DNA of 24,000 bases. Source: Thermoplasma acidophilum DSM 1728 (lineage in GTDB: Archaea > Thermoplasmatota > Thermoplasmata > Thermoplasmatales > Thermoplasmataceae). Both the position numbers and the translations under genes were made by a program. Each line of letters begins with the position of its first letter. The stretch's first letter is position 1. The notes below the pieces were generated by a model. That model was not told the origin of the DNA and searched no databases. It saw nothing but the letters and a program-made list of their open reading frames with translations. The stretch covers positions 963,644-987,643 of the forward strand of contig NC_002578.1 of the NCBI RefSeq assembly GCF_000195915.1, in the 5' to 3' direction. Of this stretch, positions 1 to 24,000 are shown piece after piece.

Positions 1-273
<273 letters not shown>

Positions 274-306
274 TCAGGGGATCGCAGCGACCATCATTCG
301 TCGATT

Positions 307-1941
307 TTATTTTTGATCCGGCGAAGCCATGAGTATTATTCCCGTATTTCCATCGATGTATATGCGCTCGCCTTCCTTTATCTGACGAACCAATCTTGCC
401 TTGGTTACAACCGTTTTTCCCTTTAAAGAAGACATAAGAGATGGCTTGATATCAGATGTGAATATGAATGCCCTGAAATCAGTTCCAGGAATTCTTCCAT
501 CCTCAGACATGAGTATGTCTCCCTTCGTACCGTAAGTTGCCGTACCGGATAAGCTATCTCCAAATGAATAGCCTCTTCCTATGAATTTGCCTACAACGGC
601 CACCTTGACGTCGTTCGTCCCTCCAAACGTGAAGTACGGATCGCCGCTGGTCATCACGAGCTTACTTCCATCAGCGAACCTACCAGAACGCACTATGTAT
701 TCCATAATCTCTGAAAAACTAAGATCTTCTGCGTTGCCCTCCATATGCAATGGCAATACGCCGAAGTATATGTTCAGCTTTCTGGCAAGACTCTCGCTTA
801 CAGTGGCAGCGTAGACCATGGCCTTTGGCCTCAGCGACGATATCATCCTAACGGTTGATCCAGTATGCGTAAGTGCCACTATCCCATCGCTCTTGATATC
901 ATCAGAGAGTATCTTCGCTGCCCTTGCTACTGAGTATGCTATGGTGTTTCCCTTAAAGTAATATGAAGAATCGAACGACACCTTGTCCTCCACGTAATCC
1001 GAAACCTCCTTGAGCGTACGGACGGCCTGAACCGGATACTTTCCTATCGCACTCTCCTCGGAGAGCATTAAGGCATCTGCATTGTCTATGATCGCATTTG
1101 TAATGTCTGAAATCTCTGCCCTTGTGGGTGAACTGTTGTTTACCATGGATTCCAGCACCTGGGTCGCTACGATAGTGAAATCGCCATCCTCATGCGCTGT
1201 CTTTATTATGTGCTTCTGAGCCAGCACGACCTCTTTCAAGGGAAGTTCCACACCGAGATCGCCACGCGCCACCATGATGCCATCGGATGACTTCACTATC
1301 TCCTCTATGTTATCCAGGCCGCTCTTCGTCTCTATCTTCGATATTATGTACTGATCGCCACCGCTGTCTATAACGAAGTCGCGCAGGCTGTCAACGTTCT
1401 CAGATTTCTGCACAAATGAAAGGGCGAAGAAGTCCACGCCATCCGCTATGCCCTCCCTTATGAAGGCACGATCCCTGTCCGTTATGGTTCCGAGCTCTAT
1501 GAAACGGCCGGGGATATTCACACGGCTCCTGTCCCTTAGAACGCCATCGTTTAGAGCCCGGATTGTGAACGGATCTGTTGATTCAACCTCGAATGATACT
1601 TCACCATCGCTCATCAGTATCCTGTCGCCAACCTGAACAGCCGAAAGCACGTTCATGTTGTTCAGGACTATGTCTTTGCCCATGACGTAGTCCTTACCGG
1701 ATGATATTTTCAATGTACCACCCGCGAATTCGCCCGTTCTGAGCTCTGGGCCCTTCAGGTCTATCATTATACCAACGTCCCTGTTGATAGAACGAACCAT
1801 CTGCGTTATCTTCGATACATCCTTTATATCTGCATGTGCAGAATTTATTCTTACCAGCGAAAGACCGTTGTCTATCATCTGTTTCATTATCTCGGGCGAA
1901 CTGCTAGCCGGGCCTATTGTCGCAACTATCTTGGTCTTCAT
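307..1941 (-). CDS. pyk: Pyruvate kinase with a C-terminal PEP-utilizer-like extension (about 544 aa)
   Basis: N-terminus MKTKIVATIGPAS, then MIDLKGPELR and MVARGDLGVE, are canonical pyruvate kinase motifs. The ORF track starts at a GTG at 1947. I prefer the ATG at 1941 because GGAGGTG (reverse complement of 1949..1955) lies 7 nt upstream of it. About 90 extra C-terminal residues lie beyond the normal PK C domain. Confidence 0.93.
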   Translation of the reverse strand: MKTKIVATIGPASSSPEIMKQMIDNGLSLVRINSAHADIKDVSKITQMVRSINRDVGIMIDLKGPELRTGEFAGGTLKISSGKDYVMGKDIVLNNMNVLSAVQVGDRILMSDGEVSFEVESTDPFTIRALNDGVLRDRSRVNIPGRFIELGTITDRDRAFIREGIADGVDFFALSFVQKSENVDSLRDFVIDSGGDQYIISKIETKSGLDNIEEIVKSSDGIMVARGDLGVELPLKEVVLAQKHIIKTAHEDGDFTIVATQVLESMVNNSSPTRAEISDITNAIIDNADALMLSEESAIGKYPVQAVRTLKEVSDYVEDKVSFDSSYYFKGNTIAYSVARAAKILSDDIKSDGIVALTHTGSTVRMISSLRPKAMVYAATVSESLARKLNIYFGVLPLHMEGNAEDLSFSEIMEYIVRSGRFADGSKLVMTSGDPYFTFGGTNDVKVAVVGKFIGRGYSFGDSLSGTATYGTKGDILMSEDGRIPGTDFRAFIFTSDIKPSLMSSLKGKTVVTKARLVRQIKEGERIYIDGNTGIILMASPDQK

Positions 1942-2331
1942 GAGCACACACCTCCAAGCAGCTTGGGATCATTTGAATGGACTATTATGATCGATCGCCT
2001 TTCATTTACATGAGCGTGAATTCTTTCAATGAAACCTACTTTTAGACATTTTTGTGAAGAATATGCACCGTAATCAGCATAAGATTTACTTGATCCATTG
2101 GATCGATTGTAAACGAACGATCCATGAAATCCGCGAGTCAAAATTTTCCACATCATTATTGGTTATGTAAACATCACAATAAATCCTTTTGATCCGATTT
2201 CACTTCTAGCAAAACATGCACCAGGATGCTGCTCAGGGACATCGTTTCCTTCATCCGTGCAATATGCGGGCATCATATCGAAGGCCAACATTGCGTCCAA
2301 TAAACGGTTCTCGAAATGCGCAACACATTAG

Positions 2332-2345
2332 AAATTAATTAATAG
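2332..2345 (+). promoter_or_regulatory. TATA-box-like element for gdh (AAATTAATTAATAG); leaderless or near-leaderless transcript
   Basis: The AT-only 14-mer is centred about 28 nt upstream of the ATG at 2366, and there is no Shine-Dalgarno sequence in between. Its core TTAATTAA is palindromic. Confidence 0.45.
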
Positions 2346-2365
2346 AATCTAGCATTCCCGCACTT

Positions 2366-3451
2366 ATGACTGAACAGAAAGCCATTGTGACAGATGCGCC
2401 CAAAGGTGGCGTGAAATACACAACAATAGACATGCCTGAACCGGAACATTACGACGCCAAGCTTTCACCTGTATACATAGGAATATGCGGAACGGATCGT
2501 GGAGAGGTGGCTGGTGCCCTGTCATTCACGTACAATCCAGAGGGGGAGAATTTTCTTGTTCTCGGGCACGAGGCGCTTCTGCGTGTTGACGATGCCCGTG
2601 ATAATGGCTACATAAAGAAGGGCGATCTTGTAGTACCCCTCGTGAGAAGGCCTGGAAAATGCATCAACTGCAGAATAGGCAGGCAGGATAACTGTTCCAT
2701 AGGTGATCCGGACAAACATGAGGCTGGAATAACTGGGCTTCATGGTTTCATGCGCGATGTCATATACGACGATATAGAGTATCTCGTTAAGGTTGAAGAT
2801 CCAGAACTGGGAAGGATCGCAGTGCTTACGGAGCCTCTGAAAAATGTCATGAAGGCTTTTGAGGTCTTCGACGTTGTGTCAAAAAGATCCATATTCTTCG
2901 GGGACGATTCCACGCTCATAGGTAAGAGGATGGTCATAATAGGCAGCGGGAGCGAGGCTTTCCTCTACTCGTTTGCAGGCGTAGATCGCGGTTTCGACGT
3001 CACAATGGTGAACAGGCACGATGAGACGGAAAACAAGCTGAAGATCATGGACGAGTTCGGCGTCAAGTTCGCAAACTACCTTAAGGACATGCCGGAAAAG
3101 ATAGATCTCCTGGTTGACACCAGTGGTGATCCAACGACGACATTCAAGTTCCTCAGGAAGGTAAACAACAACGGCGTCGTCATATTGTTCGGCACGAACG
3201 GCAAGGCGCCCGGCTATCCAGTGGATGGCGAGGACATAGATTACATCGTGGAGAGGAACATAACAATAGCCGGATCGGTTGATGCCGCGAAGATACACTA
3301 CGTGCAGGCCCTTCAGTCCCTCAGCAACTGGAACAGAAGACACCCAGATGCCATGAAGAGCATCATAACATACGAGGCGAAGCCGTCCGAAACCAACATA
3401 TTCTTCCAGAAACCACACGGAGAGATAAAGACGGTGATAAAGTGGCAGTGA
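2366..3451 (+). CDS. gdh: Glucose 1-dehydrogenase, zinc-dependent medium-chain dehydrogenase/reductase family (non-phosphorylative Entner-Doudoroff pathway)
   Basis: The 361-aa ORF starts [48 protein letters not shown] recognise this as the Thermoplasma acidophilum glucose dehydrogenase sequence. It carries the MDR zinc-ligand region GICGTD...GHE and the nucleotide-binding loop IIGSGSEA. Confidence 0.95.
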
Positions 3452-4278
3452 AGATCCTCAGGGGAGAGGAGATCGCCGAAAAGAAAGCCGAAAACCTGCA
3501 TGGGATAATTGAAAGATCCGGGCTCGAACCATCGCTGAAACTTATACAGATTGGAGATAATGAGGCTGCCTCAATATATGCCAGGGCAAAGATCAGAAGG
3601 GGAAAGAAGATCGGTATAGCCGTGGACCTGGAAAAGTATGATGACATTTCGATGAAAGACCTTCTGAAGAGGATAGACGATCTAGCGAAGGATCCACAGA
3701 TAAATGGAATCATGATAGAAAATCCGCTGCCAAAGGGCTTTGATTATTATGAGATAGTCAGGAATATTCCCTACTATAAGGACGTGGATGCGCTCTCCCC
3801 ATACAACCAGGGACTCATAGCCCTTAACCGTGAATTCCTCGTGCCTGCAACACCCCGTGCCGTGATAGATATCATGGATTACTATGGATATCATGAAAAT
3901 ACGGTGACCATAGTGAATAGATCTCCCGTTGTTGGCCGGCCACTGTCGATGATGCTTCTCAACAGGAATTACACAGTATCGGTATGCCACAGCAAAACAA
4001 AGGATATAGGCTCGATGACAAGATCTTCGAAGATCGTGGTTGTGGCCGTGGGAAGGCCTGGATTTCTCAATAGGGAAATGGTTACACCAGGGTCCGTTGT
4101 CATAGATGTCGGCATAAACTACGTAAACGACAAGGTGGTTGGGGATGCAAATTTTGAGGATCTTTCAGAATATGTAGAGGCCATAACCCCTGTGCCGGGA
4201 GGGGTTGGCCCGATAACGGCAACAAACATACTCGAAAACGTTGTGAAGGCGGCAGAATTCCAAAAAAACAACCTGTAA
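3442..4278 (+). CDS. folD: Bifunctional methylenetetrahydrofolate dehydrogenase / methenyltetrahydrofolate cyclohydrolase
   Basis: The 278-aa ORF has the C-terminal [11 protein letters not shown] motif and [11 protein letters not shown]...CHSKT typical of FolD. It uses a GTG start at 3442 and overlaps the gdh stop (3449..3451) by 10 nt. Confidence 0.9.
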
Positions 4279-4493
4279 ATTTTTAAATTCCATTACCGAT
4301 CCATTTACAATATCAGAAAATTAGGAGCGTATGCCCGGTTACCTCTCTTCAACTTACTTTTGCGATGAATCGTTTCCATAGAAATTGTACAATTGAATGA
4401 TCATGGATCGACGCTGGTGATGCGGCATTTCGGAAAAGAAGCAATCTTTGGAATACGCTTATGCGAATGAAATTCCAGCAGATGACAACGAAG

Positions 4494-4508
4494 TTTTATA
4501 ATTAATTT
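4494..4508 (+). promoter_or_regulatory. TATA-box-like element for nadE (TTTTATAATTAATTT)
   Basis: The AT-only element is centred about 25 nt upstream of the ATG at 4526, with no SD sequence. Confidence 0.45.
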
Positions 4509-4525
4509 GCAATACGTTTATCCGT

Positions 4526-5251
4526 ATGCCGGATTATATGCAAGAAATTGAAAGAATTTCGGAATTCCTCAGAAAGGTTCTTCAGGGGAAAAATGCCGTC
4601 ATCGGCATCAGCGGCGGAATTGACAGTTCCGTCACACTTGCGCTTTTAACAAGATCAATACCGAAGGAGAGAATAATCCCGGTTTTCATGCCGGATCGGA
4701 ACACACAGCAGGCAGACTATGACGATGTGCAGAAGCTCACACAGAAACTTGGGCTTACGTACAGAGAAGTGCGGATAGATCCCATGGTCGATTCATTCGT
4801 TAGCACATTGGCTGCTACCGATCGTGCCGCAATAGGAAACATAAAATCCAGAACAAGAATGATCATACTCTACTATTTTGCAAACACCAACGGCGGCATG
4901 GTCGTTGGGACAACAAACAGAACGGAGCTGCTTCTTGGCTACTTCACCAAATACGGTGACGGAGGATGCGATGTCGAACCAATTGAGCATCTCTACAAGC
5001 GGGACGTCTACGAACTCGCGAAGATACTCGATATTCCTGAATCCATAATGAAGAAGAAGCCCACCGCTGGACTGTGGGCAGGGCAGACGGATGAAGACGA
5101 GATAGGCATGTCATATGCGCAAATGGATGAAATACTGAGCGATGTATTCGATAAGGGAACATACAATGATAAGCCGGAGTATAAGAAAATAATGGAAATG
5201 CACAGCCTTTCCGATCATAAAAGGAACCTTCCTTACTCACTGAAAAAATGA
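4526..5251 (+). CDS. nadE: NH3-dependent NAD+ synthetase
   Basis: The 241-aa ORF has the PP-loop SGGIDSSV, followed by GTTNRTELLLGYFTKYGDGGCD and KKPTAGLW, all characteristic of NadE. Confidence 0.92.
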   Translation: MPDYMQEIERISEFLRKVLQGKNAVIGISGGIDSSVTLALLTRSIPKERIIPVFMPDRNTQQADYDDVQKLTQKLGLTYREVRIDPMVDSFVSTLAATDRAAIGNIKSRTRMIILYYFANTNGGMVVGTTNRTELLLGYFTKYGDGGCDVEPIEHLYKRDVYELAKILDIPESIMKKKPTAGLWAGQTDEDEIGMSYAQMDEILSDVFDKGTYNDKPEYKKIMEMHSLSDHKRNLPYSLKK

Positions 5252-5257
5252 TCTCAG

Positions 5258-6556
5258 ATGACGGCCATCTTTCCATTTGGATATTATCTGGACGTGAGCC
5301 TCATTCTCGTTCTCGGGGCCATAGCTCTGCCCATATCCAGGAAGATGTCCGTCGTTGAGATACCGATACTGGTCTTTCTAGGCATAATAATAGGGCCGAT
5401 GCTTCACCTGATTAGCCCTAATTTTTCCGTCTACCTCTTCTCCTCATTCGCCGGCGTAGGCATAGGAATGATGGGGCTTGTGATCATACTGTACAGCGAA
5501 AGCCACAACATGAATCTTAAGGTGCTCAGAAGCGAGTTCTACCGCATAGCCTCGCTGGACACTTTGGGCGTTATAATAACTGCAGTCGTTGCTGGGCTTG
5601 TCTTCACCGTACTGACTGGAGCCCCAATAATAGTGGGCTTCCTCTTCGGTGCCATAGTGTCGCCAACCGATCCGGTCACTCTGATACCACTGTTCAGGCG
5701 CGTAAAGGTGAGCGAGGACATATCGGAGATACTTGTAGGCGAAAGCCTCTTCAACGACCCGGTTGGCATAATACTAGTATCGGTAGGCATTGCGCTTCTG
5801 GCCCCGCAATCCTCTTATGTTTCACTGTTTTCGGCCATGAATAGAGTGATAACATTCTATCCGTCGATCGTCGCGTACTTTCTGATTCAAGTGGCTGTTC
5901 CATCCATAGTTGGAATAGCAATAGGGTTCAGCGTCATATACTTGGACAAGAAGATAAAGTTCGAAAATTACTTGACGGCCATGCTCCTCGGCCTGGTAAT
6001 ATTTGAATTCACAGTGTTCGAAAGCCTGTCGATAACGCCTTTTCCGGCCATAATAGCGACCGGCGCAATTGTCGGCAATTTTTCGGACAAGAACATATTC
6101 TGGTCAAGGGAACAGAATTTTCAGGAAAGCCTTTCATTCCTCAGCGCGGCAATCATCTTCATACTCATAGGATCTTCTTTCACACTTTCAGAAATAGTTT
6201 CCTACATTCTCCTCGGGATTGCGCTGACCATCCTGATCGTTTTTCTGGTCAGGCCGCTTGCCGTATTCCCAAGCCTCATGATAGCCGATGCCAGGAAACC
6301 GAAGATGAAGTCGTATTACAAGATTGCGGCATTCATATCCCTAGTCGGCCCCAGAGGGGTTGTGCCAGTCGTTCTCTCAACCCTTCCATACGTGGTCGGC
6401 GAGGAATACAACATCCCTGTTCTTGTCACATGGGGCCCGCTTATAAGCGTATCTGCGCTCTTCGTGGTACTGTTCTCAATAGTTCTACAGACGCTTTACA
6501 CACCCATAATAAGAAACATTTTCCTGCCTGATTCAGGAAATGGCTCCGAGAAATAG
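5258..6556 (+). CDS. Na+/H+ (monovalent cation/proton) antiporter, CPA1 / NhaP type
   Basis: The 432-aa polytopic membrane protein has more than 10 hydrophobic segments. It contains GAIVSPTDPV and GESLFNDP motifs typical of CPA1 exchangers. It starts 6 nt after the nadE stop, so it is likely co-transcribed. Confidence 0.85.
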   Translation: MTAIFPFGYYLDVSLILVLGAIALPISRKMSVVEIPILVFLGIIIGPMLHLISPNFSVYLFSSFAGVGIGMMGLVIILYSESHNMNLKVLRSEFYRIASLDTLGVIITAVVAGLVFTVLTGAPIIVGFLFGAIVSPTDPVTLIPLFRRVKVSEDISEILVGESLFNDPVGIILVSVGIALLAPQSSYVSLFSAMNRVITFYPSIVAYFLIQVAVPSIVGIAIGFSVIYLDKKIKFENYLTAMLLGLVIFEFTVFESLSITPFPAIIATGAIVGNFSDKNIFWSREQNFQESLSFLSAAIIFILIGSSFTLSEIVSYILLGIALTILIVFLVRPLAVFPSLMIADARKPKMKSYYKIAAFISLVGPRGVVPVVLSTLPYVVGEEYNIPVLVTWGPLISVSALFVVLFSIVLQTLYTPIIRNIFLPDSGNGSEK

Positions 6557-6588
6557 TCCGATCGTGTGCGAAAACTCTTGTCAATCGC

Positions 6589-6602
6589 ATAAAGTTTAAA
6601 AT
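6589..6602 (+). promoter_or_regulatory. TATA-box-like element (ATAAAGTTTAAAAT) for the four-gene type IV filament-like operon
   Basis: The element is centred about 29 nt upstream of the GTG start at 6625, with no SD sequence. It is the only AT-rich box in the 68-nt spacer after the antiporter gene. Confidence 0.4.
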
Positions 6603-6624
6603 CAGCCGCACGGGATTTCATTTC

Positions 6625-7875
6625 GTGCAGGCCCAGTATCGCACTCAGGAAGGTGTACATTATGATATAGAATCCAGCGGCTACATGCGCGTGACCGAGC
6701 CGGAGATGGATCAGAACCTGAGAGATGCGATCAGGATGGTTATAAATGAGCTTACATCGTCCTCTGGAGAGGTTTCGCAGTGGACTCTCCGTGAGATAAC
6801 GGCCCGATACAGGAATCTCTACAGGATAAAGGATCCATTTGTTCTTGATTACTATATAAATAGGTATATGTCTGGCCTGAGGAGTGTTTATCCACTTTAT
6901 ATAAACGATGCCATTGAAAGAATAATGTCGAATGGCTATGACAGACCAGTGATCGTGCAGTACAACGGGAAGTATTACGAAACCAATATAACGCTCAAGC
7001 GTGAGGATCTTGATTCAATAGCCATAAGGGTGTCGCAGATGATGGGGAAAAAGATATCGAGCGGCAGCCCCATAGCTTATGGTAACCTTCAGAACTTCAG
7101 ATCGATTGTGACCTTCGGCGATGACGTAACGCCCTTCGGTTCCTCCTTGTACCTTGAGCGGAGGCATGTTGTTGCCGATCCAGAGGCCATGTCAAGCATG
7201 AAGGATCCGATGGTCTCTGCATACCTGATCATGGCTCTGGAAAATATGAGATCGATCATGATCATAGGCCCGGATAGCCCTATGAAAATAGCGATAATAT
7301 ACCATCTCATACGCATGATTGGATCTGAAAAAAAGATAGCGTACATCGGTGAAAACGGCAGGTTCGACTTTCCAAGAAACATAGTTTACATGATGCCCAG
7401 AGAAAGGACAGTTTTCAGCAGCGAGATCAGCCGCACAGATCTCATAAACACTGCACTGAGGCAGAGGCCGGATTTCATCGTCGTCAACGGGCTGACAGCC
7501 AGAGAGTTGCCCGCTGCGGTGCAGGCAATAACCACTGGCCATCCTACATTATCTTCCATGGATATCGATAGCATAGAGAATTTCTCATCCCTGTTCTCGG
7601 ATCCATCCACAGGGCTTTCGAAGGACATGATCAGCCTTTTCGACGTGGTTATTGAAATAGCGGATAACGGGGAATACGTTAAGGCGATATACGAGTATGA
7701 CAGGCTTGAGGGGCAAGAGGTGCTGTACAATGTACCCTTCTCCGCTGACAGGAAAAGGAAGCTCGTTTTCAGTGGATATAGCGGCATATTCCGAAGAATG
7801 TCGAAGGTCATAGGAGAGGATAGCTTCAGGCAGGCACTGGAGAACAGGATGAAGGAACTTGATGGGGGTGCCTGA
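6625..7875 (+). CDS. FlaI/TadA/VirB11-superfamily (T2SSE) secretion-ATPase paralog with degenerate catalytic motifs
   Basis: The 416-aa ORF is collinear by eye with the ATPase at 9456..10694 from the N-terminal domain through the P-loop region. Walker A reads GPDSPMKI (7267..7290) instead of GxxxxGKT. The Walker B / catalytic Glu region reads YIGENGRF versus VLVEDTHEL. The GEIRG box is replaced by NGLTA. The His box TTVH is replaced by SSMD. The start is a GTG at 6625. Confidence 0.7.
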   Translation: MQAQYRTQEGVHYDIESSGYMRVTEPEMDQNLRDAIRMVINELTSSSGEVSQWTLREITARYRNLYRIKDPFVLDYYINRYMSGLRSVYPLYINDAIERIMSNGYDRPVIVQYNGKYYETNITLKREDLDSIAIRVSQMMGKKISSGSPIAYGNLQNFRSIVTFGDDVTPFGSSLYLERRHVVADPEAMSSMKDPMVSAYLIMALENMRSIMIIGPDSPMKIAIIYHLIRMIGSEKKIAYIGENGRFDFPRNIVYMMPRERTVFSSEISRTDLINTALRQRPDFIVVNGLTARELPAAVQAITTGHPTLSSMDIDSIENFSSLFSDPSTGLSKDMISLFDVVIEIADNGEYVKAIYEYDRLEGQEVLYNVPFSADRKRKLVFSGYSGIFRRMSKVIGEDSFRQALENRMKELDGGA

Positions 7876-8722
7876 TCATATGATCAAATCGGCCAATATC
7901 AAGACGGCTGTAGATAGCAGCGTATCCAGGATAATACCGAGATCCACCGTGAAGAAATATGAGGATCTCATGGTCAGGGCCAGAATGAATGCTGGAGCCC
8001 TGACCTATCTCATATCAGCTTACGAATACGCAATCTCCGGCGCGGTGATCGTCATCCTGGCCGGTGTGCTTTCATACGTATTTGCGCATTCAATATGGAT
8101 AATAATTTTGTCCATATCGTTTCTAATATATGCCGTTGCCCTGTACTACCTCTTCACGCTGCCCGAGATAAGGGTGAAATCCATCAAATCAAATATAGAA
8201 CATGTGATGCCAGATGCACTTGCCGTTGCCTATGGCCTGTCGCTTTCAGGCGTGCCTGCAGACACCATGATCAGCGAGCTGGCCGGCATAAAGGAGCTTG
8301 GCGAATTCGCGAAGGAATCCCAGAGAGTGAATTCCTTTATGTACGCAATGGGCTATGATTTCCTCAGCGCTCTTGAACGCAGCGAGAAGGTCAGCGCTTC
8401 TCCGGATTTCTCTAGATTCGTGGCCGGCATAAGATTATCGATAATACTGAACTCAGATCTGACGGCTTTTCTCAGAGACAGACTTGATTACTACGTGAGA
8501 GTTCAGGAAAATAAGTCGAAGTTGTCGCTGGATTCCCTGGGCCTGGCAGCAGAAAGCTATGTTGCGGTGGCCATTGCGTTTCCCATATTGCTCTATCTCA
8601 CCGGATCCATAATATCCATAAAGAACAGCTCCGTTCTGTTCTTCGTTCTTTCTATGATGGTTCTTGTGGTATCGGCTGCGGTTATGGGCTACTTTACAGA
8701 AAGGATAAGGAGGGAAGTATGA
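7862..8722 (+). CDS. Type IV filament platform protein, single T2SSF domain (FlaJ/TadB/EpdJ-like half)
   Basis: The roughly 286-aa ORF has two N-proximal TM helices and a soluble helical domain (MPDALAVAYGLSLSGVPADTMISELAG...GYDFLSALE), followed by C-terminal TM helices. This is the T2SSF architecture. Candidate starts are TTG 7859, ATG 7862 and ATG 7880. The first two overlap the upstream stop at 7873..7875. Confidence 0.65.
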   Translation: MGVPDHMIKSANIKTAVDSSVSRIIPRSTVKKYEDLMVRARMNAGALTYLISAYEYAISGAVIVILAGVLSYVFAHSIWIIILSISFLIYAVALYYLFTLPEIRVKSIKSNIEHVMPDALAVAYGLSLSGVPADTMISELAGIKELGEFAKESQRVNSFMYAMGYDFLSALERSEKVSASPDFSRFVAGIRLSIILNSDLTAFLRDRLDYYVRVQENKSKLSLDSLGLAAESYVAVAIAFPILLYLTGSIISIKNSSVLFFVLSMMVLVVSAAVMGYFTERIRREV

Positions 8723-9459
8723 ACAGAGGCATATATTCAGCGTTGATCGCCATGGTAGGACTCATAATCGGTGGTGTTTTTAAGAACTTCGTCCTTATAG
8801 GCATATTCTTAGTTTCCGCGGTTCTGGTATTCATAGGATCTGGATACACGGAGAAGGCGAAGACAGCCGAGATCAAGAACCTGCAGGTACCATCGCTGGT
8901 CAGGGATCTGTCAGGTTACTCCAGTTATGGCCTTTCCCTCTATTCGGTGCTTCGCATGATAAAAAACGAAGATCTCGGCCCGATAAAGGAAGAGGTTGAC
9001 AAGGCCATGGCCATGATGAAGAACGGCAATACGATAGAGGAGGTTTCTCAGTACCTGCAGAAGAATTCTTCACCGGACCTGGCGCTTGTGTCGGCTGTGC
9101 TCAAGAACGCTGACAACACCGGAAGGGCAGGTGAAACACTGCAGTTCCTGTCCACGTACATGAATGAGAGATCGACAAATCACAAGAACGTTACGCAGAC
9201 ATCAGAAAATTACGTGGGCCTTGTAATAGGCTCATTCCTCATATTCGTTCTGGTCATGGTTGTGGTGGATTTCTATTTCCTGAAGTCAAACGGACATGCA
9301 ATGGTGCTGCTCTCCTCGGTGATCATGATGGTTCAGTCCTATGTGACTGGCTTCTACCTGGGCCTGGTCAGATACGACAGCCTGATATCCGGAACGTTCT
9401 ATGCAGGCATTCTGAGTCTCATTACAGGTTTTCTCCTTGTGGTGGCGGGTTCGCTATGA
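8719..9459 (+). CDS. Type IV filament platform protein, single T2SSF domain (FlaJ/TadC/EpdK-like half)
   Basis: The 246-aa ORF has two N-terminal TM helices, a soluble domain (VPSLVRDLSGYSSYGLSLYSVLRMI...GNTIEEVSQYL...ADNTGRAGETLQFL) and C-terminal TM helices. It shares ATGA stop/start overlaps with both neighbours. Confidence 0.65.
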   Translation: MNRGIYSALIAMVGLIIGGVFKNFVLIGIFLVSAVLVFIGSGYTEKAKTAEIKNLQVPSLVRDLSGYSSYGLSLYSVLRMIKNEDLGPIKEEVDKAMAMMKNGNTIEEVSQYLQKNSSPDLALVSAVLKNADNTGRAGETLQFLSTYMNERSTNHKNVTQTSENYVGLVIGSFLIFVLVMVVVDFYFLKSNGHAMVLLSSVIMMVQSYVTGFYLGLVRYDSLISGTFYAGILSLITGFLLVVAGSL

Positions 9460-10694
9460 ACATCTACGAAGTTAGCGGAAAATACCCCGACGATGTGGCC
9501 ATAATGGGCCTTCGGTATCTAAGCAGTGCGCACGAGATTTCGCTTGATGAGTTTGCTGCCCAGAACGGCATAGACGCGATCACGAAGAACCAGATCGAAA
9601 AATTCGCAGATGATTATGTGAACAGAATGGGCAAGATACAGCCCCTGATAGATGATCCGGACATAGAGGATATAACGGTTCTGCCTGAAAACTACGTATA
9701 CATCTATCACAGATCCATGGGCAGCATGCGCACTAACATCTTCTTCACGGAGTATGAAGCCGGAAGATTCGCTAGGCATCTGGCACAGAGATCCGGCAAG
9801 ACACTCTCCGTCTACAACCCCATCGTGGACATTTCGCAGGGAAACCTGAGGATAAACATCGTTCATCATGATGTATCCAGGCCCACGATATCGATAAGGA
9901 AGCTCAGGTCGAATCCATTCAACCCTGTGAACCTCATCGGCAATGGAACAGCATCAGCGGATGTCATGGCCTATCTCTGGGAAGCCATACAGGCAAGGCT
10001 CAACATACTGATAACGGGATCAACGGCCAGCGGGAAAACAACACTTTTGAACGCGATTGCGATGTTTATTGATCCGCTTCTCAACGTTGTACTGGTGGAG
10101 GATACCCATGAACTTTCACTGCCGGGAAAGAACATATTTTACATGCAGCCCAGGCCAGGTGTCAGCGGCCTCTCCATCCGGGATCTTTTGGATGTAATAA
10201 CCTACAGGAATCCTGATTATCTCATCGCCGGTGAGATAAGGGGACCAGATATAGATGCATTCTTCAACTACCTCGCGTCCGGCAGAAAGGGTATGACCAC
10301 GGTACATTCAGGTGGTCCGGCCAGCCTGATGAGAAGGCTCAGATCTCCGCCAAACTCCATTCCAGATTCAAGCCTCATGAACGTGGACATCATCGTTGAG
10401 ATGAGAAACGATATGAAGCGTTATATTGGTAAGGTCTCAGAGGTTCGCATGGATGACGGCCTTCTTCTGAACAACGTCTATGAATACAATGACGGAGCGT
10501 ACGAGATGTCTGGCATAAGCTATATCGTAAAAAAGATCGCGGATATTAGAGGAATTCCAGAAGCTTACATAGAGGATAGGATAAGAAAGAAACGGGATTT
10601 TCTTGCAAATCTGAACTCTACGATGGGATCGGAAGAGTTCCTTCTGTCTGTATCGAGATTCTCTGCAGACGAAGGTGAAGGGCAGGAAAGCTGA
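9456..10694 (+). CDS. FlaI/TadA/VirB11-superfamily (T2SSE) secretion ATPase with intact catalytic motifs
   Basis: The 412-aa ORF has Walker A GSTASGKT (10017..10040), Walker B / Asp box VVLVEDTHEL, GEIRGPD and a His box MTTVHSG. The N-terminal domain motif DDPDIEDITV is typical of the family. Confidence 0.88.
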   Translation: MNIYEVSGKYPDDVAIMGLRYLSSAHEISLDEFAAQNGIDAITKNQIEKFADDYVNRMGKIQPLIDDPDIEDITVLPENYVYIYHRSMGSMRTNIFFTEYEAGRFARHLAQRSGKTLSVYNPIVDISQGNLRINIVHHDVSRPTISIRKLRSNPFNPVNLIGNGTASADVMAYLWEAIQARLNILITGSTASGKTTLLNAIAMFIDPLLNVVLVEDTHELSLPGKNIFYMQPRPGVSGLSIRDLLDVITYRNPDYLIAGEIRGPDIDAFFNYLASGRKGMTTVHSGGPASLMRRLRSPPNSIPDSSLMNVDIIVEMRNDMKRYIGKVSEVRMDDGLLLNNVYEYNDGAYEMSGISYIVKKIADIRGIPEAYIEDRIRKKRDFLANLNSTMGSEEFLLSVSRFSADEGEGQES

Positions 10695-10718
10695 TGTTTC
10701 TGAAATGCGAAGATCCGA

Positions 10719-11867
10719 TCACTTCTTTGATATTATCTTTATAACATCCGAATCCTTCAGCACGTAATCCTTTCCAAGCACCATCTTAGTTCGCCCGTTG
10801 ATGGCCCTTATGAACCCTTCGCCTATATCCGTGTGCACCCTGAATGCCAGATCCAGCGCAGTGGATCCCTGTATCATAACATAGGCATCTGGAAGCACAT
10901 TTCCGGCCTTATCCGTCCATTTATTTTCATCGTAAACCGGATAAACGACGATGTAATGGAGCGTATCTTTAACTACTTTCTCTATCAGGTCGTGTATCCT
11001 TATGACGTCCGGTGTCCTGAACCATCTGTCGATCATCGCCAGCGCATCCCTCTGCTTCTGATTTCCACCGGTAATATTGAAGCCTGTGAGAACCGAATCT
11101 ATCAGGCCTGCGTTTCTCGCACGCTTTACAGCGAGTTCGTATTCTGCAGAGACAACGTAAATATCCGGTATCGACACCTTTATCTTTCCTATGGTGTTTG
11201 CATCGATCTTATCCCCCTTGTTTCCCGCGTATATTATTGGCTTGGCATGCTTGAGTATGGCTGAGGCCAGGTTGTATGCATCATCCATCGTCCATATGCT
11301 GAGCCGTGCGGGAAAGAATTCCGTCTCAAGTATCTCATAGATCTTCTTCTCTGATACTCCGAAGAGTGCCAGCTTCCGCCTGAGGGCGACCTCGCGCCTT
11401 TCGCCGGCAGCCTCACTGCGCCTGCTGAAATGTTCCCAATCAGAATAGATCCTGTCCGCAAACCATTTTCGGATCTCATCAGTAACCAGGGTTATGCTCT
11501 TCCTTATTTCGTCAACCGACCCGGAGGATACGTCAACTATGAGCACTATTGCGTCAACATCCCTGATGGCATCCATGAACTCGTTGCCCATGCCGCGGCC
11601 CTCGCTGGCACCCTCAATCAGACCAGGGACGTCTATGACCTGCACTGGCACATGCCTTATCCCGTTCTCGCAGTATCCCTCCCTTGGGTTGCACCTGGCG
11701 CCTATCTCTGTATCCGGACACTTTACGGTGAAGAACGTCATGCCAAGATTCGGTTTGACCGTTGTGAATGGAAAGTCACCGATCTCGGCCTCGTTCTGCG
11801 TTGCGGCTGAAAAAAACGTTGACTTACCCACATTTGGCTCTCCAACGAGGCCGATCTTAACTGACAT
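10719..11867 (-). CDS. Obg-like GTPase, YchF/Ygr210 subfamily, with C-terminal TGS domain
   Basis: The 382-aa ORF has G1 GEPNVGKS, G2 FPFTT, G3 DVPGL and G4 NKGD. The C-terminal beta-grasp-like TGS region reads VVYPV...GSTALDLAFRVHTDIGEGF. Confidence 0.85.
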   Translation of the reverse strand: MSVKIGLVGEPNVGKSTFFSAATQNEAEIGDFPFTTVKPNLGMTFFTVKCPDTEIGARCNPREGYCENGIRHVPVQVIDVPGLIEGASEGRGMGNEFMDAIRDVDAIVLIVDVSSGSVDEIRKSITLVTDEIRKWFADRIYSDWEHFSRRSEAAGERREVALRRKLALFGVSEKKIYEILETEFFPARLSIWTMDDAYNLASAILKHAKPIIYAGNKGDKIDANTIGKIKVSIPDIYVVSAEYELAVKRARNAGLIDSVLTGFNITGGNQKQRDALAMIDRWFRTPDVIRIHDLIEKVVKDTLHYIVVYPVYDENKWTDKAGNVLPDAYVMIQGSTALDLAFRVHTDIGEGFIRAINGRTKMVLGKDYVLKDSDVIKIISKK

Positions 11868-11882
11868 AACGGCAGATTTCTT

Positions 11883-11897
11883 CTTTAAAAATAAAGG
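11883..11897 (-). promoter_or_regulatory. TATA-box-like element for the GTPase gene (CCTTTATTTTTAAAG on the minus strand)
   Basis: The element is centred about 23 nt upstream of the ATG at 11867, inside the 60-nt spacer after the radical-SAM gene. Confidence 0.4.
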
Positions 11898-11927
11898 TTT
11901 TCAGGGAACTGCAAAAAGAGTGATTTT

Positions 11928-13544
11928 TCAGTTGGTCGTTGGAACCGCCGATTTTCTTTCGGCCCGGCTCTTGAAACCAAGCGTTGCAAGATAGTAAACG
12001 GTTTTCGCGAAGCCGGCGAAGTTGTCGAATTCAACCTTTGCATATTTTTCCGTCGCTTTACCCTTCGTTTCGCCAAGTTCTTTGAATATCCCCTCTATGC
12101 CGGAGAACACACGCTGGTTCATATTCCTGACCACCCACTGTATTATCGGATTTCTCATCTCGCTTGTCAGGTAGGGGAACAGATCCTTCGTCACCTTTAT
12201 AGAGTGTTTCCAGGAGATGTAGAGTATGTCCCAGTATTTCTTCGGTATTGTATCGATCCATGGGAATTCGTTGCCCTTAAGCCTGCTTGCTGTCATAGGT
12301 ATAACTGGGAGCGGGAATATCCATGCCTTCAGATCGAGGTCTATCATACGCTCGACGAGCTTTATGCTTTCTTCGATGTCCTCATCCGTCTCGTCCGGAT
12401 ATCCTATTGTCATTGTATAGCATGGATGGATGTGGTTGTCCACCATTATGCCCGTGGCGTCTATTATCACGTCGCCCCAGTCATGAGGCGTCCATGGGAA
12501 CGGTTTTCCCCGCATGTATTTCGATATTATGCGTTCGCTGCCACTTTCAAGGCCTACGACAGGTGCTTCTGCAGGGTACTTATCATATTCAGCTATCTCA
12601 GCTATAGCTTCGACGGTTTTTGGGCTTGATTTTGCCCCAGGCGCGGAAATATGCGGAAAGTAGATATGAGTGGCGCCCATCTTCTTTACAGTCGTGAAGA
12701 GGTTGACAAGCGCCTCATGGTTGACCTGCAGCTTCTTCGATCCATAAAGCATTATGTCGTCTGTCAAAAGCTCTATGCCCGTTATCCCGTGATCTATGTT
12801 GAGCTGTACCTCCTTCACTATATCCTCGATCGGTATGGATCTGAATGTTTCAGGTGTTATCGAACAGAACTGGCAGCCTCTTGGGCAACCGCGGGTTATC
12901 TGAACCTCACCGAACCTGGAAGGTTTTATTATCGTGGGGATCTCCTCAACCTTCGGCATGCGCCCATAGGTCACCTTTGGTATCGGTTCATTTTTCTCCA
13001 TTTTCCTGACCAGTTCTGGAAAATCTATCTCTGCCTCACCATCCAATACGGCGTCCACCCAATCAGGCATGTCCATTGCTACCTGCCAGGCTCCCGGGCC
13101 GCCAACTATGACCTTGAAACCGTACTTTGCCTTGAGTTTTCTTACTTTTTCACCTAGCTCCCTGAAAAACTTGGCTGTCCAGCTGTCACCGCCACCGAAT
13201 ATCATAGTGAGCTTTGTGGATACCGGACTCAAAGCATATGGATCATGCACATTTACTCCAAGTACTTTCGTGCTAGCATCCACGGTCTTTTCCAGGTACT
13301 CTGGAGGGGATACAACCACAGATATGCCCTTGGATGCAAGTATGGCCTCTACCTTCCTAAGACCGTATGGAGCTGTGACGGCTTCGCCGTTATCATAGGC
13401 CTTTATCGGCGGTGTGAAGAAGCGGTCCATGAAGAAACGTGGAACAAGCCTTGCAGGAAGGCATGCAACATATCCCAGAGGAGATGAACCATTGTAATCC
13501 GTGAAGGTGCCTCTATCAGATGTTAAGACAACTTCCCAGGACAT
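11928..13544 (-). CDS. Radical SAM enzyme with an N-terminal alpha/beta (B12-binding-like position) domain; function unknown
   Basis: The 538-aa ORF has a single canonical CxxxCxxC cluster motif, ITRGCPRGCQFCS, about 220 residues from the N-terminus. This matches the overall layout of COG1032-type archaeal radical SAM proteins. I do not see a DxHxxG cobalamin motif or auxiliary Cys clusters. Confidence 0.8.
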   Translation of the reverse strand: MSWEVVLTSDRGTFTDYNGSSPLGYVACLPARLVPRFFMDRFFTPPIKAYDNGEAVTAPYGLRKVEAILASKGISVVVSPPEYLEKTVDASTKVLGVNVHDPYALSPVSTKLTMIFGGGDSWTAKFFRELGEKVRKLKAKYGFKVIVGGPGAWQVAMDMPDWVDAVLDGEAEIDFPELVRKMEKNEPIPKVTYGRMPKVEEIPTIIKPSRFGEVQITRGCPRGCQFCSITPETFRSIPIEDIVKEVQLNIDHGITGIELLTDDIMLYGSKKLQVNHEALVNLFTTVKKMGATHIYFPHISAPGAKSSPKTVEAIAEIAEYDKYPAEAPVVGLESGSERIISKYMRGKPFPWTPHDWGDVIIDATGIMVDNHIHPCYTMTIGYPDETDEDIEESIKLVERMIDLDLKAWIFPLPVIPMTASRLKGNEFPWIDTIPKKYWDILYISWKHSIKVTKDLFPYLTSEMRNPIIQWVVRNMNQRVFSGIEGIFKELGETKGKATEKYAKVEFDNFAGFAKTVYYLATLGFKSRAERKSAVPTTN

Positions 13545-13800
13545 AAGTTAATAATACATTAAAATATTTAAACGTTGCCAATTTTATTAAGATAATGAAA
13601 AGATAGTTTGATCGTGCTAATAAATAGCCAAATAATCTTCACTCCTAAATCTTTTATAGTTATATTTACCAATAATTTAAAGATATTGTCAAGAAATATG
13701 TGAAATTTATCCATTCTTTTCAATTTTTGTGAACAATCCAAATTTAATTATAGTTCAGATTCGGAATTCAAACCATCTTACAAAGTCAGAATACGAATGC
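13545..13800. other. Unusually AT-rich non-coding spacer (by eye roughly 75% A+T) between polB and the radical SAM gene
   Basis: Direct reading gives long A/T runs. CCAAW-anchored AT-rich words recur at 13578, 13628, 13669 and 13738. The spacer must hold the radical-SAM promoter (TTTAAATATTTTAATG, reverse complement of 13557..13574) and the polB terminator, but it is much longer than other spacers in the window. Confidence 0.6.
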
Positions 13801-13843
13801 ATCGGATTGGCAGACAGTAGAAATGTCCCTCATGGCAAGCATA

Positions 13844-16234
13844 TCAGAAGAAGCTATCCAATGTGCTGTTCTTGCGCGGTTCCTTGTTCACTGGCTTAGC
13901 TTCATCCGAAGACGATCCAAAGCTTTCCAAGCTTGCAGTCTTCTGACCCTGCCCCAGATCGGTGCGGAACACATCTATAACCCTGCCAAGCGTTTCGGAT
14001 AATCTCCTAGCATAGTAATCCCAGTCCGGCTTGACGTTCAGATCCCTACCATATATATATGGTTCTACCTCCTGAGGGGTACGCTTGCCATTGGTGACGA
14101 TCCACGAAACTTTCATACCTGGGACGAAGGTTTCACCCATATCTATCAGCTTCTTTGCAGCCCTGATATTGGCGAGCGATTCCTGATTGGCCCTGTAGCT
14201 TTGGAAATCCTTTACAGTTCTGGATATCACGAGGCTATCGATATCTATCGAAGGATCGCCGGCCCTGACCTTCTTTATCAGGTCATCTGCGTATTTTATC
14301 GCTCCATCTATATCTCTGTTGAGGATGAAGTCTATGACCTTTGACAATGCTTGGCTCTGCAGATCGAATGAATCGGTTCTGCGAACTTCGTATCCCTTTA
14401 TGACTATTTCACCCTTCATGTCATCCGGATAAACGCATCTTCCAGCGTATCGCTTCTTTGCCCCGTGGGAGAAGAACGGATCCAGCACCATCTGAAAATC
14501 CAGCGTGAGACCCTGTTCCCTAGAAAGCCTTTCACTCAGATCTTTTCCCCTCTTTATAGCATCCTCGGCCGATCCAGCTCCAGATTCAACGAAAACACTA
14601 TCCGTATCTCCATATATGACCCTGTAATGTGCGGATTCAAGAGTTGAAATTATGCCTTTTATTGTTTCCCTGGCAAATGCCGTGATCGCACTTCCGATCT
14701 TGTGATCTGTGAATCTGTAGAACGAAGATGCTAGCACACCGTAGAATGTGTTCATAAGCACCTTTATTGCGTTCTGAATTCCGTCATAAAATTCGCGTTC
14801 ATCCTTCGTCTTTGCGGCCTTCATCCGCCTCTTGACTTCATCCCTGTCGGCCATCAGCTCCTGCAGTATTCTTGGTATCAGGCCCTTCTTCTTTTCAGGA
14901 GATAGGAAACGCACCCCGTTTGGGGACAGTATCTCACCGTTAGGATCAAGCGTTGTGAAGCAGACATTGTACTTTATTATCATGGATGGATACATGCTCT
15001 TGAAGTCCAGGACTATCACGTTTGAGTAGAGCCCTGCACCTATGCTATGCACATATCCGCCCTGTATCTCCTCGGTTTTGATCTCGTGCTGGTTCATTGG
15101 AACGCCTATATTTTCTCTGTCAGCAGCTCTGATAAGTATTGAATCAACGTAATTGCTGGTGCCGACGTTTGCAACATCGTCAAGGGGCAGCTTTGTGACC
15201 GAAGACATGTACATCAGCCTGTTCATTACCATCAGCTTTTCAAAAATACGTAGTGTAAGATCGGCATCCTTTATACAGTAAGCTATGACCTCTTCACGTC
15301 TTTTCTTCCATTCATCCTCTATGTGAAGCCTGTCTATGTTATCCTTGCCCTCGCCAAGAAGCATGTTCGCCACGTAATCTAGGGATTCATGCTTCGGATG
15401 GAGTATCCTCTTGACGCTCCACCATGTATCGCTTATCAGGCGTCCGTGGACACGCCAGAACTGGTTCATTATTCTCCTTGGAATGGAACCATCTCTGCCT
15501 ATCTCTAGCTTTATCCCATACCTGTCCATCCTCTTCTTTATCACAGGTATATCGTATCCATCTATGTTGTAGCCAGTGATAACATCCGGATCCTCCGCCC
15601 TTATCAGATCGACAAAACTGCGGAGTATATCCTGCTCTTCACCGGATAATGATCCGGTCACGGTCTTCCCCTGAAAGCTGACGGAATATCCTATCACCAG
15701 TATCTTTCCGTAATCTTCCACATTCTCCCGGTTGATCTCATTCTCGACATCAAAGCTGAGAACCTTCAGATTTGGATTGAAATCGTTTACGTTCTCTATC
15801 CGGTCTGCCCGAATGACTATATCTGTGGTGAAGGATGTTTCTCTGTCGGATATGTTTTCTCCGATTATCTTTACGCAGGATCCAAGATCCAGATCGTAGA
15901 TGAAGCGATGGTGGAATGGTATATCTGCGGCGAGAACTTCAAAGGGACATTTCTCCCGGTATTCTGGAACCTTCCAAGGAGATCTTATGTATATCCTCTT
16001 GACGTTTTCGTATTTGCCCCTAATCCAGAGCCTTTTATCTTCCATCTTTACAAATTCGGGATCATTCTGGATCACTTTCAGGTACGCCTCATCCGGCTCA
16101 ACAACATCATAATAAGGCCTGAATCCAAAATATAGTGCTGCTACGGATTCCCCCTCCCGAGTTCTGCCGAAGAGTTCAACGGCCACATCGCTCTGCCTAT
16201 AAGATGCAGAGACGATCCTTATCTCTACCTCCAT
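13844..16234 (-). CDS. polB: Family B DNA polymerase
   Basis: The 796-aa ORF has Exo I LSFDVEN, Exo II ITGYNIDGYDIP and Exo III YCIKDADL. Pol motif A is LDFKSMYPSMII, motif B is KVLMNTFYG and motif C is YGDTDS. All motifs are contiguous, so there is no intein. The extreme C-terminus is NSTLDSFF, a PIP-box-like motif. Confidence 0.95.
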   Translation of the reverse strand: MEVEIRIVSASYRQSDVAVELFGRTREGESVAALYFGFRPYYDVVEPDEAYLKVIQNDPEFVKMEDKRLWIRGKYENVKRIYIRSPWKVPEYREKCPFEVLAADIPFHHRFIYDLDLGSCVKIIGENISDRETSFTTDIVIRADRIENVNDFNPNLKVLSFDVENEINRENVEDYGKILVIGYSVSFQGKTVTGSLSGEEQDILRSFVDLIRAEDPDVITGYNIDGYDIPVIKKRMDRYGIKLEIGRDGSIPRRIMNQFWRVHGRLISDTWWSVKRILHPKHESLDYVANMLLGEGKDNIDRLHIEDEWKKRREEVIAYCIKDADLTLRIFEKLMVMNRLMYMSSVTKLPLDDVANVGTSNYVDSILIRAADRENIGVPMNQHEIKTEEIQGGYVHSIGAGLYSNVIVLDFKSMYPSMIIKYNVCFTTLDPNGEILSPNGVRFLSPEKKKGLIPRILQELMADRDEVKRRMKAAKTKDEREFYDGIQNAIKVLMNTFYGVLASSFYRFTDHKIGSAITAFARETIKGIISTLESAHYRVIYGDTDSVFVESGAGSAEDAIKRGKDLSERLSREQGLTLDFQMVLDPFFSHGAKKRYAGRCVYPDDMKGEIVIKGYEVRRTDSFDLQSQALSKVIDFILNRDIDGAIKYADDLIKKVRAGDPSIDIDSLVISRTVKDFQSYRANQESLANIRAAKKLIDMGETFVPGMKVSWIVTNGKRTPQEVEPYIYGRDLNVKPDWDYYARRLSETLGRVIDVFRTDLGQGQKTASLESFGSSSDEAKPVNKEPRKNSTLDSFF

Positions 16235-16249
16235 GTTATCACAACATGC

Positions 16250-16266
16250 CTTACTTATTTATTACT
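16250..16266 (-). promoter_or_regulatory. TATA-box-like element for polB (AGTAATAAATAAGTAAG on the minus strand)
   Basis: The element is centred about 24 nt upstream of the ATG at 16234. Confidence 0.4.
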
Positions 16267-16301
16267 GATCGCTTTTTACATCCTCAAAAATGTTTACCAA
16301 A

Positions 16302-16314
16302 GTATTTTAAATGA
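16302..16314 (+). promoter_or_regulatory. TATA-box-like element for the MscS gene (GTATTTTAAATGA)
   Basis: The element is centred about 24 nt upstream of the GTG start at 16332. It is divergent from the polB promoter within a 97-nt spacer. Confidence 0.4.
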
Positions 16315-16331
16315 TAGAATAATGTGAAACC

Positions 16332-17225
16332 GTGGACAGAGGGAAGGCAAGATCCATTGCAGTTTATGTGATAATACTTGGAGCCGTTATGGTGGCACTG
16401 CTTGCGCTGCTCTACGTGATAAGCCTGTTTCACATAGTTCCACTGAAATTCTCTCACGTACTTTATGCAATAGTCATAGGTGTGATAATTTATGCTATTG
16501 TCAAGGTAGTGGTGAAGTATTTTGAGAGATTCTTCGCCGCTCATAAGGAATACAGGCATCTGAAATATGTGACGTTCATAATAAGCCTTGTTGGGTATTT
16601 CATAATAGCCCTTGCCGTCCTGGCTTCCCTGGGTATAGATGTTTCTTCTGTTATACTTGGATCGGCATTTATAAGTGCAGTGATAGGCCTCGCTGCACAG
16701 ACAGTCCTTTCCAATATCTTTGGTGGCCTTTTCATCTCTGTTGTGAGGCCATTCAACGTTGGCGATCATGTTATAATAAACACATGGCAATACGGTGCGT
16801 CCTTGCCATCTTATCCTCCGAAATATTTTTCAAGGGACTTCATGGAAGCCTCCATGTACAGGGGCATAATATTCGACATCTCAATGAATTACACCACCAT
16901 CGTGCTTGAATCTGGGGATACGGTGAAGATACCCAATGGCATAATGGTGCAGGCGGCCATAACTATAAGAAAGGGCATGGTAACCGTTCAGGCGAGATAT
17001 GAGGTTCCAAAAAGCGTACCATTCGAGAACGTTGCAGAAAAGCTGAAGCAGGAGATCCTCTCGGATCATGACGCAAAGAATCTCTCTGTATTCATCGATG
17101 AAAGCACGCTGAACACTTACATAATGCTCATCAGAGGGGATTTTCCAGGTGAAGATGCCGATTTGATCAGGAGCTCAATTATAAAGAAGGCCATGGAGAT
17201 CGTAGAACCTATGAAGGCCCACTGA
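16332..17225 (+). CDS. Small-conductance mechanosensitive channel (MscS family)
   Basis: The 297-aa ORF has three N-terminal TM helices followed by GLAAQTVLSNIFGGLFISVVRPFNVGDHV, the pore helix / beta-domain signature of MscS. It uses a GTG start. Confidence 0.85.
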   Translation: MDRGKARSIAVYVIILGAVMVALLALLYVISLFHIVPLKFSHVLYAIVIGVIIYAIVKVVVKYFERFFAAHKEYRHLKYVTFIISLVGYFIIALAVLASLGIDVSSVILGSAFISAVIGLAAQTVLSNIFGGLFISVVRPFNVGDHVIINTWQYGASLPSYPPKYFSRDFMEASMYRGIIFDISMNYTTIVLESGDTVKIPNGIMVQAAITIRKGMVTVQARYEVPKSVPFENVAEKLKQEILSDHDAKNLSVFIDESTLNTYIMLIRGDFPGEDADLIRSSIIKKAMEIVEPMKAH

Positions 17226-17237
17226 AGGAGCCTTACC

Positions 17238-18047
17238 TCAGCGGCGCCCCCTGATCATACCGTTGTCGCTAAAATATGCAGAAACATAATCTGCTGGCGT
17301 TTTTTCAAAATACGAGTTCAGGCACTTCCCATCGTAGCCCAACTCGGAGCATGGATGCTGCACGAATTCAGGATAGGTTTTATATTCGTAACCCTGTTCG
17401 AACTTCATGGACATCGTTAGTGAATAAAATGGTTTTTTTAGATCTCTAGCACAAATTGCCAATGGAAATGTGCCGACTTTATGTACCAACGCGAGATCCG
17501 AGAGGACAGAATCCGAACCAACCAGAACTGCATCGCTCTTTGACACCGCAAGACACATCTCGGCATCGGTAATCAGATATACATCCTTTCCAGATTCGGA
17601 CAGAGATTTTGCCATTATGCGTCCTTCCAGCATTGGGCGGCTTTCAAGAACATAAATCCTGTTCGCCTCACTTGAAGATAAAAACTCCTTTACATTGTGG
17701 CTATTGCTCATGGTAGTAATGACTTGCGCGTTTATCGATCTTATGGCGTTACTTATCGCCGTTCGCTCCTGTGCAAGTATGTGCAACCTGAAATCCTCCG
17801 GCGATAAATTTGGCTCTGACAGCGCAAGTTTTGCCGCGTTTCTTACCAAAGCCATCCCAACGAAGCTGTTCTGTATAATTTTAGAATAGTTCTCATCAGG
17901 ATATCTATGCAGAAAAGAAAATACTTTGACCGCAAGATCCACGGATCCAGAGGTATTGTCGCTGAGTATATTGTTTAAATCCTCAGATCCTTCCTTCGCA
18001 GACATATATTCACCTGCAACATTAAATTCTATCTTCAGATCACACAA
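17238..18047 (-). CDS. eIF-2B alpha/beta/delta-family protein (sugar-phosphate isomerase-like fold), short form
   Basis: The 269-aa ORF has the C-terminal region RIYVLESRPMLEGRIMAKSL...VLVGSDSVLSDLALVHKVGTFPLAICARDLKKPFYSL. This matches the IF-2B family pattern (GAD..L.NG...NKiGT..lA..A....vPfyv). Its start overlaps the upstream gene's stop by 8 nt. An alternative ATG lies at 18005. Confidence 0.7.
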   Translation of the reverse strand: MCDLKIEFNVAGEYMSAKEGSEDLNNILSDNTSGSVDLAVKVFSFLHRYPDENYSKIIQNSFVGMALVRNAAKLALSEPNLSPEDFRLHILAQERTAISNAIRSINAQVITTMSNSHNVKEFLSSSEANRIYVLESRPMLEGRIMAKSLSESGKDVYLITDAEMCLAVSKSDAVLVGSDSVLSDLALVHKVGTFPLAICARDLKKPFYSLTMSMKFEQGYEYKTYPEFVQHPCSELGYDGKCLNSYFEKTPADYVSAYFSDNGMIRGRR

Positions 18048-18915
18048 TATCTATTGAATATCCGAATTTCATCGTGTCGCCAGGATTTAAAAGCCTCAAA
18101 CCGATGCCGTTGTTGAAAGAGTCAACTGCAGACATCATCGGTTCAATTGCAACCGAAGAGCCTGCTGAATATCTACCATTGTATATCACGAAGAAAGGCA
18201 TATTGTTCCTAGTGATCTTCAGCCTGGAATATCCTACATCTACGATTATGTCTGAATCGGCAAAGAACTGATTGTCATAGGCATTCAAGTAGCTGATATC
18301 ACCGAAAGTCATTCTGTCCATCTTCCCTGTTGGAAATGGGCCATCGTATTCCATGATCCATGCGGTTTCGGGCTTGATGATGGCCCATTTATTCTTGTAG
18401 ACAAAATATGGATGGAATCCTGCTGCTATTGGAGACCGCTTAACGCCCTTATTTATAACGGTGACTTCGCATCGATATGATGTTTCATCGACGCTATGCG
18501 ATATCCTTACTGAAAGATCTGATGGGTATGCCTCACCGCCGGCTATGCTGGTTTCCATCGTAATTGATTCCTCTTCTCTGCTTATCACACTGAAGTTTTT
18601 ATCGAGTACCAGGCCGTGTATGCTGTTCTTTCCCTCATTGTTGGGAAGCCTGTATTCAACGCCATCCATGACGTATCTTGCATCTTTCACCCTGTTTGCA
18701 TATGGAAACAGAAAGGCAGATCCGAAATGCGTCGGAGATCCATCGTACGAATGAAGGAGAATATCCAGTCCATCAATCTGGAGCGAATCCATGTGAGATC
18801 CAATTTCCGATATCGATGCCCTGCTCTTGCCAGATACTATTTGAAGAGACACAGATAAGTCAGCGCTGGGTTGAATATAACATTTGTTGAAACCACAGGG
18901 ATTCAAAATCTGCAT
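18040..18915 (-). CDS. Aldose 1-epimerase (galactose mutarotase-like) family protein
   Basis: The 291-aa ORF contains FLFPYANRV, NSIHGLV and AAGFHPYF, which are characteristic mutarotase-fold motifs. Confidence 0.8.
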   Translation of the reverse strand: MQILNPCGFNKCYIQPSADLSVSLQIVSGKSRASISEIGSHMDSLQIDGLDILLHSYDGSPTHFGSAFLFPYANRVKDARYVMDGVEYRLPNNEGKNSIHGLVLDKNFSVISREEESITMETSIAGGEAYPSDLSVRISHSVDETSYRCEVTVINKGVKRSPIAAGFHPYFVYKNKWAIIKPETAWIMEYDGPFPTGKMDRMTFGDISYLNAYDNQFFADSDIIVDVGYSRLKITRNNMPFFVIYNGRYSAGSSVAIEPMMSAVDSFNNGIGLRLLNPGDTMKFGYSIDIV

Positions 18916-19118
18916 GAATTATAATTTGAAAATAGATATAGCCATTAAGAAATGATGATCGTATGCAATTGTTCATGATGTTAAACGATCGAATGCAACC
19001 TAGGCGAATAAGCCATGCGTTTTAAGTTACCCCTTTGAACTGTATGTAGTTTTAACAAACTAAAGCAAAGGGAACAGGAAGGTAAACAAATTTAAATAAA
19101 ACATATCTGCCACGCGAT

Positions 19119-19388
19119 TCAGCGTGACAGCGTGATTTCTATGGATGAAACGTTTGAACTGCCCCTCTCACCCTGGAGAGTTTCAGTGTCAAGTTTTATT
19201 TCCTCGTATTTTGCGTCTGGAATGAATTTATGCCTTGTGATCTCTGCTACATCCACTGCCTTACTGATCGTCTTTCCACGCGCCTTTATGATTATCTTAT
19301 TGGCGTTGTTGTTGAACTGGGTGACCACTGCAAGCACGTAGTTCATTGTCGGTTTCTTTCCTACAAAGATTATGTTCTCCTCTGCCAT
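19119..19388 (-). CDS. albA: Alba (Sso10b-type) DNA/RNA-binding chromatin protein
   Basis: The 89-aa ORF reads MAEENIIFVGKKPTMNYVLAVVTQF...IIIKARGKTISKAVDVAEI, the canonical Alba sequence pattern. Confidence 0.93.
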   Translation of the reverse strand: MAEENIIFVGKKPTMNYVLAVVTQFNNNANKIIIKARGKTISKAVDVAEITRHKFIPDAKYEEIKLDTETLQGERGSSNVSSIEITLSR

Positions 19389-19607
19389 TTTTGATCACTA
19401 CTGATACGGATTTCTGCTTAATATATAACAGTATCGCAAAACAAAATTACAACCATGAACATGGTAAACAAAATATCGGTATAATGAGCGCAGAATCCTA
19501 CAGGGATATGCATACCGCTGCCAAGCCACAAACTCTAATCGCTTTGCATCTGTAGTTAGCTATGGACGATACGCAACCGATATATTCCGTTCCTGTTATC
19601 GTCTATC

Positions 19608-20306
19608 ATGGCAAATATGAATGCGATAATCATTGGAGCTAGCGAAACATTTGGCTTTTTTGCCGCCAAGGATCTCTTGCACCAGGGATTTCATGTCACG
19701 ATCAATGCCAGGAATGAAGAAAAGCTGTCCTCAATGAAGGCTGATCTTGCAAAGGAAGGGTACATAGAATTCGTGGCAGGCGACATATCACAAGAATACA
19801 CATTGAAAACCATAAGGGATCACTACAAAGAATCCAAGATAAATGCCCTGATAATGGGTCTTGGCGGCTATGCGCCTGACAATATATCAGATCCGAAGGG
19901 AATTATGAAGATGTTCGAGGACAATGTAATGCGCCCATTCACGACTCTTTCAAAATTCATCGATCTCATGGCAACCCCTTCATCAGTCGTCTTCATGAGC
20001 AGTGTGTATTCCGTTTCAATCGTATCGGAAAATTCCCTTTCCTATTCCGGAAGCAAGGCGGCACTCAACAGGATGGTTGCCTCTGCCGCAAAATCGCTAC
20101 TTAAAAACAGGATCCGGGTTAACGCAGTCGTCACCACATCGATGGACGACAAATCGCACTCAGAGAGGAATATTTATTTCAATCCGGGAAAGCAATCCAT
20201 CGATCCTGAACTTGTAGCGATGGTTGTTGGTTTCCTAGCAGGCGAAAGATCCCTGGGCATCACCGGATCCGTCATAGTAGTAGATCAGGGATTCTCCCTT
20301 CGATGA
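19608..20306 (+). CDS. Short-chain dehydrogenase/reductase (SDR) family oxidoreductase
   Basis: The 232-aa ORF has an N-terminal dinucleotide loop IIGASETFG and a catalytic YSGSKAAL (YxxxK) preceded by MSSV. A TATA-like CGATATATTCC (19578..19588) lies about 25 nt upstream. Confidence 0.8.
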   Translation: MANMNAIIIGASETFGFFAAKDLLHQGFHVTINARNEEKLSSMKADLAKEGYIEFVAGDISQEYTLKTIRDHYKESKINALIMGLGGYAPDNISDPKGIMKMFEDNVMRPFTTLSKFIDLMATPSSVVFMSSVYSVSIVSENSLSYSGSKAALNRMVASAAKSLLKNRIRVNAVVTTSMDDKSHSERNIYFNPGKQSIDPELVAMVVGFLAGERSLGITGSVIVVDQGFSLR

Positions 20307-20320
20307 ATAGGACAAACGGA

Positions 20321-21454
20321 TCACTCCTGCACCGGCCTGTAAAGGAGGAAATAGGACATCGCCCCTGAGGCTAGCAGCAGAGCTGAAACGATTATAGTCC
20401 CGGCCATGGCATATTTTGCGGTTATCAGCACAGATCCTAGGAATACAGGTATAACCGCGACGCCTGCATTGGTCGCAACGCTGAACATTGCCGTTGAAAA
20501 ACCGGCTTCTTCCGGCTTTGGAGAATAATAGGTCACAGATGTCATTGCCATGGACCAGTAGGCGTTTCCGAAGAAACCAAAGAAGAAATATGAGAGCCCA
20601 GTCAGGGCAAGAATCTTCATGAACTCCAGGGATACCGTCATGAAGACTCCAAACAAAAAGGCAAGGGAACCTGTCAGGATGATGCCGAATCTCAGGATCT
20701 GGCCTTTGCCGAATAATGGGGGAAGAATCATGGCTCCTAATGCCGAACCAAGGAATGTTAGGCCGCCAAACAACCCACCCGCCTCCAGAGCCTCCGATTC
20801 GCTGAACCCATGCATGAGAAGAACGCTTGATGCAATGCTTCCAAACATGACGGAGATCGCAGATATTGTCAGGCCCACGTACCAATTTTTTATCATGCCT
20901 GCCTTGAACAGCCCCTTTAAGCGGCGTGGGGTATAGTAGCTTGGGAATTCCTTCATGAAAAACAGCAGCAAGACCATAAGGACGAATGCGGCAATCGCTG
21001 GCAATTCCAGCGTAATATCCAAAGGTATAGCAATCATTATGTATGGTGTTATTAGGGCACCGAAGGCCATTCCTAAAAAGAGCGATCCAACGCTGAGTCC
21101 TATAAGAGTGTGGCTTCTGGATCTGCCGAATACCTCTGCTATGCTTCCGACAGGCGCCATGGCAAGTGGATATCCTACAGCAGCAATAAGAGAGAAAATC
21201 AGAAATGGAAGATAAGTATGGAATATTGGCCTGAAGGCAAGGCCGATGAAGGTGAGGATGGCAGAAGCTATAACAGAATTCCCCACTTTACCACGGAATG
21301 ATAGGTAACCGGCCACAAGGCCAAATGCAACCATGGCATATCCGTATGAGGACACTATTAAAAGCAGGGCAGAGGGCGATGATCTGGTTACAGAGATAAG
21401 ATCTGGAATGATGGGTGCGATCATGAACCATCCGAATCCTATGAAGAAAAGCAA
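20321..21454 (-). CDS. Major facilitator superfamily transporter (12 predicted TM segments)
   Basis: The 377-aa protein is very hydrophobic, with about 12 hydrophobic segments arranged 6+6 around a central loop (FPSYYTPRRLKGLFKAG). The start is uncertain. TTG at 21454 is the first canonical start, but the open frame continues upstream with membrane-protein-like sequence (LKTVRIFGLYLA) and no ATG/GTG/TTG. Confidence 0.75.
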   Translation of the reverse strand: MLFFIGFGWFMIAPIIPDLISVTRSSPSALLLIVSSYGYAMVAFGLVAGYLSFRGKVGNSVIASAILTFIGLAFRPIFHTYLPFLIFSLIAAVGYPLAMAPVGSIAEVFGRSRSHTLIGLSVGSLFLGMAFGALITPYIMIAIPLDITLELPAIAAFVLMVLLLFFMKEFPSYYTPRRLKGLFKAGMIKNWYVGLTISAISVMFGSIASSVLLMHGFSESEALEAGGLFGGLTFLGSALGAMILPPLFGKGQILRFGIILTGSLAFLFGVFMTVSLEFMKILALTGLSYFFFGFFGNAYWSMAMTSVTYYSPKPEEAGFSTAMFSVATNAGVAVIPVFLGSVLITAKYAMAGTIIVSALLLASGAMSYFLLYRPVQE

Positions 21455-21676
21455 TGCAAGGTAAAGACCGAATATTCTAACAGTTTTCAGGATTATCGCC
21501 TCTTGAGCTGATTTGCATGACTGATAATAACAAGCTTAAATCTCCATAATATCATTAAACCATATTTTAATCTTTTCAGATAATGTAGATCATATTCCAT
21601 TCTAAATTACATCAAGCAACGAACATTCAAGGATTCCCTGACATTAGTATATAAATATCCAGTTAACGGTGTTTGA

Positions 21677-22456
21677 TCATCTGCAACATTTAAAAGAGCC
21701 TTTATATAGGATCCGCAGAGACTGTTTTCCCATAGTTAAAAGAAGATCCTCATCAAGTTTTCCCGAGAATTCTATGTAAAAATAATATTTCCATATGGTG
21801 TCCCTCAATGGCCTTGAATAGATCATATTCATGTTTATGCCCCTGCTGGCAAGAACTCCGATCAGACTATGAAGCGATCCTGGCCTGTCTGGTATCACGC
21901 AAAGTATGATGTGCCTCGATCCTTCAACGTTTCTCTCTCTTCCTATGAGGATGAATCTCGTTATGTTTCTGGACTTCGATTCTATCTTGACGGTATTTGC
22001 AAGGCCGTAGTGCTGTGCAGCTTTCATGGAACATAGCGCTGCTCCGGCCTCGTCCATTGATGCAAGTTTCGCTGCCTCTGAGGTGCTGCTAGTCCTTATC
22101 ACTTCGATGTTTTCTGTCCTCTCCAGGTAGTCTCCTGCTTCCGCAATTGCATGGGGATGCGAGTATATTCTTCTGATATTCTCTGTATCACAGTTTGAGG
22201 CCAGAAATATCTCGATGGGTATTTCTACGTGATCCACAATGTATATATCTTCATGCCTGAAGAGGCCGTCAAGTGTTTCATTGACAGGGCCTTCTATGCT
22301 GTTCTCTATGGGAACGATGCCATAATCGCCGGTAACCGATATCTTATGGAATATTTCGCTTATGGATCGCACTGGCACTAGATCCGATCCGAATATCTCC
22401 GCTGCCTCCTGGGAAAAGCTTCCTGGCGGCCCGAGATAGAATATTTTTCTGATCAC
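21677..22456 (-). CDS. pheA: Prephenate dehydratase with C-terminal ACT domain
   Basis: The motifs are YLGPPGSFSQEAA near the N-terminus, NITRFILIG (TRF motif) and an ACT region ending IYSRPL. I chose the GTG at 22456 (giving MIRKIFYLGPPGS, 259 aa) because family members start a few residues before this motif. The maximal ORF extends to an ATG at 22510. Confidence 0.85.
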   Translation of the reverse strand: MIRKIFYLGPPGSFSQEAAEIFGSDLVPVRSISEIFHKISVTGDYGIVPIENSIEGPVNETLDGLFRHEDIYIVDHVEIPIEIFLASNCDTENIRRIYSHPHAIAEAGDYLERTENIEVIRTSSTSEAAKLASMDEAGAALCSMKAAQHYGLANTVKIESKSRNITRFILIGRERNVEGSRHIILCVIPDRPGSLHSLIGVLASRGINMNMIYSRPLRDTIWKYYFYIEFSGKLDEDLLLTMGKQSLRILYKGSFKCCR

Positions 22457-22600
22457 GATGCTGTATTCGAATATATTTAGGTTATTTGAAAACTTTGCCT
22501 GAACATGCATTTACTTTTCGTTCAATGCATTCTACTGATAGGTATGCCTTATACGGTACTTGGACGCCATGCATAAAACAGCATCCATTGTACGTGAAGA

Positions 22601-22685
22601 TGCGAGGGGCGGGATTTGAACCCGCGAACCCCTTCGGGACAGGATCTTAAGTCCTGCACTGTTGGCCTGGCTTAGTTACCCTCGC
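22601..22685 (-). tRNA. tRNA-Leu (anticodon UAA), class II with long variable arm, no intron, no encoded CCA
   Basis: The minus strand reads GCGAGGG-TA-ACT-AAGCCAGGCCAAC-AGT-G-CAGGA-CTTAAGA-TCCTG-TCCCGAAGGGGTTC-GCGGG-TTCAAAT-CCCGC-CCCTCGC-A. It has a 7-bp acceptor stem, 5-bp anticodon and T stems, a TTCAAAT T-loop and TAA at anticodon positions 34-36. Confidence 0.92.
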
Positions 22686-22698
22686 GTTTCCGCTATGC

Positions 22699-22716
22699 AA
22701 AAAATGAATAATAATC
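22699..22716 (-). promoter_or_regulatory. TATA-box-like element for tRNA-Leu (GATTATTATTCATTTTTT on the minus strand)
   Basis: The element is centred about 23 nt upstream of the mature tRNA 5' end at 22685. Confidence 0.4.
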
Positions 22717-22813
22717 TTTGCCGGATCTGCCTGGCCCGATTCAATGGATTTCTATACGAAGAAGCAACTCTATTTTTCAGGAATATTAATATCTCATAAG
22801 CATATGAGGTTGC

Positions 22814-23092
22814 ATGGCATTTCCCGGTGGCAATTTCCCAACAGATGGTGAACTTGTAGAATTCGAAACTGAAGAGGAACCAAAGTGGATCACTGTGAAG
22901 TTGAAAGATGGATCAGTCTTGCAGATAAAGATGGAGATCGTGTCCATACTCAGGAATGGCAACGATCCCAACACCGGAATACCCAACTATATGATACAGG
23001 CCACAAACATAATAAGGCTAGTAAAAGTTCCAAAGGAGCTAATTGTAAAACCAAAAAAGGGAAACGAACAGGGTGGCCAGTTATACCGCTAA
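22814..23092 (+). CDS. Small hypothetical protein (92 aa) with acidic N-terminus and basic C-terminus
   Basis: The ORF has no overlapping competitor of better quality. A TATA-like GAATATTAATATC (22781..22793) lies about 27 nt upstream of the ATG. The composition looks protein-like: a beta-rich core KWITVKLKDGSVLQIKMEIVSIL and a tail KPKKGNEQGG. I recognise no family. Confidence 0.55.
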   Translation: MAFPGGNFPTDGELVEFETEEEPKWITVKLKDGSVLQIKMEIVSILRNGNDPNTGIPNYMIQATNIIRLVKVPKELIVKPKKGNEQGGQLYR

Positions 23093-23128
23093 GCGTATTT
23101 TAAACATTTCAGTTCCGATATATTTCTA

Positions 23129-23150
23129 GCAAAAAATTTCAATTTTTTCG
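23129..23150. terminator. Palindromic A6/T6 element (GCAAAAAATTTCAATTTTTTCG), candidate bidirectional oligo-T terminator
   Basis: It lies in the 72-nt spacer between the convergent small ORF (+) and pcn (-). It presents a T6 tract on both strands, and archaeal termination uses oligo-T tracts. Confidence 0.45.
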
Positions 23151-23164
23151 TGAATGATATTTTC

Positions 23165-23905
23165 TTACTGCTCCATTCTCGGAGCCAGAAGGAAAAGTCC
23201 TTTTATCTTTGCGCCTGGATTCTGATCCAGATAAAATTCAACCGATAGAGGATAATCATCCCTGAAGCTGAGTTTCAAGCTATCCGTTGAGGATATTGCC
23301 TTTATAAATTTCAGCAGGTATTCGAGAGGATAAGAGCTCTTGATGGTTGTGTTGCAAGACATGTCCGTTATCAGATCCTTGGGAAGTATCATCTCTGATT
23401 CTTCCGATTCCGAATGCGAATAGGCCTTGAAACCGTCTTGGGAGAGGGTGAATCTTATTGAATCCGATATATCCTCTGCTGCCCTCAAGCCCCTCTCGAA
23501 ATCAGACTTCTTCAAGACTGCATAGTACTCCGACGTTATGTTGGGTATCTTTGGGGTAACTATGGTTGACGGATCAAGAAGCGATATGCTCTTGTTTATT
23601 GTGCCCAGCTCAAATTTCAGCTTTTCACCATCCTTTGTTATGCCGACGTTCTCTGAGGAGCTCGCTAGCCTGATCACAGACTTGAGCCTGTCAATATCCA
23701 GGGCGATCTCCTCCTGCCCATCCGTGTGGAACTCAACAAATGCTTCCTTTGGGACTTCCAGCCTTATCATGGCAACATGCGCTGGGTCAACGGCGGTTAC
23801 GCTCATGCCGTTTTCGTCAACTCTGAACTTCGCCTCTGATACTATCGTGCTCAGTAAATCCGTAATCTCCTTGAGATTCTTAACCGAAAGGTTCAGTCTG
23901 ATCAT
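23165..23905 (-). CDS. pcn: DNA polymerase sliding clamp PCNA
   Basis: MIRLNLSVKNLKEITDLLSTIVSEAKFRVDENGMSVTAVDPAHVAMIRLEVPKEAF is a typical archaeal PCNA N-terminus. Starting at the ATG at 23905 gives 246 aa, the normal PCNA length, with GGTG 9 nt upstream. The maximal ORF extends 25 codons further to 23980. Confidence 0.9.
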   Translation of the reverse strand: MIRLNLSVKNLKEITDLLSTIVSEAKFRVDENGMSVTAVDPAHVAMIRLEVPKEAFVEFHTDGQEEIALDIDRLKSVIRLASSSENVGITKDGEKLKFELGTINKSISLLDPSTIVTPKIPNITSEYYAVLKKSDFERGLRAAEDISDSIRFTLSQDGFKAYSHSESEESEMILPKDLITDMSCNTTIKSSYPLEYLLKFIKAISSTDSLKLSFRDDYPLSVEFYLDQNPGAKIKGLFLLAPRMEQ

Positions 23906-24000
23906 ATCACAACACCATTCAATCTGTTTTTCATTCACTTTTATCAGGTTCTTCGGAGGATCTGTAGATCCAGCCTCCATTTCATCATCTTAGTGGATTT

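Follow-up and report, generated by a model that had tools for sequence, protein, structure and literature searches.

A positional orthologue of the CdiP pilus operon in Thermoplasma acidophilum pairs an intact secretion ATPase with a conserved, catalytically degenerate paralogue

Organization of the locus

In the window (the whole 24-kb stretch of Thermoplasma acidophilum DSM 1728 DNA that was analyzed), four tightly coupled genes on the + strand, between positions 6625 and 10694, encode in this order an ATPase paralogue (E1), two platform proteins (Fa and Fb), and a second ATPase (E2) (Table 1). The four open reading frames of the initial annotation, where the second was read from a TTG (7859–8722, 287 aa), are recovered at the same positions, and so are the junctions. 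The stop TGA of E1 lies at 7873–7875, after the TTG at 7859 and before the ATG at 7880, and ATGA overlaps join Fa to Fb (8719–8722) and Fb to E2 (9456–9459). For Fa, the ATG start is favored over the TTG by the orthologues (loci L005 and L003) and by RefSeq.

Table 1. Genes and upstream elements of the cassette (positions in the window)
Feature	Position	Strand	Description
Candidate regulator-binding site (A/G)TGCGAAAA	6567–6574	+	~20 nt upstream of the TATA-like box
TATA-like promoter element ATAAAGTTTAAAAT	6589–6602	+	centered ~26 nt upstream of the E1 GTG; read from sequence
E1	6625–7875	+	FlaI/GspE-type secretion-ATPase paralogue, catalytically degenerate; GTG start, 416 aa; CAC12030 / WP_048161855
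Fa	7880–8722	+	N-terminal-half platform protein, 280 aa from ATG 7880; WP_048161858
Fb	8719–9459	+	C-terminal-half platform protein, 246 aa; CAC12032 / WP_083808319
E2	9456–10694	+	FlaI/GspE-type assembly ATPase, intact, 412 aa; CAC12033 / WP_048161859

The TATA-like box claimed in the initial annotation is present and conserved in relatives: an A/T-rich box at equal spacing to the conserved GTG start occurs in 7/7 Thermoplasmataceae loci. Its distance from the GTG would imply a leaderless operon transcript. Farther upstream, the motif (A/G)TGCGAAAA recurs in two Thermoplasma loci (L004, L005) as well as in T. volcanium (L003), though the upstream neighbor differs there; in the sister clade, ATACGTGAAAA stands in its place. 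With a single occurrence in the window, the motif is at chance level by count alone, and its function as a regulator-binding site is putative.

The other genes of the window are housekeeping genes, as had been noted for the flanks (pyruvate kinase, GDH, FolD, NadE, Na/H antiporter, Obg-like GTPase, radical SAM, PolB, MscS, IF-2B, aldose epimerase, SDR, MFS, prephenate dehydratase, Alba, and PCNA). Also in line with the initial annotation, the window contains neither a pilin nor a prepilin peptidase nor archaellum accessory genes (FlaH, FlaF/G, FlaC/D/E); FlaB is absent as well, and a FlaFind-like scan of all its ORFs of at least 40 aa did not detect a class III signal peptide.

An intact ATPase and a split platform

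Profile searches give the succession of families that had been expected (T2SSE, T2SSF, T2SSF, T2SSE). E2 scores 74.6 bits with Pfam T2SSE and 180 bits with NCBIfam FlaI. Its motifs are intact (GSTASGKT, VEDTHEL, GEIRG, and TVHSG) and the arginines are kept too; judging from the sequence, the catalytic site of E2 is complete. The predicted sole motor of the cassette is most likely E2.

As proposed for a split platform, Fa and Fb carry a single T2SSF domain each (42 and 44 bits with Pfam T2SSF, cut-off 25.2). A transmembrane scan gives about four segments for Fa, with its T2SSF domain in the cytoplasm, and about five for Fb. Fa aligns to the N-terminal half and Fb to the C-terminal half of FlaJ(ArlJ)/UpsF-type platform models, and each is collinear with its counterpart in Cuniculiplasma divulgatum (CdiPFa, 26% identity, E = 4e-14; CdiPFb, 23% identity, E = 3e-15). 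By these alignments, Fa and Fb together correspond to one FlaJ/AapF-like platform, of which each is one half, and they most likely assemble as one split platform.

The bacterial Tad (TadA, TadB, TadC) and archaeal Epd (EpdL, EpdJ, EpdK) machines, to which the initial annotation compared the cassette, likewise combine a compact FlaI/TadA-like ATPase with a platform encoded by two genes of one T2SSF domain each. E2 does match the TadA model (E = 2e-34), but with 119 bits, far below the cut-off of 373 and below the FlaI score, and Fa and Fb show no match to a TadB or TadC model in the profile search, only to the ArlJ/UpsF halves. In the published tree, both ATPases fall into Clade 4 rather than into Clade 1, that of Epd, for which the census gives zero in Thermoplasma (Makarova et al. 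2016). Tad and Epd, with ATPases of that other clade, have one ATPase only and carry pilins and peptidase in the locus. Split platforms occur inside Clade 4 too. The comparison is thus not upheld, and a Tad/Epd-type machine with a TadB/TadC-like platform is very improbable.

The likeness to the archaeal Aap, Ups, and bindosome type IV pilus systems (AapE/AapF, UpsE/UpsF, BasE/BasF) lies in the Clade 4 ATPases and in the UpsF/ArlJ-type halves; in Clade 4 systems, pilins can also act in trans. Those systems, however, possess a single ATPase, and their platform is usually encoded by one fused gene, against two ATPases and a split platform in Thermoplasma, and AapX and UpsX are absent from the cassette. 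For the cassette proteins, every equivalog score in the profile search is far below cut-off.

A conserved ATPase without its catalytic motifs

E1 scores 22.4 bits with Pfam T2SSE, just below the cut-off of 24.9, and matches NCBIfam FlaI with E = 3.6e-27. Its Walker A reads GPDSPMKI, where E2 has GSTASGKT. E1 has lost the Walker A Thr, the Asp box, the Gly-Glu of Walker B, the second His-box His, and the conserved arginines, so that the pairing of a degenerate with an active ATPase, as first annotated, stands. Since it retains the TGH motif and, in the P-loop, Gly and Lys, E1 may still bind nucleotide. All four motifs and the conserved arginines are missing from E1 of Thermoplasmataceae, whereas both CdiP-type ATPases keep the four motifs; the degeneration of E1 is therefore derived.

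The AF2 model of E1 (pLDDT 87.7) superposes with TM scores of 0.77–0.82 on afGspE (2OAP) and FlaI (4IHQ/4II7), and the two-domain FlaI/GspE-type fold is retained in the model. E1 is predicted to be soluble (transmembrane scan). The dN values are 0.109 and 0.188 for E1 vs. 0.116 and 0.195 for E2 (dS is saturated, so that dN/dS is only rough). By this measure, E1 is under purifying selection, with a constraint equal to that on E2.

The loss of all the catalytic motifs, with the long stem of the E1 clade in the neighbor-joining (NJ) tree, could be taken as the mark of a functionless, decaying remnant. That reading is contradicted by the equal dN, by the confidently predicted fold, and by the E1 ORF itself, intact in seven genomes spanning 30%–82% identity with the GTG start conserved; it is extremely improbable.

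E1 and E2 might instead be an extension/retraction motor pair, an option considered in the CdiP paper (PMC12448462). As in type IVa pili with PilB and PilT, two paralogous secretion-superfamily ATPases go with one platform, and both ATPases are intact in the Cuniculiplasma-type cassettes. Bacterial PilB and PilT, however, are both active with opposite functions, whereas E1, from its motifs, is predicted to be unable to hydrolyze ATP and hence to power anything. In addition, twitching was not seen in C. divulgatum (PMC12448462), and the arCOG census lists no PilT-family ATPases in archaea. For Thermoplasmataceae, we reject such a pair because of the loss of catalytic motifs in E1; its probability is very low.

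Relationship to the CdiP machinery

The order ATPase–Fa–Fb–ATPase is kept in 14/14 loci (the window and 13 other Thermoplasmatales loci), which answers a check proposed with the initial annotation. Among the loci are those of T. volcanium, of three further Thermoplasmataceae MAGs, and of the Cuniculiplasmataceae SKW1 and L012. The antiporter–NadE–FolD–GDH flank adjoins the cassette in all 14 as well, and an identical arrangement throughout rules out chance.

In the initial annotation, this architecture was given as one without a functional description; it has, however, been described. In C. divulgatum, the ATPases CSP5_0712 and CSP5_0715 flank two TadC-like halves (CSP5_0713-14), with pilins elsewhere (Golyshina et al. 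2016; PMC5155288). The operon was later named the CdiP machinery (CdiPE1/E2 and CdiPFa/Fb) and linked to a pilus solved by cryo-EM, with pilins ~500 kb from the operon (2025, ISME J; PMC12448462). Locus L012, with Fa and Fb 97%–98% identical to the published CdiPFa and CdiPFb, is in essence this machinery.

The Thermoplasma cassette shares with CdiP the gene order (ATPase, N-half, C-half, ATPase), the split point of the platform, the chromosomal neighborhood, and the non-adjacent pilins, and the ATPases are reciprocal best matches by position. Identity, however, is only 24%–29%, all four proteins are shorter (the CdiP ATPases have ~525 aa), and the observed pilus is that of Cuniculiplasma. In 87/100 bootstraps of the NJ tree, E1 clusters with the first CdiP-type ATPase, and in 74/100, E2 clusters with the second; none joins E1 to E2. 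A less diverged E1 (L001 type) scores higher with the first CdiP-type ATPase (168 bits) than with the second (108 bits). E1 itself scores no higher with the CdiP-type first ATPase (105 bits) than with unrelated active archaeal ATPases (107–120 bits), and its orthology therefore rests on position, synteny, and the distance tree with its long E1 branch. The cassette is the positional orthologue of the C. divulgatum CdiP operon, and the E1–Fa–Fb–E2 order and its place beside antiporter–NadE–FolD–GDH are inherited from an ancestor common with Cuniculiplasmataceae.

Proposed role of the cassette

The cassette is probably the T. acidophilum orthologue of a CdiP-type pilus machine, with E2 as motor, Fa and Fb as platform, pilins supplied in trans, and E1 as a non-catalytic partner. 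From the TATA box at ~6595, one leaderless transcript would yield the four proteins by translational coupling, and Fa and Fb would form a single nine-helix platform. Hexamers of E2 would bind to this platform and, powered by ATP, move pilins from the membrane into a filament. The genes for the pilins and for their processing would lie elsewhere in the genome (arCOG07380, a predicted major pilin specific to Thermoplasma, and arCOG07367, a FlaK-like peptidase). The census indeed lists for T. acidophilum exactly one archaellum ATPase beside these two Clade 4 ATPases; it also lists a Thermoplasma-specific predicted major pilin and a peptidase family (Makarova et al. 2016). Of the options first annotated, the minimal motor with filament subunits encoded elsewhere thus appears to be the right one.

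The cassette could also have been repurposed in Thermoplasma, without a pilus, for example for a bindosome-like display of binding proteins with class III signal peptides, for secretion, or for DNA uptake. Pilins are absent within 10 kb at every locus examined, a CdiPB pilin search shows no Thermoplasma-named match among the 120 listed of 379, and the Thermoplasmataceae have shortened the four proteins and inactivated E1; it is proposed in a 2026 preprint that archaeal type IV filament machines are functionalized by class III binding proteins. But the orthologous CdiP, also without nearby pilins, is linked to an observed pilus, a Thermoplasma-specific pilin family is predicted, and the 117 bits of E2 with the BasE model fall far short of the cut-off (1000). 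Repurposing is quite unlikely.

In the favored reading of a CdiP-type pilus machine, E1 would be no second motor but a structural or regulatory partner, possibly in a ring with E2 or as an adaptor linking E2 to the platform. The archaellum offers an analogy: there, the active FlaI (ArlI) hexamer is paired with FlaH (ArlH), a non-motor with a nucleotide-binding fold that modulates or organizes FlaI. E1/E2 may likewise combine a motor and a non-motor partner with a nucleotide-binding fold, although FlaH is KaiC/RecA-like and not a FlaI paralogue, and the archaellum ATPase of T. acidophilum is separate. Alternatively, E1 could act as a brake, its own inactive hexamer competing with E2 for docking on Fa/Fb and so gating pilus assembly. 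The two intact ancestral ATPases could have been alternately docking homohexamers (compare bacterial PilB/PilT), and E1 is conserved with its full two-domain fold. On the other hand, a regulatory input domain was not found in E1 in the profile search, and, with E1 first in a tightly coupled operon, the inhibitor would be made along with its target machine. We consider a brake unlikely.

We found no description of the degenerate state of E1 in the literature. New relative to the published CdiP is thus the catalytic loss in a conserved E1 of Thermoplasmataceae, which suggests a non-motor role for the puzzling second ATPase.

Organization of the cassette and its surroundings

The cassette lies in the 1,564,906-bp chromosome of Thermoplasma acidophilum DSM 1728 and comprises four genes, for a degenerate first ATPase (E1), the N-half and C-half platform proteins (Fa and Fb) and an intact second ATPase (E2). 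Coordinates and motifs confirm what the initial annotation had described here, namely the open reading frames, their junctions, the degenerate and active ATPases and the split platform. The stop codon of E1 (7873-7875) is followed by the ATG at 7880, and ATGA overlaps are present at 8719 and 9456. Orthologs and RefSeq favor ATG 7880 as the start of Fa. The longer form of E1 is supported by the conservation of its GTG start and by the promoter spacing.

Features of the cassette and other elements in the window
Feature	Coordinates	Strand	Remarks
Upstream motif (A/G)TGCGAAAA (ATGCGAAAA motif)	6567-6574	+	~20 nt upstream of the TATA-like box
TATA-like element ATAAAGTTTAAAAT	6589-6602	+	Center ~26 nt upstream of the E1 GTG
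E1, degenerate first ATPase	6625-7875	+	GTG start, 416 aa; exact match CAC12030/WP_048161855
Fa, N-half platform protein	7859/7880-8722	+	280 aa from ATG 7880; exact match WP_048161858
Fb, C-half platform protein	8719-9459	+	246 aa; exact match CAC12032/WP_083808319
E2, intact second ATPase	9456-10694	+	Exact match CAC12033/WP_048161859
Alba chromatin protein	19119-19388	-	89 aa; Pfam 73.6 bits; unrelated to the cassette

An A/T box is found at the same distance from the conserved GTG start in all seven Thermoplasmataceae loci, and this conserved spacing suggests that the cassette is expressed as a single leaderless operon transcript. The motif (A/G)TGCGAAAA is kept in four Thermoplasma genomes (T. 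acidophilum, T. volcanium and two others); T. volcanium has it despite a different upstream neighbor gene, and the sister clade carries ATACGTGAAAA at that place. It occurs once in the window, which is the chance level on count alone. The motif could be a regulator-binding site, one that moves together with the cassette. A scan with sigma-70 promoter and intrinsic-terminator models found fewer sites than in shuffled controls, such bacterial-type models not being meaningful in an archaeon.

The remaining genes of the window are all housekeeping, as the initial annotation had noted for the flanking antiporter and GTPase, and no window ORF carries a class III signal peptide, also in agreement with it. 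Candidates for such peptides in the window and in the compared loci were all false positives (the Fb N terminus, MscS, and antisense ORFs). No pilin gene is found within 10 kb of the cassette, in the window or in the compared loci. Within the window there are neither FlaB/H/F/G/C/D/E genes nor AapX/UpsX or binding-protein accessory genes.

Family assignment of the four proteins

The domain order expected from the first reading, T2SSE, T2SSF, T2SSF, T2SSE, is recovered with Fa, Fb, and E2 above the Pfam cut-offs and E1 recognized through the FlaI model. E2 scores 74.6 bits on T2SSE (cut-off 24.9) and 180 bits on the NCBIfam FlaI model. It is a canonical FlaI/GspE-type ATPase with intact motifs, GSTASGKT at Walker A, VEDTHEL at the Asp box, GEIRG at Walker B, and TVHSG at the His box. 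From these motifs and the census of Makarova et al. (2016), no other secretion ATPase listed for T. acidophilum is catalytically competent, that of the archaellum aside.

Fa and Fb each contain one T2SSF domain (PF00482; 42.2 and 44.3 bits, respectively, cut-off 25.2). Fa aligns with the N-terminal half and Fb with the C-terminal half of the full-length ArlJ/UpsF models. Together they have nine hydrophobic segments (about four in Fa and five in Fb), as in a single FlaJ-type platform. These alignments establish Fa and Fb, at the level of predicted proteins, as the two halves of one platform.

In E1, the score on Pfam T2SSE (PF00437) is 22.4 bits, just under the cut-off of 24.9, while residues 24-340 align with the NCBIfam FlaI model (95 bits, E=3.6e-27) and the sequence matches afGspE (2OAP) with E=7e-28. 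The AlphaFold2 model (mean pLDDT 87.7) has the two-domain NTD+CTD fold of archaeal secretion ATPases and superimposes on 2OAP and on FlaI (4IHQ/4II7) with TM of 0.77-0.82 and E of ~1e-28 to 1e-31. At the four catalytic motifs, on the other hand, E1 reads GPDSPMKI (Walker A), IGENGRF (Asp box), VNGLTA (Walker B), and SMDID (His box, with the second His replaced by Asp). The EDI motif is substituted as well, and so are the arginines conserved in active homologs, which leaves the donation of arginine fingers by E1 to E2 in trans without support. The only residual motifs are the P-loop Gly and Lys, RQRPD, and TGH. As predicted from sequence and modeled fold, E1 is thus a structural, non-catalytic member of the T2SSE superfamily (FlaI/GspE/TadA branch). 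RefSeq names E1 "ATPase subunit" although the catalytic motifs are absent; as a statement about catalysis, the label is probably wrong.

Orthology with the Cuniculiplasma pilus operon

The initial annotation knew of no functional description of this architecture. One has been published, for the orthologous operon of Cuniculiplasma divulgatum. There, two FlaI-like ATPases (CSP5_0712 and CSP5_0715) flank two TadC-like halves (CSP5_0713-14), and the major pilin genes are elsewhere (Golyshina et al. 2016, PMC5155288). A cryo-EM structure of the C. divulgatum pilus appeared in 2025 in ISME J, with the machinery named CdiPE1, CdiPE2, CdiPFa, and CdiPFb (PMC12448462). In the same study, the pilin genes are placed ~500 kb from the machinery genes, the two-ATPase arrangement is termed unique and the second ATPase "enigmatic" (PMC12448462). 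Both Thermoplasma ATPases belong to arCOG01817, Clade 4 (T. acidophilum NP_394360 and NP_394363; T. volcanium NP_111531 and NP_111534), and the census gives for Thermoplasma one archaellum ATPase and two Clade 4 ATPases (Makarova et al. 2016). The text of that paper does not discuss the Thermoplasma cassette locus.

The sequences of CdiPFa and CdiPFb were taken from the supplement of the 2025 CdiP study. Fa is 26% identical to CdiPFa over 269 aa (E=4e-14) and Fb 23% identical to CdiPFb (E=3e-15). Each alignment is collinear over its full length, with the platform split at the identical point. Thirteen further loci were collected by a scan with the Fa alignment (one genome per species) and two contig look-ups: T. 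volcanium, two Thermoplasma spp., three other Thermoplasmataceae MAGs, and seven of the Cuniculiplasma type (including Cuniculiplasmataceae SKW1). The contig scan with a single peptide pattern gave 11 loci, among which the T. acidophilum and T. volcanium reference records do not appear, so that the taxonomic spread given here is a minimum. The Fa and Fb of one locus (L012) are 97-98% identical to the published proteins, OCR errors allowed for, which makes this locus practically the CdiP operon itself. The conservation of gene order across Thermoplasmatales, suggested as a check in the initial annotation, is complete: The tightly coupled order ATPase, N-half platform, C-half platform, ATPase occurs in 14 of the 14 loci, L012 included. 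The cassette adjoins the same Na/H antiporter-NadE-FolD-GDH block in every one of them.

With 35 archaeal ATPases as the outgroup, a neighbor-joining tree joins E1 to the first CdiP-type ATPase in 87 of 100 bootstraps and E2 to the second in 74 of 100; a grouping of E1 with E2 is recovered in none. E1 forms a long branch and its raw scores do not discriminate (107-120 bits to unrelated active ATPases vs. 105 to the CdiP-type first ATPase). The less diverged E1 of the L001 type scores 168 bits to the first vs. 108 bits to the second CdiP-type ATPase. Because tree grouping, L001-type scores, position, and synteny agree, the predicted orthology of the cassette with the CdiP operon is well supported.

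Some further observations concern these loci. In the T. acidophilum group (the window, L004, and L005), the cassette and the upstream Na/H antiporter are read in the same direction (5258-10694 in the window), and in the 11 others (L001, L003, and L006-L014) the antiporter converges on the 3′ end of the cassette. The difference implies that either the cassette or the flanking block was inverted in the T. acidophilum lineage and took the promoter region with it; the location of the cassette is otherwise unchanged. In a Thermoplasmata MAG (L009), the first ATPase ORF (251-2773; protein P0129) has a long N-terminal extension and 840 aa, vs. ~525 aa for the Cuniculiplasma-type protein; Fa and Fb are not called as ORFs there, and tblastn matches Fa at 2872-3606. 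Two active archaeal ATPases, P0126 and P0127 (479 and 502 aa), are 37-44% identical to the first and second CdiP-type ATPases alike. The two ATPases of the CdiP-type cassette are only 33% identical to one another, less than P0126 and P0127 are to each. The latter may represent a single-ATPase lineage near the duplication that made the pair.

A derived and maintained loss in Thermoplasmataceae

The four catalytic motifs are kept in both ATPases of all seven Cuniculiplasma-type cassettes (GVPGVGKT/IEETREI/LGEIRG/TIHAD in the first and GGTATGKT/IEDTREI/VGEVRG/TFHAD in the second), C. divulgatum CdiP among them. In the first ATPase of the seven Thermoplasmataceae cassettes, in contrast, all four are lost. 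The CdiP-type trait of two competent ATPases is thus absent in Thermoplasmataceae, and with this distribution the degeneration of E1 is derived and specific to that family. The proteins differ also in size between Thermoplasmataceae and the Cuniculiplasma type (ATPases ~415 vs. 527 aa, Fa 280 vs. 323, and Fb 246 vs. 284). Among the matches listed in an exhaustive HMMER search across 1.84 billion representatives, three clusters make up the degenerate clade; all 147 further matches listed have an intact Walker A.

The E1 reading frame and its GTG start are intact across genomes at 30-82% identity. Between T. acidophilum and T. volcanium, amino-acid identity is 40-51% in the cassette vs. 67-87% in the housekeeping flanks; the cassette evolves faster, and its four genes diverge at similar rates. 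The dN values of E1 and E2 are close (0.109 vs. 0.116 and 0.188 vs. 0.195), only dN being compared since dS is saturated and dN/dS not properly estimable. That E1 is a decaying pseudogene is contradicted by dN and by the predicted fold. New here is a pseudo-ATPase that replaces the first ATPase throughout the family and is maintained by selection. No publication noting an inactive first ATPase was found in the literature, and the CdiP paper mentions neither Walker motifs nor ATPase inactivity (PMC12448462). A literature search on pseudo-ATPases in type IV pili and on T. acidophilum VirB11-like genes gave nothing relevant.

Comparison with other archaeal systems

An archaellum is excluded, with E2 at 180 and E1 at 95 bits on the FlaI equivalog NF058587 (cut-off 550); the lack of a fla/arl gene set in the window and the separate archaellum ATPase of the genome also contradict it. 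The likeness to Tad and Epd machines drawn in the initial annotation is not supported: E2 reaches 119 bits on TadA TIGR03819 (cut-off 373), Fa and Fb have no TadB/C matches, the window has no pilins, and the published tree assigns the ATPases to Clade 4. For the Aap/Ups/bindosome equivalogs, scores are 25-27 bits on UpsF (cut-off 400) and 117 bits on BasE (cut-off 1000), and the accessory genes are missing. The two-ATPase locus of Aciduliprofundum, called similar in the literature, is not treated as orthologous because it falls in Clade 2 and not Clade 4 in the census.

Possible role of the pseudo-ATPase

The four genes would be translated in a coupled manner from a single leaderless mRNA. Fa and Fb would form the equivalent of the FlaJ/AapF platform, on which E2 hexamers would dock and drive pilins into the filament. 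The pilin genes would lie in trans, and a peptidase from another locus would cleave the products. Pilins acting in trans are published for CdiP and for Haloferax PilB/C, and Makarova et al. (2016) list arCOG07380 as a predicted major pilin family specific to Thermoplasma and arCOG07367 as a family of FlaK-like peptidases; no FlaFind gene list for Thermoplasma was found in the literature. The cassette may instead, with lower probability, be repurposed for a non-pilus function in Thermoplasma. A query with the exact sequence of the C. divulgatum pilin CdiPB (PDB 8REY) has none named Thermoplasma among the best 120 of 379 matches.

With its catalysis lost and its constraint retained, E1 would keep a role that needs no ATP hydrolysis. 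The 2025 CdiP study weighed a PilB/PilT-like extension/retraction pair and did not find twitching (PMC12448462); in Thermoplasmataceae, E1 would be neither a retraction motor nor a second assembly motor. Since selection kept E1 while its chemistry was lost, the role should be structural or regulatory. A competitive brake of E1 on E2 and the platform seems less likely, because E1 opens the coupled operon and would be co-expressed with the genes behind it. For this reason we favor an obligate partnership of E1 with E2 and the platform, whether E1 shares a mixed ring or serves as an adaptor. We propose only tentatively, as one possibility that falls short of an even chance, that the Thermoplasmataceae motor has made one ATPase an obligate dead subunit, either in an E1/E2 mixed ring or in an adaptor ring of E1 between E2 and the platform. 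No description of a motor containing a pseudo-ATPase was found in the literature for any type IV filament system; if E1 is part of the motor, it would be the first example of a pseudo-enzyme subunit there.

The Thermoplasmataceae cassettes, in which the first ATPase has lost every catalytic residue and yet stayed constrained across divergence at the level of the family, are a natural experiment. They are directly relevant to the function of the second ATPase in CdiP-type machines. Should E1 be an obligate dead subunit, the conserved job of the "enigmatic" CdiP-type ATPase would be architectural and not that of a motor.

Follow-up and report, generated by a model that had tools for sequence, protein, structure and literature searches.

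A catalytically degenerate secretion ATPase homolog retained under purifying selection in a two-ATPase operon of Thermoplasma acidophilum

The window, a stretch of 24,000 nucleotides from Thermoplasma acidophilum DSM 1728, contains four closely spaced genes that correspond to the CdiP operon of Cuniculiplasma divulgatum (CdiPE1, CdiPFa, CdiPFb, CdiPE2; ISME J 2025, PMC12448462). The gene order is the same, with an ATPase homolog (here termed E1*), the two halves of a split platform protein (Fa and Fb) and a second ATPase (E2), and the genes for a Na/H exchanger, NadE, FolD and glucose dehydrogenase are neighbors here as they are at CdiP-type loci. Fa and CdiPFa share 26% identity (E=2e-14). 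The mapping of the names CdiPE1 and CdiPE2 onto the gene order was assumed, as the published figure is an image. The Thermoplasma operon departs from the CdiP-type loci in the shorter length of all four proteins and in its orientation, which is inverted with respect to the neighboring genes. A platform encoded by two genes with a single T2SSF domain each is likewise described for Epd/Tad-type systems (EpdJ/K, TadB/C; 'System 1', bioRxiv 10.64898/2026.04.22.720090), whereas passages of this preprint describe one ATPase homolog for them and mention neither a second nor an inactive ATPase. The coordinates of all features are listed in Table 1.

Table 1. Genes, catalytic motif sites and promoter-like element of the operon (window coordinates)
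Feature	Position	Strand	Basis
Conserved BRE/TATA-like element ATAAAGTTTAAAATC	6589..6603	+	Invariant in four Thermoplasma loci
E1*, catalytically degenerate FlaI/GspE-type secretion ATPase homolog	6625..7875	+	Homology, tree, dN/dS, fold model
E1* degenerate Walker A GPDSPMKIA (family GxxxxGKTT)	7267..7293	+	Profile and MAFFT alignments
E1* degenerate Asp box IGENGR (family IE[DE]TRE)	7345..7362	+	Profile and MAFFT alignments
E1* Walker B region RQRPDFIVVNGLTARE	7459..7506	+	Profile and MAFFT alignments
E1* half-degenerate His box TTGHPTLSSMD	7531..7563	+	Profile and MAFFT alignments
Fa, first half of split platform protein, one T2SSF domain	7880..8722	+	Pfam T2SSF E=9e-11
Fb, second half of split platform protein, one T2SSF domain	8719..9459	+	Pfam T2SSF E=2e-11
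E2, 412-aa ATPase	9456..10694	+	Walker A, Asp box, Walker B intact

The E1* open reading frame begins with a GTG codon and encodes 416 amino acids, which bears out the full-length frame proposed in the initial annotation. The proposed overlap of its stop codon with the start of the next gene probably does not hold. Fa probably starts at ATG 7880, 4 nt past the E1* stop, and at the equivalents of the alternative starts 7859 and 7862 the corresponding frame of locus L001 has no start codon. The genes are nevertheless tightly packed, with either ATGA overlaps, which join Fb to both of its neighbors, or 4-nt gaps between them. The BRE/TATA-like element ATAAAGTTTAAAATC is located approximately 22-36 nt upstream of the GTG codon, and both the element and the start codon are invariant in four Thermoplasma loci, despite the saturation of synonymous sites between the window and the loci L001 and L002 (dS >1.6 or undefined). 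This element is probably the promoter of the operon and the transcript would be a leaderless or short-leader mRNA. Scans for sigma-70 promoters and terminators employed bacterial models and are uninformative for an archaeal host. The downstream ATPase E2 contains the Walker A motif GSTASGKTT (positions 10017-10043), the Asp box VEDTHE, a GEIRG core and a His box of the form GR....TVH and is presumed to be the sole motor of the machine. A crude class-III signal-peptide pattern identified no pilin-like open reading frames in the window; the C. divulgatum pilins are reported to be encoded approximately 500 kb away from the CdiP operon (PMC12448462). That a pilus is the product of the operon in Thermoplasma is assumed from orthology.

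Homology searches place E1* in the PilT/VirB11-like secretion ATPase superfamily, of which it is, by sequence, a member of the FlaI/GspE/TadA branch. The NCBIfam FlaI model matched residues 24-340 (E=3.6e-27) and a profile search against afGspE (PDB 2OAP) yielded E=9e-40, while Pfam T2SSE (PF00437) scored 22.4 bits, below its gathering threshold of 24.9. An AlphaFold2 model of E1* reached a mean pLDDT of 87.4 and, in this predicted structure, shows the two-domain fold of the family, an N-terminal PAS-like N2D followed by a RecA-like CTD. Foldseek searches with the model retrieved afGspE (E=1.4e-31, TM 0.79) and FlaI chains (TM 0.77-0.83). The best sequence and structure matches, aligned over the full length of both domains, are afGspE and FlaI/ArlI (PDB 4IHQ, 4II7); unlike E1*, both have the complete motif set and are active as homohexameric ATPases. 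An identity as the archaellum ATPase ArlI/FlaI was dropped, as the NCBIfam FlaI model gives it 95 bits where the cutoff is 550, the surrounding genes are housekeeping genes and the archaellum genes arlB, F, G, H and J are absent nearby. Proteins of the E1* type carry the plain database label 'type II/IV secretion system ATPase subunit', and a literature search with the locus tags Ta0900-Ta0904 found no paper.

The positions of the catalytic motifs in E1* were set by a profile alignment to 2OAP and a MAFFT alignment of 30 sequences. An alignment by eye to the downstream ATPase had suggested that the two cores are collinear and that every catalytic signature of the first is altered. BLASTP agrees with the collinearity (E=2e-8, 21% identity over 325 residues), and the independent alignments reproduce the Walker A site at 7267..7290 with its loss of the second Gly and of Thr; both Thr residues are in fact gone and the Lys (Lys221) is kept. 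The loss in the Asp box is wider than the initial annotation had it, as the second Glu of this ExxxE region is missing but so is the first, and a Glu occupies the Asp position. The loss of the GEIR box was recovered as well. The RQRPD part of the Walker B region is kept, and the catalytic GE-R-G core has become NG-T-A (VVNGLTA) through replacement of the catalytic Glu by Gly and of the Arg by Thr. In the His box, the described change from His to Asp applies to the second His (Asn in L003) and not to the first, which is retained (TGH) at a position where E2 has Arg. A regular-expression search of the whole protein for GxxxxGK[ST] found no intact P-loop elsewhere, which was the alternative that the initial annotation had wanted checked.

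These changes set E1* apart within its superfamily. A canonical Walker A motif is missing from only 8 of 277 homologs, all of which belong to the E1* clade, and 10 of the positions altered in E1* show 90% conservation or more in a superfamily alignment of 68 sequences. The Walker A site reads GPETPMKIS, GPHTELKYS and GGGCPNKQR in orthologs, and no ortholog has the catalytic Glu or either Glu of the Asp box. T. acidophilum, T. volcanium and L003 have different replacement residues at the catalytic sites, as is expected if these sites are free to drift under continued constraint on the remainder of the protein. Lys221, the Asp of RQRPD, the first His of the His box and Arg159 and Arg179 of the N-domain are conserved. 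E1* looks like a pseudo-ATPase, structurally intact and catalytically dead, for which we infer the absence of hydrolysis from the motif losses; it may still bind ATP, given the retained P-loop Lys221, RQRPD Asp and first His-box His.

A gene with degenerate catalytic signatures and a Pfam score below threshold could be a decaying pseudogene whose frame no stop codon has so far interrupted, and the selection data leave hardly any likelihood for this reading. In the comparison of the window with L009 (dS 0.45), the one unsaturated pair on which the E1* estimate rests, dN/dS was 0.079-0.082 for E1* and 0.078-0.081 for E2, and the value of 0.08 is at the level of the functional neighbors (Fa 0.061, Fb 0.080, Na/H exchanger 0.052). 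Within E1*, the N-terminal domain gave 0.093 and the C-terminal domain 0.073, and the motif zone itself is under purifying selection at 0.066. L009 and L010 provided the informative pairs for the window; the pairs with an active upstream ATPase (L004/L005 and L006/L007) are too alike to yield a dN/dS value for comparison. Full-length E1* frames were found in five DNA loci (the window, L001, L002, L003 and L009), and the T. volcanium protein P0004 is full length and aligns with E1* from end to end. Protein identity among these full-length orthologs drops to 31-42%. A scan of the genome collection with an E1* profile returned only two loci, both of them Thermoplasma MAG loci. The invariant promoter-like element and the confident fold model also speak against decay. 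The pseudogene status was rejected on the dN/dS values and the intact orthologs: E1* is not a pseudogene and is kept under strong purifying selection, so that the earlier proposal of a retained rather than decaying family member stands, as does its expectation that dN/dS would reveal purifying selection.

Low dN/dS in the motif zone, together with the conserved Lys221, RQRPD Asp, first His-box His, Arg159 and Arg179, could also be read as the mark of an enzyme or sensor that still depends on a nucleotide through non-canonical residues. Such a protein might act as a switch for E2 in the manner of ArlH/FlaH for ArlI. ArlH/FlaH is a member of the RecA/KaiC fold family, has a functional Walker A motif, binds ATP and is a partner of ArlI. 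The resemblance to E1* is that a P-loop protein which hydrolyses poorly, or is no motor at all, is paired with the hexameric motor ATPase of an archaeal type IV filament, as presented in passages of PMC12448462; the differences are that ArlH/FlaH comes from an unrelated fold family and is not a paralog of its motor. We consider this reading very improbable, as Pro, Asp or Glu residues occur in the E1* P-loop, from which the Gly that precedes the Lys and the Thr that binds Mg are both missing. The P-loop also has a different sequence in each lineage, which speaks against the conservation of a ligand pocket, and the catalytic and Asp-box Glu residues are gone throughout the orthologs.

The origin of E1* was traced through the corresponding operons of other Thermoplasmatales. 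An operon of the E-Fa-Fb-E type adjoins the Na/H exchanger and NadE genes in L003, L004/L005, L006/L007, L008, L011 and L012, and FolD and glucose dehydrogenase are also beside it where the locus reaches that far. L004 was reached through a CdiPFa sequence taken from OCR text, whose best match was 88% identical, so L004 is closely related to C. divulgatum but need not be of that strain. In a neighbor-joining tree, E1* joins the active upstream ATPases (E1) of other Thermoplasmatales with 88% bootstrap support; the E2 clade received only 50%, and the branches of E1* and E2 are long. Long-branch effects on this tree are possible, and it is chiefly synteny that supports the orthology. Gene order, neighbors and the tree together identify E1* as the ortholog of the upstream ATPase (CdiPE1 position) of the Thermoplasmatales E-Fa-Fb-E operon. 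A recent duplication of E2 as the source of E1* was dropped on the grounds of the tree and of the identity between the two proteins, which is 18-21% across comparisons. The initial annotation had called E1* a paralog of the second ATPase; the homology is confirmed, the implied closeness is not, as E1* groups elsewhere, and the sequences indicate that E1* and E2 are ancient paralogs.

In five lineages (L004/L005, L006/L007, L008, L011 and L012) the upstream ATPase is fully motif-intact. These Cuniculiplasma-like, Caldiplasma and three other Thermoplasmatales loci encode two motif-complete ATPases, each 30-130 amino acids longer than the Thermoplasma counterparts, whereas in the operon described here the upstream ATPase is dead. 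L003 groups as the sister lineage of Thermoplasma in the trees of the Na/H exchanger and of Fb, with 100% support in both. Because the five other loci have an intact upstream ATPase, parsimony shows a single inactivation of E1, in the common ancestor of the Thermoplasma and L003 lineage. The E1 protein of this ancestor lost the Gly and Thr of the P-loop, the glutamates of the Asp box, the catalytic Glu and the Arg of Walker B and the second His of the His box. The two-domain fold, as seen in the predicted model, was retained, and purifying selection has since been as strong as on the rest of the operon.

The second ATPase of the CdiP operon, reported in 2025, was described by its authors as unique among operons for archaeal pili and archaella and as 'enigmatic' in purpose (PMC12448462). 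Both CdiP operon proteins are described as ATPases in this article; the word 'Walker' is absent from its main text, and inactivation is not mentioned in its passages on the two ATPases. The Thermoplasma locus offers a natural experiment, in which the upstream copy is catalytically degenerate yet has been kept. Its retention at full length under strong selection, to approximately 31% identity, implies that the role of the upstream ATPase would need no ATP hydrolysis, and a structural or coupling role becomes directly testable in this lineage. A literature search found no anciently fixed, naturally inactivated PilT/VirB11 secretion ATPase.

The closest experimental precedent is found among bacterial retraction motors. 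PilT mutants in Walker A and Walker B still support PilU-powered retraction (PMC6821130, PMC6762196), PilT and PilU form homohexamers independently of one another, and these interact (PMC6821130); there is also a description of a natural variant of PilT with which PilU becomes essential (PMC6821130, PMC6762196). Both cases involve two ATPases of the PilT/VirB11 superfamily per machine and an inactive copy that is, or in the case of E1* would be, still required by its active partner, and E1* would be the natural counterpart of the laboratory result that ATPase-dead PilT enables PilU. The inactive PilT proteins, in contrast, are point mutants made in the laboratory or one natural variant and do not represent an ancient, fixed loss of all four motifs, and PilT and PilU are close bacterial paralogs dedicated to retraction, linked to E1* and E2 by superfamily membership. 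We regard it as probable that E2 is the only motor and that E1*, as its partner, has a structural or coupling role without catalysis. E2 alone would hydrolyse ATP, and E1* would be made alongside it from one compact operon. E1* would most probably form its own ring or oligomer that docks on the platform (Fa/Fb), on E2 or on both, and once docked could couple or position E2, as ATPase-dead PilT does for PilU in Vibrio. The partnership of E1* with E2 and the platform, like the architecture of the rings, is what we infer from these comparisons.

Exchange of PilB and PilT occurs at the base of bacterial type IVa pilus machines, and E1* could instead be a brake or placeholder that competes with E2 for docking on the platform and so idles machines or locks pili. 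The retained fold, and with it presumably the docking surfaces, would allow such competition, and two ancestrally active motors are compatible with antagonistic roles in extension and retraction. A constitutive inhibitor that is co-translated in equimolar amounts from one operon would, however, be an odd design. C. divulgatum, in which both motors are active, is moreover described in passages of PMC12448462 as showing neither twitching nor retraction, so antagonistic roles are not established even for the ancestral state. A brake function is quite unlikely on this evidence, and the non-catalytic partner of E2 remains the preferred reading.

We know of no characterized member of the PilT/VirB11 family that is not a homohexamer. 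More specific is the idea that a dead and a live motor have been fixed as an obligate pair, either in a mixed E1*/E2 ring or with E1* as a permanently ATP-independent adaptor ring, and this we put forward only tentatively. If it were true in either ring form, the 'enigmatic' second ATPase of CdiP-type operons would have an essential non-catalytic role. In an adaptor arrangement, E2 would drive the split platform through the ATP-independent E1*, and a mixed ring would be a heteromeric ring of a kind new to the PilT/VirB11 superfamily, with a parallel in the F1/V1 ATPases and their catalytic and non-catalytic subunits. Such a mixed hetero-hexamer, in which E1* supplies the non-catalytic subunits of one ring with E2 as in the A3B3 heads of F1/V1, appears unlikely when taken by itself. 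The two genes are co-transcribed and tightly coupled, and in the same lineage both proteins have long branches, have lost N-terminal residues and carry a deletion of 5-6 residues at the same hairpin of the C-terminal domain; this parallel shortening and deletion suggests co-adaptation to a shared environment. Against a common ring stands the identity of just 18-21% between the two proteins. Both ATPases of the sister lineages, moreover, have complete motifs, and this suggests that the ancestral state was a pair of self-sufficient homohexamers. PilT and PilU, too, form separate rings (PMC6821130), and an alternating ring would disrupt the C2-symmetric catalytic cycle that PMC6858323 proposes for the family. 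For the non-catalytic partner role of E1*, separate interacting rings are favored because ATPase-dead PilT still supports PilU.

Four tightly packed genes on the forward strand form the operon: E1*, the upstream, catalytically degenerate homologue of FlaI/GspE-type secretion ATPases; Fa and Fb, the two halves of a split platform protein; and E2, the downstream ATPase with intact Walker A, Asp box and Walker B. E2 matched T2SSE (E=7.5e-21) and the FlaI model (E=6e-53) in Pfam and NCBIfam, whereas E1* is a much weaker family member, scoring 22.4 bits for T2SSE in Pfam, slightly below the 24.9 cutoff, and E=3.6e-27 with the NCBIfam FlaI model over residues 24-340. At NCBI, E1*-type proteins carry the ordinary name 'type II/IV secretion system ATPase subunit'. 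The operon lies between housekeeping genes for pyruvate kinase, glucose dehydrogenase, FolD, NadE and a Na/H exchanger upstream and for a GTPase, a radical-SAM protein and PolB downstream; the closest named relatives are Thermoplasma spp. The initial annotation placed the E1* stop in overlap with the Fa start. Three candidate Fa starts exist (TTG 7859, ATG 7862 and ATG 7880), and of these ATG 7880 alone matches a conserved start codon in the related locus L001, where the equivalents of 7859 and 7862 are not start codons; in locus L002, Fa start and E1* stop overlap as ATGA. The annotated overlap in T. acidophilum is therefore doubtful; the packing is indeed tight, and the true conserved start is probably ATG 7880, 4 nt past the E1* stop. 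The 15-nt element ATAAAGTTTAAAATC and the GTG start of E1* do not vary among four Thermoplasma loci, which are otherwise saturated at synonymous sites. The element would fit an archaeal BRE/TATA promoter ~25 nt 5' of a leaderless or short-leader start.

Features of the window and of the operon proteins. Motifs are given as E1* vs afGspE/family; dN/dS is from the window-L009 pair (dS ~0.45, the sole unsaturated pair); the last column compares lengths in Thermoplasma + L003 vs other Thermoplasmatales.
Feature	Position (nt)	Strand	Length (aa)	Family or motif	dN/dS	Lengths compared (aa)
Block plus operon	2366-10694
ATAAAGTTTAAAATC	6589-6603
E1*	6625-7875	+	416		0.079-0.082	412-425 vs 465-540
E1* Walker A	7267-7293	+		GPDSPMKIA vs GETASGKTT
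E1* Asp box				IGENGR vs IEDTRE
E1* Walker B core				VNGLTA vs VGEVRG
E1* His box				TGHPTLSSMDI vs TGHASYSTLHA
Fa	7859/7880-8722	+	~280-287	one T2SSF platform domain (Pfam, NCBIfam)	0.061	~280-288 vs 289-324
Fb	8719-9459	+	246	one T2SSF platform domain (Pfam, NCBIfam)	0.080	246 vs 246-284
E2	9456-10694	+	412	T2SSE/FlaI-type ATPase (Pfam, NCBIfam)	0.078-0.081	405-419 vs 434-531
E2 His box	~10278-10320
Na/H exchanger					0.052
ORF	16284-16790	-	168
MscS-like channel	16332-17225	+		MS_channel_2nd
tRNA-Leu (UAA)	22601-22685	-

E1* and E2 gave a single collinear BLASTP alignment of 325 residues (21% identity, E=2e-8), in keeping with the collinear core seen by eye. A profile of five E1* orthologs matched FlaI at ~1e-18 and, with E=9e-40, afGspE (2OAP), an archaeal secretion ATPase of solved structure. 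The afGspE match fixed the motif register independently of the by-eye alignment, and a 30-sequence MAFFT alignment gave the same register. The described losses of Walker A, of the GEIR box in the Walker B core and of the His-box His, which is Asp in E1*, were all borne out; in the Asp box the second Glu is gone as reported, but not it alone, both glutamates being lost. Ten positions that are at least 90% conserved in the superfamily (220, 222, 223, 242, 246, 288, 289, 291, 292 and 313 in a 68-sequence alignment; G, T, T, E, E, G, E, R, G and H, respectively) read M, I, A, G, R, N, G, T, A and D in E1*. A second P-loop was sought across the whole E1* protein and not found. The GxxxxGK[ST] motif was missing in 8 of 277 homologues from two large searches, all eight belonging to the E1* clade. 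This restriction, together with the changes at conserved positions, indicates that the observation is real and not due to chance. By its sequence, E1* can form no canonical catalytic site: Gly and Thr are missing from the P-loop, which carries Pro with Asp or Glu, and the catalytic Glu is absent. The substitutions vary from lineage to lineage, indicating that constraint on these positions has ceased. RQRPD, upstream in the Walker B region, is still present, and the conservation of its Asp, of Lys221 and of the first His would fit residual nucleotide sensing by E1*, which is possible.

Full-length E1* orthologs were detected in four other loci (protein identity of 93% in L009, 81% in L001, 72% in L002 and ~31% in the distant L003) and, from protein sequence alone, in T. 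volcanium (P0004, 41% identity). In the one unsaturated pair, the dN/dS of E1* is close to that of E2 and both E1* domains are equally constrained (0.093 and 0.073); outside the lost motifs, E1* is under the same degree of constraint as E2, the active motor. An AlphaFold2 model of E1*, computed from the 68-sequence alignment, was confident (mean pLDDT 87.4) and superposed over both domains on afGspE (E=1.4e-31, TM 0.79), FlaI (TM 0.77-0.83) and CpaF. Structurally, E1* belongs to the PilT/VirB11-like superfamily, yet it lacks the catalytic features that define membership. The full-length orthologs, the dN/dS of ~0.08 (one pair), the invariant promoter-like element and the confident fold model rule out a pseudogene, in agreement with the first impression that the gene is not obviously decaying.

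When 1.84 billion representatives were searched exhaustively with HMMER and the E1* profile, scores fell sharply: 834 and 686 bits for Thermoplasma, 245 for the single distant relative P0005 and at most 165 for the general archaeal ATPase pool. Many archaeal ATPases nearest the E1 type among the HMMER matches have 600-1,600 aa, with a C-terminal ATPase module and large uncharacterised N-terminal extensions, such as P0006 (840 aa, GVPGVGKT at residue 589). P0005 is degenerate too (GGGCPNKQR, ISESQG, IDSLSE, TGH...MN), and its gene lies in L003 within an identical E-Fa-Fb-E operon adjoining the Na/H exchanger, NadE, FolD and glucose dehydrogenase genes. Further loci were retrieved with the CdiPFa sequence of Cuniculiplasma divulgatum (supplement of PMC12448462), to which the window Fa is 26% identical (E=2e-14): L004 and L005 (Cuniculiplasma-like), L006 and L007 (Caldiplasma sukawensis), L008 (a Thermoplasmataceae MAG), L011 and L012. 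All have the E-Fa-Fb-E operon adjoining Na/H exchanger and NadE genes, with FolD and glucose dehydrogenase wherever the locus reaches far enough. The upstream ATPase has a complete motif set in all five of these lineages (L004/L005, L006/L007, L008, L011, L012), with GVPGVGKT, GAPGSGKT, GPPAVGKT or GPPASGKT as Walker A and with IE[ED][TS]RE, GE[IV]RG and TGH....T[IVM]H. In an NJ tree of divergent sequences with long branches, the E1* clade joined these active upstream ATPases (88% bootstrap) and the E2 proteins formed a separate group (50%). The reading of E1* as a paralog of the second ATPase thus holds for homology, but not for close kinship (18-21% identity). A mixed E1*/E2 ring, as raised in the initial annotation, is possible, although this low identity and the family habit of forming homohexamers speak against it.

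L003 is sister to Thermoplasma in NJ trees of both the Na/H exchanger and Fb (100% each). By parsimony, the two-ATPase operon would predate the divergence of the sampled Thermoplasmatales lineages and E1 would have been inactivated once, on the stem of Thermoplasma + L003. In that lineage E1* and E2 are both on long branches and have a common deletion of 5-6 residues in the same C-terminal-domain hairpin, and all four operon proteins are shorter than in other Thermoplasmatales. The shortening and the common deletion suggest a co-ordinated remodelling of the whole machine. The operon follows, and is co-directional with, the glucose dehydrogenase-FolD-NadE-Na/H exchanger block in the window, L001 and L002, and is convergent with it, E2 abutting the exchanger, in L003, L004, L006, L008, L011 and L012; it follows that the genus Thermoplasma underwent an in-place inversion of either the operon or the block. 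The E2 His box has Arg for the first His (G-R....T.H) in nearly all sampled Thermoplasmatales (L001, L002, L004, L006, L008, L011, L012 and T. volcanium), the exception being L003 with Ile (GGIPSMSTVH); upstream E1-type ATPases, E1* included, keep TGH. The Arg is a near clade-wide sequence signature of E2-type ATPases.

According to a 2025 study, the machinery operon of the CdiP pilus of C. divulgatum encodes a platform in two parts, CdiPFa and CdiPFb, along with the ATPases CdiPE1 and CdiPE2; its authors called the presence of two ATPases 'unique' and the requirement for a second one 'enigmatic' (PMC12448462). The word 'Walker' does not occur in its main text. Gene order, on which the names CdiPE1 and CdiPE2 were placed by assumption, synteny and platform homology make the Thermoplasma operon a member of this CdiP-type Thermoplasmatales system, from which it differs in that one ATPase is dead. 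In our literature searches, no secretion-ATPase paralog that lost its activity naturally and long ago turned up for the type IV filament systems of archaea or bacteria, and the text consulted in two surveys of archaeal systems mentions none. By analogy, PilT/PilU is the best functional precedent for E1*/E2. In Vibrio and Acinetobacter, PilT and PilU are separate, interacting homohexamers, PilU still powers retraction with PilT Walker A or Walker B mutants, although not with a pilT deletion, and a natural PilT variant renders PilU essential (PMC6821130, PMC6762196). E2 would be the sole motor, and E1*, a product of the same operon, its non-catalytic partner in fixed proportion. Given this analogy, and since each of the two ATPases is a self-sufficient enzyme in the sister lineages, the favoured reading is that E1* would form its own oligomer and, as an adaptor or coupler, dock to Fa/Fb and/or E2; a competitive 'brake' role is possible. 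The finding overturns nothing, but with it the published puzzle over the second ATPase becomes a proposition that can be tested: this ATPase can have a role that does not depend on ATP.

Other genes border the related operons. Two tandem Ta1207-family genes (PF19020; L004 1965-3923) lie 5' of the Cuniculiplasma-like operon and a series of small unannotated ORFs of 50-204 aa (L006 243-4342) lies 5' of the Caldiplasma operon; pilins or accessory proteins could be among their products, and nothing comparable was seen beside the Thermoplasma operon. L012 1-4898, directly 5' of the operon, contains a tyrosine integrase (Phage_integrase), a KwaA-family gene, a zinc-ribbon protein and several small ORFs without annotation and resembles a mobile or defence element that has integrated there. 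Within the window, the tRNA-Leu gene was the sole RNA gene found with ARAGORN and Rfam, and a 168-aa ORF without family match, nearly all inside the opposite-strand MscS-like channel gene, is probably a spurious antisense ORF.
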